Translations under genes and position numbers: made by a program
Notes under the pieces: model-generated
The model's database searches: none
The model's input: only the letters and a program-made list of their open reading frames with translations
What the model was told of the DNA's origin: nothing
Assembly: GCA_039797705.1 (NCBI GenBank)
Contig: JBDKHK010000152.1
Location: forward strand, 4,892-68,891
DNA length: 64,000 nucleotides
Direction of reading: 5' to 3'
From: Bacteroidota bacterium
Lineage (GTDB): Bacteria; Bacteroidota; Bacteroidia; Chitinophagales; JADIYW01
Shown: piece by piece, positions 1 to 64,000 of the stretch
Numbering within the stretch: position 1 is the first letter of the stretch
How the letters are laid out: each line of letters starts with the position of its first letter

Positions 1-1613
1 GATTTTTGCATGGCTGATTTCAATTCTTCTACCGATCCGATACATCGCTCTTCACTTGCATCTTCTGTTCTCCAAATTGGAAGCGGTGTTCCCCAATATC
101 TGGTGCGCGATAAATTCCAATCCACCAAATTTTCCAACCATTGTCCAAAACGGCCGGTTCCGGTGCTTTCCGGTTTCCAGTTAATTGTTTTGTTTAATTC
201 GACCATGCGTTCCTTAACGGCTGTTACTCGCACAAACCAAGAATCTAAAGGATAATAGATAATAGGTTTGTCGGTGCGCCAGCAATGCGGATACGAGTGT
301 TCGTATTTTTCAACCTTAAATGCTTTGTTTTCTTTCTTTAATTTTATACAAATATCTATATCAACTGAAACATAGTTTGGTTCGTTTTTATAGTCTTTCA
401 CATATCTACCTGAAAATTCTCCAACACCGTCTATAAATTTGCCTTCTCTGTCCACCAACGTCAATCCGCCAATTCCGTTTTCTGCTGCCACTTTCATGTC
501 ATCTGCACCAAAACTCGGCGCAATGTGCACAATACCTGTTCCATCGGAAGTAGTAACAAAATCACCAATGATTACTTTGAATGCATCACCTTCAATCAAT
601 TCTTTTTTATTGGCTTCAAAAGGCAGTAATTGCTCATATTGAATACCAGCTAAATCTTTTCCTTTGAAAGAAGTTAAAATTTGATAGGGTAAATTTTTTC
701 CATCATTTTGATAAGATGCAACGTCTTTATTTTCATTTTCTGCTTGAAAATATTTGCTTAATAAATCTTTTGCCAAAATAAGATTTACAGGAATATGTGT
801 GTAAGGATTAAATGTTTTTACTACAACATATTCAATATTTCCGCCCACTGCTAATGCTGTATTAGACGGCAAAGTCCAAGGGGTGGTTGTCCAAGCCAAG
901 AAATAAATATCTTCCTCCGTATTTAATGAATGGTGAATTTTGGAGGATGAATTTATCTTAAATTGCGCCACGGCGCTGGTGTCTTTTACATCTTTGTAAC
1001 AACCTGGTAAATTCAATTCGGCAGAACTCAAGCCGGTTCCTGCTGCGGGAGAATAAGGCTGTATTTTATAGCCTTTGTATAATAAATCTTTTTGGTAAAA
1101 TTCTTTCAAAATCCACCAAATGCTTTCGATGTAATTGTTGTCAAAAGTGATGTATGGATTTTCCAAGTCCACCCAATAACCCATCTTTTGGGTAATGCTG
1201 TCCCATACATCTTTGAACTTCATCACCTCTTGGCGGCATTTTTGATTATATTCTGCTACAGAAATTTTTATGCCAATATCTTTTTTTGTAATCCCAAGCA
1301 TTTTTTCTACTTGCAATTCTACTGGAAGACCGTGCGTATCCCAACCGCCTTTTCGCTTTACTTGGTATCCTTCAATGGTTTTAAACCTGCAAAAAATATC
1401 TTTTATCGTTCGCGCCAATACATGGTGTATTCCTGGCAAACCATTGGCGCTGGGTGGTCCTTCATAAAAAACAAAAGGCTTTCTACCTTCTCTGGTGGAA
1501 ATGCTTTTTTCAAAAATCTGCTCAGTTGTCCAAAATGCGGCAATTTCTTGCTCCATTTGTACTTGAGAAAGATGTTTTACCTCTCTATATTGTTTTGTAT
1601 TCTGCCCATCCAT
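1..1613 (-). CDS. ileS: Isoleucine--tRNA ligase, N-terminal ~537 codons (gene continues past the left edge)
   Basis: Absent from the ORF track because it is edge-truncated. Hand translation of the minus strand from ATG at 1613 gives MDGQNTKQYREVKHLSQVQMEQEIAAFWTTEQIFEKS...FVFYEGPPSANGLPGIHHVLARTIKDIFCRFKT...GGWDTHGLPVE (class I HIGH-type signature). Further on come TTTPWTLPSNTAL and YPHCWRTDKPIIYY. The + strand ORFs 1092..1661, 1270..1467 and 1454..1645 are antisense shadows of it. Confidence 0.9.
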   Translation of the reverse strand, partial: MDGQNTKQYREVKHLSQVQMEQEIAAFWTTEQIFEKSISTREGRKPFVFYEGPPSANGLPGIHHVLARTIKDIFCRFKTIEGYQVKRKGGWDTHGLPVELQVEKMLGITKKDIGIKISVAEYNQKCRQEVMKFKDVWDSITQKMGYWVDLENPYITFDNNYIESIWWILKEFYQKDLLYKGYKIQPYSPAAGTGLSSAELNLPGCYKDVKDTSAVAQFKINSSSKIHHSLNTEEDIYFLAWTTTPWTLPSNTALAVGGNIEYVVVKTFNPYTHIPVNLILAKDLLSKYFQAENENKDVASYQNDGKNLPYQILTSFKGKDLAGIQYEQLLPFEANKKELIEGDAFKVIIGDFVTTSDGTGIVHIAPSFGADDMKVAAENGIGGLTLVDREGKFIDGVGEFSGRYVKDYKNEPNYVSVDIDICIKLKKENKAFKVEKYEHSYPHCWRTDKPIIYYPLDSWFVRVTAVKERMVELNKTINWKPESTGTGRFGQWLENLVDWNLSRTRYWGTPLPIWRTEDASEERCIGSVEELKSAMQK

Positions 1614-1720
1614 CTGCTTCAAAAAAATTTCCGCAAAGATACTAAAAGCTATACTAAATAGTTGATTTTCTCCTACTTTTCATATAATTTGTATAGATTT
1701 GAAGACAATAAATTGTCCAG

Positions 1721-4042
1721 ATGCGTTCCAAAAACTTCTTTTTAATCTTTTCTATATTTTTTCTTTTCCTTTCAGAATTTTATGCGTTTTCTGTTTCAGC
1801 ACAAAATTTGCCCTTAGGAACTTGGACAGCACATTTGCCGCTTCAAAATGCATTATCAGTTTGCCAAAGTAAAGATTATGTATATGCAAGCTGTGGCAAC
1901 GGTGTGATTGGCGTAAATGTTGAAAATAAATTAATAGAAAAATACACCAAAGTCAGTGGGTTGGCAGAGGTTTTTGTAGCACAAGTTGGTTACGATACTG
2001 CTACTTCTACTTTAGTAATTGCATATACCAATTCCAATATTGACCTCATTCGGAATGGGAAAATCATGAATTTACCCTATCTAAAAAATGCTAACATAAT
2101 CGGCGATAAAGATATTTATCATATTTTTTGTGCAAATGGGATTGCTTATCTGGCAACTGGTTTTGGTATAATGAAAGTAAATTTAGAAAAGCAAGAAATA
2201 TCGGAAACAGCTATTTTTAATGATGGCGTTATGACGTATAAAGCAAATGCCGTTTGGGCTAATCAAGACACTATTTTTGCAGCAACTTCTAAAGGAATTG
2301 TCAGTGGCGTTATTAGTTCAACAATAAACTTATTGGATTTTAATAATTGGAAACAATACAACATTGGAATACCACCAACCAATGCCTCTGCTATTACACA
2401 ATATCAAGGGAAAATTATTACGGCTTTAGGTAATGTACTTTATCAATGGGATGGCATGAATTGGAGTACCTTTTTTACAGAAGCCAATTGGGTTACACGA
2501 CATTTGAACAATTCTAACGGACACTTATTAATAGCGCAACAGAAATTAGATGGCAGTGGAAATGTTATTGATAATCGTATTGGAAAATGGAATGGAGTTT
2601 CGTTTAATTTTTATGCTAATTCGGGTACGATTGCTTATCCATTACAAATACTTGAAGACCGTACTAATAATATTTGGTTTGCTGATTTATACAGAGGCTT
2701 GTCCTATCAAGAAGGTGGTAATTTTTATGCTATTTATCCGAATGCCCCTCCAGCCATTTCTTGCAAAGAGATGGCATTTTTAGACGGAACTCTTTGGGTG
2801 GCATCTTCTAATATTACAGATGGCTGGTCGCCCGCATTTAATAAAAACGGAATTTATTTTTGCAAGGATTATCATTGGGATAATTTAAGTATCTACAACA
2901 CCCCTTTGTTAGATTCTTTTTTTGACATTGCTGTTGTTCGCCCAATTCCTCCAGAGCAAAAAATTATTTTTGGTTCTCAAATGGGTATTTTAGAATACTC
3001 TGTGCCTGATAAAAATTTCAAGATTAATAAATTTCGTCCTGGCGCAGTAGATCCGAGCAAGAAGATTTTCAGAATTACGGGTGCAGATATCGACAATCAG
3101 GGAAATGTATGGATGTCGGATACTTACTCCAACACTCCTATTGTTTGCAGAAAAGCAGATGGAAATTACACCTATTTCAACGCTGGATTTCTGAATGATA
3201 AATTAGTAAAAGCAATTGTTGTGGATGATTACAACCAAATATGGGTGGCCAAAGCAGATGGACTAACAATGCTATATTATGGAAATGATATTGATAACAA
3301 ATCAGATGATGCATATTTTAATTTTACTACAGGAAGCGGAAACGGAAATTTGCCCTCTAATAATGTGATATGTCTTGTAAAAGATAAAGATGGCTACATT
3401 TGGTTGGGCACCGACCATGGCATTGCCCGTATTGCCTGTGCTGGTTATGTGACGCAAAATGCGTGTGAGGCCGAACAGATTTGCATTGACAGAAAAGATG
3501 GAAGTGGTTTTTGTGATAATTTATTAGAAGACGAAACTATCAATTGTATTTTGGTAGATAATGCTAATAGAAAATGGATTGGCACCAATAATGGTTTGTT
3601 TTTAATAAGTGCAGATGGACTGAATACTATTCATTATTTTAACGAAAATAACGCTCCGTTACTCTCTAATAATATTCGTTCTTTGGCGATTAATCCTGAC
3701 AATGGTGATTTATTTATTGGAACTGGAAAAGGAATTTGTAGCTACCGTGCAGAGGCAACCGTCACGAATGCAGAAACTGCAGATCCATTTGTTTATCCGA
3801 ATCCTGTACGCAATGATTACGATGGATTAATTGCATTTAAAGGCATTCCCAATAATTGTAATGTGAAAATTGTAGATGTGAGCGGAAACCTTGTTTATGA
3901 AACTACTGCCACTGGTGGACAGGCCACTTGGGATGGAAATTTAACAAACGGCATGAGGGCGGCTACCGGTGTCTATTTTGCTTTATGCAAAGGAAGCGGC
4001 AAGAAAGAAACTGCGAAACTCAAGTTTGTATTCATGCATTGA
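1721..4042 (+). CDS. Secreted beta-propeller (Reg_prop repeat) protein with T9SS C-terminal sorting domain, PorZ-like
   Basis: 773 aa with a signal peptide (MRSKNFFLIFSIFFLFLSEFYAFSVSAQ). Repeated propeller blades include NNVICLVKDKDGYIWLGTDHGIARI, INCILVDNANRKWIGTNNGLFLIS and NNIRSLAINPDNGDLFIGTGKGICSY. The last ~80 aa follow the T9SS type-A CTD pattern (VYPNPV..., VKIVDVSGNLVYE, GVYFALCK, KLKFVFMH). The PorZ assignment rests on size and architecture from memory, not a search. Confidence 0.7.
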   Translation: MRSKNFFLIFSIFFLFLSEFYAFSVSAQNLPLGTWTAHLPLQNALSVCQSKDYVYASCGNGVIGVNVENKLIEKYTKVSGLAEVFVAQVGYDTATSTLVIAYTNSNIDLIRNGKIMNLPYLKNANIIGDKDIYHIFCANGIAYLATGFGIMKVNLEKQEISETAIFNDGVMTYKANAVWANQDTIFAATSKGIVSGVISSTINLLDFNNWKQYNIGIPPTNASAITQYQGKIITALGNVLYQWDGMNWSTFFTEANWVTRHLNNSNGHLLIAQQKLDGSGNVIDNRIGKWNGVSFNFYANSGTIAYPLQILEDRTNNIWFADLYRGLSYQEGGNFYAIYPNAPPAISCKEMAFLDGTLWVASSNITDGWSPAFNKNGIYFCKDYHWDNLSIYNTPLLDSFFDIAVVRPIPPEQKIIFGSQMGILEYSVPDKNFKINKFRPGAVDPSKKIFRITGADIDNQGNVWMSDTYSNTPIVCRKADGNYTYFNAGFLNDKLVKAIVVDDYNQIWVAKADGLTMLYYGNDIDNKSDDAYFNFTTGSGNGNLPSNNVICLVKDKDGYIWLGTDHGIARIACAGYVTQNACEAEQICIDRKDGSGFCDNLLEDETINCILVDNANRKWIGTNNGLFLISADGLNTIHYFNENNAPLLSNNIRSLAINPDNGDLFIGTGKGICSYRAEATVTNAETADPFVYPNPVRNDYDGLIAFKGIPNNCNVKIVDVSGNLVYETTATGGQATWDGNLTNGMRAATGVYFALCKGSGKKETAKLKFVFMH

Positions 4043-4163
4043 AACACTATGAGAATTCACCCATACACAATAATTTGATTGCCGGCGGGAAATGCAGGAA
4101 ACAAAGGCATTTAAAGAAAATTTATCATAAAAAGCTTGTAAGAAAAAAGAATAAACAAGGGTG

Positions 4164-5105
4164 TTAGAAATTGGTCTTATCGCTAATAAAATATTGATTT
4201 CTATCGGAACCATTTCTGGCAATGAGTTCTCCTAAAAACCCTGCTACAAATAATTGAGCGCCCACGATAACCGTAAGAATACCTAAGTAGAAAACAGGGC
4301 GGTTGGTCATACCCACTACGCCGAAGAAAATTTTGGTAACTGCCAGATAAACGAGAATCAAAAAACCAAAGAAAAAGGACAATACCCCCAAAGTTCCGAA
4401 AAGATGCATGGGTCGTTTACCATATCTTCCTACAAATGTAATGCTCATCAAATCGAGAAACCCATTAATAAAACGTTCCAATCCAAATTTTGTGGTGCCA
4501 TATTTTCGTTCTCTGTGTTGCACAGGTTTTTCAGTAATTTTATCAAATCCTGCCCATTTGGCAATTACAGGAATATAGCGATGCATTTCTCCATATACTT
4601 CGATGCTTTTCACTACTTTTTGTTGATAGGCTTTTAATCCGCAATTAAAGTCGTGCAAGTTGTGAATGCCCGAAATAGCGCGTGTAGCGGCATTAAATAA
4701 TTTAGTAGGAATGGTTTTGGAAAGTGGGTCGTATCGTTTTTTCTTCCATCCGGAAACCAAATGATAACCGTCTTCTTTTATCATTTTATACAGTGCTGGG
4801 ATTTCATCGGGAGAATCTTGCAAGTCGGCATCCATCGTAATAACAACTTCTCCTTTTGATGCCTCAAAGCCTACTTGCAATGCAGCAGATTTTCCATAAT
4901 TCCGTTGGAATTGTATGCCTTTTATTTGCGGATTTTTTTGAGAAAAAGATTGAATCACTTCCCAGGAATTGTCTTTGCTTCCATCATCTACCGCAATAAT
5001 TTCATAAGAAAAATTATTTTCCATCATTACTTTTTCTATCCAAGCAAAAAGCTCTGGCAATGATTCTGCTTCATTAAGTAATGGTATGATTACGGAGATA
5101 TTCAA
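4164..5105 (-). CDS. Family 2 glycosyltransferase, polyprenyl-phosphate sugar transferase type (DPM1/ArnC/GtrB-like)
   Basis: 313 aa. Contains MNISVIIPLLNEAESL, DDGSKD and DADLQD (DXD) GT-A motifs plus two C-terminal TM helices. Confidence 0.85.
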   Translation of the reverse strand: MNISVIIPLLNEAESLPELFAWIEKVMMENNFSYEIIAVDDGSKDNSWEVIQSFSQKNPQIKGIQFQRNYGKSAALQVGFEASKGEVVITMDADLQDSPDEIPALYKMIKEDGYHLVSGWKKKRYDPLSKTIPTKLFNAATRAISGIHNLHDFNCGLKAYQQKVVKSIEVYGEMHRYIPVIAKWAGFDKITEKPVQHRERKYGTTKFGLERFINGFLDLMSITFVGRYGKRPMHLFGTLGVLSFFFGFLILVYLAVTKIFFGVVGMTNRPVFYLGILTVIVGAQLFVAGFLGELIARNGSDRNQYFISDKTNF

Positions 5106-5136
5106 CGATGATAATTGGTATAAATTAAAAACGAAA

Positions 5137-5568
5137 TTATTCTTTTTTCAGTATAAAAGCAAATACTAAAGAAACAAAAACACCAATAGCACTATAGAGC
5201 ATCAACACCATGGCAAAAGCACCTTTGGGCAATAATTGCGTTCCGGTGATAGAGGAAAAAATACTATAAAATGCGGTAACAAACATGGCTAATACCAAAC
5301 TTGCCATCCAACCACCTAAAAATCCTTGCATAAATTTTAATCGGTCGCCTTGTATTTTTCTTGAAAGGTATTGTGTTAAAAACACGGCAAATAAAATAGA
5401 AGTTACTTGTGATAACATTGCCTGCATTCTTCCATAAGGCATATTTTTAATGTGTGCCAAAGTGAAAAATCCGGCAAAGAATAAAGTAGATAATAATGTA
5501 GAAAACAAAATTATCATAATACCGCTCAAGGCGCCACGTGGGTTGCTTTCATTTGATTGATTGTCCAT
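5137..5568 (-). CDS. Small polytopic membrane protein (DUF4199-like)
   Basis: 143 aa with four hydrophobic helices. Its position between a dihydroorotase-like gene and a GT2 gene matches my recollection of DUF4199 genes in Bacteroidota. Its start overlaps the HepT stop (TAATG). Confidence 0.6.
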   Translation of the reverse strand: MDNQSNESNPRGALSGIMIILFSTLLSTLFFAGFFTLAHIKNMPYGRMQAMLSQVTSILFAVFLTQYLSRKIQGDRLKFMQGFLGGWMASLVLAMFVTAFYSIFSSITGTQLLPKGAFAMVLMLYSAIGVFVSLVFAFILKKE

Positions 5569-5972
5569 TATTTAGTCAGTATTAATTTAGAAAACGCTAA
5601 TAAATCATCTAATTCATTTTTAACAATAGAATGAAGAATGTCTAAGTCTAAGATGGAATAATCATGTACAGCAATATTTTGGAAACCTACCATTGCTTGT
5701 AATTTCTTATTCAGTTCATTGTTGATGATATTGTTGGCATATAAAACTTGAAATACATCTTTATTACTTTGTGGGATACCAAGTTTGTATGTTTTTATAT
5801 AGTGATTTCCCATGTCAATGCAAGCCTGACAAGCTCTTTCTATATTTAGAACAATAGCATCTTGCTTGGTAAAATTAGTATTGATAGTATTTTCAAACCC
5901 TACATACTCCTGTTGAACACGTTTTATGCAACGTTCGATAGTTTGAGCTTTACATACCAATACATCATCCAT
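5568..5972 (-). CDS. hepT: HepT-family HEPN toxin (DUF86) with degenerate Rx4H motif (QNIAVH)
   Basis: 134 aa. KQDAIVLNIERACQACIDMGNHYI and LQAMVGFQNIAVHDYSILDLDIL match the HepT/DUF86 pattern, and the gene sits immediately downstream of an MNT nucleotidyltransferase with a 1-nt overlap. The canonical Arg is replaced by Gln (codon CAA at 5679..5681). Confidence 0.8.
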   Translation of the reverse strand: MDDVLVCKAQTIERCIKRVQQEYVGFENTINTNFTKQDAIVLNIERACQACIDMGNHYIKTYKLGIPQSNKDVFQVLYANNIINNELNKKLQAMVGFQNIAVHDYSILDLDILHSIVKNELDDLLAFSKLILTK

Positions 5973-6382
5973 TAGTCTAGTACTTTTCCAGTTTTTTTTA
6001 TTTCATCGAAATAAGGTTTTCTCATTTCATTTAATTCGACATAGGCGCAAAATATCTGCGATTCATATCTATTGCAAAAGATAGTATCCTTACAAAAAAT
6101 ACGTTTGCCGGTTTGTATTATTTGAAACTGCAAAACGGTAGATACTTTATCCAATTGAACTAAATCTATATCTCTTTTTAAAGCAAACGATAATTGCGCA
6201 CTTAAATCAAATAATGCTTTTGAGTCTAATTTTTCATTTAATAAAAGTGCAATATCAATATCACTTTCCTTGTTAAAATATTCTGTCAATACACTTCCGT
6301 ACAAATAAATTGCTTTCAAGTCTCCATTTGCGGTTAGCAAGGAAATTATCTTAGCTTCTATATCTTCCAGATTTGTTGACAT
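5972..6382 (-). CDS. mntA: MntA-family minimal nucleotidyltransferase antitoxin
   Basis: 136 aa. Carries the GS-x(n)-DxD nucleotidyltransferase signature (IYLYGSVLTEYFNKESDIDIALLL) and DIDLVQLDKVSTVLQFQIIQTGKRIF, typical of MntA partners of HepT. Confidence 0.8.
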   Translation of the reverse strand: MSTNLEDIEAKIISLLTANGDLKAIYLYGSVLTEYFNKESDIDIALLLNEKLDSKALFDLSAQLSFALKRDIDLVQLDKVSTVLQFQIIQTGKRIFCKDTIFCNRYESQIFCAYVELNEMRKPYFDEIKKTGKVLD

Positions 6383-7641
6383 TATTTATTGATAATAAAT
6401 TTTCCTTTTGAAAAAACTGCTTTTACCTTTCCTTTCATGGTATGTCCAATGTAAGGGGTGTTTTTAGATTTTGACCGAATATCTTTTTCTGCAAAAACCC
6501 ATTCTTGATTAAAATCTAAAAAGACTAAAGATGCATTATTTTTTTGTTTGATAATTTTTGATGGATTGCTGGATAATAATTCAACTAATTTTTCTTTGGA
6601 AATAATAGTTTCTAATTTTTGATTTAATAAACCAAAGGCAGTTTCTAATCCAATGATTCCAAAATTTGCCACTTCAAATTCTACATTTTTTTCATCTATA
6701 TTTAAAGGAGTATGTTGCGTAGAAATACAATCTATTGTTCCATCTTTCAATCCTTCTATTAAAGTATCTTGGTCGGTCAACGTTCTTAATGGAGGAAACA
6801 CTTTATAATTGGAATCGAATGTTTTCAATTTGCTTTCATCGCTGATGAGGTGGTGCACAAACACAGAAGCCGTTATTTGCAAACCGTCTGCTTTGGCTTT
6901 GCGTATTAATGCCACACTTTCTTTGGTAGAGATTCCAACAAGATGCAGATTACCGCCTGTGTATCTTAAAATTTCTATGTCACGTTGCACGGTGGCGTAT
7001 TCCGACAGATTGGTAATACCTTTCATGCCCATTCTTACCGAAACTTCGCTTTCATTTACTTGTCCGTCGCCTACCAAGGTTTTATCAAAAGGCAGGGTGA
7101 TAATTAAACCCTTGAATGGTTGTACATATTGCAAGGCACGTAAAAATACGCCGCTGTCTTTTATACTATGCGGAATATCAGAAAAAGCTATTGCTCCTGC
7201 ATGATGCATATCTTGCATTTCTGTCGGAGTTTTGCCGTCAAAATTTTCTGTAACAGCACCGATAGGTAAAATAGTTACGGCGGTATTTTTTGAATTATTC
7301 AGGATATATTCTACTTGCGCTTTTGTCTGCGTCATCGGGTGATTATCGGCAGTAGCACAAATAGTGGTAAAACCGCCTGCAATAGCAGCATTTGCCACCG
7401 AATTTATATCTTCTCTATATTCAAATCCGGGGTCGTTGATATTGACATATAAGTCACAAAATCCAGGCGAAACATACGTTCCGTTATAATCTAATTCTTC
7501 CGTATTGGCAGGTATTTGCTGTATTTTTTCTTCTATGGAAAATATTCCATTTGCAATTAAAACACTTACTTTTTTCCCATGCCATTTGGAAGTGGGGTCT
7601 AAGACCGTTGTATTTTTTATGAGGTAGTTGGTCATTTCCAA
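6382..7641 (-). CDS. Dihydroorotase-like amidohydrolase-fold protein, probably non-catalytic
   Basis: 419 aa, collinear with class I dihydroorotases (VSPGFCDL..., AGGFTTICA, ISTKESVALIRKAKADGLQITASV, VHHL). The HxH motif is YVN (7441..7449), FSDDG is FSDIP, HICHVST is HLVGIST, and ATDHAPH is STQHTPL (Q at 6715..6717). Confidence 0.8.
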   Translation of the reverse strand: MEMTNYLIKNTTVLDPTSKWHGKKVSVLIANGIFSIEEKIQQIPANTEELDYNGTYVSPGFCDLYVNINDPGFEYREDINSVANAAIAGGFTTICATADNHPMTQTKAQVEYILNNSKNTAVTILPIGAVTENFDGKTPTEMQDMHHAGAIAFSDIPHSIKDSGVFLRALQYVQPFKGLIITLPFDKTLVGDGQVNESEVSVRMGMKGITNLSEYATVQRDIEILRYTGGNLHLVGISTKESVALIRKAKADGLQITASVFVHHLISDESKLKTFDSNYKVFPPLRTLTDQDTLIEGLKDGTIDCISTQHTPLNIDEKNVEFEVANFGIIGLETAFGLLNQKLETIISKEKLVELLSSNPSKIIKQKNNASLVFLDFNQEWVFAEKDIRSKSKNTPYIGHTMKGKVKAVFSKGKFIINK

Positions 7642-9653
7642 AATCTTATCAATAAAACTTCAGCCAGTAAAAATAGCAAAGACAAAATTACGCAAAGTTT
7701 CCATAATAAAACGCCTTCTTTTAGTTGTTTTATGGCTGCAGATAGGTTTACATTCGTATTATCTAGGATAATTTGATTTTTTTGATTAAATAATTTCTTT
7801 AAATCTTCTTTAGTTGCAAATTTTAATTGAGATTCTGTTCTGTCAAAATTAAAGGCAACTATTCCTGCAGATTTATTTTGCGCCATAATTGTGTAAAATC
7901 CATCCACTGGCAAAGTGGTGTTTACTCGCAATAAAACTGTATTTCCTATTGTACGATTTTCGGGAATAAATTCATTTTTTCCATTGGAAAGTTTATATAC
8001 ATTTTCGCCTATAGTATTTCCGCCCTCCAATTCTATCAAATTATCTTTGCCAATCGTACAATATAAAGGTTGATTATTCTTTTTATAAACTGCCATATTA
8101 TAGACCATTGGAGCATAAAGTGCTTTGGCTTGAAGGTCAGAAAAATCTACATTAAGTGGCACTGCTTGTAAATAAATATATCCTTTCCCTACATCAAATT
8201 TTGCAATTAGAGGAGCGCCTATATTGGTAGATAATATTTCTCTGACATTCGTATTGCTATTGGATAATATTGGGTAATATTTTTTAATTTTTGGTGTTTC
8301 TACATTTTTGGGAAGATGTTCAAATACTCCTTTAAAAACATTTTCATTCAAATTGATATTCGTTACTTCGCCTTGTTTTACTTGTATTGTAGCATAAGTT
8401 CCTGCATTATTATTGGACAAAAAAGAATTATAAGAATTTATGTTTGCATTAGCAGAAGGGATAATGTAAATATTTCCTCCTTGATTAATATACTCTTTTA
8501 AAGAAGCTGCCAAACCGGAACTAATTTCTTGTAATTGGTTTAAAACAATCAACGAATATTTCTTGAAAGAAGAATAATCTAATTGCCCTTTATTGGATTT
8601 ATCTAAAATGAAATAGGTGTCGTTTGCAAAAATTGATTGTATATTATTGGGTGTTTCATTTTCTTCAATAGATAATATTTTTTCCTGATTCGACACATTG
8701 AAAGCAAAATAAAAATGGTCGTCAAACGTAATCGGATAATCGTTAAAAGAAATTTCTCCACGCTGCCAGCCGGATTGTAAGGTGGAAAAATTAAATGTGT
8801 CGATAATACTGCTGGATGCTGGAATTGTTACATCATCAATAGCTTTAATGGCATCATTTATTTTTACAGAGACACGTATTTTATCTGCCTGAGTAGTGCC
8901 CGAATTATTAATTCTTACCATCAATTTATTGCCTGAATTTACAGCAAATACAGGCTGTTCAAACCAACAGGAATCTACAAATAGATTTTTTTCGGGAGCA
9001 CCTTGTATGGGCAAAAAATATTCTGTAAAGGTGGTATCTGTTACCGTTGGTGTTAACGTATTTTTTTGAAAATCTGAAATAAAAAATCCAAGTTTATTAT
9101 TGGCTCCTATGGTTTGAAATAAAGTACTTTGTTTGGATGTAATATCTTTTACCGTTTTTACTACTGATGATAATTCAATTTTATCTACTGCGTCTAAAAA
9201 ATCTTGTGATTGCATCCATCGCTGATGTACACCGTCAAAATCATTGGTAAGTAGTGCAAATTTATCACCGCTTGTAAATGCATTTGCAATTTCTTTTGCT
9301 TTTGTTTTTGCCATAGAAAGTGCTGCTTCGCCTCCACTTTTTAATCCCATAGAATAGGAATTATCAATATACACAGCTATTGCCGAAGTACCTTTGTTTA
9401 ATTTATTTTTATTACCGCCAATAAATGGTTGAACAAATGCCATTATTAAAAAGAATAGTGCTAAAAGACGAGTGACTAGAATTAGTCTTTTTTTGAGTTT
9501 CTCAATAGTGGATTTTTCTTCTTGTACTTGTTTTAAAAATCGAATATCGGAGAAGTAAATTTTTTTAAAACGACGGAAATAAAATAGATGAATAATGACA
9601 GGAATTGCCAGCGTAAATAATACTAATAAAAACCACGGGAATACAAGGCTCAT
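7632..9653 (-). CDS. BatA-like membrane protein with N-terminal double-TM anchor and vWA/MIDAS domain
   Basis: The ORF track gives 7632..9680. I prefer the Met at 9653 (MSLVFPWFLLVLFTLAIPVIIHLFYFRRFK = BatA-type N-terminal double-TM domain). It has a MIDAS DxSxS motif (YIDNSYSM) and a C-terminal TM helix. It overlaps the next gene by 10 nt. Confidence 0.75.
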   Translation of the reverse strand: MSLVFPWFLLVLFTLAIPVIIHLFYFRRFKKIYFSDIRFLKQVQEEKSTIEKLKKRLILVTRLLALFFLIMAFVQPFIGGNKNKLNKGTSAIAVYIDNSYSMGLKSGGEAALSMAKTKAKEIANAFTSGDKFALLTNDFDGVHQRWMQSQDFLDAVDKIELSSVVKTVKDITSKQSTLFQTIGANNKLGFFISDFQKNTLTPTVTDTTFTEYFLPIQGAPEKNLFVDSCWFEQPVFAVNSGNKLMVRINNSGTTQADKIRVSVKINDAIKAIDDVTIPASSSIIDTFNFSTLQSGWQRGEISFNDYPITFDDHFYFAFNVSNQEKILSIEENETPNNIQSIFANDTYFILDKSNKGQLDYSSFKKYSLIVLNQLQEISSGLAASLKEYINQGGNIYIIPSANANINSYNSFLSNNNAGTYATIQVKQGEVTNINLNENVFKGVFEHLPKNVETPKIKKYYPILSNSNTNVREILSTNIGAPLIAKFDVGKGYIYLQAVPLNVDFSDLQAKALYAPMVYNMAVYKKNNQPLYCTIGKDNLIELEGGNTIGENVYKLSNGKNEFIPENRTIGNTVLLRVNTTLPVDGFYTIMAQNKSAGIVAFNFDRTESQLKFATKEDLKKLFNQKNQIILDNTNVNLSAAIKQLKEGVLLWKLCVILSLLFLLAEVLLIRFWK

Positions 9654-9744
9654 CTTATGGGTAAAGATACATATTTGCAATAAGTTATTCGTTAATAGTT
9701 AACAGTTTTTAACCGAAAGGGAAATATACAATACTTAATTTATA

Positions 9745-9779
9745 AAAAAATCCGTTCGCTATGGAACGGATTTTTTTTA
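9745..9779 (-). terminator. Rho-independent terminator downstream of gyrB
   Basis: The stem tccgttc (9751-9757) pairs with gaacgga (9764-9770). It is flanked by an A-run on the left and a T-run on the right, so a U-tract follows the hairpin on the minus strand (and on the plus strand too). Confidence 0.7.
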
Positions 9780-9798
9780 TTTATAATTTTGCATTTTC

Positions 9799-11793
<1,995 letters not shown>

Positions 11794-11838
11794 TTAATAA
11801 GATTTTGTTGTTATTTTTAATAGAAAAAATTAACCTTA

Positions 11839-11846
11839 CAAAGATA
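11839..11846 (-). promoter_or_regulatory. Candidate Bacteroidota -7 promoter box (TAtcTTTG) upstream of gyrB
   Basis: Forward caaagata reads tatctttg on the minus strand, an exact match to TAnnTTTG, ~70 nt upstream of the gyrB ATG. No good -33 TTTG lies at proper spacing, and the motif is expected fairly often by chance in AT-rich DNA. Confidence 0.25.
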
Positions 11847-11961
11847 TAAAAATGCTATGTGAAAACAGGAAAAACGCAAGCTTGTTTATCCACATTTTAC
11901 GTTAATAAAACATAATATAAAGAGTTAATAAATCTCTCAAAAGTATTTGATTTTTAATACT

Positions 11962-13272
11962 TTACAATCGTACAATGTCTGCACCTAAATCTTGCAGTCG
12001 TTTATCAATATATTGATAACCTCTATCTATTTGGTGGATATTGGAAATGGTGCTTTTCCCTTCTGCAGAAAGTGCGGCAATTAACAATGCCACTCCTGCT
12101 CTAATATCGGGTGAACTCATATTGATACCTCGCAAATTATATTCGCGATTAATACCTATAACCGTGGCTCGATGAGGGTCGCACAAAATAATTTTTGCTC
12201 CCATATCAATTAATTTATCTACAAAAAACAAGCGACTCTCAAACATTTTTTGATGAATCAGTACGCTACCACTTGCTTGTGTGGCAGTAACCAGCATGAT
12301 ACTTAATAAATCTGGTGTAAACAAGGGCCAAGGGCCGTCTGAGATGGTTAGAATAGAACCATCGATGAATGTTTTAATTTCATATTTCTCTTGTGCTGGA
12401 ATATGAATATCGTCTCCAATTAATTCTAATTGAATCCCTAATTTTTTAAAAAAAGTAGGGATAAGTCCCAACATATCCAAACGCACATCTTTGATAATGA
12501 TATCCGATTTTGTCATAGCTGCTAATCCAATAAAACTGCCAATCTCAATCATATCGGGCAATAAACGATGAGTAGTGCCTCCGAGTTTTTTTACCCCTTC
12601 AATTTTCAATAAATTAGAACCAATTCCTGAAATTTTTGCACCCATTCGGTTGAGCATATCGCACAGTTGCTGCAAGTAAGGCTCGCAGGCGGCATTAAAA
12701 ATAGTGGTTTCGCCTTCTGCTAAAACTGCTGCCATTACAATGTTTGCTGTTCCTGTTACGGATGGCTCTTCTAATAAAATTGATTTGCCAATAAGTTTTT
12801 TTGTAGTAAGGGAATAGAATGATTTTTCGATGTCAAAATGAAAGGAAGCACCTAATTCTACAAAACCAAGAAAATGTGTATCCAAACGCCGACGTCCTAT
12901 TTTGTCGCCACCTGGTGTAGGCAAATAGGCTTTGTGAAAGCGGGCTAAAAGTGGCCCTAAAATCATTACAGAACCCCGCAAATTGCCTGCACGTTTTTTA
13001 AAATTTTCTGTCAATAGAATATCTGGATCTACCGCATTTGCATTGAAGGTATAAGTATCGTAATTTTGTTTTGTCACTTTTACACCCATTTCTGCAAGCA
13101 ACTCTATCAATACATTTACATCTAATATATTGGGAATATTAGAGATAGTAATATCTTCATCCGATAGCAACACGGCAGAAAGTATTTGCAGTGCTTCGTT
13201 TTTAGCCCCTTGCGGAGTGATAGTTCCTTTGAGCGGTTTTCCGCCTATTACTTCAAAAGCATCTAAACTCAT
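11962..13272 (-). CDS. murA: UDP-N-acetylglucosamine 1-carboxyvinyltransferase (Asp at the Cys115-equivalent position)
   Basis: 436 aa. Starts MSLDAFEVIGGKPLKGTITPQGAKNEALQILSA. The active-site loop is LPTPGGDKIGRRRLDTH, and the C-terminus is IDRGYQYIDKRLQDLGADI. Confidence 0.95.
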   Translation of the reverse strand: MSLDAFEVIGGKPLKGTITPQGAKNEALQILSAVLLSDEDITISNIPNILDVNVLIELLAEMGVKVTKQNYDTYTFNANAVDPDILLTENFKKRAGNLRGSVMILGPLLARFHKAYLPTPGGDKIGRRRLDTHFLGFVELGASFHFDIEKSFYSLTTKKLIGKSILLEEPSVTGTANIVMAAVLAEGETTIFNAACEPYLQQLCDMLNRMGAKISGIGSNLLKIEGVKKLGGTTHRLLPDMIEIGSFIGLAAMTKSDIIIKDVRLDMLGLIPTFFKKLGIQLELIGDDIHIPAQEKYEIKTFIDGSILTISDGPWPLFTPDLLSIMLVTATQASGSVLIHQKMFESRLFFVDKLIDMGAKIILCDPHRATVIGINREYNLRGINMSSPDIRAGVALLIAALSAEGKSTISNIHQIDRGYQYIDKRLQDLGADIVRL

Positions 13273-13283
13273 GATGTATTTTA

Positions 13284-13961
13284 TTATTTATAACGATTTC
13301 TGTTATTGTTATTATTTGGAAAATTATTACGACTGCGATTATTCTTGTTAAATTTATTTTTATTTCGGTTGTTATTGTTGTTATTCTGAGAGAATCTTCG
13401 CTGTTGTTTTTGTTGATTTCTTGTCATGTTTTCAATATTCATCTCTTCACTTATTTCTAACTCACCGCCTGATATTGATTTCATATCTTCTTTTATCAGC
13501 TCATTGCTAACTTCTTCATTGCTCCAGTTTTTATAGGCTAATTTCATAAAATTGCCAATAATTTCTGTAAAGGCTTCTTTCTTACCTTCATCCGTCATTC
13601 CTATTGCTTTCTTCACTAAAGATTCTACATTTCTACCATAATGTTTTAGCTTGATGCGCTTTTGTGGATAAGGTAAAAAAGAAGGTTTTATTCTTGCAGT
13701 AGCTTCTGTAGGAATTGGATAAGGTGAATCTACGTCCAATTCGAACTTAGAAATAATAAATAGATGATCCCATAATTTTTGCTTGTAATCTGCAGTACTT
13801 CGCAATTGAGGGTTTAAGATTCCCATTAATTGAATAATGCTTTCTGCCGCTTTTTGTCGTTCTTTTCTATCTTCAATATTAATAGCATAATCTACCATTT
13901 TTTGTACATGCCGACCGTATTCGCGCATTTCTATACTATTTCTATCAGTGTTATAATTCAT
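13284..13961 (-). CDS. DUF4290-like protein with Asn/Arg/Lys-rich C-terminal tail
   Basis: 225 aa. It lies directly upstream of murA, as I recall for DUF4290 genes in Bacteroidota. The tail reads QQKQQRRFSQNNNNNNRNKNKFNKNNRSRNNFPNNNNNRNRYK. Confidence 0.6.
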   Translation of the reverse strand: MNYNTDRNSIEMREYGRHVQKMVDYAINIEDRKERQKAAESIIQLMGILNPQLRSTADYKQKLWDHLFIISKFELDVDSPYPIPTEATARIKPSFLPYPQKRIKLKHYGRNVESLVKKAIGMTDEGKKEAFTEIIGNFMKLAYKNWSNEEVSNELIKEDMKSISGGELEISEEMNIENMTRNQQKQQRRFSQNNNNNNRNKNKFNKNNRSRNNFPNNNNNRNRYK

Positions 13962-14190
13962 ATTATATTTAAATTGTAATAATTAAAAAACTTTATTGTT
14001 TTAAAAATAAGAAAATTGGGAAAATTGAGAAAATAGCATGCGTCAATGAAGTTGAAAATATTGAGAACACACTTGCGAAGTCGGGACAAAAATAATAAAA
14101 TTAATTGATATGAAGTATTTAGAGGCTGTTTTTAATAGAAAATATTAAGAAAGGTTAATAAAAATCTGAGCGGTGTATTGTTGTTCTATG

Positions 14191-14198
14191 TATTTTTG
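14191..14198 (+). promoter_or_regulatory. Candidate -7 promoter box (TAttTTTG) for the OmpA-family gene
   Basis: Exact TAnnTTTG match 31 nt upstream of the ATG at 14229. The -33 element is not convincing. Confidence 0.3.
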
Positions 14199-14228
14199 CA
14201 GCGTATTATTTATAAAAATATTTAAAAA

Positions 14229-16610
14229 ATGAGAAAAAAATTTGGACTTGCTGTCCTGCTATGTATTAGCATTATATCGGCAAAAGCTCAATTCTTAGGA
14301 ATTAGGGCAAGTAACTTTGGAGGAGTTACAAATGTAAATTACAATCCTGCTATTGCAGACAGTCGTTATTTAGTAGATATTAATTTATTTACACAAGATG
14401 TTACCACTTCCAATAGTTATATTGGATTAAAAGGAAAGTTATTAAACTTCAAAAATGGCTGGGACAAAGATCAGAACTTATGGGAGCACTTGAATGGTAA
14501 AAACAAATTTGGATATGCCAGCACTACCACTCAACTTCCTTTGTCTTTTTTAGTAGGATTTGGAAAGAACAAGAGCAATAAAAATGCAATTGCACTAACT
14601 GGTCATATCAACAGCGTAATTAATGTAGATAATTTAGGAGAGCCTTTGGCTCGCAACATCAGATGGGGCTGGGGAAATGATGCCTTCAATAAAATTGGAG
14701 ATTTCAGAAATCAACCACATACTATTAACAACATGGGCATCAAAGGTATGGCTTGGGCTGATTTGGGCGTTACCTATTCAAGAGTGGTATTAGATAAAGA
14801 AAAACATTTCTTAAAAGTAGGTGCTACTCTAAAAGTAGTGAAAGGCATTGGTGCTATTTATGCTTATTCAGATAAGTTTAATTACAGATTTGATAATTTA
14901 GATACTATCCACATTACAGATACTAAAATATATACTGGTGCATCTAAAAATTTAGATTATTTCTTGCCATCTAAAAATTATGATGCAAAAGAATTCTGGA
15001 CAAAAGACATGTTATCTAATAAAATTTCTAATTGGTCTGCAGCAGCAGATATCGCTGTAGTCTATGAATTCAGAAGAGATAAAGACAAGTACAAATACAA
15101 TATGGATTGTAAAGATTTATACTATAATGAAAGAGATAAACATTTAGTACAATTTGGATTCTCAGTAACAAATATTGGTCGTTTGCGTTTCACTAAATCT
15201 GACTCTACTAGAGATTACTATATGAAGGATGTGAAATCGGATGAACCATTCAATCAAAATACCATGTTCTATGATTGGAAAAACATGGGAACTACCATCA
15301 ATAACAACAGTACGTTTAAAATGTGGTTACCCACTACCATCAATACATGGATAGATGTTAATATCATCAAAGGATTTGGAGTAAATATTGCAGCCCAAAT
15401 CAATCCAATTCCTCAAAAAGGAAATAATGTTCATCACTTAACTACTGTTGCAGTAACCCCAAGATATGATTACAAATGGGCTGGCGTATATATGCCAGTT
15501 GCTGTCGATCAATTAGCAAATGCACAATGGGGTCTTGGCTTTAGAGCTGGTCCGTTGTATTTAGCTTCTCAAGATATTTTCTCTTCATTAATAAAAATGA
15601 AAAAAGGAAATGCGAGAGATATTAATGTACAGATAGGATTCAAAATCTCTATACCAAACATGAAAGCAAAAGACAAAGACAAAGACGGAGTATCTAATAA
15701 AATGGACTTATGCCCTAATCAGAAAGGAACTTGCGAAAGCAAAGGATGCCCAGATAGAGATGGAGATGGAATTTTAGACGCAGAAGACAGATGCCCAGAC
15801 ACACCAGGTAAAAAAGAATTACAAGGCTGCCCAGATAGAGATGGCGACGGAGTAATTGATATGGAAGACGATTGTCCAGATCAAGCAGGCTTGAAAGAAC
15901 TAAGAGGATGCCCGGACAGAGATGGTGATGGCATTCCGGATAAAGACGACAAATGTCCAGATGTAAAAGGATTAAAAGAATTTAATGGTTGCCCAGATAC
16001 TGATGGTGATGGTGTTCCTGATTATGAAGACAAATGTCCAACGGTAAAAGGAGACAAAGCCCATGCAGGCTGCCCAGATACTGATGGTGATGGCTTATAC
16101 GACCATGAAGATGAGTGTCCTACTGTAGCAGGACCAAAAGAAAACAAAGGTTGTCCTTATGCGGATACAGATGGTGACGGCGTTCCTGACAATATAGACA
16201 AGTGCCCAACGGTAAAAGGACCAAAAGAAAACAAAGGATGTCCTGTATTGGAAGAAAAAGTGAAAAAAGTATTATTGAAAGCTCAAAACATTCAATTTGA
16301 AACAGGTAAATCTGTAATAAAACCTGCTTCTTATGCTATTTTGAATGAAGTGGCTAAAATCTTAAAACAATATGATTACTACAACGTAGGTATAGACGGA
16401 CATACTGATAATGTAGGAAAAGAAGAACTAAACATGAAGCTTTCTCAAGACAGAGCGAAGGCCGCTTTAGATTACTTAATCGGACAAGGAGTAGATGCTA
16501 CCAGAATGAGTTCTCAAGGATTTGGAATATCAAAACCAATTGCTGACAATAAAACTGCGGCAGGTAGAGCATTAAACCGAAGAGTTGAATTCAACTTATC
16601 TATCAAATAA
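14229..16610 (+). CDS. OmpA-family outer membrane protein with thrombospondin type 3 (calcium-binding) repeats
   Basis: 793 aa with a signal peptide ([21 protein letters not shown]). The large N-terminal domain has beta-barrel-like alternating sequence. About 7 TSP3 repeats follow ([18 protein letters not shown]). The C-terminal OmpA peptidoglycan-binding domain includes [18 protein letters not shown] and NRRVEF. Confidence 0.9.
15660..16250 (+). repeat. Tandem in-frame TSP3 repeats (about 69-72 nt unit, ~7 copies) inside the OmpA-family gene
   Basis: Protein-level repeats: [88 protein letters not shown] and [15 protein letters not shown]. Each is followed by xxxGxKExxGCP. Confidence 0.9.
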
Positions 16611-16631
16611 TCAACAGATAGAATAATACTC

Positions 16632-16664
16632 GCAGCGGCAGCCTTTGGCTGCCGCTGCTTTTTT
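16632..16664 (+). terminator. Rho-independent terminator of the OmpA-family gene
   Basis: A perfect GC-rich stem pairs gcagcggcagcc (16632-16643) with ggctgccgctgc (16647-16658), followed by tttttt. The lpxK stop codon (16663-16665) abuts it. Confidence 0.85.
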
Positions 16665-17742
16665 ATATCAAATCCGTTGATGCTATATTTTCTTCTTTGT
16701 AGAAATAATCTAAAAAACCCAGAATACTTTTTGAAAAATCCGAAGCTTCTTCTCCAATAATTTTAGTTTTAATAGGCACACCATACAAAGTAATATTGTG
16801 CTGAATAAACCAATCTTTGTGTAGCGCCAACCGCACCGCATCTTTTTCAGTAGTTATCCAATGTTGGATATTCGGATAATTTTTCATCATATTTTCTAAT
16901 TCATACAAAGTAAAATAATGATGATCGTTGTATTTATAATGAATAATTTCTTTACTTCCTTTTAGTAAAAAATCATTCAATGGTGCAGCATTGGCAATGC
17001 CGGTGAGTAATAATTGCGTGTCTTTTTTATTCAAAAACAATCTATCCATCGGTTGCAGAATATTATATGGAATACCATATTCTACTGTGCTAAAAAATAC
17101 ACGCTGTTGTTTTGTCGCTTTTATTTTTGCTTTTATTTCCTGTTGTTCCTTTTGCGAAATATCAGCAGGGCATTTTGTTACAACGATAATATTTGCCCTA
17201 TTTTTACTGGATGCAAACTCCCGCAAAGTCCCTATGGGCAAAATAACATCTTCATAAAAAGGCTTATTATATGTCGTTAATAAAATATTGACATCTGGTC
17301 GCACACTTTGATGTTGGAATGCATCATCCAATAAAATAACTTGTGTATCTGGATGTGTTGCTAATAAATGCGGAATAGCAATAACACGTTGTTCCCCTAC
17401 CGCTACATTTGCAGCAGGATATTTCAATTTTATCATCAAAGGTTCATCGCCGACTTGATTCGCGTTTGAGTATGGCAGCACTTCTACATATCCGGTAGTT
17501 TTACGTTTATATCCTCGACTTAATACGCCTGTTTTGTATTTTCCATGTAATAATTCAATCAATAATTCAATCATCGGCGTTTTTCCAGTGCCGCCCATGC
17601 TTAGGTTGCCTATGCTTATTATGGGAATTTCAAAATCAGTAGAGCCAATAAAATTGCTCTTGTACAACCAATTGCGCAAGCCAATTATCAAACCATAGAT
17701 AAAGGCAAAAGGAAATAATAGTATTTTTGTAAGTACGTTCAC
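16663..17742 (-). CDS. lpxK: Tetraacyldisaccharide 4'-kinase
   Basis: 359 aa with an N-terminal TM helix, then ISIGNLSMGGTGKTP (P-loop) and LSRGYKRK. Confidence 0.9.
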   Translation of the reverse strand: MNVLTKILLFPFAFIYGLIIGLRNWLYKSNFIGSTDFEIPIISIGNLSMGGTGKTPMIELLIELLHGKYKTGVLSRGYKRKTTGYVEVLPYSNANQVGDEPLMIKLKYPAANVAVGEQRVIAIPHLLATHPDTQVILLDDAFQHQSVRPDVNILLTTYNKPFYEDVILPIGTLREFASSKNRANIIVVTKCPADISQKEQQEIKAKIKATKQQRVFFSTVEYGIPYNILQPMDRLFLNKKDTQLLLTGIANAAPLNDFLLKGSKEIIHYKYNDHHYFTLYELENMMKNYPNIQHWITTEKDAVRLALHKDWFIQHNITLYGVPIKTKIIGEEASDFSKSILGFLDYFYKEENIASTDLI

Positions 17743-17754
17743 TAAAAAAATTAC

Positions 17755-18849
17755 ATGAAAATAACCGAAATAATTGAAACAATAGAAGAATTTGCACCAT
17801 TATCATACCAAGAGTCTTATGACAATGCAGGATTGTTGGTAGGTGACAGAATGGCAACTTGCACAGGTGTTTTACTATGTTTGGATGTCATTGAGGCGGT
17901 GGTAGAGGAAGCTATTCGCAAAAAATGCAATTTGATAATTGCGCATCATCCAATTATTTTTTCAGGATTAAAAAGCTTAACTGGAAAAAATTATATCGAA
18001 CGAACGGTATTAAAAGCCATAAAAAATGACATTGCCATTTATGCTTGTCATACCAATTTAGACAATGTTCGATTGGGCGTAAACAACATGATTGCCGATA
18101 AATTGGGATTGATAAATAGAAAAATTTTAGAGCCAAAAAAAAAGTTACTCAAGAAATTATATACGTATGTGCCCGAAAAAAACAAAGACGTATTATTGAA
18201 TGCATTATTTGAAGCAGGTGCAGGAAATATTGGCAATTACAGCGAATGTAGTTATAGTGTGTGTGGTACAGGAACGTATAAAGGCAATCATCAATCCCAT
18301 CCAACTATAGGAAAGAAAAACGTAAGAAGTACAGAATCGGAACAGAAGATAGAAGTTATTTTTCCATTTCATTTAGAGAAAAAAATATTGACTGCATTGT
18401 TCAAAAATCATCCGTATGAAGAAGTAGCGTATGAAATAATTACGCTGGATAATTACTATCAAGAAGTTGGCGCTGGCATGATTGGTGAATTAAAAACGCC
18501 GATGAAAGAGCAGGATTTTTTAGCATTATTGAAAGTTAAAATGAAGACTAAATGCATTCGACATACGACATTCAGAAAGAAAAAAATAAGTAAAATAGCC
18601 TTGTGCGGAGGCGCCGGAAGTTTTCTTTTGCCCAATGCCATCACACAGCAAGCAGATATATTCATAACGGGTGATTTTAAGCACCATCAATTCTTTGATG
18701 CTGATAATCAAATAATTATAGCAGATATTGGGCATTTTGAGAGTGAGCAATTTACGGTACAATTATTTAACAAAATAATTTCGATAAAATTTCCTACTTT
18801 TGCGGTTCAAATTTCGACAATTAACACTAATCCAATAAATTATATATAA
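17755..18849 (+). CDS. Nif3-like dinuclear metal centre protein (YbgI/GTP cyclohydrolase 1 type 2 family)
   Basis: 364 aa. Motifs: YDNAGLLVGD, NLIIAHHPIIF, IAIYACHTNLD and the C-terminal ITGDFKHHQFFDA. It diverges from lpxK with only a 12-bp gap. Confidence 0.85.
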   Translation: MKITEIIETIEEFAPLSYQESYDNAGLLVGDRMATCTGVLLCLDVIEAVVEEAIRKKCNLIIAHHPIIFSGLKSLTGKNYIERTVLKAIKNDIAIYACHTNLDNVRLGVNNMIADKLGLINRKILEPKKKLLKKLYTYVPEKNKDVLLNALFEAGAGNIGNYSECSYSVCGTGTYKGNHQSHPTIGKKNVRSTESEQKIEVIFPFHLEKKILTALFKNHPYEEVAYEIITLDNYYQEVGAGMIGELKTPMKEQDFLALLKVKMKTKCIRHTTFRKKKISKIALCGGAGSFLLPNAITQQADIFITGDFKHHQFFDADNQIIIADIGHFESEQFTVQLFNKIISIKFPTFAVQISTINTNPINYI

Positions 18850-19622
18850 TGGCACGTAAGAAAGAATTGACTAATATTTCAGATAAGTTAGAACAATTAG
18901 AACAATTACAAAGTATCTACTCTAAAATTGACGCCATCCGAATTTTAAAAGGAGAGTTACCAATCGAAGTAGCAGATTTAGAAGACGAGATTGAAGGAAC
19001 TAAAAAACGAGTAGGTAAAGTTCAAAGTGAGATAAGCGATGCACAGGAAGAAATTGAGCACAGAAAAACATTGATGAAAGAAGCTCAAACGCTTATTACA
19101 AAATACGATAAACAGCTTCACAACGTAAAAAACAATCGTGAGTTTGATGCTTTAAACAAAGAAATTGAATTGCAAAAATTAGAAATTCAATTAGCAGAGA
19201 AGAAAATTAAAGAAGCTAACTTTACTATCGAAAATCAACAAAAACAATTGGATGAAATCCAAAAACGACTAGATAGCAAAGAAAGAGATTTAGAGCAAAA
19301 GAAAGTCGAATTACAAAACATCATTAAAGATACAGAGAAAGAGGAAAAAGAACTTTCTGGAAAAGCTACAGAAATGGAGGTAGATATTGATGAAAGACTT
19401 TTAAATGCCTTTAAGCGTATCCGTAAATCATACAAAAACGGCTTGGCAGTAGTAAAAGTAAGCAGAGGTGCTTGCGGTGGTTGTTTTGGATATATTCCTC
19501 CACAAACACAATCAGAAATTCGCACTAAAAAAACAATCATGATTTGTGAGCACTGCGGAAGAATTATTGCCGACATTGATGATAGTGCTGTATTTATTTC
19601 AGACGAAGAAATGGCATCATAA
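18849..19622 (+). CDS. Coiled-coil protein with C-terminal C4 zinc ribbon (DUF164 type, usual Nif3 neighbour)
   Basis: 257 aa. A long heptad-rich region is followed by CGGCFGYIPPQ...CEHCGRI. The start overlaps the Nif3 stop by 1 nt. Confidence 0.8.
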   Translation: MARKKELTNISDKLEQLEQLQSIYSKIDAIRILKGELPIEVADLEDEIEGTKKRVGKVQSEISDAQEEIEHRKTLMKEAQTLITKYDKQLHNVKNNREFDALNKEIELQKLEIQLAEKKIKEANFTIENQQKQLDEIQKRLDSKERDLEQKKVELQNIIKDTEKEEKELSGKATEMEVDIDERLLNAFKRIRKSYKNGLAVVKVSRGACGGCFGYIPPQTQSEIRTKKTIMICEHCGRIIADIDDSAVFISDEEMAS

Positions 19623-19646
19623 TAAAAAAATTCCCCAATTTTAAAA

Positions 19647-19675
19647 AGGCTGTCAATTTTGATAGCCTTTTTTTA
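19647..19675 (+). terminator. Rho-independent terminator after the zinc-ribbon gene (possibly bidirectional)
   Basis: aggctgtca (19647-19655) pairs with tgatagcct (19660-19668) with one mismatch, then a T-run to 19675. An A-run lies upstream. The stop of the convergent kinase gene lies in the T-run. Confidence 0.6.
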
Positions 19676-20200
19676 TACGTCACCAGCGGCAAGGTGCTCC
19701 AAAAAATGCGTTACTTGTTTTATAGCCAATTGAGTGCGCTCCTCTTTCTGTCCTTCAATAACTCTATATCGTGCATTGCTGCTTATTAATTCATTATGAT
19801 AGATTTCATAAAGTTCCGCTCGTTTTTCAGGATGCTCTCTCAAATCATCTTTTTCCCATTCAATATCAGGCTTGCACAAAAGGAACAAATCTATTTTTTG
19901 CTGTTGAAGTGCTGTTGCAATAAGTGGGCTTACTTTGCTATATTTAAAGGCACTCCAAACCTTCATGACCAACATTTCTGTATCATAAAAACACAAAAAA
20001 TCATTACTGTGTTTTTGCCAGTTTTCTATTTGATTTTGAGCAATAATATCTAAATCGGCATACGTATAAAAACCTGCTGTATTTTGTAAAAAATCTCGAG
20101 CATATTCAGGCACCCATTTGCAATTAAAATGCCTGGACAACTCCTTTGCCAATGTAGTTTTTCCGGTAGATTCCGGGCCAGTAATCGCTATCCTGATCAT
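19673..20200 (-). CDS. NadR-type P-loop ATPase (ribosylnicotinamide kinase-like domain only)
   Basis: The ORF track gives 19673..20239. I prefer the Met at 20200 (MIRIAITGPESTGKTTLAKELSRHFNCKWVPEYARDF), which forms an ATGA overlap with the pnuC stop. Confidence 0.75.
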   Translation of the reverse strand: MIRIAITGPESTGKTTLAKELSRHFNCKWVPEYARDFLQNTAGFYTYADLDIIAQNQIENWQKHSNDFLCFYDTEMLVMKVWSAFKYSKVSPLIATALQQQKIDLFLLCKPDIEWEKDDLREHPEKRAELYEIYHNELISSNARYRVIEGQKEERTQLAIKQVTHFLEHLAAGDV

Positions 20201-20805
20201 GAAATTGCATTTTTTTGCTGACGGTATATTTTTCTCCAAACTAAAAATCCGTTAATAGCCATAATAGTATAAAATGTCATCAACAGGCTCGACATTTTTA
20301 AATCTCGAACAAAATATAAATAAATCATAAGGCTATCAATAACTATCCAATATATCCAATTTTCCAATACTTTTCTTGTTACCATATAAGTAGTTACCAA
20401 ACTAAAACAAGTAGCAAAAGCATCCAGATATGGATTGGCCTGATCGGTGTATTTATGAAATAAATATCCAACCAAAACACTTACCAGTGAAGTAAATATC
20501 AGCGTAAATAGATGCAAGGTTGCCGTCCAAGTATGTATATGCAAAATATCTTTTTCTTTATTCCAATTCAAATACCCAACAACGGCCATCACTATATAAA
20601 AAATTTGCAATAAAGCATCCAAATGTAATTTTGCTGTATAGCTAACATATACATAAGTAGCTGCATTGACAAGCGCAAAAAACCAGCAAATTTTTTTTTC
20701 TTTTATGGCAAAAACTAAATATAATATACCTGCAACTATTGCCTGAAATTCCCAATAAGTAGTGGCGCGCAATCCTTGTAGTAACTCATTTATCAAATTG
20801 TTCAT
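20197..20805 (-). CDS. pnuC: Nicotinamide riboside transporter PnuC
   Basis: 202 aa, seven or more hydrophobic helices, with W-rich PnuC-like segments (YWEFQAIVAGILYLVFAIKEKKICWFFALVN, NWIYWIVIDSL). It is coupled to a NadR-kinase-like gene. Confidence 0.8.
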   Translation of the reverse strand: MNNLINELLQGLRATTYWEFQAIVAGILYLVFAIKEKKICWFFALVNAATYVYVSYTAKLHLDALLQIFYIVMAVVGYLNWNKEKDILHIHTWTATLHLFTLIFTSLVSVLVGYLFHKYTDQANPYLDAFATCFSLVTTYMVTRKVLENWIYWIVIDSLMIYLYFVRDLKMSSLLMTFYTIMAINGFLVWRKIYRQQKNAIS

Positions 20806-20901
20806 TCCGCTATCAAGATAGGAATTTTTTTTATGGTATTTTTAAATGAACTGCCGTAAAATTTGAAAATAAAATACTTAAATTAGAGTACTTTTAGATA
20901 A

Positions 20902-21312
20902 ATGGAAAATATGCAAAAACCAAGCACACAAGCAGAAGCTTTGGTCTTTTATATCCAGAAAATGGACATAGAAATGATTGATCTTATTTTAGACAATGAC
21001 AAGACTTATCAAGACTTCCCAAAGCACCTTTTTGTAGAAAAACTGGAGGATGTTTTTGAACAATTTCAAAATAGTAAAGAAACAGAACTTATAGGATATG
21101 CCGGATTTTGCGATAGCAAAATCTGCCCCAATGCTTGTACTGGAGGATATGTATTTATTGGAAACAAATCCAAACAAAAAATATCACTTTTAATAGACGC
21201 ACAAGGTGGAAAAATTTTAGATGTTTTTGAGTGTAGTGAATTTGATATCTTTGACAAAAATATAGATTTATCAAAATACAACACCTTGTATATTGAAGAA
21301 GATATGTTTTAA
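20902..21312 (+). CDS. Hypothetical cytoplasmic protein, no family recognised
   Basis: 136-aa ORF with coding-like composition and a small Cys cluster (GFCDSKICPNACTGG ... FECSEF). I recognise no motif. Confidence 0.5.
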   Translation: MENMQKPSTQAEALVFYIQKMDIEMIDLILDNDKTYQDFPKHLFVEKLEDVFEQFQNSKETELIGYAGFCDSKICPNACTGGYVFIGNKSKQKISLLIDAQGGKILDVFECSEFDIFDKNIDLSKYNTLYIEEDMF

Positions 21313-21463
21313 ACTATTCAAATACAACACAAGCAGCTATTTATTTTTTATTATTTGCAGGAATATACCAATGCCAATTTATTAGAAAAAAACAGTAACC
21401 GCAGTAAATAAATAGCCACTTTCCAAACTATACATTTTCTACCGTTTTTTCTCTGCATTTTCG

Positions 21464-21471
21464 TATTTTTG
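21464..21471 (+). promoter_or_regulatory. Candidate -7 promoter box (TAttTTTG) upstream of rpoN
   Basis: Exact TAnnTTTG match 44 nt upstream of the ATG at 21515. Confidence 0.3.
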
Positions 21472-21514
21472 TAACTATATTCTATATTCTAAATATCATT
21501 TCTGAAATTCATTC

Positions 21515-22990
21515 ATGTTACATCAACGACTGACACAAAAAATGCTTCAAAAACTGTCTCCACAGCAGATACAGTTAATGAAATTATTACAAGTTCCTAC
21601 AGCAAATTTAGAACAACGTATAAAAGAAGAATTAGAAATAAACCCGGCACTGGAAGAAAACATGACAGACTTTGACAGCGACAAAGAAAATCTTTCAGAG
21701 CCAGAACAAATCCGCGATGAAGAGGAGGAGCCATACGACAACAATGACGATGATTACACCGACAGCCTTGATGTAGAAGCATACACCAAAGATGATTATG
21801 ATTATTCGGGAGATGGTGGAGAAGATTACAAAGGCAAAGAAGAAAAGAAAACAATACCGTTTGCCGTAGGCAAAAGTTTTCACGATTTTTTAGACGAACA
21901 ATTAAATTTATTAGACTTAAGCGAACAGGAATGGCTTATTGCCGACCAACTAATCGGCAGCATCGACGATGATGGATATTTAAGACGGGATTTAGATGCC
22001 ATTGTAGATGATTTGGCATTTCAACGAAATGTAACTACCACTGTCGAAGAGATAGAAGAAATATTACGCACAATTCACCGTTTCGACCCTCCGGGAGTAG
22101 GCGCTCGGAGCTTACAAGAATGTTTGCAAATACAATTAGAGCGCAAAGAACAAAATTCGAATGTAAAATTGGCACTCAAAATTATTCAATCTCAATTTGA
22201 AGCCTTTACTAAAAAGCATTATGACAAATTGATGAAATCATTGGACATTAATGAAGAACAACTAAAAAAAGCGTTGGACATTATTCTACACTTAAACCCA
22301 AAACCCGGAGGCGCCAGCGATACTACTTCCGTCAGTCATCAAACCATCATTCCCGATTTTACTGTTGAAAATAATAATGGAGCATTAGAAGTTTTATTAA
22401 ATGGGAAAAATGCTCCCGACTTGCGCATCAGCGATTCATTCAAAGAAATGTTGACTTCGTACGGAAAAGGAGCAATGAAAGATAAAAAACAAAAAGAAGC
22501 CGTAGTCTTTATCAAACAAAAAATGGATGCCGCGAAATGGTTTATTGATGCCATCAAACAACGCCAACACACCTTGTTTGTAACAATGGAAGCAATTGTT
22601 ATGTTTCAAAATAATTACTTTTTGACCGGCGATGAAATGAATTTACGTCCAATGATATTAAAAGACATTGCCGAAATTACTGGATTAGATATTTCGACAG
22701 TTTCACGGGTAGCGAACAGCAAATATTGCCAAACAGAATTTGGCGTTTTTTCATTAAAACATTTTTTCTCAGAAGGCTTACAAACCGAAAGTGGCGAAGA
22801 AGTATCCACTCGTGAAGTAAAGAAAATATTAGAAGAATTGATTTTAGCAGAAGATAAATCAAAACCACTTAGCGATGAATTTTTAACAGAACAATTAAAA
22901 CAAAAGGGATACAATATTGCCCGCAGAACAGTAGCCAAATACAGAGAGCAATTAAGCATTCCAGTGGCTCGACTTAGAAAAGAACTATAA
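21515..22990 (+). CDS. rpoN: RNA polymerase sigma-54 factor
   Basis: 491 aa. Starts MLHQRLTQKMLQKLSPQQIQLMKLLQ (region I), followed by an acidic linker. Contains PPGVGARSLQECL and the C-terminal RpoN box ARRTVAKYREQL. Confidence 0.95.
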   Translation: MLHQRLTQKMLQKLSPQQIQLMKLLQVPTANLEQRIKEELEINPALEENMTDFDSDKENLSEPEQIRDEEEEPYDNNDDDYTDSLDVEAYTKDDYDYSGDGGEDYKGKEEKKTIPFAVGKSFHDFLDEQLNLLDLSEQEWLIADQLIGSIDDDGYLRRDLDAIVDDLAFQRNVTTTVEEIEEILRTIHRFDPPGVGARSLQECLQIQLERKEQNSNVKLALKIIQSQFEAFTKKHYDKLMKSLDINEEQLKKALDIILHLNPKPGGASDTTSVSHQTIIPDFTVENNNGALEVLLNGKNAPDLRISDSFKEMLTSYGKGAMKDKKQKEAVVFIKQKMDAAKWFIDAIKQRQHTLFVTMEAIVMFQNNYFLTGDEMNLRPMILKDIAEITGLDISTVSRVANSKYCQTEFGVFSLKHFFSEGLQTESGEEVSTREVKKILEELILAEDKSKPLSDEFLTEQLKQKGYNIARRTVAKYREQLSIPVARLRKEL

Positions 22991-23026
22991 AAAAGATTAT
23001 TCCTTTTACACAAAATAAATTCTGCC

Positions 23027-23635
23027 GTGATAAAAATTCTTTCAAAAACACTCTCCTATCTTTTTCATCCATTGCTGATGGTTACATGGTTTGTATTAAT
23101 GTTATTATATACGAATCCATTTTCTTTTGCCGGAATGCCTATCGGCATAGTGATAGCAGTAATATTTATAAACACCTTCATGTTTCCTGCTATTTCCGTT
23201 CTTTTAATGAAAAAATTAGGTTTTATTCAAAACTTAGAAATGCCCGATCACAAGCAACGCATTATTCCATTAGTAGCCACTATTATTTTTTATGTTTGGG
23301 CATATTTGGCTATTAAGAAAATTAATTTCCCGTTAACGGTTCGAGTATTTATGCTTGGAACTTTAGCATCTTTGTTTATTGCATTTTTAATAAATGTTTT
23401 TTCAAAAATTAGCCTTCACATGGTAGGAATGGGTGGAATCTTTATGGGCACCTTGTTTTTGTCTCTTATATCACCTACAGATATCCGATATTTTTTCGTA
23501 GCCATCATCGTATTAACCGGTGCAATAGCATCTGCACGCCTCTATTTGGAAGCACACACCATGAAAGAAGTCTATACCGGATTATTAGTTGGGGTATTTG
23601 GTCAATTAATCGGGCTTATTTTATCCTTTTTCTAA
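23027..23635 (+). CDS. Polytopic membrane protein (weak PAP2-like C-terminal signature)
   Basis: 202 aa with a GTG start and six hydrophobic helices. SARLYLEAHTMKEV loosely resembles the PAP2 SRx5Hx3D motif. I do not consider the family call secure. Confidence 0.5.
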   Translation: MIKILSKTLSYLFHPLLMVTWFVLMLLYTNPFSFAGMPIGIVIAVIFINTFMFPAISVLLMKKLGFIQNLEMPDHKQRIIPLVATIIFYVWAYLAIKKINFPLTVRVFMLGTLASLFIAFLINVFSKISLHMVGMGGIFMGTLFLSLISPTDIRYFFVAIIVLTGAIASARLYLEAHTMKEVYTGLLVGVFGQLIGLILSFF

Positions 23636-23696
23636 ATCATATTTTGCAAATATTCACTATTCATCAAAACAGATTACTATTGAAGCTCATTTATTC

Positions 23697-25151
23697 TTGT
23701 ACCTTTACAACATCTACTTTAAGAAGAATTTGAAACACATACTTTGGGTATATTGTAGCTTATTGATACTTTGTGCACACGCACAAGAAAATACTACATT
23801 TTTAAAAATTAGAAACATCCAAATTTCTGGCAATAAAAAAACAAAAACATACATCATTTTAAGAGAAATGTTATTGCATGAAGACGACTCATTTCCTGCC
23901 ACAAAAATAGATGAAACCCTATTGCAGCAACGGATGAATATTTTTAACCTCGGACTGTTTAATGACGTTGCTATTAATATAAAAAACTGGGAAGAAGACA
24001 GTTTAGATCTTTTTATTCAAGTAAGAGAACGATGGATGATTATGCCAGTTCCAATAGTCAAATTTGTTGACCGTAACGTGGTAGAATGGTGGAAACAATA
24101 CAATCACAATTTCAAACGACTACAATACGGATTACAATTAAATTGGGGTAATTTGACAGGTAGAAATGATATGCTGCAAGTTGGCATCAGCTTTGGTTTT
24201 GCCCAACGATTGGATATTGGATATAACATCCCTATTATCCAAAGGAAAAAAGAACGATTAGGATTGTCTATTTACTATACCATGCTGCGAACAAAACGAA
24301 TTGCCTACAACACAGTAGATGACAAATTAGCCTACATGGATCTTGGTAAAACATGGCAAAATCAAAAAATAGAAATCTCCCCTCAAATATCTTATCGAAA
24401 ACGAATCCATACTACTCATTATTTCTCCATGGGTTATGGTTGGTCTATCATTAGTGATTCCGCTTATCGCGCCAATCCAAATTATTTTTTGGGCGATAGA
24501 AAACAACAATTCTTTAAAATAGGATATGACTACGTAGCAGACTTCAGAAACATCAGAGCCTACCCCACAGACGGATGGATGCTTTCGGTAAATTTTACCA
24601 ATTATGGATTAGGATTTTTAAAAACCAAAATGACAACGGCTGGATTTCAATTTAGCAAATACATACTATGGAAGAAACAACCTCGTTTTTCTGCCGCTGC
24701 TATGATAAAATGGCAGTTCTCCTGGCCCCGCAAACAACCTTATAATTTACAACCGATAAAATCATTGGGGTATTATGAAAATGCCATCAGAGGCTATGAA
24801 TTGAATGTAATGGACGGTCAACATTTCTTATTATTCAAAAATGAATACAGATGCAGATTATTTAGCTTTCAACTTAATAAAGTAAAAAAATTCAAAGGAA
24901 AAAATGCCGCCATTCTAAATTCATCTTTAGCATATTTGCCATTAAACCTATATTTAACGGCATTCTTCGACGCAGGATATGTGTGGGACAGATATTTTAC
25001 AGACAACAATCAATATAAAAACAAATGGCAATTTGGTTACGGTGTCGGACTCAACCTTGTGACGTTTAATTCAAAATTATTGCGCATTGAATATAGTTTT
25101 AACAGGTATTTGAAGAAAGGATTATATTTACATTTTGAACAACCAATATAG
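23697..25151 (+). CDS. Omp85/BamA-family outer membrane protein (short, single POTRA-like N-terminus)
   Basis: 484 aa with a TTG start and a signal peptide ending CAHAQ. Has a POTRA-like IQISGNKKTKTYIILREM and a C-terminal beta-barrel with aromatic-rich alternating strands. Confidence 0.75.
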   Translation: MYLYNIYFKKNLKHILWVYCSLLILCAHAQENTTFLKIRNIQISGNKKTKTYIILREMLLHEDDSFPATKIDETLLQQRMNIFNLGLFNDVAINIKNWEEDSLDLFIQVRERWMIMPVPIVKFVDRNVVEWWKQYNHNFKRLQYGLQLNWGNLTGRNDMLQVGISFGFAQRLDIGYNIPIIQRKKERLGLSIYYTMLRTKRIAYNTVDDKLAYMDLGKTWQNQKIEISPQISYRKRIHTTHYFSMGYGWSIISDSAYRANPNYFLGDRKQQFFKIGYDYVADFRNIRAYPTDGWMLSVNFTNYGLGFLKTKMTTAGFQFSKYILWKKQPRFSAAAMIKWQFSWPRKQPYNLQPIKSLGYYENAIRGYELNVMDGQHFLLFKNEYRCRLFSFQLNKVKKFKGKNAAILNSSLAYLPLNLYLTAFFDAGYVWDRYFTDNNQYKNKWQFGYGVGLNLVTFNSKLLRIEYSFNRYLKKGLYLHFEQPI

Positions 25152-25241
25152 AATTGAAAAAAATAACTAGTTATTAGATAATATTTTTTTTTGGGAGGAA
25201 TGAAACTATTCTCCAACAATAAATGACCAAGAGGATTATAT

Positions 25242-26120
25242 ATGACTATAGGAATTTATAGCAGGATTTTTAAAGAAGAGCATACACCGTATGTATTGGA
25301 ATTAATTACACAGTTAAATCAAAGAGAAATTCCTTTTTTTATATTCCAAGATTACTATAAAGTCATTCGCAAATATATTCCAAAACAACTCATCAATACT
25401 TTTAAAAACCATCTTGATGTAAAAAAACATCTCGATCTACTTATTACGGTAGGCGGTGATGGCACCTTGTTAGATACCTTACAACTGGTGCGTGACAGTG
25501 AAATTCCGGTAGCAGGTATCAATATGGGAAGGTTGGGTTTTTTAGCAGACATCCATAAAGAAGAAATCAAAAACCTGATAGAATCCATTGAACACAACAC
25601 CTTCACCATTGAAAACAGAACTTTAATTACAGTAGAAACCAACAAGCCTGTTTTTGGAGAAGTAAATTATGGATTAAATGAATTTACTATCCACAAAACA
25701 GACTCCTCGTCCATGATAGTAGTGCACGTCTATTTGAATGGTGAATTTCTAAATTCTTTCTGGGCAGACGGATTAATCGTAGCAACCCCAACAGGCTCTA
25801 CTGCCTATTCTTTAAGCTGTGGCGGCCCCATTGTGTTCCCCACCTCAGGCACTTTTGTTCTAACGCTGGTATCACCGCACAACCTCAATGCCCGTCCTAT
25901 TATTATTGCAGACGACACCATTCTATCCTTCGAAGTAGAATGTCGTTCTAATAATTTTTTATGCTCTATAGACTCTCGCTCTATCAGTATAGATAACACC
26001 ATACAATTAGCTGTACGCAAATCTAATTTTACATTTAAATTACTAAGAATGCCAGAAAGCTCTTACCTTCAAACCTTGCGCGAAAAACTAAATTGGGGGG
26101 AGGATTCTAGAAATAGCTAA
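25242..26120 (+). CDS. nadK: NAD kinase
   Basis: 292 aa. Motifs: LLITVGGDGTLL, NMGRLGFL and ATPTGSTAYSLSCGGPI. Confidence 0.93.
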   Translation: MTIGIYSRIFKEEHTPYVLELITQLNQREIPFFIFQDYYKVIRKYIPKQLINTFKNHLDVKKHLDLLITVGGDGTLLDTLQLVRDSEIPVAGINMGRLGFLADIHKEEIKNLIESIEHNTFTIENRTLITVETNKPVFGEVNYGLNEFTIHKTDSSSMIVVHVYLNGEFLNSFWADGLIVATPTGSTAYSLSCGGPIVFPTSGTFVLTLVSPHNLNARPIIIADDTILSFEVECRSNNFLCSIDSRSISIDNTIQLAVRKSNFTFKLLRMPESSYLQTLREKLNWGEDSRNS

Positions 26121-26174
26121 TGCATTCATATTCGTAAAAAATCGTACCTTGTACATCATAAATTATACATTCAA

Positions 26175-28070
26175 ATGTGTGGGATTGCCGGGGCTTATTC
26201 ATTTAACAATAAAATTATAGAACATCAATGGCTGCAAAATGCCGCCACTTCTTTAAACAAACGAGGGCCAGATAACCAACAATTTACTACTATTGGAAAT
26301 GCCGCTTTAATTCATGCACGACTTTCCGTTATTGATACTTCTACCGCTGCCAATCAACCTATTTATGATGCATCCGGCAGATATGCTATCGTTTTTAATG
26401 GAGAAATTTTTAACTATAAAAGCATTAAAGAAGAATTAGAACAAAAAGGGTTTCAATTTAAAACACAATCCGATACAGAGGTATTATTATATGCCTACAT
26501 TCAATTCGGTGAAGCATGCTTACACAAACTCAATGGTTTTTTTGCCTTTGCTATCTATGACAAAGATGAAGATAAGTTTTTCATCGCTTGCGATAGATTT
26601 GGCATTAAGCCACTTTATTATTTTAAAGATGAGAATTATTTTTTCTTCGGTTCTGAATTAAAAACATTACTTCAATTTCCAATAAGCAAAGAAATTAATT
26701 GGAGCGCAGTAAGTCTTTATTTTCAATTAAATTATATTCCTGGAAAAAAATCTATTTTCAAAAACATATATCGCTTAGAACCGGGATGCTACATCGAGGT
26801 GTACAACAAGCATTGCACGATAAGCAAATGGTACACCATCCCATACCAAGCAGTCCAAGCAGAGCATACCCAACTTTCTTATGATGCACAAAAAAAGAAA
26901 TTAGTAGAATTGATGGATGATGCCGTGCGCTTGCGCTTAATAGCAGATGTTCCGTTAGGAGCTTTTTTAAGTGGCGGAATTGATTCCTCGGTAATAACTG
27001 CCATGGCTTCTCGACACACCAAAAATTTAAATACCTTTTCCATCGGATTTGAAGGAAATGATTTTTTTGACGAAACTCCTTATGCGGATTTAGTTGCCAA
27101 ACATTTTAAAACCAACCATACCGTTTTTAAATTAAAAAATGATGATTTACTTCAAAGTTTGCAGGAATTATTAGACTATACGGACGAACCCTTTGCAGAT
27201 TCTTCAGCTTTATTGGTAAATATTTTATCAAAATTTACCCGACAAAAAGTAACCGTGGCATTAAGTGGTGATGGTGGCGACGAATTATTTGCAGGATACA
27301 ACAAACATTACGGTGAATGGCAAATGCGGAATGGAGGTTGGAAAGCCAATGCCATCCATACCTTGCAACCTTTGTGGAAGCAATTGCCAAAATCACGCAG
27401 TGGAAAATGGGGAAATAAATTTCGTCAATTAGAACGATTTGCCAATGGCATGGAGCTCTCTCCTGCAGAGCGTTGGTGGCGTTGGTGTTGCATCAATGAT
27501 TTGCAATATGTAAACTCACTTTTGCCAGAAAAGATAGATAACGCCTTAACTGAAATAGTAGAAACACGCCAACAATTTTCTTCCTTAGTATCCTTTGATG
27601 GCACTTTAAATGACCATTTATTAGCAGATGTAAACATGGTATTACCCTACGACATGCTTGTAAAAGTGGACAGAATGAGCATGCGCAATTCTTTGGAAGT
27701 ACGCACCCCTTTTTTAGATTACAGAGTGGTAGAATTTGCTTTCTCACTGCCTGTTTCTAGTAAAATAAACGGACAAATAAAAAAGAAAATCGTGCAAGAA
27801 TCTTTTAAAGATATGCTTCCTAAAGAATTATTCAACAGACCCAAAAGAGGATTCGAAGTACCCTTATTGCAATGGTTTAGAAAAGATTTAAAAGATAAAA
27901 TTTTTAATGATTGGCTGCAAGATGACTATATACGCCAACAAGGAATTTTTAATCTATCTATGATTCAACAACTCAAACAACGATTACTTTCGAATAACCC
28001 CGGAGATGTGCATGCACAAATTTGGGCATTAATTGTATTCCAAAATTTTTGGCGAAAATATATGGATTAA
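26175..28070 (+). CDS. asnB: Asparagine synthase (glutamine-hydrolysing) family amidotransferase
   Basis: 631 aa. Has the N-terminal MCGIAG Ntn nucleophile and the PP-loop FLSGGIDSS. It lies next to glycosyltransferase genes, so it may serve surface-polysaccharide amidation rather than Asn biosynthesis. Confidence 0.85.
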   Translation: MCGIAGAYSFNNKIIEHQWLQNAATSLNKRGPDNQQFTTIGNAALIHARLSVIDTSTAANQPIYDASGRYAIVFNGEIFNYKSIKEELEQKGFQFKTQSDTEVLLYAYIQFGEACLHKLNGFFAFAIYDKDEDKFFIACDRFGIKPLYYFKDENYFFFGSELKTLLQFPISKEINWSAVSLYFQLNYIPGKKSIFKNIYRLEPGCYIEVYNKHCTISKWYTIPYQAVQAEHTQLSYDAQKKKLVELMDDAVRLRLIADVPLGAFLSGGIDSSVITAMASRHTKNLNTFSIGFEGNDFFDETPYADLVAKHFKTNHTVFKLKNDDLLQSLQELLDYTDEPFADSSALLVNILSKFTRQKVTVALSGDGGDELFAGYNKHYGEWQMRNGGWKANAIHTLQPLWKQLPKSRSGKWGNKFRQLERFANGMELSPAERWWRWCCINDLQYVNSLLPEKIDNALTEIVETRQQFSSLVSFDGTLNDHLLADVNMVLPYDMLVKVDRMSMRNSLEVRTPFLDYRVVEFAFSLPVSSKINGQIKKKIVQESFKDMLPKELFNRPKRGFEVPLLQWFRKDLKDKIFNDWLQDDYIRQQGIFNLSMIQQLKQRLLSNNPGDVHAQIWALIVFQNFWRKYMD

Positions 28071-28129
28071 ACAGCTTCGAATAATCTTTATTTGCTTTTA
28101 CACGCTATAAAATTATCTTTGATAGAAAT

Positions 28130-29254
28130 ATGACAAAATCTTTAAACATAGGAATCGTAGCGAATACGGCCTTTAATATTTATAATTTTCGATTAGGTTT
28201 AATTAAATTTTTACAACAAGAAGGACATACAGTATGGGCAATTGCACCTGCAGATGATTATATTCCTTTGATTAAAAAAAACAACATACCATTTGTTGAA
28301 GTAAAGCATCTATCCAGAAAGGGCACCAACCCAATCTATGACCTGCAACTGTGCAATGAGTTTAGAAAAATTTATCATTCACTGCAATTGGATGTTGTAT
28401 TACAATACACCATAAAGCCTAATATATACGGCACTTTAGCTGCACGAATGGCTGGCACTAAAGCTATTTGTACCGTTACGGGATTGGGTTATACATTTTT
28501 AAATAAAAGTGTTGCCAGCACCATTGCACATCAATTATATAAAGTGGCTTTCAATTTTGCCGAAAAGGTATTATTTCAAAATGCCGATGATTTACAAATC
28601 TTCACTGAAAATAAATTAGTCAATAAGAAAAAAACCATGACCGTTCCTGGCTCAGGAATAGACACAAATAAATTCAACCCTACTTTCTGTACTTCGAAAA
28701 AAAAAGACAATATCACTCGGTTTTTGATGATTGGAAGACTATTGAACGACAAAGGAATTAATGAATATATTGCTGCTGCCCAAAAAATTTTAATCGAACA
28801 AAAAACAGCCGAATTTCATTTATTAGGCGATATAGACAACAACAATCCTGCGGCTATCCAAAAAGAAGAATTGGAAAAATGGATAACCGATGGCACCATC
28901 ACTTACCATGGATATACAAAAGATACCAGACCTTATATTTGCGAAGCTGATTGCATCGTATTGCCCTCCTATCGAGAAGGAATGCCGCGAGCTATACTAG
29001 AAGGTATGGCAATGAGCAAGCCTTGCATCACTACCGATGCGGCTGGTTGCAAAGATTCTATCGAAGATAATGTGAGCGGATTTTTGTGTCGGACAGCAGA
29101 TATTAATTCATTAAAAGAAAAGTTCGAATTATTTTTAGCTTTGGAAGAAAAGCAACGAATACAAATGGGAGAAAATGCCAGAAAACGTGCAACAACAATC
29201 TTTTCAGAAGATGCCGTATGCTTGATTTATAAAAATATCCTATTGAAATTGTAA
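28130..29254 (+). CDS. GT-B glycosyltransferase (family 4 / GT1-type)
   Basis: 374 aa with the EX7E region LPSYREGMPRAILEGMAMSKPCITTD. Confidence 0.85.
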   Translation: MTKSLNIGIVANTAFNIYNFRLGLIKFLQQEGHTVWAIAPADDYIPLIKKNNIPFVEVKHLSRKGTNPIYDLQLCNEFRKIYHSLQLDVVLQYTIKPNIYGTLAARMAGTKAICTVTGLGYTFLNKSVASTIAHQLYKVAFNFAEKVLFQNADDLQIFTENKLVNKKKTMTVPGSGIDTNKFNPTFCTSKKKDNITRFLMIGRLLNDKGINEYIAAAQKILIEQKTAEFHLLGDIDNNNPAAIQKEELEKWITDGTITYHGYTKDTRPYICEADCIVLPSYREGMPRAILEGMAMSKPCITTDAAGCKDSIEDNVSGFLCRTADINSLKEKFELFLALEEKQRIQMGENARKRATTIFSEDAVCLIYKNILLKL

Positions 29255-29302
29255 AAAAAATACTGCCGTTTAAATAAATGTTATTAACTTTGACTTAATA
29301 CT

Positions 29303-30433
29303 ATGTACAGTGACTATTTTAAATTAGCCTCTGCCTTGTTGACTTCATTTGTGTTGACATATATGTTCATACCTTCCATCATAAAGGTTGCTACTATTAA
29401 ACATTTATTTGATGCCCCTGGCAAAAGAAAATCACATACAATTGTTATTCCCACTTTGGGAGGAGTTGGTATTTTTGGCGGTTTTATGATTTCTTTCTGT
29501 TTGTTTGCCAACTTTAATATACGAACACACGAGATGAAATATATCTTAGCAGCACTGTGTTTTATGTTCATGTTAGGTGCCAAAGATGACATTGTGGAAT
29601 TAGTGGCTTCCAAAAAATTCATCGGTCAAATATTTGCAGCAAGTATTATTGTCATCTTGGGTGATGTTCGATTAACAAGTTTATACGGGCTTTTTGGAAT
29701 TTCTTATATCAATGATTTTTTCAGCATTGGCTTGTCTATGGTAACCATTATTTTTATCATCAATGCATTTAACATTATAGACGGCATTAATTTACTTGCT
29801 GGCAGTATTGCTATTTTAGTGTCTATTGTATTTGGTATTTGGTTCTATTATTATGGTTTTTTTGATTATGCTATTTTATCTATCGCAATGAGCGGAGCTA
29901 TATTAGCTTTTTTAAAATACAATTACACTCCTGCTAAAATATTCATGGGAGATTCAGGAAGTTTGTCCATTGGATTATTAGTAGCTGTATTAGCTATTCA
30001 ATTTATAGAAAAAAATGAAATAGTATTGCGTTCACACACAGATGGAATTATAACAGTAACAGCCGCTCCAGCAATTGCAATAGCCGTTTTAATCATTCCT
30101 ATATTTGACACTCTACGTGTTTTCATATTACGCATTTTCAATAAAAAATCACCGTTCATTGCAGACAGAAACCATATTCACCATCGTTTAATAGACTTAG
30201 GCTTATCTCATATTCAAGCAACAGCTGTATTGGTTGTAACAAATTTGGTATTTATTATAACGGCATATTCTTTACAATATTTAGGAAATCTATATCTAAT
30301 ATTAATTGAAATTGCCTTAAGCATACTGCTCACATTCATTCTTTTTTCTTTAAATGTAAAAAGGAATGGAAATTTCTCATTAGTCAATTCTAAAAAATCT
30401 TTAAAATTTCCAGCAGAAATTAATGCGAATTAA
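29303..30433 (+). CDS. MraY/WecA-family polyprenyl-phosphate N-acetylhexosamine-1-phosphate transferase
   Basis: 376 aa with ~10 TM helices. Motifs: GAKDD, NAFNIIDGINLLAG and FMGDSGSLSIG. Confidence 0.85.
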   Translation: MYSDYFKLASALLTSFVLTYMFIPSIIKVATIKHLFDAPGKRKSHTIVIPTLGGVGIFGGFMISFCLFANFNIRTHEMKYILAALCFMFMLGAKDDIVELVASKKFIGQIFAASIIVILGDVRLTSLYGLFGISYINDFFSIGLSMVTIIFIINAFNIIDGINLLAGSIAILVSIVFGIWFYYYGFFDYAILSIAMSGAILAFLKYNYTPAKIFMGDSGSLSIGLLVAVLAIQFIEKNEIVLRSHTDGIITVTAAPAIAIAVLIIPIFDTLRVFILRIFNKKSPFIADRNHIHHRLIDLGLSHIQATAVLVVTNLVFIITAYSLQYLGNLYLILIEIALSILLTFILFSLNVKRNGNFSLVNSKKSLKFPAEINAN

Positions 30434-30442
30434 ACCAATCGC

Positions 30443-31084
30443 TCAATAAAGTTTTATTCCCTGATTTTTTACAACTGCACACAGCTCACTGACCATCATG
30501 GCAGTAGCACCCCAAAGTTTTTTACCCTCTAAATCATAATAAGGTGCAATTAAATCAATACCAAGTGCACTTTTCATCGTCGTTTCTTTTACAATAGATT
30601 CTACAAAATGATGCAATGGCACTTCTAAAGTATTCGCTACTTCAATGCCATCGGGAATTAAAATTGGTTTTTCTGGTAATATACCTACAAAAGGATACAC
30701 CATAAAATTACTAGCCAAAACATATACTTGCGAAAGTGGCCCTATCACCTCGATCTGGGCACCATTAACACCCACTTCTTCATACGTTTCTCTCAATGCA
30801 GCATCCAGGGAACTACGGTCGGATTTTTCTATTTTTCCACCCGGGAAAGCAATCTGTCCGCTGTGCACTCCTTGATACACTGGGCGTTCAATAAATAGAA
30901 TATGCGGAATATTACCGATTGGATATATTAACGACATAACCGCTCCTTCTCTGCTATTGGGCAACTGTGGTACCTCTAAAGATTTATATAGGCTAACATA
31001 AGGTTTTAACAAATCCTGCGCAGGCTTTCCGGGCAATGGCTGTAAGAATGCCTGCTGTAATCCCTTTTTAAATTGTTCAAACAT
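30443..31084 (-). CDS. NUDIX hydrolase (CoA pyrophosphatase-like)
   Basis: 213 aa with the Nudix box GGKIEKSDRSSLDAALRETYEEVGV. Confidence 0.85.
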   Translation of the reverse strand: MFEQFKKGLQQAFLQPLPGKPAQDLLKPYVSLYKSLEVPQLPNSREGAVMSLIYPIGNIPHILFIERPVYQGVHSGQIAFPGGKIEKSDRSSLDAALRETYEEVGVNGAQIEVIGPLSQVYVLASNFMVYPFVGILPEKPILIPDGIEVANTLEVPLHHFVESIVKETTMKSALGIDLIAPYYDLEGKKLWGATAMMVSELCAVVKNQGIKLY

Positions 31085-31201
31085 TGCTCAAAAATAATAC
31101 AAAAGAAGCATAGAATAAATTGTTAATTCAGCATATCAATCAAATTTTATTAGTAAATTCGTAATCGAAATGAAATTATTTCTTAACAAAATAAATGCAA
31201 G

Positions 31202-32305
31202 ATGAAAAAACATTTAACGCTCATTTTGGCAACGCTATTATTATTTGGGTGTAGTAAAGATGGTAAAAAAAACAATGAAGAAAAAGAAATACTCTCTCGG
31301 ATTTCTTTTGGTTCGTGTTGTGCTCAATACTTACCAGATAAAAAGATTTTCAGTAGAATTTTAGAGGTAAATCCACAATTATACGTTGCAGGAGGCGACA
31401 ATGTTTATGCAGATTTCTTTGCATTAGCTCCTGGAACAAAAGAATACATTGAAGGAGCCTACCGTGCGCTGGCAGGAGATAAAAGATGGCAAGAATTACG
31501 TGCAAAGGTGCCAATGATTGCTACTTGGGATGACCATGATGCTGGTATGAATGATGCAACATCAACTAATCCTGTAAAGAATATTGCAAAAAATATCTTT
31601 TTTAAATTTTGGAATATTTCAGAATCAGATCCAAGACACAACAGACCAGATGGAGCAATTTATGGTTCTTATTATTACAATGATGATGCTCATAGAGTTC
31701 AAGTCATTATGCTTGACTTGCGTTACAACCATACACCTTATAAAGCTGAAGGACCCGCTGCCGCCTTGTCCGGATACGACACATTGATGTCGCCAGATGC
31801 AAGAATGATGAGTGACATTCAATGGAATTGGTTAGAAGAAGAATTAAAAAAACCGGCAAAAGTGAGAATCATCATGTCTTCTCTTCAATTTAACTCTCAA
31901 TATTCAGGTAATGAAAACTGGGCATTACTACCATTAGAAAAACAACGCATGTATGACCTTATAAAAAGCACCCGAGCAGAGGGCGTATTTTTCTTAAGTG
32001 GAGACGTTCATTTTGCAGAATTGACAAAAGTAGAACAACCGGGATTATACCCAATTTACGATGCTACTTCGAGTGGAATTACCCACCATGAAGACAAAAT
32101 AGCCACTACCAACGATGCCATCCGCGTAGGAAATGGTTGGCAATATGTAAATTTCGGATTTATTGACATTGATTGGAAAGCGAGTCCCGTATCCATCAAA
32201 ATTCAAATTTATGGAAATACAGTAGGCTCTGGTCCAAATGGAACGCTTACCTCTAATGATGCAAAAATCTCTCATACCGTAACACTGGATGAGTTAAAAT
32301 TCTAA
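31202..32305 (+). CDS. PhoD-like metallophosphatase lipoprotein
   Basis: 367 aa. Lipobox LLLFGCSKD, plus GGDNVYAD, TWDDHD and SGDVHFAE metallophosphoesterase motifs. Confidence 0.8.
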   Translation: MKKHLTLILATLLLFGCSKDGKKNNEEKEILSRISFGSCCAQYLPDKKIFSRILEVNPQLYVAGGDNVYADFFALAPGTKEYIEGAYRALAGDKRWQELRAKVPMIATWDDHDAGMNDATSTNPVKNIAKNIFFKFWNISESDPRHNRPDGAIYGSYYYNDDAHRVQVIMLDLRYNHTPYKAEGPAAALSGYDTLMSPDARMMSDIQWNWLEEELKKPAKVRIIMSSLQFNSQYSGNENWALLPLEKQRMYDLIKSTRAEGVFFLSGDVHFAELTKVEQPGLYPIYDATSSGITHHEDKIATTNDAIRVGNGWQYVNFGFIDIDWKASPVSIKIQIYGNTVGSGPNGTLTSNDAKISHTVTLDELKF

Positions 32306-32330
32306 TTAATTAATCATTACAATCTAAAAA

Positions 32331-32358
32331 AGAGGCATAAATAATGCCTCTTTTTTTT
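32331..32358 (+). terminator. Rho-independent terminator after the PhoD-like gene
   Basis: agaggcat (32331-32338) pairs with atgcctct (32344-32351), followed by a T8 run. Confidence 0.8.
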
Positions 32359-32369
32359 ATTTTTGATGT

Positions 32370-33398
32370 ATGGATATTTTTGAAAAAACAACTCAACTCT
32401 TACAAGAAGTAAATAATACAACCATTAATACGACTGAAGAATTGGAAAAATTTCGTATTCGATTTTTAGGATCTAAAAATATACTTAAAGATGTTTTTTC
32501 AGAAATAAAATCTGTCCCGAATGAACGAAAGAAAGAATTTGGTCAATTAGTGAATAGTGTAAAGCAGGCAGCAGAAGAAAAATTTGCAATCGCACAAGAA
32601 ATTTTCCAAAATGCTCTTTCCACAAACAAAGAATCCATTGATCTCACATTGCCGGGTGATGTTATCACAACAGGAGCAAGACATCCGATTCAATTAGTTA
32701 AAAATAAAATTATTGAAATTTTTAAGCGCATTGGATTTACGGTGGAAGAAGATCGCGAAATTGAAGACGACTGGCACAACTTCACTGCATTAAATATGCC
32801 GGAAGACCATCCTGCCAGAGATATGCAAGATACATTTTTTATCAATATTAATCCAGATATGGTTTTGCGTACTCATACTTCCTCGGTACAAGTGCGGGTG
32901 ATGGAAAGACAAAAGCCACCGATTCGTATTTTATCACCTGGAAGGGTATTTAGAAATGAAACCATTTCTGCTCGCTCACACTGTTTCTTTCATCAGGTAG
33001 AAGGACTGTATATCGATGAAAATGTTTCTTTCGCCGATTTATTACAAACCTTAGATTTTTTTGTAAAAGAACTATTTGGTCAAGATATAAAAATTAAAGT
33101 ACGTCCATCTTATTTCCCATTCACAGAGCCATCTGCCGAAGTGGATGTTACTTGTTTTATTTGTGGTGGAGAAGGATGCAATGTTTGCAAACATTCTGGA
33201 TGGGTAGAAATTTTAGGGTGTGGAATGGTAGATCCAAAGGTATTGGAAAATTGCAATATCGATTCTAAAAAATATTCTGGCTTTGCGTTTGGAATGGGTG
33301 TAGAGCGTATCACTATGTTGAAATATCAGATTAAAGACATTCGTTTGCTTTCTGAAAATGATACAAGATTTTTGGAGCAATTTAAAGCCGCCCAATAA
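32370..33398 (+). CDS. pheS: Phenylalanine--tRNA ligase alpha subunit
   Basis: 342 aa. Motifs: HPARDMQDTFF, PGRVFRNE, FHQVEGL and GFAFGMGVERI. Confidence 0.95.
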   Translation: MDIFEKTTQLLQEVNNTTINTTEELEKFRIRFLGSKNILKDVFSEIKSVPNERKKEFGQLVNSVKQAAEEKFAIAQEIFQNALSTNKESIDLTLPGDVITTGARHPIQLVKNKIIEIFKRIGFTVEEDREIEDDWHNFTALNMPEDHPARDMQDTFFININPDMVLRTHTSSVQVRVMERQKPPIRILSPGRVFRNETISARSHCFFHQVEGLYIDENVSFADLLQTLDFFVKELFGQDIKIKVRPSYFPFTEPSAEVDVTCFICGGEGCNVCKHSGWVEILGCGMVDPKVLENCNIDSKKYSGFAFGMGVERITMLKYQIKDIRLLSENDTRFLEQFKAAQ

Positions 33399-33404
33399 TA
33401 GGGA

Positions 33405-33731
33405 TTAAAGGCTAAAACTTTCTCCGCAACTACAGGTTCTTGAAGCGTTTGGGTTTCTGAAGTAAAATCCTTTTCCATTTAATCCTTCCGAAAAATCCAA
33501 TTCGGTGCCTATTAAATATAAAATACTTTTAGGGTCAACCACTAATTTGATACCTTTATCTTCAAATAGTTCATCATTAGAATTGGATTGATTGTCCATA
33601 CTCATGTTATAAGTCAATCCACTACACCCTCCACTGGTTACAGAAATACGCACAAAATAATCAGAAGAAAGATTATCCTCTTTACAAATACTTAGTACGC
33701 GTTCTTTTGCTATTTCAGAAATAAATATCAT
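33405..33731 (-). CDS. IscA/HesB-family iron-sulfur cluster insertion protein
   Basis: 108 aa with GGCSGL and the C-terminal CSCGESF. Confidence 0.9.
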   Translation of the reverse strand: MIFISEIAKERVLSICKEDNLSSDYFVRISVTSGGCSGLTYNMSMDNQSNSNDELFEDKGIKLVVDPKSILYLIGTELDFSEGLNGKGFYFRNPNASRTCSCGESFSL

Positions 33732-33782
33732 CTTGAATTGCTTGTTGTTTTTAAAACAAATTATTTCAATTTTAGTTTAAAT

Positions 33783-33811
33783 AAAATAGGCTCAAGAATA
33801 TCCTGAGCCTA
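33783..33811 (-). terminator. Terminator-like hairpin downstream of the OmpH pair
   Basis: taggctca (33787-33794) pairs with tgagccta (33804-33811). Short A/T runs flank it on both sides. Confidence 0.55.
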
Positions 33812-33835
33812 TTTTTATATTACTCGTTCGCTGTA

Positions 33836-34399
33836 TTATTTAGGTTTAGCTGAAGATGGTATTTGCTTTGGCTCCGGTTTAGGATCTGGCAATTTCAAGA
33901 ATGATTTTACTAATGGTAAAATATCATCTGACTCGTCGGCAAAAAGGATAGAACCTGCAGCAGAATCAAAGATATATGTATAGCTGTTTGCTTTAGCTAT
34001 TTCTTTGATAGCGCCATTAATTTTTTGAAGAATAGGTGCGTATAATTTATCTGTTTTTGCATCAATTTTTCCTTGAGCAGATTGTTGAAAATCGGTGATG
34101 CGTTTTTCTAAATCAGCCAAATCTTTTCCTAAGATTTCTAATTTTTCTTCAGACATATCTTTAGATTTTGACTGTGCTTCCATTGCTTTTTTTTGATACT
34201 CTAAGTACATTTGTTGTCCTAAAGCATCTAGCTCTGCGGAGTATTTTTCAATTGCCGAATCTGCTTTAGCTTTTTCAGGCATTAAGCTAATTAATTCTGA
34301 GGAGTTTACATAACCTAATTTGTTGGTTTTTTGGGCATACGTGCTTGCTACGATAGCAATCATTGCGATAAAAAGGAAACTAATTTTTTTCATTGTCAA
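33836..34399 (-). CDS. OmpH/Skp-family periplasmic chaperone
   Basis: 187 aa with a signal peptide, a coiled-coil-rich body, and YTYIFDSAAGSILFADE near the C-terminus. Located downstream of bamA. Confidence 0.85.
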   Translation of the reverse strand: MTMKKISFLFIAMIAIVASTYAQKTNKLGYVNSSELISLMPEKAKADSAIEKYSAELDALGQQMYLEYQKKAMEAQSKSKDMSEEKLEILGKDLADLEKRITDFQQSAQGKIDAKTDKLYAPILQKINGAIKEIAKANSYTYIFDSAAGSILFADESDDILPLVKSFLKLPDPKPEPKQIPSSAKPK

Positions 34400-34436
34400 G
34401 TTTGTTTATATTAATTATGTTAGTTAATCATTCAAA

Positions 34437-34949
34437 TTACATGCCTAATTTTTTTAGGACTTCTTCGCTTATATCGTATTGCGGGTTGGTATAAAGCATA
34501 GAAGCACTACCGGATGCTTTATCAAAGATAAAATCATAGGAACGGGTTTGTGCTATTTTTTGTACGGCATCAAATACTTTGTCTTGTATGGGTTGTACTA
34601 ATTCTTGTCTTTTTTTAAATAAATCGCCATTGAATCCGAAGCGGTTTTTTTGTAAATCTTTCAATTCGTCTTCTGCTTTTACAATTTCATCTTCGCGTTG
34701 TTTTTTTAAATCTGCTGTCAATAAAAATTCTTCTGCTTGATATTTGCTATACATTTTTTTTAATGCATCATTTTTTTGGTCTATTTCTTTTTGCCAAGAG
34801 GCAGCCTGATCGTCTAATTTTTGCTGGGCTGCCTTATAGTCTGGCAATCTTTCTAAGATATATTTGGTATCTACATACGCAAAGCGTTGTGCGTTTGCGG
34901 AGAATACAACGGCAACAAAGAGTGTAACTACTAAAAATACCTGTTTCAT
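34437..34949 (-). CDS. OmpH/Skp-family periplasmic chaperone (second paralogue)
   Basis: 170 aa with a signal peptide (ANAQRFAYVDTKYILERLPDY) and the C-terminal YDFIFDKASGS. Confidence 0.85.
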   Translation of the reverse strand: MKQVFLVVTLFVAVVFSANAQRFAYVDTKYILERLPDYKAAQQKLDDQAASWQKEIDQKNDALKKMYSKYQAEEFLLTADLKKQREDEIVKAEDELKDLQKNRFGFNGDLFKKRQELVQPIQDKVFDAVQKIAQTRSYDFIFDKASGSASMLYTNPQYDISEEVLKKLGM

Positions 34950-34976
34950 TATTTTGTTTTTCTTTATTTAAAAAAA

Positions 34977-37625
34977 TTATTCCGGTTCAAATCCAAGTAT
35001 GAATGAAATATTTCCATTTTTTCCTATGTAATCAAAAAATCCACTGGATGATTTAATCGGACTACCATTAGCACTATCAAATCGTATGCCATAGTCTATA
35101 CCAATTAATCCGAACATTGGTAATACTGCACGAACACCAATTCCGACACTTTTCTTCAATTTGAATGGGTTGTAATCTTTAAAAGAGGGATAAGTATTTG
35201 CTGTTTCAAAGAATAGTAAACCAAAAATAGTAGCAGAAGGATTTAAGGAGAATGGGTATCTTAATTCTAATAAGAATTTATTATAAATTGGATCGCCACC
35301 GGAGGTGGAGTAATCTCCTTCAAAACCACGGTGTGCTATTACATCTGTTCCAAAAAGGGTGATGTTGGATGGAATTCCGTTTCCACCTACTTGGAAGCGT
35401 TCAAATGGTGTGGTTCCTAATTTTTTATTGTAAGATCCTAAGAAACCAAATTTTGCTGCTGCATGTAATACAAATTTAGATTTTCCTAAGGATTGGTACC
35501 AATCAATGTTGACTTTCCATTTGTGGTATTCTATCAATTTGTATTTTTGAGCAATGGTTTGACCTTCAAAAGAATTGTCTTTTCTGAATAAGGAATAAGG
35601 TGGTGTAAATTGCACAGAGGCTTCAATTTTAGCTCCGCCTGTTGGGAATATTGGCTGATTAATTGAATTTCTTGAAAGGGAAATTTTAAAGTTTAAGTTG
35701 TTGAATTTTCCGCTATCCAAGGGTGTTTCTCCAACAAAATATCTGTTGGTAAAATGGTTTAATTTATAACCGTAATAATTGGCAGATGCTTGTACAACAA
35801 AGAAGTCGTCTGGTTTTTTTAATCTTGTTCCTAAAGAAACCGAAAGTCCGTTTGTAATTTGCCTGCCTAAGGTTTGATTATTAGAAACATCTTGAATACG
35901 AGAGTGAAAGGCTGCTACCGTGAAAGCATTTGGTTTTTTGCCTCCAAGCCAAGGTTCTGTAAAGGCGAAATTAAAATTTTGATATCGTTTTCCATTACTT
36001 TCTACCCGAAGGGTTAATTGCTGTCCGTCGCCTGTTGGTAGTGGTGACCATGCTTTTTTATTAATGATATTCCGGAGGGAGAAGTTGTTGAATTTCAATC
36101 CCAGTGTTCCAATTAATCCGCCTTGTTTTCCACCCCAGCCTGCAGATAATTCTACTTGATCGGCTGATTTTTCTTTGACGGTGTATTTTATATCTACCGT
36201 TCCATCTACAGGATTTGGAATAGGTTCTACTCTTGTTTCTTGTGGGTCAAAAAATCCAAGATTTGCTATTTCTCTTTGAGAGCGTATTAAATCGGAACGG
36301 CTAAATTTATCTCCTGGGAATGTGCGTAATTCTCTACGAATGACATGATCGTTGGTTTTGTCATTCCCTTCAATAATGACATTTTTGATAGTTGCCTGTG
36401 GTCCTTCATTAATTCTAACTTCTATGTCGATAGAATCATTTTCTACTGCTACTTCTACTGGGTTTACACTAAAAAATAAATAACCGTCATCATAATAAAG
36501 CGAGCTAATGTCGCCTCCATCGGGGTCTTGCGATATTTTTTTCTGTAATAATGCTGCATTATATACATCTCCTTTGTTTATGTTTAATACTTTAGAGAGT
36601 GTTTCTGATGGGTATTTAGAATTTCCTTTAAAATTAATATCTCTAAAATAATAACGGTGTCCTTCGTCCAGATTCATTACAATGCTTACGTTGCCATCTG
36701 GGTCATTCATTACGGTATCAGACATTATTTTTGCATCTCTAAATCCATTATTATTATAGTAATCAATTAATTTTTGCTTGTCTTCTTCGTATTTTTTATC
36801 ATTAAATTTAGAACCTTTAAATGTTATTCTAAATCTATCCATGAAGAAATCTTTTACTGAATTTGAGTTCAGATTTGCCAAAGTGTAAAGGGCATCTTTT
36901 GCTTTTTGTTTTCTGCTTCTGCCATCATTTAAAACTAATTCAACTCTAGAGCGTTCTTTGGTATTTTTCATTGCTTTTCTCATCTTTGCCAGCTCACCGA
37001 ATTCTCTGCCTACAAATTCTATATTGTTGATTTTTACTTTATTTCCTTTATCAATATTGACTACTACGGAAGTGCTATTGACTAAATTTTCGTCTTTTTT
37101 TTCTACTATTGTAATTTGAGGGTTCAGGTAAGATTTATCTTCATATTTATCAACAATCGTATTTCTTATATTCTGTTTTAATGCATCTGTCAAAGGTTTT
37201 CCTTTGAACATATCTAATTTTTTCTTTATATCATCTGCATCGCTTTTTTTCAAGCCACGTATGGTAATGTCATTAAGCCTTGGACGTTCTTGTACGTCAA
37301 TAGTGAGGTATATGTTTTCGCCTTCAATTTTATCGGCAAAAACGCTTACATTTCCAAACAAACCTTGTTTCCATAAATTTTTAATACACTTAGTCAGTTC
37401 ATCTCCTGGAATGGTAATAGTTTCGCCTATTTTTATTCCTGTGAGTGATTTAATAATATTTTTGTCAAGATATTTTGTGCCGCTAATTTCCAAAGCAGCA
37501 AGTTTATATTTCTTTGGGTTTTTATAATTAATCAAGGAAGTATCGATGCTTTGGGCTTCGGAAAAATAAAAAGAGAACAAAAAACCAATAAGGAGCAGTG
37601 CTGATAATTTTTTTGTGAAGGTCAT
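34977..37625 (-). CDS. bamA: Outer membrane protein assembly factor BamA
   Basis: 882 aa with a signal peptide, five POTRA-like repeats (e.g. IEFVGREFG, INFKGNSKY, VIIEGNDKTNDHVIRREL) and a C-terminal Omp85 barrel. It sits in the uppS-bamA-ompH-ompH arrangement. Confidence 0.93.
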   Translation of the reverse strand: MTFTKKLSALLLIGFLFSFYFSEAQSIDTSLINYKNPKKYKLAALEISGTKYLDKNIIKSLTGIKIGETITIPGDELTKCIKNLWKQGLFGNVSVFADKIEGENIYLTIDVQERPRLNDITIRGLKKSDADDIKKKLDMFKGKPLTDALKQNIRNTIVDKYEDKSYLNPQITIVEKKDENLVNSTSVVVNIDKGNKVKINNIEFVGREFGELAKMRKAMKNTKERSRVELVLNDGRSRKQKAKDALYTLANLNSNSVKDFFMDRFRITFKGSKFNDKKYEEDKQKLIDYYNNNGFRDAKIMSDTVMNDPDGNVSIVMNLDEGHRYYFRDINFKGNSKYPSETLSKVLNINKGDVYNAALLQKKISQDPDGGDISSLYYDDGYLFFSVNPVEVAVENDSIDIEVRINEGPQATIKNVIIEGNDKTNDHVIRRELRTFPGDKFSRSDLIRSQREIANLGFFDPQETRVEPIPNPVDGTVDIKYTVKEKSADQVELSAGWGGKQGGLIGTLGLKFNNFSLRNIINKKAWSPLPTGDGQQLTLRVESNGKRYQNFNFAFTEPWLGGKKPNAFTVAAFHSRIQDVSNNQTLGRQITNGLSVSLGTRLKKPDDFFVVQASANYYGYKLNHFTNRYFVGETPLDSGKFNNLNFKISLSRNSINQPIFPTGGAKIEASVQFTPPYSLFRKDNSFEGQTIAQKYKLIEYHKWKVNIDWYQSLGKSKFVLHAAAKFGFLGSYNKKLGTTPFERFQVGGNGIPSNITLFGTDVIAHRGFEGDYSTSGGDPIYNKFLLELRYPFSLNPSATIFGLLFFETANTYPSFKDYNPFKLKKSVGIGVRAVLPMFGLIGIDYGIRFDSANGSPIKSSSGFFDYIGKNGNISFILGFEPE

Positions 37626-37661
37626 CTGTGTTGGAGTTATTAAAGGTTAATTGTTATTATT

Positions 37662-38423
37662 TTATTTAGTTAATTGTTCGCTAATCATTCCAAATCTTCT
37701 TTCGCGGTTTTGAAACTCATAAACAGCTTTGAATAAGTCGTTTTTTTCGAATTCGGGCCAAAATTTTTCGGTAAAATATAATTCGGCATACGCTAATTGC
37801 CATAATAAAAAATTACTAATTCTATGCTCTCCACTGGTTCGTATCATCAGTTCTGGATCGGGCATGTCTTTGGTGTATAAATAATTGCTAATGGATTGTT
37901 GGGTTATTTCATCTGTTGTTATTTTTCCTTCTTTCAAATCCATCGCTATTTGTCTGGTTGCTTCTGTTAGTTCCTCTCTAGATCCATAGCTTAATGCAAG
38001 TGTCAATACCATGCGGGTATTTTGCTTTGTTGCTTCCATTACTTCCATCAATGCTTTTCTATTGGATTCCGGTAAGGAATGGAAATTTCCAATTACATTT
38101 AATCGGATATTATTTTTCTGAAGCGTTTTAATTTCTCTTCCAACGGTCAGAAACAATAATTCCATCAATGCAGAAACTTCTGTTTTTGGGCGATTCCAAT
38201 TTTCTGTAGAAAAGGCATAAAGAGTTAAATATTTAATGCCTATTTCAGCACATCCTTCTGATACTTCCCGAACTGCTTTCACTCCATTCTTATGTCCAAA
38301 GATACGATGTTTTCCTTGTGCTTTTGCCCATCTGCCATTGCCATCCATAATGATAGCGATATGCTCTGGCAATCGGGTGGTATCGACTTTCTCTTTATAA
38401 ACTATCGTTTCTGTTGAACTCAA
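37662..38423 (-). CDS. uppS: Isoprenyl transferase (undecaprenyl diphosphate synthase)
   Basis: 253 aa. Motifs: HIAIIMDGNGRWA, LTLYAFSTENWNRP, RTSGEHRISNFLLWQ and AYAELYF. Confidence 0.95.
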   Translation of the reverse strand: MSSTETIVYKEKVDTTRLPEHIAIIMDGNGRWAKAQGKHRIFGHKNGVKAVREVSEGCAEIGIKYLTLYAFSTENWNRPKTEVSALMELLFLTVGREIKTLQKNNIRLNVIGNFHSLPESNRKALMEVMEATKQNTRMVLTLALSYGSREELTEATRQIAMDLKEGKITTDEITQQSISNYLYTKDMPDPELMIRTSGEHRISNFLLWQLAYAELYFTEKFWPEFEKNDLFKAVYEFQNRERRFGMISEQLTK

Positions 38424-38439
38424 TGTATTTTCTTTTTTA

Positions 38440-39279
38440 TTAAAAAACTTTTGGACATTTTATGGTATTGATGGTATAGGTTAATCCGACACCTACAAAC
38501 ATGAATCTATCCTTATCTTTACTGGTTCCTCTTTGCTTTCCAGGAATTCCTATTTTATCTTTTGACTTGTCTGCCAATAATGGTCCAACATTTACGCCGT
38601 TTACAAAATAATTTACATCTTCATATTCTGCATAATTGCCACTCACATCGTCTAAATAGTCAATAAAAGTAATGCGGCTGCTTGCTTCAATATTCAATGC
38701 CCAATTTCTATTTAATGCTATTTTTACTCCTAGTCCATAAGGGATAGCAAATGTGTATTGGTCATACCCTCTGTTTCGGGTTGGTCTGTTGGCAGATTTT
38801 TGTCCCTCTGTTCCAACGGATTCTAAAGTATATTTATTTCCATTTAATTGAGTGTAAGGATTGTAATAAAATAAACTTCCTCCTATAAAAATATATGGTG
38901 TCCATAATTTAGTGCCTCTGGATTTTGTTAAGGAGTATTTGAAGAAATTAATTTCAAATGTGGCGGCTAATTCTGCAATATGTGTTTGAAAACTCAGATT
39001 GCGTGCTTGCAAGTAAGGGTATCTTTTTATGCGTTTATCGGCAGCATCTAAAAAACCATAATTAAATTCTCCTCTAAATGCCATTCTATTATTCAAATTA
39101 TAACGATAAAATACGCCACTTCCCCATCTTGCATTTTTAAATGACATGTTAGGATTTAAATCGCCCAAATAAACAGCTGTTCCTGCCCAGAATCCAAATT
39201 CATTCTCTTGGGCTATAGACGTATTGATACCCCACCCTATGGATAGTAACAGACAAAATATTTTTAGGCTCTTTCGCAA
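38440..39279 (-). CDS. Outer-membrane beta-barrel protein (DUF6089-like)
   Basis: 279 aa with a signal peptide and alternating aromatic strands. Begins EFGFWAGTAVYLGDLN. The family name is from memory of the uppS neighbourhood. Confidence 0.6.
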   Translation of the reverse strand: MRKSLKIFCLLLSIGWGINTSIAQENEFGFWAGTAVYLGDLNPNMSFKNARWGSGVFYRYNLNNRMAFRGEFNYGFLDAADKRIKRYPYLQARNLSFQTHIAELAATFEINFFKYSLTKSRGTKLWTPYIFIGGSLFYYNPYTQLNGNKYTLESVGTEGQKSANRPTRNRGYDQYTFAIPYGLGVKIALNRNWALNIEASSRITFIDYLDDVSGNYAEYEDVNYFVNGVNVGPLLADKSKDKIGIPGKQRGTSKDKDRFMFVGVGLTYTINTIKCPKVF

Positions 39280-39396
39280 AGAGAGTATTTTAAGATTAGC
39301 AAAGATACATTTTTGCCCTTAATAACAGAATAACTTAACCGTTATAAGGTTTTATTAATGAGGATATTTGGTAAAATTCACATTTTTTAAGGCAAA

Positions 39397-40386
39397 TTAC
39401 ACATCAAATACATTTTTGAAATATTCTATGGTCAATGGTAATCCATTTTCAAAACTATACTTCGGTTGATAAGCTAATAATTTTTGGGCTTTTGAAATAT
39501 CGGCCAAAGAATCTCGAATATCACCAGCACGCGGTTCTCGGTGGATGGCTGCAATATTTTTGTTCAAAAATTTTCGAATTTCATTGTACATCTGATTTAT
39601 TGTAAACCGCTGTCCAAAGGCGATATTATAGACTTGATTCAGAGCTGCCGGATTTTGAGTTGTAAGTCCTAAAATATTTGCTTGAACAGCGTTGTGTACA
39701 TACGTAAAATCACGAGATTGCTCACCGTCACCATTCACGTAGGGTGCTTTGTTTTCTAATAAAGCCTTGATAAACAAGGGCATTACTGCTGCGTATTCTC
39801 CATTGGGGTCTTGTTTTGGTCCAAAAATATTAAAATAACGCAAGCCTATTAATTCTAATGGATAGCATCTTGAAAAGACATTGGCATATATCTCATTGGT
39901 GCATTTGGTAACAGCGTACGGTGACAATGGATTTCCAATGCGTTCTTCTTTTTTAGGCAAATTGGGCTCATCGCCATAGACCGAAGAGGAGGAGGCATAG
40001 ACAAAACGACAGATACCTGCATTTTTTGAAGCTGTCAGCATATTGACAAAGCCACTGATATTGACTTCGTTGGTGGTAATTGGGTCTTTGATGGAACGTG
40101 GCACAGAGCCAATAGCTGCCTGATGGCACACCATGTCTATTTCTTTACATGCTATTATACAATCTTTGGGATTTCGTATATCTCCTTGCAAAAATTCAAA
40201 ATTAGCATTTCCTTCAAATTCTTTTAAATTATTCAGGTTGCCTGTTGCCAAATTATCTAACACACGAACTTTGGCGCCGTGCTTCAATAGATATTCTGCA
40301 ATGTTAGATCCGATAAATCCTGCTCCTCCTGTAATTAAAATTCGCTTATTTTCAATTGGAGATAAATGTATTGCTTGTTCGTACAT
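39397..40386 (-). CDS. NAD-dependent nucleotide-sugar epimerase (extended SDR, WbpP/Cap-type 4-epimerase-like)
   Basis: 329 aa with ITGGAGFIGSN and the catalytic YAVTK (YxxxK). Confidence 0.85.
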   Translation of the reverse strand: MYEQAIHLSPIENKRILITGGAGFIGSNIAEYLLKHGAKVRVLDNLATGNLNNLKEFEGNANFEFLQGDIRNPKDCIIACKEIDMVCHQAAIGSVPRSIKDPITTNEVNISGFVNMLTASKNAGICRFVYASSSSVYGDEPNLPKKEERIGNPLSPYAVTKCTNEIYANVFSRCYPLELIGLRYFNIFGPKQDPNGEYAAVMPLFIKALLENKAPYVNGDGEQSRDFTYVHNAVQANILGLTTQNPAALNQVYNIAFGQRFTINQMYNEIRKFLNKNIAAIHREPRAGDIRDSLADISKAQKLLAYQPKYSFENGLPLTIEYFKNVFDV

Positions 40387-40406
40387 AATTTATATGAAGC
40401 ACAAAT

Positions 40407-41243
40407 TTAATTAATTAAACTGATTTTTCCTTTAGCTAAAAATGCTGCTCTTGGCCCATCGGGGTGCAAGGTAATATTTTCTAATTCTAAATCATTAATA
40501 CTCCCCTTCAACCAGCTCGCTTGGCTTTGAAAGGAGGTAATTTGCTCTTGCGCCTGTTCCCTTGCCAATAGTAGTTCTTCTTTAAAATTATATTGAATAA
40601 AATCTGATAAAAAATCTATTATTTCATGGTGATAAAATTGATCTACCAACTCAAGCATCCAGCTATTTGTCTTCAATTCATAGTGTAAATTTCTTGTTTT
40701 TATAACACATTCTACGGTGTCATATTTCAAGTATCCTTTTAAAATAACAGAGCCTTTCATTTCTTTTTTCCAAAACCATCGTGCTGATTTTATCGCAAAC
40801 TGAACCAATACAATTGCTTTTTCTCCTTCATTACTAAAAGAAAAATCATCTATGCGGATATAATACTTGTTTTCCTCAATAGGGTATGTTTCATTTGCAA
40901 AAATTTTATTAAAAAATTTATCTACTTCTTCATAGGGCATAAATGCTTTGATATCTATATCAAAATTATAGGCTGCAAGATTCTTCTCATTTTCTCCTAA
41001 ATTTAAGGTTAGCAAGTTGATCGTTCGTTCTATTCTCCGCTGCACTAAATTCTCTATCGTACTATGGATGGATAATTGCACGGTGGCGGTATCTATTTCT
41101 AATGCGGTATCCGCACTGTAAATTTCAATTGGCTTTAAGGTGATTAACTGCCGAAGGCGACCACTTGAAAAGATATATTGCTGGACTTGACTCCAAAAAT
41201 CTATGAATATATTTCCTCCAATTATTTTATCTATAAATGACAT
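40407..41243 (-). CDS. Hypothetical protein (possibly DUF4403-like)
   Basis: 278-aa ORF with coding-like composition. The family suggestion is weak and from memory only. Confidence 0.45.
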   Translation of the reverse strand: MSFIDKIIGGNIFIDFWSQVQQYIFSSGRLRQLITLKPIEIYSADTALEIDTATVQLSIHSTIENLVQRRIERTINLLTLNLGENEKNLAAYNFDIDIKAFMPYEEVDKFFNKIFANETYPIEENKYYIRIDDFSFSNEGEKAIVLVQFAIKSARWFWKKEMKGSVILKGYLKYDTVECVIKTRNLHYELKTNSWMLELVDQFYHHEIIDFLSDFIQYNFKEELLLAREQAQEQITSFQSQASWLKGSINDLELENITLHPDGPRAAFLAKGKISLIN

Positions 41244-41590
41244 AAGACGCTACAAAAATACGACATATTTAGAGTATGAAAGATTATCTAAAAATAAAAT
41301 AGCTGTTTATTTTTAATATCTTTTTAACTTAAATTTGATTTGCCCAACAAAACCTTCTCTCACTAGCGGACGTAAGTGGGATATTGATTTTAGATAGGGG
41401 GCGAATATGGCGAAATGCATCCAGCAGTTTTCTAAATATTATTCTAATAACTGCCAGTAAACAAATATTGTAATCCATGACAACCTAAAAAATTGCACCC
41501 TGCGGTATTTGCTAAAATTTTAACACCTTTTCATATATCTGTTGTGTGAACTAACGGAGAGTTGAGTATATTTAACACCATAAACTATCT

Positions 41591-43411
41591 ATGAAAACAA
41601 GATACCAATTTTTTCGAGTCGTTTTATTACTTCTGTTTCTTATTTTAACCATAGGTGTATTTGCTGCTGCTGGCGGTGGTGGCGGTGGTCATTCTAGTGG
41701 TGGCGGCGATGGTGGCGGCGATGGAGGGGCTATTTTCTATTTAATATATATGTTGCTTCGGCTCATTTTCATGTTGCCATTTCCAATTAATATTATTGTT
41801 TTGGGGATTGTTGTTTTCATTATTTATAAAATTGCAAAAAATTATCAAGCATCGAGTGGTTTGAATTCTATCCCAAATTATTCTGGAAACAATGCATCTT
41901 TTTCACAAAAGAAAGATTCTATTTCATCCGAATTTTTAACTGCTAATGCAAATTTTAATACTGAAGGATTTAAAGATAAAGTACGTACTGCCTTCGTTGC
42001 TATTCAAAATGCATGGATGCAGCAAGATTTATCTAAGGTTCGAAAATGGATTTCAGATGGGGTTTATCAGCGTTTCAATACGCAATTTATTATGATGAAA
42101 CAAATAGAACAAGTCAACGAAATTTCCAATATCAGCATACAACAAATTTTTATAGACGATATTGAATCGGATGGAATTTATGATATTATAAATGTAGGCA
42201 TTCAATATTCTATGTACGATGGATTTGTTTCCAAAAAATATACACAACTAAACGATGGAGGCCCTTTAAATGCATTGGAATATTGGTCTTTCATTAAAAA
42301 AACAGGTGTCAAAGAAAAAGATTTATACCACACGACTAACTGCCCAAATTGCGGGGGAAATTTGCCTAATGATGGAGGTGAAACTGCCAAATGTCCATAT
42401 TGTTCTACCATTACTTATTTAGGTGATTATGATTGGATTTTGGCAGAAATCACACAACCAGATGATTATTTTAATTCCAATTCTAAATACGAAAAACAAG
42501 GAAAATTTTCTAAAAAAATACGAGAACAATTAGCAGAAAACAAAGATTTTTCCTTACAACTTTTAGAAGATAAAGCTAGCAATGGTTACTTGCAAATGAT
42601 GACGGCATTAGTATTAAAAAGACCAGAAATTACTAGGCGTTTTGTAACGGATGCGTTGTATAATAATATGGAACAACAAATAAAAACAACCTCTAATTTT
42701 GTATTTAATCGCTTATACTTAAATCACGTTACTGCATTTGATTTTTACAAAGAAAACAACAAAGACAATATCGTAATTGCTTTAAAATACTCTTCTCAAC
42801 GAATAAGAAATATTGATAGTTCACCACAATTTGATACTAGCATTATTTCACAAGATGAGGTATTGATTATGAGCAGAGACAGTGGTGTTGATGAGTCGAA
42901 AAAAGGCTCTTTGTATGCACACAGTTGCCCAAATTGCGGTGCTCCTATTACAGATACAATTGATACGAAATGTTCGTATTGTGATGCGCAACTAAACAGC
43001 ACCAAATATGAATGGATTATTAGTGAATGGATGAACGCAAATGAGTACAACACTTTCAGGCAATCAAAATCAGGCAGCATGACTGTTGACAATAACATCA
43101 ATGTATTGGATGAATTATTTAAAGTACGAGATTATGCTTTAAATAATGTATTGATGATAATGGCTGCAGATGGAAAAATTACCGAAGAAGAAATAGCTTA
43201 CATCAATATGCTGGCTTCCAAATGGAATTATGACCGCAATAAAATTCAAGGGTTTTTACAATTAGCAAAAAACAATAAATTAGTTTTGCGCATGCCGCCA
43301 GATGATAAGCAAAAGAAAAAAATTATAGCACTGATGGAAACGGCTGCTCAATTAGACAACACCGTTACGCCTGAAGAAAAAGCCTTATTGGAACAAGTAA
43401 AAAACTTGTAA
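41591..43411 (+). CDS. Membrane-anchored protein: Gly-rich N-terminus, two [Tim44-like domain + C4 zinc ribbon] modules, C-terminal TerB-like domain
   Basis: 606 aa. One TM helix, then GGGGGGHSSGGGDGGGDGG, then two more TM helices. Tim44-like module 1 is FNTEGFKDKVRTAFVAIQNAWMQQDLSKVRKWISDGVYQRF...EYWSFIKK, followed by CPNCGG...CPYC (42341..42403). Module 2 ends in CPNCGA...CSYC (42925..42982). The C-terminal ALNNVLMIMAADGKITEEEIAYIN ... TPEEKALLEQV is TerB-like. Confidence 0.7.
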   Translation: MKTRYQFFRVVLLLLFLILTIGVFAAAGGGGGGHSSGGGDGGGDGGAIFYLIYMLLRLIFMLPFPINIIVLGIVVFIIYKIAKNYQASSGLNSIPNYSGNNASFSQKKDSISSEFLTANANFNTEGFKDKVRTAFVAIQNAWMQQDLSKVRKWISDGVYQRFNTQFIMMKQIEQVNEISNISIQQIFIDDIESDGIYDIINVGIQYSMYDGFVSKKYTQLNDGGPLNALEYWSFIKKTGVKEKDLYHTTNCPNCGGNLPNDGGETAKCPYCSTITYLGDYDWILAEITQPDDYFNSNSKYEKQGKFSKKIREQLAENKDFSLQLLEDKASNGYLQMMTALVLKRPEITRRFVTDALYNNMEQQIKTTSNFVFNRLYLNHVTAFDFYKENNKDNIVIALKYSSQRIRNIDSSPQFDTSIISQDEVLIMSRDSGVDESKKGSLYAHSCPNCGAPITDTIDTKCSYCDAQLNSTKYEWIISEWMNANEYNTFRQSKSGSMTVDNNINVLDELFKVRDYALNNVLMIMAADGKITEEEIAYINMLASKWNYDRNKIQGFLQLAKNNKLVLRMPPDDKQKKKIIALMETAAQLDNTVTPEEKALLEQVKNL

Positions 43412-43453
43412 GCTTCATCTATTTAATAAATCAAAAAAATGATGGGAAAACTA

Positions 43454-44116
43454 CTACCCCACACCTTCTACTAATTCATCTCGGGTAATTAATCTATTTT
43501 GAATGGCATACACTATCATCTCTGAAGAAGAATTTATTTTCAACTTCTTCATAATATTTTTCTTGTGCGTATAAATTGTATGGGTACTTAAGAAGAGATG
43601 TTCTGCAATCGTTTTAGCCGCCCAACCTTTAGCTGTTAGTTTTATAATTTCTGTTTCCCGCAGGGAGAGATTTAATGGTTTGCAATTATCCTCATTCACA
43701 TGCAAGTGTTTTTCGATAATAATATCTATTACTTTATGGCACAAGAATTTTTCATTTTTTGCCGTTGCATAAATTGCTCCTATTATTTCTTCCTTGTCAC
43801 ATTCTTTTGTCAAAAAGCTAATCACCCCTTTTTCGATAGCACTGTAAATGCTTGGTTTTGAATTATCATCTGAGATTACTAAAAAGTTAGTAGTTGGCGA
43901 TATTCTCTTAACCAATTGAATGTCTTCTTGAGAGAAATATTTTTCACTTTTATAGTCAAAAATAATCACATCTGGGTGGTGCTCTTTGGTGAGGAATAAT
44001 AATTCTTTAGAATTAGACGCTTCGCCAATAACATTGAAATCTTTTACCGAAGCCAGCAAGTTCGTCAAGCCGACACGGATTAAATATTGAGCATCTGCAA
44101 TAAGAATACGAATCAT
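43454..44116 (-). CDS. LuxR/NarL-family response regulator (REC + HTH), no kinase nearby
   Basis: The ORF track gives 43454..44155. I prefer the Met at 44116 (MIRILIADAQYLIRVGL). The receiver domain has the phospho-acceptor context PDVIIFDY, and the LuxR HTH reads LSLRETEIIKLTAKGWAAKTIAEHLFLSTHTIYTHKKNIMKKL. Confidence 0.85.
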   Translation of the reverse strand: MIRILIADAQYLIRVGLTNLLASVKDFNVIGEASNSKELLFLTKEHHPDVIIFDYKSEKYFSQEDIQLVKRISPTTNFLVISDDNSKPSIYSAIEKGVISFLTKECDKEEIIGAIYATAKNEKFLCHKVIDIIIEKHLHVNEDNCKPLNLSLRETEIIKLTAKGWAAKTIAEHLFLSTHTIYTHKKNIMKKLKINSSSEMIVYAIQNRLITRDELVEGVG

Positions 44117-44379
44117 TCGTATCAAAAATAGATATTTATAAATAAAAATGCACAAAGAGCAGATTAATAAAAGATAATTAATAATGAGCTTGTTATGGTT
44201 TTTTCTTTACAAGAATCGTCTGTCTATTAACTCATCGTCAGAAAATTAACGTTTATATCTCGTTTTCTTATCAAAATTTTATGTACTTTCATTCGTTTTT
44301 TATTTTTTCTAAAAACAAACTATATCAACTGGAGGGTGTTTATAGAATAACAACTGCACAAGTGATTGATATTTAATAT

Positions 44380-45681
44380 ATGTTTGCTGTAATTGACTTA
44401 GAAACCACAGGTGGAAATCCAAACTCGGAGCGGATTATCGAGATTGGAATTGTATTGCACGATGGTAAACAAAAAATTGGAGAATACACTACGCTTATTA
44501 ATCCCGAAAAGGAAATCAGTGGTTTTATTTCAACCTTTACGGGCATCACTAATTCGATGGTGAAAAACGCACCCAAGTTTGTAGAAGTAGCAGATACTGT
44601 ATTAGAACTGTTGGAAGGGAAAATTATTGTAGCACACAATGCTCGTTTTGATTACAACTTCATTAAAAGTGAATTTAGAAGAATCAATATTCCGTTTATA
44701 AAAAAAAATATATGCACGGTGCAACTTAGCCGTAAGATTTTTCCTCACTTTAAATCCTATAGTTTAGGCAATATTTGCAGAGATTTGGATATTCATATAA
44801 GCAATCGCCACAGAGCGTTTGGAGATGCTTCTGCCACGGCTATTTTATTGGAAAAATTATTAGAAAATGACATTCATCATTACATCCAGAACTTTCTAAA
44901 AGAGGATATTTCAACCATACATTTACCCCAATTATTAAACCCAAAAATAATAGAAATTTTGCCAGAAGAAGTAGGCGTTTTTTACCTACACGACACGCAG
45001 GGAAATGTTATTTATTTAGATAAATCTAAAAATATTCGAGAACGAATTTTTACGTTGTTAACTGAAAAATTAGGAGATAAATCAACTTTATTACACAAGG
45101 AAGTAGCCGACATTAGCTTTGAACTTACGGGAAATGAACTCATCGCTTCTTTGTTAGAAAATACTGAAATCAAAAAATTATCTCCAAAATACAACCGTCC
45201 TGTTTCCACCTCTTTTTATAAATATGGAATCTTTTCAGAAAAAGACACAGAAGGGTTTCAGCATTTAATGGTGAGGATTTTGGGTGAAGAAGATCATCCA
45301 TTACTAAAGTTTTCTTCTAAATTCAAAGCGGAAAAAATGATGCATACTATACTCACTAATTTCCGATTAGAACCTACTTTCAAAAAAATAGACGATGCCT
45401 TGCATTACAACAAGCGCATGCAGGAAATATTATCCAAATTCATTTTCCCACATAATAATTTCTTCATTATAGATACTGGACGTGGTGGCACGGAGCGTTC
45501 TGCCATTCAAATTGAAAATAGAGAATATATAGGATACGGATTTTTTGAACCTGCTTACATTCAGCATCCAGAGGAGTTGAAAGATTTAATTCAACTTTCA
45601 TCTACTGCATTGGACCACAAAAAAATTATTCAAAATTATATCAAAAAAAACACTAAAAACATTGAATTAATTACCTATTAA
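44380..45681 (+). CDS. DnaQ-like DEDDh 3'-5' exonuclease fused to a GIY-YIG nuclease domain
   Basis: 433 aa. Exonuclease motifs: FAVIDLETTGG, VAHNARFDYNF and HRAFGDA. GIY-YIG motifs: GVFYLHDTQGNVIYLDKSKNIRERI and ENTEIKKLSPKYNRP. Confidence 0.85.
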   Translation: MFAVIDLETTGGNPNSERIIEIGIVLHDGKQKIGEYTTLINPEKEISGFISTFTGITNSMVKNAPKFVEVADTVLELLEGKIIVAHNARFDYNFIKSEFRRINIPFIKKNICTVQLSRKIFPHFKSYSLGNICRDLDIHISNRHRAFGDASATAILLEKLLENDIHHYIQNFLKEDISTIHLPQLLNPKIIEILPEEVGVFYLHDTQGNVIYLDKSKNIRERIFTLLTEKLGDKSTLLHKEVADISFELTGNELIASLLENTEIKKLSPKYNRPVSTSFYKYGIFSEKDTEGFQHLMVRILGEEDHPLLKFSSKFKAEKMMHTILTNFRLEPTFKKIDDALHYNKRMQEILSKFIFPHNNFFIIDTGRGGTERSAIQIENREYIGYGFFEPAYIQHPEELKDLIQLSSTALDHKKIIQNYIKKNTKNIELITY

Positions 45682-46217
45682 TGTTGAATTGTATTGATGT
45701 TTTTTTTGAAAATATATTTATCCAATTGGCGCTGCTTAAAGATAGCATACACAATTCTTATCTGCAAAAGCAATACTAACATCATAGCAATCACTCCCGA
45801 AAAAATTACTAATTGTTTTAAATACAATAAATCATCCAATTCTGTCCCCGATTTTATATGTTGAAATACGTTAGCAGGCAAGGTTAAATTATAATCGTCG
45901 AACACTTTGCTATAGGTGAAATATTGTTTTAGTAAATAAAAAAACAACGGCACATTAATAATAAACAATCCAATTTTTACAAAAACACTTTTCATTAAAA
46001 CTGAATAGGACATGAAAGTGACAAAACGAAAATAAGTAATAATAAAAGCGATGGAAAAGAAAATATAATAATACAATGCAGAACTGATAGACGCTCCGAT
46101 AGAAAACACCATTAAATATGCTGCTGCAAATGCGAAAGCAAACCATAATACTTCATAAGTTATGCCTAATAATAAATTCTTTTTCAACTTTATTAATTTG
46201 AAAGCAAATGTACACAT
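45678..46217 (-). CDS. Hypothetical polytopic membrane protein
   Basis: 179 aa with four to five hydrophobic helices and no recognised motif. Its stop overlaps the convergent exonuclease stop (TTAA). Confidence 0.5.
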   Translation of the reverse strand: MCTFAFKLIKLKKNLLLGITYEVLWFAFAFAAAYLMVFSIGASISSALYYYIFFSIAFIITYFRFVTFMSYSVLMKSVFVKIGLFIINVPLFFYLLKQYFTYSKVFDDYNLTLPANVFQHIKSGTELDDLLYLKQLVIFSGVIAMMLVLLLQIRIVYAIFKQRQLDKYIFKKNINTIQH

Positions 46218-46342
46218 TCGTAGTTCAAGCCATTGTTAAATATCTACAAACAAACAACGGCTATCACCTGAGCAAATTCATTAGGCATTAGAAAAATAGA
46301 TGATTTTTAGAAAACGTCATAAAACTTAGTATTTTTACATAA

Positions 46343-47050
46343 ATGAATACGAATCTCTCTAAAAAACAAATTGCTGTTCTCATAGATCCGGATAAAACAG
46401 ATACCAAAAAATTACAAAAAATTGCTGAAGCTTCTCGAAAAGCCTCGATTGATTTTTTCTTAGTTGGCGGGAGTTTGTTGCAAAAAAATAATTTGGAAGA
46501 AACAGTACTATTTTTAAAAAAACATACTAAAAAGAAAGTCTATTTATTTCCTGGAAATCCGATGCAAATTACTTCTAAAGCAGATGGTATTTTATTGTTG
46601 AGTTTAATTTCCGGCAGAAATCCTGAATTGTTAATTGGACATCACGTGCAAGCTGCACCTTTTTTAAAACAAAGTAAATTACATATTTTTCCAACAGGCT
46701 ATCTGCTGATAGAAAGCGGCATACCCACCACCGTTTCGTATATTTCCAATACCACGCCAATACCTGCTAACAAACCCGAAATAGCAGCATGCACGGCACT
46801 TGCTGGCGAGCAACTTGGGCTCAAGTGTATTTATTTAGAAGCAGGAAGCGGAGCTTTAAATGCTGTTTCTAAAGAAATAATTCAAGCCGTGCGCAAGATG
46901 ATTTCGATTCCATTAATAGTGGGTGGTGGGCTGCGAAGTGCAGAACAAATTACCACGGCTTTTAAAGCTGGAGCCGACATTGTTGTAATTGGAACAGCTA
47001 TAGAAAAGGATATTCTTTTTTTGGAGGAAATAAAAAATATTCAGAAATAA
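46343..47050 (+). CDS. Geranylgeranylglyceryl phosphate synthase family protein (PcrB/GGGPS, TIM barrel)
   Basis: 235 aa. Motifs: DPDK near the N-terminus, FLVGGS, YLEAGSGA, LIVGGGLRS and VVIGTAIE, the standard GGGPS phosphate-binding pattern. Confidence 0.8.
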   Translation: MNTNLSKKQIAVLIDPDKTDTKKLQKIAEASRKASIDFFLVGGSLLQKNNLEETVLFLKKHTKKKVYLFPGNPMQITSKADGILLLSLISGRNPELLIGHHVQAAPFLKQSKLHIFPTGYLLIESGIPTTVSYISNTTPIPANKPEIAACTALAGEQLGLKCIYLEAGSGALNAVSKEIIQAVRKMISIPLIVGGGLRSAEQITTAFKAGADIVVIGTAIEKDILFLEEIKNIQK

Positions 47051-47080
47051 ATTTTCATTTTTACTAAAAATAAATACTCG

Positions 47081-48013
47081 TTGGAAGGCAGAATTATACA
47101 AACCACCGGCTCATGGTATCAGGTATTGACAAATGGTACTATTGTTTCGGCACGCCTTAAAGGGAAATTTAAAACAGAGGAATTCGACACGACCAATCCC
47201 ATTGCCGTAGGAGATTATGTTGTTTTAGAAAAGACCATTCAAAATGAGTTTATTATCATTGAAATCAATCCTCGCAGCAACTATATCATTCGGCAGTCGC
47301 CTCGCAACAAACACCAACGACATATCATCGCTTCTAATATTGATTTAGCTTTATTAATTGTTACGGTTTCACAACCTCGAACTTCTTTAGGGTTTATTGA
47401 TCGCTTCATTGCGGCGGCGGCATCATTTCATATTCCAGTAAAAATTATTCTCAATAAAATTGATTTATTAAAAAAGGAAAAAGAACAAGAACAAGCAGCG
47501 TATTTACAAGAAATATATAATCACTTAGGATATGAAGTCATTAATGCTTCTACTAAAACGGGAGAAGGATTGGAGCAGATAAAAAACATATTATCAAACA
47601 AAACAACTTTAATAGCCGGACATTCAGGTGTTGGAAAATCAACAATAGTAAATATTATACAACCAGAATTAAATTTAAAAACTGGAAAAATTTCTGAAAA
47701 ATGGGGGAAAGGAATGCACACCACCACTTTTGCGGCTATGTTTGAAATTATGCCGAATTCTTTTATTATTGACACACCGGGCATCAAAGAATTTATGCTG
47801 TTGCAAGTAGAACCTGAGGAAGTATCAGGATATTTTATTGAAATAAAAAAATATGCAGAAAATTGTCAATTCAATAATTGCCTGCATTTAAATGAGCCGA
47901 ATTGTGCCGTAAAAACAGCGGTAGAGACACTTCAAATTGCTCCTACTCGTTATGAAAATTATCTAAATCTCTTGCAAGATATTCAAGATATTAATTATTG
48001 GGAGCGAAAGTAA
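47081..48013 (+). CDS. rsgA: Ribosome small-subunit-dependent GTPase A
   Basis: 310 aa with a TTG start. Has an OB fold (GRIIQTTGSWYQV), circularly permuted GTPase motifs (LNKIDL, GHSGVGKST, DTPG) and the zinc knuckle CQFNNCLHLNEPNCAV. Confidence 0.92.
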   Translation: MEGRIIQTTGSWYQVLTNGTIVSARLKGKFKTEEFDTTNPIAVGDYVVLEKTIQNEFIIIEINPRSNYIIRQSPRNKHQRHIIASNIDLALLIVTVSQPRTSLGFIDRFIAAAASFHIPVKIILNKIDLLKKEKEQEQAAYLQEIYNHLGYEVINASTKTGEGLEQIKNILSNKTTLIAGHSGVGKSTIVNIIQPELNLKTGKISEKWGKGMHTTTFAAMFEIMPNSFIIDTPGIKEFMLLQVEPEEVSGYFIEIKKYAENCQFNNCLHLNEPNCAVKTAVETLQIAPTRYENYLNLLQDIQDINYWERK

Positions 48014-48347
48014 GAGGCATTTTTCCATTGGTCAATTCTTTTGACAAACCAATTATTTCGTGCAATCTATCATAGTTAATGGAATAAAAAATAAACTTAC
48101 CGTTTCGCACTGTTTTCACTACTCCAGATTTTCTTAAAACAGTCAAATGCTGCGATGCAACAGACTGCTCCAAACGCAAGCGCGCATAAATATGCGTCAC
48201 CGTCATTGTTTTCTCTTGATGAATTAAATTAAGTATCTCATAACGCAATTTATGATGAATTGCTCTCAATACATCCATAGAATTTCGTATTGTTTTAAAA
48301 TCAATATTCAAGTGTGTGTCTATTTGTATTTGTGCCTCCATAAGCAT
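47991..48347 (-). CDS. ArsR/SmtB-family winged-helix transcriptional regulator
   Basis: 118 aa. Contains LRAIHHKLRYEILNLI ... EQSVASQHLTVLRKSGVVKTVRNGKFIFYSIN. Its 3' end overlaps rsgA by 23 nt (convergent). Confidence 0.8.
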   Translation of the reverse strand: MLMEAQIQIDTHLNIDFKTIRNSMDVLRAIHHKLRYEILNLIHQEKTMTVTHIYARLRLEQSVASQHLTVLRKSGVVKTVRNGKFIFYSINYDRLHEIIGLSKELTNGKMPLTFAPNN

Positions 48348-48498
48348 TTAATTATTTTACAAATGACATAATCTAAAAACGTGCCAATTTTTATGATATT
48401 TTATTAAAATTGAATTATTATTATATCTATAAATGAAAATAATTTTATTACACAAGCATTATTCATGTAATTTATATTATAAATAATAAATATTGAAG

Positions 48499-49881
48499 TT
48501 ATTTCATCACTTGTTTTACCAAGCCTAATTTGCCTACATACGGCGGATAGCGCAAGGGAACATCGGGCCAAGTAACCTTATGGCAAATTCCTTTTTTATG
48601 TGTAAATGTATCGAAACTAAATTTGCCATGATATGCTCCTATTCCACTATTGCCCACTCCACCAAATGGCAATCCATCGTTTACAAAATGAGCAAGCGTA
48701 TCGTTAATACAGCCTCCGCCAAACTGCACGGTATGCAGGCATTTTTGCTGATTAGCGTAGTTGTTGGAAAAGATGTAAAAGGCTAATGGTTTCTCAAATT
48801 TTTTTACAATGCTGATAGCTTCATCTATCGAATGAATAGTAAGCACAGGAAGAATTGGTCCAAAGATTTCATCACGCATCAACGGATGCTCCAACGAATC
48901 TATTTCTATCAATGTAGGTGCAATGTATCTCGTATCTTCGTCTGTTTTTCCTCCGGTAATAATTTTTCCATCTGTAATCATAGAAGACAAACGGTTAAAA
49001 TGTTTATCATTAATAATTCTTGGAAAATCGGCACTGTCTTGCGGATTATTTCCATAAAATTCTTTGAGGCTATTTTTAAAAGCTGTATAAAATTTTTCTT
49101 TTACGTCATGGTGCAACAACAAATAATCTGGCGCAATACAAGTTTGTCCACCATTCAAAAATTTTCCCCATGCCACTCTTTTGGCGGCAACAACAATATC
49201 GGCTTGTTTATCGATAATACATGGGCTTTTGCCTCCTAATTCTAATGTAGTCGGCGTTAAAAATTCTGCGGCCGCCTTTGCTATTGTTCTGCCTACTTCT
49301 ACACTACCTGTAAAGAAAATATAATCGTAGCGATGGGAAAGCATTTCATTGTTGTCAGAATATTCATCTAAAACAGTTAAATAATTTTCATTAAAATTAT
49401 CAGCAATAATTTTCTGAATAATACGATAGGCATGAATAGATGCCCTTGGTGGTTTGATAATACATGTATTACCTGCTGCTATTGCACCAATGACTGGTGC
49501 TAACGTAAGGCTGAGCGGATAATTCCATGCTCCAATTATCAAACAAACGCCGTAAGGATCATTATAGATATAATTGCGAGAAGGAAAATTAGCAATTGTA
49601 TCTGTTACCAATTGTGGAGTAGCCCATTTTTTTATATTCTTCAACATGCAGGAAATTTCCTCATAAAGAACTCCAATTTCGGTAGCATACGTTTCAAATT
49701 GTGATTTTTTAAAATCTGCACTTAACGCTTCATAAATATTGTTTTCATTTGCCTTAATGGCTTTTTTTAATTTTATTAATTGTTCAATACGAAAATCAAT
49801 GTCACGTGATTGATTGCTTTCAAAAAAATCACGTTGTTTTGCCAATATTGATGTAATATCGGAGATAGTTTGTGTAGCCAT
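48499..49881 (-). CDS. NAD(P)-dependent aldehyde dehydrogenase (ALDH3-like)
   Basis: 460 aa. Motifs: FTGSVEVGR, LELGGKSP, the catalytic Cys in GQTCIAPDY, and EIFGPILP. Confidence 0.9.
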   Translation of the reverse strand: MATQTISDITSILAKQRDFFESNQSRDIDFRIEQLIKLKKAIKANENNIYEALSADFKKSQFETYATEIGVLYEEISCMLKNIKKWATPQLVTDTIANFPSRNYIYNDPYGVCLIIGAWNYPLSLTLAPVIGAIAAGNTCIIKPPRASIHAYRIIQKIIADNFNENYLTVLDEYSDNNEMLSHRYDYIFFTGSVEVGRTIAKAAAEFLTPTTLELGGKSPCIIDKQADIVVAAKRVAWGKFLNGGQTCIAPDYLLLHHDVKEKFYTAFKNSLKEFYGNNPQDSADFPRIINDKHFNRLSSMITDGKIITGGKTDEDTRYIAPTLIEIDSLEHPLMRDEIFGPILPVLTIHSIDEAISIVKKFEKPLAFYIFSNNYANQQKCLHTVQFGGGCINDTLAHFVNDGLPFGGVGNSGIGAYHGKFSFDTFTHKKGICHKVTWPDVPLRYPPYVGKLGLVKQVMK

Positions 49882-49909
49882 TATTTAAACTATAAATGAA
49901 TATAATAGG

Positions 49910-50761
49910 TTATACTTTATTTTTTTTATCGGGAATTCTTTCTTCCTGAGGTCTGCCTTCAAAGCTGTTCATCGAAGAATATACCCCTAAGAAACTGGCA
50001 ACTTTATCAAATATTTTAGAAGGGAACACGCCTTTTAAGAATGGTACAAGATTTACATTTTCTGGTATCAATAATAGCGTTGTATTCTTTTTTACTGCTT
50101 TAATAATTTTATTCACTGTATCTTCTGGCTCTAACAAGGGAAACAATAAGGGGGCTTTCACGCCTTTAAACATCCCTGTATCTATGTAACTTGGACATAC
50201 TGTAGTAACATGCAAATCACCTCCTTCTGTTTCAAATTCCATTCGCAAACTTTCACTCCATCCTAAAACAGCCCACTTGCTGGATGCATATACAGAACCT
50301 TTCGGCAGTGGTATCAAACCAGAGGCAGAGGCTATATTAACAACATGGCCTTTGCGTTGCTTTATCATATCTTGTATAAACACCCGTGTTACATTCATCA
50401 CACCACTTACATTGATGCTCAGTGTTTTTTCGATATCTCTTGCGGTGTGTTCCCAAAAATATTTTTTTCCGGCTACAATACCTGCATTATTAAATAAAAT
50501 ATCAATATTCCCAATCTCCAATAACACTTCTGTTGCAGCACGTTCAATATCATCAATATTGGAAACATCAACTACAAATGTAAATACATTTTTATACCCT
50601 TTGGATGAAAATTCTTTAGCTGTTTTATTCAAATTTTCTTCGTTAATATCCCAAATAATGAGGTTTGCTGCACCTTCTTGCAGGCATTTCGCTCCCATTA
50701 GTTTACCTATACCATTGGCGCCACCGGTTATCAATACATTCGTGTTTTTTATTATAGACAT
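49910..50761 (-). CDS. Short-chain dehydrogenase/reductase
   Basis: The ORF track gives 49910..50836. I prefer the Met at 50761 (MSIIKNTNVLITGGANGIGK). Also has NNAG and YASSK (YxxxK). Confidence 0.88.
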   Translation of the reverse strand: MSIIKNTNVLITGGANGIGKLMGAKCLQEGAANLIIWDINEENLNKTAKEFSSKGYKNVFTFVVDVSNIDDIERAATEVLLEIGNIDILFNNAGIVAGKKYFWEHTARDIEKTLSINVSGVMNVTRVFIQDMIKQRKGHVVNIASASGLIPLPKGSVYASSKWAVLGWSESLRMEFETEGGDLHVTTVCPSYIDTGMFKGVKAPLLFPLLEPEDTVNKIIKAVKKNTTLLLIPENVNLVPFLKGVFPSKIFDKVASFLGVYSSMNSFEGRPQEERIPDKKNKV

Positions 50762-50933
50762 TTTATCTTTTTTTTTGCAAATTAAATGTAGGTAATTTTT
50801 ATGTGTAAGTAAAATTAAACGCAAGTTAATTATCAAAAGTTCATTCCTAACTTTCTAACTTCAATTAAGATGGATTGGCTTCTTAATAAATATTATAGAT
50901 GGATAGATGGAGAATTTTTACGGTATAAAGCAA

Positions 50934-52175
50934 TCAGGCACGTGCAACTAAGCCCATCGCTTCCTTTTCCTTTTTTTCTACATTCAAAATACAATCATAC
51001 GTGGCATTTCTAAGAGAAAGTTCTCTTGGGTCGTTGGCAATATGAGTGCCCATTTTATTCATCACATAACTAAAAGCCACCTGTTTTTCAGGATCAGCAA
51101 AACCACCAGAACCACCGGCACCAAAAGTACCATAACTTCTATAATTCACACCAAAATTTTGATACATAGAAGGCTTTGCAAAACCTAATGAAAATGGAAT
51201 ATCTACATGTAAAACTAAATCTTTTTTACCAAATTTTGGATGAATTGGGGCAGCCTCTAATACTTGCAATGTCTCAGGTCGAATATGTAAATTTTCCCCT
51301 CCGGTAGCAAATTCATTATAAATTTGTGCGACAGAGCGTGCATTTCCAAATCCATGAGCAGAACCATTGGGAATGGAAACATATTTCCGCTTATTAAAAT
51401 TATTTAGATTTAAAGCATGCGGCGGATTCAATAATGATTTATAAAAAGGAGAAAATGGATTTAAAATTCCTTTTACTATACTTCCAAAATCTGTATTTCT
51501 TTCTCCGTTAAATGCCTCCGTAGGCATAAAAGGAATTAATTCTGCCACTCGATGCTGCGGAATATGCTCCGGCAATCCGATATGAAAATCTGCCTCCAAC
51601 GCATCTGCAATTTCATCTTTAAAAAAGCGATGTAGTGGTTTTCTGAGCGGATCTACTCGTTTACAAATTTCATTTTGATACATGGCAATCGTCCATGCGT
51701 GATAGCCTTTTTTTTCGCCAGGATTCCAATAAGGTTTTTGTTTTGCCAAACAATCAGAAAGGGTATCCTCTGAGGTCAGTACTTCATAATTTAAACTCTT
51801 AGCATTGGTATATAAGCCTGCTTGGTGTGCTAACAGTTGACGCATAGTAATTTGCTCTTTGCCATTAAAAGCAAATTCTGGCCAATAAGTAGCTACTTTT
51901 TCATCATAATTCAATAAACCCCTAGAATGTAATAATGCCAATGCTAAAGAAGACATTCCTTTGGTGGTAGAAAAAACAATACTCAACGTGTCTTCTTCCC
52001 AATATTGCTTTCTTTTTTTGTCGCGAAATCCGCCCCACAAATCAACTACTTTTTCGCCACGATAATAAACGCAACAAGAAGCACCAACTTCATTTCTCAT
52101 TTTAAAGTTTTCTTCAAAGGCAGTTTTTACCTTTTCAAATCCTTCTTTCACATATCCGAAAATTGGAATTTCCAT
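50934..52175 (-). CDS. Beta-lactamase-fold serine hydrolase (class C/EstB-like esterase family)
   Basis: The ORF track gives 50934..52208. I prefer the Met at 52175 (MEIPIFGYVKEGFE). The SxxK nucleophile motif is in FSTTKGMSSLAL. Confidence 0.8.
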   Translation of the reverse strand: MEIPIFGYVKEGFEKVKTAFEENFKMRNEVGASCCVYYRGEKVVDLWGGFRDKKRKQYWEEDTLSIVFSTTKGMSSLALALLHSRGLLNYDEKVATYWPEFAFNGKEQITMRQLLAHQAGLYTNAKSLNYEVLTSEDTLSDCLAKQKPYWNPGEKKGYHAWTIAMYQNEICKRVDPLRKPLHRFFKDEIADALEADFHIGLPEHIPQHRVAELIPFMPTEAFNGERNTDFGSIVKGILNPFSPFYKSLLNPPHALNLNNFNKRKYVSIPNGSAHGFGNARSVAQIYNEFATGGENLHIRPETLQVLEAAPIHPKFGKKDLVLHVDIPFSLGFAKPSMYQNFGVNYRSYGTFGAGGSGGFADPEKQVAFSYVMNKMGTHIANDPRELSLRNATYDCILNVEKKEKEAMGLVARA

Positions 52176-52321
52176 GTTATTATTAAAATTTGGGAACAAA
52201 AGATACACTTTTATTTTACAAAGAAAACTTTTTTTACTTTCCTTTCTGTTACAATCTTATGTTTTATTGTTTTATATCAAGATTCTTAGTCTGCACTTTC
52301 TATCAATTTCCAATAAATAGC

Positions 52322-52329
52322 TATCTTTG
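52322..52329 (+). promoter_or_regulatory. Candidate -7 promoter box (TAtcTTTG) only 5 nt before the purK ATG
   Basis: Exact TAnnTTTG match. The spacing would place the transcription start at or next to the start codon at 52335, giving a leaderless or near-leaderless mRNA. Confidence 0.3.
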
Positions 52330-52334
52330 TGTAA

Positions 52335-53504
52335 ATGCAGGCATCAAAAAAGAATTCCCCTACAATTGGTATTATCGGAGGTGGACAATTAGGAAAAATG
52401 TTTATTCAAAAATCTTCGCAATGGTCTATTCCAGTTCATATTTTGGAAAATGATGTGGATAGTCCGGCTGCAATTTTGGCCAATAAATTTGTTTTAGGGA
52501 ACATCAAAGATGCAGATGCCATTCAACAACTGGCGGAAGATGCAGACATTCTTACATGGGAAATAGAACACATCCATGTAGATAAACTAATTGAACTGAA
52601 ACATACTGGGAAAACGATTATTCCAGATCCTGAAATTTTGAAAATTATTCAGGACAAGGGAAAACAAAAATTATTTTATCAGGAACATCAAATTCCCACT
52701 GCTCCATTTTTTATTGCAAAGAACAAAAAAGATGCTGCTCAAAAATTACAAGAAACTGCCTTTGAAAAGGTAGCTGTAAAGGCTTGTACTGGTGGTTATG
52801 ATGGCAAAGGTGTTTTTATTTCCAATTCAAAAGATATCATAGAAAATTCAGAAATTATTCCATTCGACAGCGAATTGATGGTGGAACAATTTGTTCCGTG
52901 CAAGACAGAAATTGCAGTCTTGGTAGCACGCAACCCAACAGGTGAAACAGCCGTTTATCCGGCTATAGAAATGGAGTTTGACCCACAAAGCAATTTAGTT
53001 TCATTTCTAATCTCTCCGGCAAATATTCCAATACATATAGAACAACGTGCAGAACAAATCGCCTTACAGTGCGCATCAGCATTTGGCAGTGCCGGATTAT
53101 TTGCAGTGGAGTTATTTTTATCAGAAGAAAATGAATTATTGGTCAATGAAATTGCACCACGCCCGCATAATTCTGCACACCATACCATTGAAGGATTTTA
53201 TACTTCTCAATACGAACAATTACTGAGAACGTTATTGGATTTACCTTTAGGCTCTACGGATTTAAAAATGCCTTGTGCCATGGTAAATATTGTGGGGAAC
53301 GAGCAAAAAAGTGGCCCATACCGATTGAAATATTTCAAAGAATTGAGCGCCATGAAAGGTGTGTATATTCATTTATATGGAAAAAAGGAAAGCAAGCCTA
53401 ATCGTAAACTCGGACATATTACAATTGTTCATCCTGATAGAAATGAAGTATTGCAATTAGCAGAAAAAATACGAAATTTAACTGAAATTGAAATTATAGA
53501 ATAG
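52335..53504 (+). CDS. purK: N5-carboxyaminoimidazole ribonucleotide synthase
   Basis: 389 aa. Has [12 protein letters not shown], an ATP-grasp core, [16 protein letters not shown] and PNRKLGHIT. Confidence 0.93.
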
Positions 53505-53584
53505 ACAGGAGATGTGAGAATGGAGACAGGAGAAAATTCTCTTGCCTCTTATCTCTCCGCTCTTATTTTTCAAAATATAATAAA

Positions 53585-54070
53585 ATGAATAAAGTACTAA
53601 TAATAATGGGCTCTGACAGTGATTCTCCTGTAATGAGAGATGCAGCCAAGGTACTGTCAACTTTTGAAATTACATTTGAATACACCATTGTTTCTGCGCA
53701 TCGCACGCCGGAGCGTATGTATGAGTTTGCACGCACTGCACACGAGCAAGGTTTTAGCGTAATTATTGCCGGCGCCGGAGGCGCCGCGCATCTACCCGGC
53801 ATGGTAGCCGCTATATCGCCACTGCCGGTTATTGGAGTTCCAGTGCAAAGCAAATCATTGAATGGACTGGATTCATTACTTTCTATTGTGCAAATGCCCG
53901 GTGGTGTTCCGGTAGCAACGGTTGCAATAAACGGAGCTAAAAATGCTGGCATCTTGGCGGCCCAGATTATTGGTGCTCACGATAAAAATATCCAACAAAA
54001 AGTAATAGATTACAAAAAACAATTAGAACAAGAGGTAATTGACAAAACACAAGATTTTAAACCTTGGTAA
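53585..54070 (+). CDS. purE: N5-carboxyaminoimidazole ribonucleotide mutase
   Basis: 161 aa. Motifs: [27 protein letters not shown] and GVPV. Confidence 0.95.
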
Positions 54071-54350
54071 ATAGAATCTAAAAATAAAAACTAAAAGATT
54101 TAAGTAAAAGTAAAGCAACTGTTAGTCTATTATTTTATAGGATTTGTTGATGTTAGTTTGAGTAGTAAATGCCTCCAGCAAACTGTAATACTATTTTAAA
54201 GGTAATGTGGTCAAAAATGGAGCTGTTTTATTTAAATATTCGCCGCTTTGTCATTTAAGTTTGCAACTTAACTACATCAGCCACCAATAAAACTCCATTC
54301 TACCAAACATATTTTGTCATAAAAATAACGCGCACTCGAATACCCCATTC

Positions 54351-54468
54351 TGACGCAAGTATGCAGCCATGCTTTAGCGTAGCGTACTTGTGCCAGTCTA
54401 TTTATTTTATAATTTCAACATTGGCACAAGTACACTGCCGCACATGGCTATACGGCATACTTGCGCCA
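54351..54468. other. 118-nt G+C-rich imperfect nested hairpin / palindromic element in a convergent intergenic region
   Basis: Pairings read from the sequence: tgacgcaagtatgc (54351-54364) with gcatacttgcgcca (54455-54468), one mismatch; agccatg (54365-54371) with catggct (54443-54449); gtacttgtgcca (54384-54395) with tggcacaagtac (54422-54433), perfect. The loop is 26 nt and AT-rich. The function is unknown. Confidence 0.6.
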
Positions 54469-54510
54469 GTTAGTGAACAACGTGGAAGACATCGCCGCAT
54501 TTATATATCA

Positions 54511-55857
54511 TTACTCTTCTTCATTCATTTCAAAATCTTCCAAAAACTTAGTCGTAAAATTTCCTTTGCGGAAATCTTCATTGTCCATCAGTTGCAAGTG
54601 AAACGGAATGGTGGTTTTAATACCATCAATTTTTAATTCGTGTAAAGCACGTTCCATTCTGTCAATCGCTTCCATACGAGTGTTGCCTTTTACAATCAGC
54701 TTCGCAATCATGGAATCATAAAACGGCGGAATGATGTAACCATTGTACACATGCGAATCTATGCGAACACCATAACCACCGCTTGGTTGGTAGTTTACAA
54801 TTTTTCCGGGTGATGGTTTAAAATTATCATACGGATTTTCTGCATTAATACGACATTCAATTGCGCAACCTTGCGGAAAATATTCATCTTGTTCTAGTTT
54901 TTTTCCTGCTGCTAATTCTATTTGCAAACGAATCAAATCCAACCCTATCACTTCTTCCGTCACCGGATGTTCCACTTGAATACGTGTATTCATTTCCATG
55001 AAATAAAAGCCTTTGTGTTTGTCCACCAAAAATTCTATTGTGCCAACACCTTCATAATTAATTGCTTTCACTGCTTTAGTAGCAGCATCGCCTAATTTTT
55101 TTCGCAAGGCATCATCTACAAACGGGCTCGGGCTTTCTTCCACCAACTTTTGATGTCTGCGTTGTATAGAACAATCGCGTTCTGAAAAATGCGCTGCATT
55201 TCCATGTTGGTCGCCTGCCACCTGCACTTCGATATGGCGTGGTTCTTCAATATATTTTTCTAAATACATCCCTGAATTTCCAAAGGCTGCTCCAGCTTCT
55301 GCTTGTGCATTTTCTAAATTAGATTGAAATTCTTCTTCGTTCCAAACGATGCGCATACCTTTTCCGCCACCGCCGGCAGTAGCTTTCAAAATTACAGGGT
55401 AGCCAATTTCTTTGGCTAATTTCTTTCCTTTTTTTATATCTGTAATCAAATCTTCGGAGCCAGGAATTACAGGTACTTTGGCTTTTATCATCGTTGCTTT
55501 CGCCGTTATTTTATCGCCCATGGCGTGAATTTGCTCCGGTGTTGGTCCAATGAATTTGATGTTTTTCTCCGCACATTTTTTGGCAAATGTTTCATTCTCT
55601 GCCAAAAATCCATAGCCGGGATGAATAGCATCTGCTTTCGTCATTTCGGCAGCCATCAAAATGCTATCCATTTTCAGATAGGAGTCTTTGCTTGCGGGCG
55701 GGCCAATACAAAAACTTTCATCGGCACTTTTTACATGCAAACTTTCTCGGTCGGCGGTAGAAAAAACGGCTACGGTTTTGATGCCCATTTCTTTACAAGT
55801 ACGGATAATTCGCAGCGCAATTTCGCCACGGTTGGCTATGAGTATTTTCTGGAACAT
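54511..55857 (-). CDS. accC: Acetyl-CoA carboxylase biotin carboxylase subunit
   Basis: 448 aa. Motifs: [48 protein letters not shown]. Confidence 0.96.
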
Positions 55858-55873
55858 CTTGATATTGTTTTAT

Positions 55874-55906
55874 AAAGAAGCCATCGCTTTAAGCGATGGC
55901 TTCTTT
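55874..55906 (-). promoter_or_regulatory. Strong intercistronic stem-loop between accB and accC
   Basis: aaagaagccatcgc (55874-55887) pairs with gcgatggcttcttt (55893-55906). This is a 14-bp perfect stem with loop tttaa. On the coding (minus) strand it is followed by uaua, not a long U-tract. Confidence 0.6.
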
Positions 55907-55918
55907 AGTATGTTGAAA

Positions 55919-56374
55919 TTAATTTGGTTCTACCAAAAATAAAGGCTGGTCGTATTCTACGGCTTGTGCGTTGTCCACCATCACTTTTACTATTTTTCCA
56001 GATACTTCGCTTTGTATTTCATTAAATAATTTCATTGCTTCGATGATGCATAACACATCTCCTTTTTTTACTTTGTCGCCTACTTTTACAAATGGTTCTT
56101 TACCTTCTCCTGCAGCACGATAAAATGTTCCTATCATGGGTGCTTTTATGACTTGAGAATTACCTGTAGGTGTTACCTCTTTTTTAGATTCTGGAGATGG
56201 AGCTGATGTTGGAGCAGCAACGGCAGGTGCTGAAATTACGGAAGCAACACCACTTGATTTTGCATAATCTTTATGCCGGATAGTGATTTGAAAATCACCA
56301 TCTTTAACCTTCAATTCTCCTAAATTATTATCGTTTAATAACTGTATGAGTTTTTTTATTTGAGCAATATCCAT
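55919..56374 (-). CDS. accB: Acetyl-CoA carboxylase biotin carboxyl carrier protein
   Basis: 151 aa with an Ala/Pro-rich linker (APAVAAPTSAPSPE) and the biotinylation motif IEAMKLFNEI. Confidence 0.93.
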   Translation of the reverse strand: MDIAQIKKLIQLLNDNNLGELKVKDGDFQITIRHKDYAKSSGVASVISAPAVAAPTSAPSPESKKEVTPTGNSQVIKAPMIGTFYRAAGEGKEPFVKVGDKVKKGDVLCIIEAMKLFNEIQSEVSGKIVKVMVDNAQAVEYDQPLFLVEPN

Positions 56375-56457
56375 GTATCAAATATAGAGATTAATTTGAG
56401 AATTTGATAATGTAAGATGCAGAAAGAAGTTCAGCATGACGTGATACATATTATAAT

Positions 56458-56480
56458 AAAAAAACTCCGCAATTGCGGAG
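56458..56480 (-). terminator. Rho-independent terminator downstream of efp
   Basis: ctccgc (56465-56470) pairs with gcggag (56475-56480), loop aatt. On the minus strand the hairpin is followed by a U7 tract (A-run 56458-56464 on the plus strand). Confidence 0.75.
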
Positions 56481-56524
56481 TTTTAATTTATGAGATTGCT
56501 TCACTATGTTCGCAATGACGTGCT

Positions 56525-57088
56525 TTATTTTACTCTTTCCATGTAATCCCCGGTATCGGTATTTACTTTTATTTTATCGCCTACATTAATAAACAATGGA
56601 ATCATCACCTTAGCGCCGGTTGACACTGTGCATGGGCGCAATGTGTTGGTGGCTGTATCTCCTTTAATGCCAGGCTCTGCATAGGTTACTTCTACTACTA
56701 CTGTTGCTGGTAATTCACAAGTAAGTGGCAATTCATCTTCTGCGCGAACCGCAATTTTCACCGTCATTCCTTCTAACAGGAAGTCTGGAGCATTGATGAT
56801 TTTTGCATCTATAGCAATTTGTTCGTATGTTTCATTATTCATGAAATTGTAGTATTCTCCTTCTTTATATAAGAATTGATACTCTCTATGTTCAATACGA
56901 ACTTCGTCAATTTTCATTCCGGAAGGAAACGTATTATCTACTACTTTGCCGTTTGTTACGCTTTTTAATTTGGTACGAACAAATGCTGGACCTTTTCCAG
57001 GTTTTACGTGTAAAAATTCAACTATTTTGTAAATATCGTTGTTGAAAACGATACACATGCCATTTCGGATATCAGATGTAGATGCCAT
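56525..57088 (-). CDS. efp: Elongation factor P
   Basis: 187 aa. Contains MASTSDIRNGMCIVFNNDIYKIVEFLHVKPGKGPAFVRTKLK, with the conserved KPGKG loop. Confidence 0.95.
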   Translation of the reverse strand: MASTSDIRNGMCIVFNNDIYKIVEFLHVKPGKGPAFVRTKLKSVTNGKVVDNTFPSGMKIDEVRIEHREYQFLYKEGEYYNFMNNETYEQIAIDAKIINAPDFLLEGMTVKIAVRAEDELPLTCELPATVVVEVTYAEPGIKGDTATNTLRPCTVSTGAKVMIPLFINVGDKIKVNTDTGDYMERVK

Positions 57089-57160
57089 AATTTTAGAGGT
57101 AAGTTGAAAGTAGTAAGTTGTAAGTGTTTTTACTAATTACTTACTACTAATTACTAAATA

Positions 57161-57349
57161 CTATTTTGCGTATCCTTCGATTAATACTTTTCCATTGTAG
57201 TATAAATCATTTCCAGAAACGTATGCTCTGTGTGATAAGTGACTTTCACCTGTTACTTTACAGGTAATTACATTTGGGGCTTCCATTTTGTAATGTGTGC
57301 GTCTTTTGTCGCGTCTTGTTGTAGATTGTCTGCGCTTTGGATGTGCCAT
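57161..57349 (-). CDS. rpmF: 50S ribosomal protein L32
   Basis: 62 aa beginning [21 protein letters not shown]. It has only one Cys, so it is the zinc-free (C-minus) form. Confidence 0.9.
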
Positions 57350-57355
57350 TGTATT

Positions 57356-57892
57356 CTAATTTAATTTGTCTTTTAATTTATCTAAATCTCCCCATCTTGG
57401 GTCAATTGTATCTTCTTCTTTCTGTTGTTCTTCTAATAAGCCAATTATTTCCATATCGCAATATTCTGTTTTTCCCGGATTATCACAAATCACATGAACA
57501 GGAATGGATAAATGCACAAAATCATATAAAAACTGCGAAAGGTCGATGTATTGCTCCTCTCTTGAAACATAGATGATTTCCATTTCGTCGGTGTCTATCT
57601 CCGTTTCATTGGAGGTATATTTTATATAAACAACGAATGTAGCGTGAATAGTTACTGGAATAGATGCTGTACAACGATCGCAATCACTCCAAACAATGCC
57701 ATCCAAGTCAATTTCTGCGGTATAAGGCTCTTGGCGATTATCGAAGGATATATTTACTTGTATGTTGCATTTTTGAATAAGTGCATTATCAAAATTGGCA
57801 AAGAACGCTTCTGTCAATTCATAAGAAAACTCATGAACTTCCTTTTTAAGTCCGACATGTGGTATTCTATATGTTTGTATGGAATCTGACAT
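57356..57892 (-). CDS. YceD/DUF177 family protein (large-subunit rRNA accumulation protein)
   Basis: The ORF track gives 57356..57922. I prefer the Met at 57892 (MSDSIQTYRIPHVGLK). It lies directly upstream of rpmF, as is usual for YceD, and carries the Cys pairs CDRC and VICDNPGKTEYC. Confidence 0.8.
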   Translation of the reverse strand: MSDSIQTYRIPHVGLKKEVHEFSYELTEAFFANFDNALIQKCNIQVNISFDNRQEPYTAEIDLDGIVWSDCDRCTASIPVTIHATFVVYIKYTSNETEIDTDEMEIIYVSREEQYIDLSQFLYDFVHLSIPVHVICDNPGKTEYCDMEIIGLLEEQQKEEDTIDPRWGDLDKLKDKLN

Positions 57893-58136
57893 ATCAATAA
57901 AAAGATTTAAAAAGGATTGCAAAAATACAAATTCTTTTGTGAATTTGAAAATTTAACCTTTCTAAAAAATAAATTTATAATAGGCTGATTTTCAATGTGT
58001 AATACTATCAAAAAATTTGACACTTTGTTATGTTTCTATTAAACAACATAAAACAGCGTCCAAATTTTATCAGAATAGCAATAAAAGATTGATTGTCAGT
58101 TGCAAAATGGGATTGCTTTTATTTTCATCAGAAGGT

Positions 58137-58679
58137 TTACACATCCAATTGATATACTGCTTCTAAATTTCTGCCTTCTCCGTCATAATCTAATCCGTAG
58201 CCGACTACGAATAAATCTGGCACGGTGAATCCGACCATATCTATCTTCAAATCTAATTTTTGTAAATTAGCTGGTTTATATAAAAAAGAAAGCAAGGTGA
58301 TGGATTGAGGATGCAGTCCTTGTAAATATTGCATGAAAAAATCCATGGTCAATCCGGAATCTACAATATCTTCAATAATAATGATTGCTCTATCTTTTAC
58401 AATTTCTTCTTTTAGGGGTAGTACCATGTTTATTTTTCCGGTGGATTGCATTCCGGTGTAAGACATCAGCTTCACAAATTCTATTTCGCATGGGAAATTA
58501 AATTTTTTCAAAATATCGGAAGCAAACATAAAGGCACCTCGCAGTACTACGACAAAAACGGGGTTTTTGTCTTTAAATTTATCCGAGAGTTCGACTACAA
58601 TTTCTTGTATGCGTTGTTGAATTTGTGTTTCAGAAATATATTTCCTAAAAATTTTGTCTTTTATTTTGATGGTTTCCAT
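58137..58679 (-). CDS. hpt: Hypoxanthine phosphoribosyltransferase
   Basis: 180 aa with the PRPP-binding motif AIIIIEDIVDSGLT and the C-terminal VVGYGLDYDGEGRNL. Confidence 0.92.
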   Translation of the reverse strand: METIKIKDKIFRKYISETQIQQRIQEIVVELSDKFKDKNPVFVVVLRGAFMFASDILKKFNFPCEIEFVKLMSYTGMQSTGKINMVLPLKEEIVKDRAIIIIEDIVDSGLTMDFFMQYLQGLHPQSITLLSFLYKPANLQKLDLKIDMVGFTVPDLFVVGYGLDYDGEGRNLEAVYQLDV

Positions 58680-60262
58680 TAAGGCTGAATTTTTAAAACT
58701 TGCCCTAATTTAATGGATTGTTCTGATAAATTATTCCATTGCATCAATTGTGCAACAGAAATATTGTATCGTTTGCAAACATTATACATCGTATCTCCTT
58801 TTACAACAGTGTGTGTATTGGTATTGCTTTTAGGCAATTTGGAATAATCAATATTGGCGGGATACACTGTTTTTTGATTAGGGCTCCAAGTGGTATCGGC
58901 GGGCTTTGGTGTGGAGCCTGGTGTTGGAGGATTCGTTGCTGGTTGCTGAGTATCTATTTTTATTTCCTCCTTTTTTATAGTTACAATGGCTGAATCCTTT
59001 TTTACAACCATTGGAGAATAAGGAGCTATTTTTGGTTTTTCTAAAAGCTTGGTATCTTTTTCCCAACCCAAAACAGTATTGCTGTCCACCGATAATTTTA
59101 CGGTATCTTTTGCTACAGCATAAACCGTATCTCTGGCTCTGAAAATATCATTATTAGCTTTGATAATGCTTTCTTTTTTGGTGGATGAAGTTGCTTTTCT
59201 TAATGCAGGTTTTTCTTTAATTTTTCCTTTCAGAACAATGGTTTCTTTGGCAGCAGGCTCTTCTCCATTTTCCAATTTATTCATTTTTAATAATGCTGGA
59301 AATCGAACGCCTGTCTTTTGAGAAATGCTCCACATATTGTCCTCTTGGCGCACGTTATAATTTTCTTCTTTATTGGATTTTTTCTTATGTTGGATAAAAA
59401 TAGTTTGTCCGTCTTTGATAATTGATTCATCTGTAATGTCATTATAATTCAACAAATCCTCTTTAGACACATTCAACACTTGGCTTAATAAATCTAAGGT
59501 TTCGCCTTTATTGATATATATTTTTACAGCTTTTGTATTGTTTATTTTAAAAATATTTTTGTTTATTTTTTGAGTAGTTACGACAGGTGTAACGGTTGGT
59601 TGTTGTATTTCTATTTTATTTTCTTGGTTGGTTTTTTTTGATGCCTCAGTGTGCAAATCATCTTCTTCATCTGTAGTATCTTCTACTGCCAAAGCAGGTT
59701 TTTCTGTTGTAGATAAATATGGCAATGCCAAATTTTTATCTAATAAAAACAACTGATAATCCTCAATAAGTTTGATGAGAATTTCTGCATACTTCGGGTT
59801 GGTGGCATAGCCGGCTTTTTTTAATCCGTAAGCCCAAGCTTTATAATCATATAAATCTAATTTAAACAGGGATTGATAGTATGGACGATATTTTAAAAAG
59901 TCAGAATGATCATGGTAAGAGTCTTCTACTTTATCATACACCCTGAAACATTCATTGGGTGCATCGTCTGTATATTTAAACGTTTTTCCAGTCCAGTTTT
60001 CTTTGCATTTAATGCCGAAATGATTATTGGTATTTTTTGCCAAATAGCTGGTTCCAAAACTGCTTTCGTGTATGCCTTGTGCAATGGTAATACTTGCAGG
60101 AATACCAACACGCTTCATCTCTTCCTGAGCTATATTTTTATATTGTTGGATATAAGAAAAAACTGCCGTAGAATCTTTTTTTTGTTGTGCTTTTGCAGAA
60201 AATATATTCAGGAATAAAATCGCAATCAGTAGGTATTTATTTGTTTTCATTATAAAAGTCAT
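58679..60262 (-). CDS. Secreted peptidoglycan hydrolase: N-terminal glucosaminidase domain plus three LysM repeats
   Basis: 527 aa. An alternative start at 60250 gives MKTNKYLLIAILFLNIFSAKAQQ. The glucosaminidase region reads GIPASITIAQGIHESSFGTSYLAKNTNNHFGIK. LysM-like repeats occur at YINKGETLDLLSQVLNVSKEDLLNYN, YNVRQEDNMWSISQKTGVRFPALLKMN and HTVVKGDTMYNVCKRYNISVAQLMQWN. Confidence 0.85.
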   Translation of the reverse strand: MTFIMKTNKYLLIAILFLNIFSAKAQQKKDSTAVFSYIQQYKNIAQEEMKRVGIPASITIAQGIHESSFGTSYLAKNTNNHFGIKCKENWTGKTFKYTDDAPNECFRVYDKVEDSYHDHSDFLKYRPYYQSLFKLDLYDYKAWAYGLKKAGYATNPKYAEILIKLIEDYQLFLLDKNLALPYLSTTEKPALAVEDTTDEEDDLHTEASKKTNQENKIEIQQPTVTPVVTTQKINKNIFKINNTKAVKIYINKGETLDLLSQVLNVSKEDLLNYNDITDESIIKDGQTIFIQHKKKSNKEENYNVRQEDNMWSISQKTGVRFPALLKMNKLENGEEPAAKETIVLKGKIKEKPALRKATSSTKKESIIKANNDIFRARDTVYAVAKDTVKLSVDSNTVLGWEKDTKLLEKPKIAPYSPMVVKKDSAIVTIKKEEIKIDTQQPATNPPTPGSTPKPADTTWSPNQKTVYPANIDYSKLPKSNTNTHTVVKGDTMYNVCKRYNISVAQLMQWNNLSEQSIKLGQVLKIQP

Positions 60263-60263
60263 C

Positions 60264-60914
60264 TTATTTTTTTTGTATCATCATAATTCCATCTCGTATA
60301 GAAACAATAACGTTTTCTACACGATTATCTTGTTGGACTTTATCATTAAAATCTGCTAATTTTTGCGTGTCTTTATCTTTCTTTTCCTCTATAATTTTTC
60401 CGCTCCACAACACATTATCGGCAAAAATAAACCCACCCGAACGAACTTTGTCAAACACTAAATCATAGTACAAACTATAGTTTTGTTTGTCGGCATCAAT
60501 AAACACCAAATCAAACGTTTCATTTAGCTTTGGAATTTCCTCCACCGCATTTCCGATGAGCTGGATTATCTTGTTTTGGAATCCTGCTTGCTCTATATGT
60601 GCACGAACTAAATCTTCTAATTCTTCATTAATATCAATCGTGAAAAGTTTTCCGTTTTCGGTCAATCCTTGAGCCAAACAAAGAGCAGAATATCCTGTAA
60701 AAGTGCCTATTTCCAATATTTTTTGAGGGCGCAGCATTTTAGAAATCATTTGCAAAAACTGCCCTTGTACTTTTCCGCTCAACATTCGTGGCATCAACAC
60801 ATCTGTTTGTGTTTTTCTGTTTAATGCCCGTAGCACCTCCCTTTCATCAGAAGTGTGTAATTCTATATAATTTTCTATTTCTTCTGAAACTAAATGCATA
60901 GGCAAAATTTTCAA
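60264..60914 (-). CDS. Class I SAM-dependent O-methyltransferase (caffeoyl-CoA OMT-like, family 3)
   Basis: 216 aa. Has the SAM motif ILEIGTFTGYSALCLA, plus FIDADKQNY and ADNVLWSG. Confidence 0.85.
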   Translation of the reverse strand: MKILPMHLVSEEIENYIELHTSDEREVLRALNRKTQTDVLMPRMLSGKVQGQFLQMISKMLRPQKILEIGTFTGYSALCLAQGLTENGKLFTIDINEELEDLVRAHIEQAGFQNKIIQLIGNAVEEIPKLNETFDLVFIDADKQNYSLYYDLVFDKVRSGGFIFADNVLWSGKIIEEKKDKDTQKLADFNDKVQQDNRVENVIVSIRDGIMMIQKK

Positions 60915-60920
60915 ATAAAT

Positions 60921-61424
60921 TTATTCCATCTCAATTAATAATTGGTTTTTTTCTACCGCGTCTTTTTTCTTTACTTGAATACTTTTTACAATACCCGTGC
61001 CACTTGCTTTAATAATATTTTCCATTTTCATGGCTTCCAGTATTAATAAGTTATCGCCTTTATTAACTGCCTGACCGGGTTCTACCAAAATATCCAACAC
61101 CAAGCCTGGCATTGGTGCTTTTACACTATCCATCTTATCGTCAGCAGCGGCAGACATTCCCATTTTATCCAACAATGCATCTAATTCATTTTGCAAATTA
61201 AGGTCATAAATATTATTATTCACCTTGATAGAAAATCGTTTCAAATTATAATCTGCATGTATAATTTCTAAGTTATAGGACTTGTGGTTTTCTAAAATAT
61301 GAAATTTATTATCCAATAATTTTACCAAATCAATGGTTGTTTCTTTGCCATCAATTTTTATTTGCTGATTGTCCAATTCTATTTCGTGCGACAAATCTTC
61401 CTTGTAAAAGACTTTGTATTTCAT
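60921..61424 (-). CDS. Biotin/lipoyl-attachment domain protein (second biotin carboxyl carrier, carboxylase/decarboxylase subunit)
   Basis: 167 aa with the C-terminal APMPGLVLDILV...LLILEAMKMENIIKA. Confidence 0.8.
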   Translation of the reverse strand: MKYKVFYKEDLSHEIELDNQQIKIDGKETTIDLVKLLDNKFHILENHKSYNLEIIHADYNLKRFSIKVNNNIYDLNLQNELDALLDKMGMSAAADDKMDSVKAPMPGLVLDILVEPGQAVNKGDNLLILEAMKMENIIKASGTGIVKSIQVKKKDAVEKNQLLIEME

Positions 61425-61500
61425 GTGGGTCGGTTTGGTTAATTAGGTTTATTAAAAATATTATTTGATTTTAGACAAACAATAAAAGCAAACAGTTTAA

Positions 61501-61508
61501 TACCTTTG
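61501..61508 (+). promoter_or_regulatory. Candidate -7 promoter box (TAccTTTG) upstream of the aminopeptidase gene
   Basis: Exact TAnnTTTG match 77 nt upstream of the ATG at 61585. The nearest upstream TTTG (61464-61467) is too far away to serve as a canonical -33. Confidence 0.25.
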
Positions 61509-61584
61509 CAAATTGCTCCACGATATTAAGTATTTAGCGAGTATTGATTATTTTTACTTTTTCAAACGATGTTAATAAGTCCTT

Positions 61585-64000
61585 ATGCGTAAATTCTTTC
61601 TGTTTCTATCTATATTGCTTGTTTTCAATATATTAGATGCTTCTTGCCCCAGAAAAAAGAAAGGCACCAAGAGAAATCCGAAAGAATTGGAAGAAGTTGT
61701 TATTACTCCCAACAACCCAATTACGGCTTATCGAGGTTCTTATACCAAATATTTTGATCTGTTACATACTACATTAACGATAAAACCTGTTTTTAAAGAA
61801 AAAGCATTGTATGGTTTAGCCGAACTTACTTTAAAGCCTCATTTTTACAACCAACAACAACTTGTTTTAGATGCTAAATATTTTAAAATAAACAACGTTC
61901 AATTAAAAACAACCACAGCTCCCGTCAATCTAAAATATACTTACGATACTACTCATTTGAAAATCGACTTGGGAAAGCCATATACTCAAAATGAAGAATT
62001 TACGGTGATGGTAGATTATGTTGCTTTGCCTTACACGCAAGACAGTGCTCAAGTAGAGAATGGGCGAGGAATGTATTTTATTGATGTAGAAAATAAAAAC
62101 CCATACAAGCCAATGCATTTATGGACGCAAGGAGAAGAAGAATCCGCTTCTTGTTGGTTTCCTACTATTGATGCTACCAACCAAAAAACAACCGAAGAAA
62201 TATATGTTACACTCGACACTAACATGGTTTCGCTTTCCAATGGTCTTTTAATAAACACTAAAGTAAATGGCGATGGCACTAAAACCGATTATTGGAAACA
62301 AGACAAACCACATTCTCCTTATTTATTTTTCTTAGGAATTGGGGATTATTTTATTCATAAAGACACCTGGCGAGGAAAGGAAGTTTCGGCCTATACGTTT
62401 CCGAAATACAAAGATGCCGTAGGGGAAATATTTAAAAACATGCCGGCAATGATGGAATATTTTTCCACTATAACAGGGGTAGATTTTCCTTGGGATAAAA
62501 TGGCAAATATAATGGCGTATGATTATACATCTGGTGCGATGGAAAATACCTCGGCTATTTTATATTTTGATAAATTATTATGCAATCACCAGCAATTAAT
62601 AGACGGAGATTTTGATTGGATAATTGCGCATGAATTATTTCACCAATGGTTTGGGGACTTAGTAACAGCAGAATCCTGGGCAAACCTGACGCTCAATGAA
62701 TCCTTTGCCGATTATTCCGAGTATTTATGGTACAATCATCAAGAAGGAAAAAACATCGGCGATGCTTATCGGTTTATGTCTTCTGAAAAATATTTAAATG
62801 CTTCTAATTATAAAAACGAGCCTATTGTCAATTATTATTACAATACTCCTCATGATATTTTTGATGTCATCCGATACGAGAAAGGTGGTGCGGTATTACA
62901 CCTATTGCGCAATTATGTGGGCGATTCTGCCTTCTTTTCTTCATTAAAAAAATACCTGACTACATTCAAATTTGGCAATACGGAATTATCTGATTTCCGT
63001 AAAGTGGTGGAAGATATTACGGGAGAAGATTTGAATTGGTTTTTCAATCAATGGTGGAAAAGCCAAGGACATCCTATTTTAGAAATTACTCCAACGTATG
63101 ATGAAAAAAATAAGACCATTCAGTTAGCCGTCAAGCAAATTCAAAAAAACAATTTTGGACCTATTTTTCGTATTCCTACCAAAGTAGATATTTATGTAGA
63201 TGGCAAAGTAGAAAGAAAATCTATTGAAATAAATGACAGAATAAATGTTTTTTATTTTGCCGCTTCTACTAAGCCTCAGTTAGTAAATTTTGACGCAGAC
63301 AAAGTATTATTATGTGAAAAAAAAGAAAACCTATCTGACTCTGAAAATATTTTCAAATTCAACAATGCTCCATTGTTTGTAGATAAAATAGAAGCACTGA
63401 GAGCTTTAGCACCAAAACAAAAAAACAATCCTGCAATACAAGAAATTTTATTAAAAGCATTGCAAAACGAAAACTGGTATTTACGTGCTGAAGCGATTAA
63501 TCTTATTGCACCAGATAAATTTTCGAATAAAACAACTCTTTCTTTAGCATTTCAAAATATTATTCAAACAGATTCAAAATCAAAAGTGCGAGAAAAAGCC
63601 ATCAAAAAAATATCTTTAATAGACAAGAAAAACAGCGCCGATATTTATAAATATGTTTTGGAAAATGATTCTTCTTTTTTATGTTTAAGTACGGCATTAT
63701 CGAATATAAGTGATTATAAAAAAACAGAAGCGTATCATTATGCTGCACAATTCACTTCTACAGAAAATCAGGATTTAATGATTGCTATTGCTAATATTTT
63801 TAAAGACACGACAGCCGACAATCTTGATTTTTTCAAAAAAGCTGTTTGGCTGAGCAATTATAACAGTTCTTACTATGCATTCAAAGCAATAGGAGAATAT
63901 CTTGAAAAATGTAATAACTTCATTTTAGAAAAGGGAATTCTTTTTTTGAATGATATTTACCAATACGAAGAATCTGATTTTATGATTCAAGGTGCTGAAC
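61585..64000 (+). CDS. pepN: M1-family zinc aminopeptidase (aminopeptidase N-like), first ~805 codons; runs off the right edge
   Basis: Absent from the ORF track because it is edge-truncated. Hand translation from ATG 61585 gives MRKFFLFLSILLVFNILDASCPRKKK (lipoprotein-like), then the GAMEN exopeptidase motif (YTSGAMENTS) and the zincin site IAHELFHQWFGD...LNESFADY. A C-terminal HEAT/ARM-like region follows. Confidence 0.9.
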   Translation, partial: MRKFFLFLSILLVFNILDASCPRKKKGTKRNPKELEEVVITPNNPITAYRGSYTKYFDLLHTTLTIKPVFKEKALYGLAELTLKPHFYNQQQLVLDAKYFKINNVQLKTTTAPVNLKYTYDTTHLKIDLGKPYTQNEEFTVMVDYVALPYTQDSAQVENGRGMYFIDVENKNPYKPMHLWTQGEEESASCWFPTIDATNQKTTEEIYVTLDTNMVSLSNGLLINTKVNGDGTKTDYWKQDKPHSPYLFFLGIGDYFIHKDTWRGKEVSAYTFPKYKDAVGEIFKNMPAMMEYFSTITGVDFPWDKMANIMAYDYTSGAMENTSAILYFDKLLCNHQQLIDGDFDWIIAHELFHQWFGDLVTAESWANLTLNESFADYSEYLWYNHQEGKNIGDAYRFMSSEKYLNASNYKNEPIVNYYYNTPHDIFDVIRYEKGGAVLHLLRNYVGDSAFFSSLKKYLTTFKFGNTELSDFRKVVEDITGEDLNWFFNQWWKSQGHPILEITPTYDEKNKTIQLAVKQIQKNNFGPIFRIPTKVDIYVDGKVERKSIEINDRINVFYFAASTKPQLVNFDADKVLLCEKKENLSDSENIFKFNNAPLFVDKIEALRALAPKQKNNPAIQEILLKALQNENWYLRAEAINLIAPDKFSNKTTLSLAFQNIIQTDSKSKVREKAIKKISLIDKKNSADIYKYVLENDSSFLCLSTALSNISDYKKTEAYHYAAQFTSTENQDLMIAIANIFKDTTADNLDFFKKAVWLSNYNSSYYAFKAIGEYLEKCNNFILEKGILFLNDIYQYEESDFMIQGAE

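Follow-up and report, generated by a model that had tools for sequence, protein, structure and literature searches.

A derived Arg-to-Gln allele at the catalytic position of a long-resident HepT toxin homolog in a Chitinophagales lineage

The hepT gene of a type VII (HEPN/MNT) toxin-antitoxin pair from a Chitinophagales lineage encodes glutamine at the position where the catalytic arginine of the HEPN RNase motif is nearly always found. The glutamine codon is polymorphic within the species, is derived, and is carried by most of the sampled strains next to an intact antitoxin gene. We consider that this is probably, at a rough probability of 60%, a loss-of-function allele that arose recently in a long-resident toxin, and that the module is most likely at the first step of the erosion of a chromosomal toxin-antitoxin system. 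The pair lies in a stretch of 64,000 nucleotides, referred to below as the window. Coordinates are collected in Table 1.

Table 1. Features of the hepT locus, in coordinates of the window
Feature	Position	Strand	Basis or remark
BatA-domain protein, with which the conserved cluster begins	7632..9680	-	conserved order
DHOase-like gene, directly upstream of mntA	6382..7641	-	stop and mntA start share one base (TAATG)
mntA, 136-aa minimal nucleotidyltransferase antitoxin, intact	5972..6382	-	NF047752, PF18765, SO_3165 alignment
MntA catalytic motif G29-S30-x10-D41-I-D43	6254..6298	-	sequence and SO_3165 alignment
hepT, 134-aa HEPN-domain toxin homolog, Q98 allele	5568..5972	-	PF01934, NF047751, SO_3166 match
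hepT codon 7, TGT (Cys), found only in the window strain (P0271, on 6 contigs)	5952..5954	-	others TAT (Tyr)
hepT codon 98, CAA (Gln), catalytic-Arg position of Rx4H	5679..5681	-	alignment; middle base 5680 polymorphic
Synonymous SNP in Ala101 (GCT/GCA), linked to 5680, 10 bp away	5670	-	3.5-kb alignment
hepT codons 103-105, His-Asp-Tyr, catalytic His and acceptor Tyr retained	5658..5666	-	aligned to SO_3166 H102/D103/Y104
Membrane protein (weak DUF4199 match), directly downstream of hepT	5137..5568	-	start shares one base with the hepT stop (TAATG)
Family-2 glycosyltransferase, with which the conserved cluster ends	4164..5105	-	conserved order

A preliminary description of this DNA had assigned the 134-aa ORF to the DUF86/HepT toxins, and profile searches, alignment and predicted fold agree on this: judged by descent and by its modeled structure, the ORF is a HepT. 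Its translation carries ...MVGFQNIAVHDY... and matches Pfam PF01934 (HepT-like) with an E-value of 1.5e-27 and 96.2 bits over profile positions 1-119 of 120 (cut-off 23.5 bits). The match to NF047751, the NCBIfam equivalog 'type VII toxin-antitoxin system HepT family RNase toxin', reaches 147.4 bits over profile positions 1-120 of 120 (cut-off 60 bits), so that both full-length scores lie above the curated cut-offs. The PDB match found by phmmer is SO_3166 of Shewanella oneidensis (5yep_B, 6m6u_B; E ~1e-34, ~50% identity), to which the window protein aligns with one single-residue gap near residue 24 and without any gap in the motif segment. The AF2 model of the protein (pLDDT 92.1, pTM 0.86) has the SO_3166 chains (6m6u/5yep) as its best Foldseek matches, with TM scores of 0.92-0.95 and an rmsd of 1.0-1.5 Å, and its all-helical HEPN fold superposes on the solved HepT.

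The segment of the hepT product that bears the motif (...AMVGFQNIAVHDYSIL...) contains GFQNIAVHDY, in which Q98 faces R97, H103 faces H102 and Y105 faces Y104 of SO_3166. The reading of codon 98 as CAA on the minus strand is confirmed by the sequence, and the ungapped alignment bears out that His103 and Tyr105 are kept. The comparison with the reference protein needs one correction: the window segment is GFQNIAVHDY as first described, but SO_3166, given there as GFRNIAVHDY, reads GLRNIAVHDY, and GFRNIAVHDY is instead the consensus among the closest homologs of the window HepT; the difference has no bearing on the comparison. At the expected site, Q98-N-I-A-V-H103 does not conform to Rx4-6H, and the protein contains no second Rx4-6H, its arginines being at residues 14, 18 and 46 and its histidines at 57, 103 and 114. 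These positions, together with the SO_3166 alignment, dispose of the concern that the true motif might lie elsewhere in the protein. With no arginine in Rx4-6H and no alternative motif, we do not file the window allele as an active HEPN RNase toxin. The tyrosine of RX4HXY, which accepts AMP, is present as Y105.

In SO_3166, toxicity is completely abolished by R97G and by H102A, each on its own, and is not abolished by Y104A (PMC4621449); Y104 is the residue that MntA poly-adenylylates via its GSx10DxD motif (PMC7641770). By analogy with these mutants, the Q98 HepT would have lost most or all of its RNase activity and toxicity, while its fold, its interface with MntA and its acceptor tyrosine would be kept. 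Some residual activity is possible, since glutamine retains hydrogen-bonding capacity and the mutants assayed were to glycine and alanine.

The antitoxin had been described as looking intact, and this assessment stands. MntA scores 101.6 bits against NF047752 (cut-off 60) and matches PF18765 at 2e-23. Residues G29, S30, D41 and D43 of its GSx10DxD motif align with G27, S28, D39 and D41 of SO_3165, and D73 aligns with the Mg-binding D71, the third aspartate (for the roles of these residues in SO_3165, see PMC7641770). The gene lies upstream of hepT and ends at the hepT start codon. Among the PADLOC defense-system models, none matches HepT, and MntA matches the candidate family PDC-S09 only, a result that lends no support to a specific named defense system.

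Whether glutamine might be a common residue at this column is answered by the family alignment. In the alignment of database homologs, 116 of the 120 closest proteins have arginine; glutamine occurs only in P0001 (99% identical) and P0002 (98%), both nearly identical to the window protein, and the other non-Arg cases are one lysine and one misaligned fusion protein. In a second set of 150 proteins, each representing a cluster at 50% identity, 136 have arginine and one has glutamine. About 11 near-full-length representatives in this set depart from arginine (C, L, P, I, G, K, S and one Q), and in P0150, the sole other protein with glutamine, the acceptor tyrosine is replaced by phenylalanine. 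Across 256 homologs, arginine accounts for 241 of the aligned, ungapped positions (~95%), and glutamine is found in a single one of the 256 other homologs (~0.4%). Loss of the arginine as such recurs in a few per cent of HepT homologs, in agreement with the broader HEPN-M/DUF86 group, in which it is 'mostly conserved (83%)' (PMC3710099).

From the same alignments, R98Q is the only radical change specific to the lineage of the window. The other substitutions of this lineage all fall at variable columns, to residues that are common in the family, and they predate Q98 because the Arg allele found within the species has them too. We considered a co-adapted remodeling of the active site involving N107I and N109D, which adjoin the motif, and rejected it: the R98 allele has both changes, their columns are variable, and neither arose after Q98.

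The substitution segregates within the species. A 3.5-kb DNA alignment of the window with ten contigs of the Gln type and three of the Arg type, all at least 99.2% identical, shows A at position 5680 (CAA, Gln) in 11 of the 14 haplotypes and G (CGA, Arg) in the other 3. The possibility of a polymorphism at this base, raised in the preliminary description, is thus realized at the population level, with otherwise identical CGA (Arg) alleles in the same species; these alleles also bear out that CAA is one transition away from CGA. Allele counts were taken from the contig counts of protein clusters; at 90% identity, the window protein belongs to a cluster of six members. Four of them encode Gln98, namely the reference allele P0001 (86 contigs) and, relative to it, the window's own allele P0271 (Y7C, 6 contigs), P0274 (E45G, C48W, D53G and Y58D, 1 contig) and P0275 (D123V, 1 contig). 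The two Arg98 members are P0272, which differs from P0001 by Q98R alone (2 contigs), and P0273 (Q98R, E86K and L87P, 1 contig). P0002, on one contig and in a separate cluster, has Gln98 too. Glutamine is therefore carried by ~95 contigs and arginine by 3, figures that are contig counts and not unbiased allele frequencies. An exact-DNA scan of metagenome_contigs for the A and G alleles returned one contig, L100 (= L005), which was already in the set. The Gln-allele contigs come from at least 10 independent samples and from four sources (JGI, ENA, Logan and NCBI assemblies), and the 3.5-kb alignment places the allele on several distinct flanking haplotypes; it is thus neither an error nor a single clone. 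Most sampled strains of the window's species carry Gln98.

The direction of the change can be read from the codons. Sister species encode Arg98 as AGA and the Arg alleles of the window's species as CGA, so that the path led from AGA to CGA (synonymous) and on to CAA. The CGA alleles are then ancestral intermediates, and glutamine is derived. Positions 5680 and 5670 occur in the combinations G-A, A-A and A-T, a linear path with no fourth gamete. The mntA gene is identical on the Arg haplotypes L097 and L098 and on the common Gln haplotypes. In the best-sampled sister species, Arg98 is invariant over ~127 contigs and 13 full-length variants. An ancestral-type R98 allele and a derived Q98 allele are thus found in one species together with an intact antitoxin, the configuration of an eroding module if the arginine is required as reported for SO_3166 (PMC4621449). 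Among ~98 contigs, we saw no nonsense or frameshift allele apart from the case of L099 described below, a near-absence that also fits continued function.

One haplotype may be damaged in another way. On contig L099 (SRR28201383), whose positions 1479..2292 correspond to window positions 6114 and 5713..5717, hepT retains R98 and carries E86K and L87P (window 5713..5717). The leucine at 87 shows at least 90% conservation across the family and stands at the start of the helix that bears the catalytic motif. The mntA gene of the same contig has a 1-nt deletion at window position 6114 (ATACAAACC to ATAC-AACC), which shifts the frame after about residue 90 and yields a product of 116 aa. If real, L099 would possibly represent an independent route to a disabled module within the same species; it is one Logan contig, and the frameshift could be an assembly error.

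The setting of the pair is old and conserved. All three junctions around mntA and hepT are one-base TAATG overlaps, which suggests that hepT is translationally coupled with both of its neighbors. Counts from a promoter and terminator scan, whose coverage does not extend to Bacteroidota promoter types, equal the shuffled expectation, and we therefore claim no internal promoter. The closest HepTs after P0001 and P0002, namely P0003-P0012 (74-84% identity), all have arginine at the catalytic column, as does P0013 (68% identity, from Chitinophagales MAGs). The contigs of these relatives share the order batA, DHOase-like gene, mntA, hepT, membrane-protein gene and GT2, with overlapping junctions of TAATG or TGATG, while the outer flanks differ (gyrB/porZ in the window, radical-SAM/ruvC in one relative and uvrA/DUF8431 in another). 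The same core order within different outer flanks indicates that the pair was already in the operon when these lineages diverged and that its inheritance has been vertical ever since. The remaining HepT homologs are at most 57% identical and belong to many phyla, and a scan of GTDB representatives, a set that lacks the window's own species, recovered the operon-embedded clade in two genomes only, L017 and L018.

The toxin gene is among the better conserved members of this cluster. Between species, amino-acid identity is 83% for hepT, 81% for the glycosyltransferase, 73% for the DHOase-like protein, 72% for BatA and 68% for MntA. The dN of hepT is among the lowest in the cluster, comparable to that of the glycosyltransferase, and its dN/dS, where calculable among sister species, is 0.03-0.06; because synonymous sites are saturated (dS >1 or undefined), only dN and these few ratios are usable. 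On these measures, hepT in this clade is under strong long-term purifying selection. Such conservation argues for a benefit to the host, and the loss of toxin function in most strains would therefore need either a relaxed need for it or a benefit from losing it. A relative-rate test with L014 as outgroup gave 14-18 unique hepT changes in the window's lineage against 2-3 (p 0.013 to 0.0004). We make no claim for the implied 5- to 9-fold acceleration, because it disappears with five unambiguous distant outgroups, with which the counts are symmetric (e.g. 8/6, 7/7), and because a quartet site-pattern count recovers no resolved topology but a star-like one.

We propose that a genuine type VII pair was inserted long ago between the DHOase-like and membrane-protein genes in a Chitinophagales lineage and was then passed on vertically within the conserved operon. 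In the window's species, a single G-to-A transition at 5680 (CGA to CAA) turned the catalytic arginine of the composite HEPN RNase site into glutamine, and the derived allele is now the one in most sampled strains. The Q98 HepT would still fold, dimerize and bind MntA, with Tyr105 open to adenylylation, and would lack most or all RNA cleavage and hence toxicity. Along this trajectory the toxin would be disarmed first, the antitoxin being intact as yet, and the youth of the allele would explain why the ORF is still whole. A missense change of this kind would disarm the toxin without polar effects on the putatively coupled membrane-protein and glycosyltransferase genes downstream, and the one-base overlaps with both neighbors offer a possible reason why missense and not truncation would be the tolerated route. 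Decay in two steps, with the toxin inactivated before the antitoxin is lost, has been described for chromosomal toxin-antitoxin systems (PMC13617665).

Of the three readings put forward at the outset, an attenuated toxin and a variant active site are possible, and a disarmed toxin kept with its antidote fits best, because R97G abolishes toxicity in the ~50% identical SO_3166 (PMC4621449). The same mutant, fully non-toxic, weighs against Q98 being a weakened allele that is still active, a low-activity or altered-specificity RNase in which glutamine would weakly position the scissile phosphate. Selection would then have favored a milder toxin, cheaper to keep in a constitutively expressed housekeeping operon. 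Such an allele would accord with the integrity of the ORF, His103, Asn99, Tyr105 and MntA in nearly all contigs, with the strong long-term purifying selection on hepT in the clade and with the spread of glutamine over several flanking haplotypes instead of a single recent clone; we regard it as unlikely, though the most credible of the alternatives, as glutamine in 1 of 256 other homologs is unexpected if the active site were workable. Less probable in our judgment is a non-catalytic role of HepT preserved by selection, such as RNA binding, a function as partner or substrate of MntA, or repression of the operon, for which R98Q would be neutral. It would account for a dN among the lowest in the cluster and for the embedding of the pair in a core operon whose TAATG overlaps suggest translational coupling, and there is precedent in motif-less HEPN domains, proposed to be non-catalytic, and in HEPN proteins acting as substrate-binding partners of MNTs (PMC3710099). 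Against it stands the strict conservation of Arg98 in every sister lineage, including the ~127 contigs of the best-sampled species, which implies that the catalytic site was under selection until very recently. Both of these alternatives retain some weight because hepT is more conserved than most of its neighbors and truncated alleles are nearly absent.

The low dN of hepT also invites the view, to which we give slightly less credence again, that HepT/MntA is a domesticated host function, with R98 and Q98 maintained as an on/off or high/low polymorphism (for instance under a trade-off between phage defense and self-harm) or with Q98 in a non-catalytic role as an RNA-binding protein or MntA partner. 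That the base at 5680 is a mistake of sequencing or assembly, or that Q98 is misplaced in the alignment, has a negligible probability: the identical codon recurs in ~95 contigs, which derive from at least 10 independent samples and from four sources of data, the motif segment aligns without gaps to a crystal-structure sequence at ~50% identity, and the protein has no other Rx4-6H.

The closest characterized relative of the window pair is the SO_3166/SO_3165 type VII system (PDB 5yep, 6m6u, 7bxo). There, too, mntA lies upstream of hepT; the HepTs are ~50% identical, with a predicted fold that superposes at TM 0.95, and the H-x-Y of RX4HXY, the GSx10DxD motif of MntA and its third aspartate are shared. 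The two differ in that SO_3166 has the catalytic R97 where the window has glutamine, and in that SO_3166/SO_3165 form a stand-alone two-gene operon whereas the window pair sits inside a six-gene housekeeping cluster with one-base overlaps. Residue 7 differs as well, being asparagine in SO_3166 and the wider HepT family, tyrosine in the window's clade and its other strains, and cysteine in the window; the asparagine of SO_3166 contacts the adenosine of AMP-PNP in the complex with MntA (PMC7641770). Engineered proteins that have lost the same Rx4H arginine are SO_3166 R97G (PMC4621449) and the dead mutant HEPN(R102A) of Aphanizomenon, another HepT, named in the titles of crystal structures 7ae6 and 7ae8. 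Those mutants carry glycine or alanine, whereas the change described here is natural, is to glutamine, segregates in a wild population and has a predicted effect on activity. HEPN folds without the full catalytic dyad are also found in MtlR, Swt1 and MNT-fused HEPN proteins (PMC3710099); these are old, family-wide losses with compensating features, in contrast to the change of one residue, within one species, in a HepT that is canonical in other respects.

What is new here is the within-species polymorphism at 5680. P0001 (Gln98) and P0272 (Arg98) form a natural isogenic pair in which neither the antitoxin nor the genomic setting differs, and this enables a clean test of whether Arg-to-Gln kills a HEPN RNase. 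The pair also allows one to ask whether MntA still adenylylates a dead toxin, and how a long-conserved module starts to erode when it is locked in an overlapping, apparently coupled operon. Since disarmed toxins beside intact antitoxins are known and the arginine is lost in a few per cent of HepT homologs, the window offers an instance of a known phenomenon, an otherwise routine example that indicates no new mechanism.

The chromosomal ccd system of E. coli O157 is an example of toxin-antitoxin erosion. In Photorhabdus, as presumably in the window, eroding modules show an intact antitoxin beside a toxin with an inactivating change (PMC13617665). The species of the window resembles them further in that ancestral and putatively disarmed alleles are both present, and L099 shows apparent damage to the antitoxin. 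It differs in that the dead toxins of the Photorhabdus survey are mostly truncated, with two point-mutation cases only (PMC13617665), whereas here a single missense change affects the catalytic residue of a module long conserved across species.

Several minor observations concern the rest of the cluster and the window. Over its full 64 kb, the window has neither a tRNA gene nor an Rfam family that reaches gathering score. GC content is ~30-40% over window positions 1..14000, and the toxin-antitoxin pair, at ~29-30%, is not distinct from batA. The start of the glycosyltransferase gene is ambiguous, as a TTG at 5105 gives 313 aa and most public calls use a downstream ATG that gives 287 aa. The membrane-protein gene has an in-frame insertion of 9 or 15 bp at ~5229 in 3 of the 14 haplotypes (L002, L003 and L010).

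Dihydroorotases carry a metal-binding D-x-H-x-H. At about residues 63-67, the DHOase-like protein has DLYVN in its place, and the same DLYVN is found in all four relatives (L011, L014, L016 and L017); this probably makes it a non-catalytic subunit of the PyrC' type and not an active dihydroorotase. In the sister genome L016, whose HepT has R98, a second toxin-antitoxin-like pair (1605..2245), made up of a 79-aa ORF and a 134-aa PIN-domain protein, sits between batA and the DHOase-like gene and ends 2 nt before the start of the latter. The gene junctions of this operon seem to be places where toxin-antitoxin modules accumulate.
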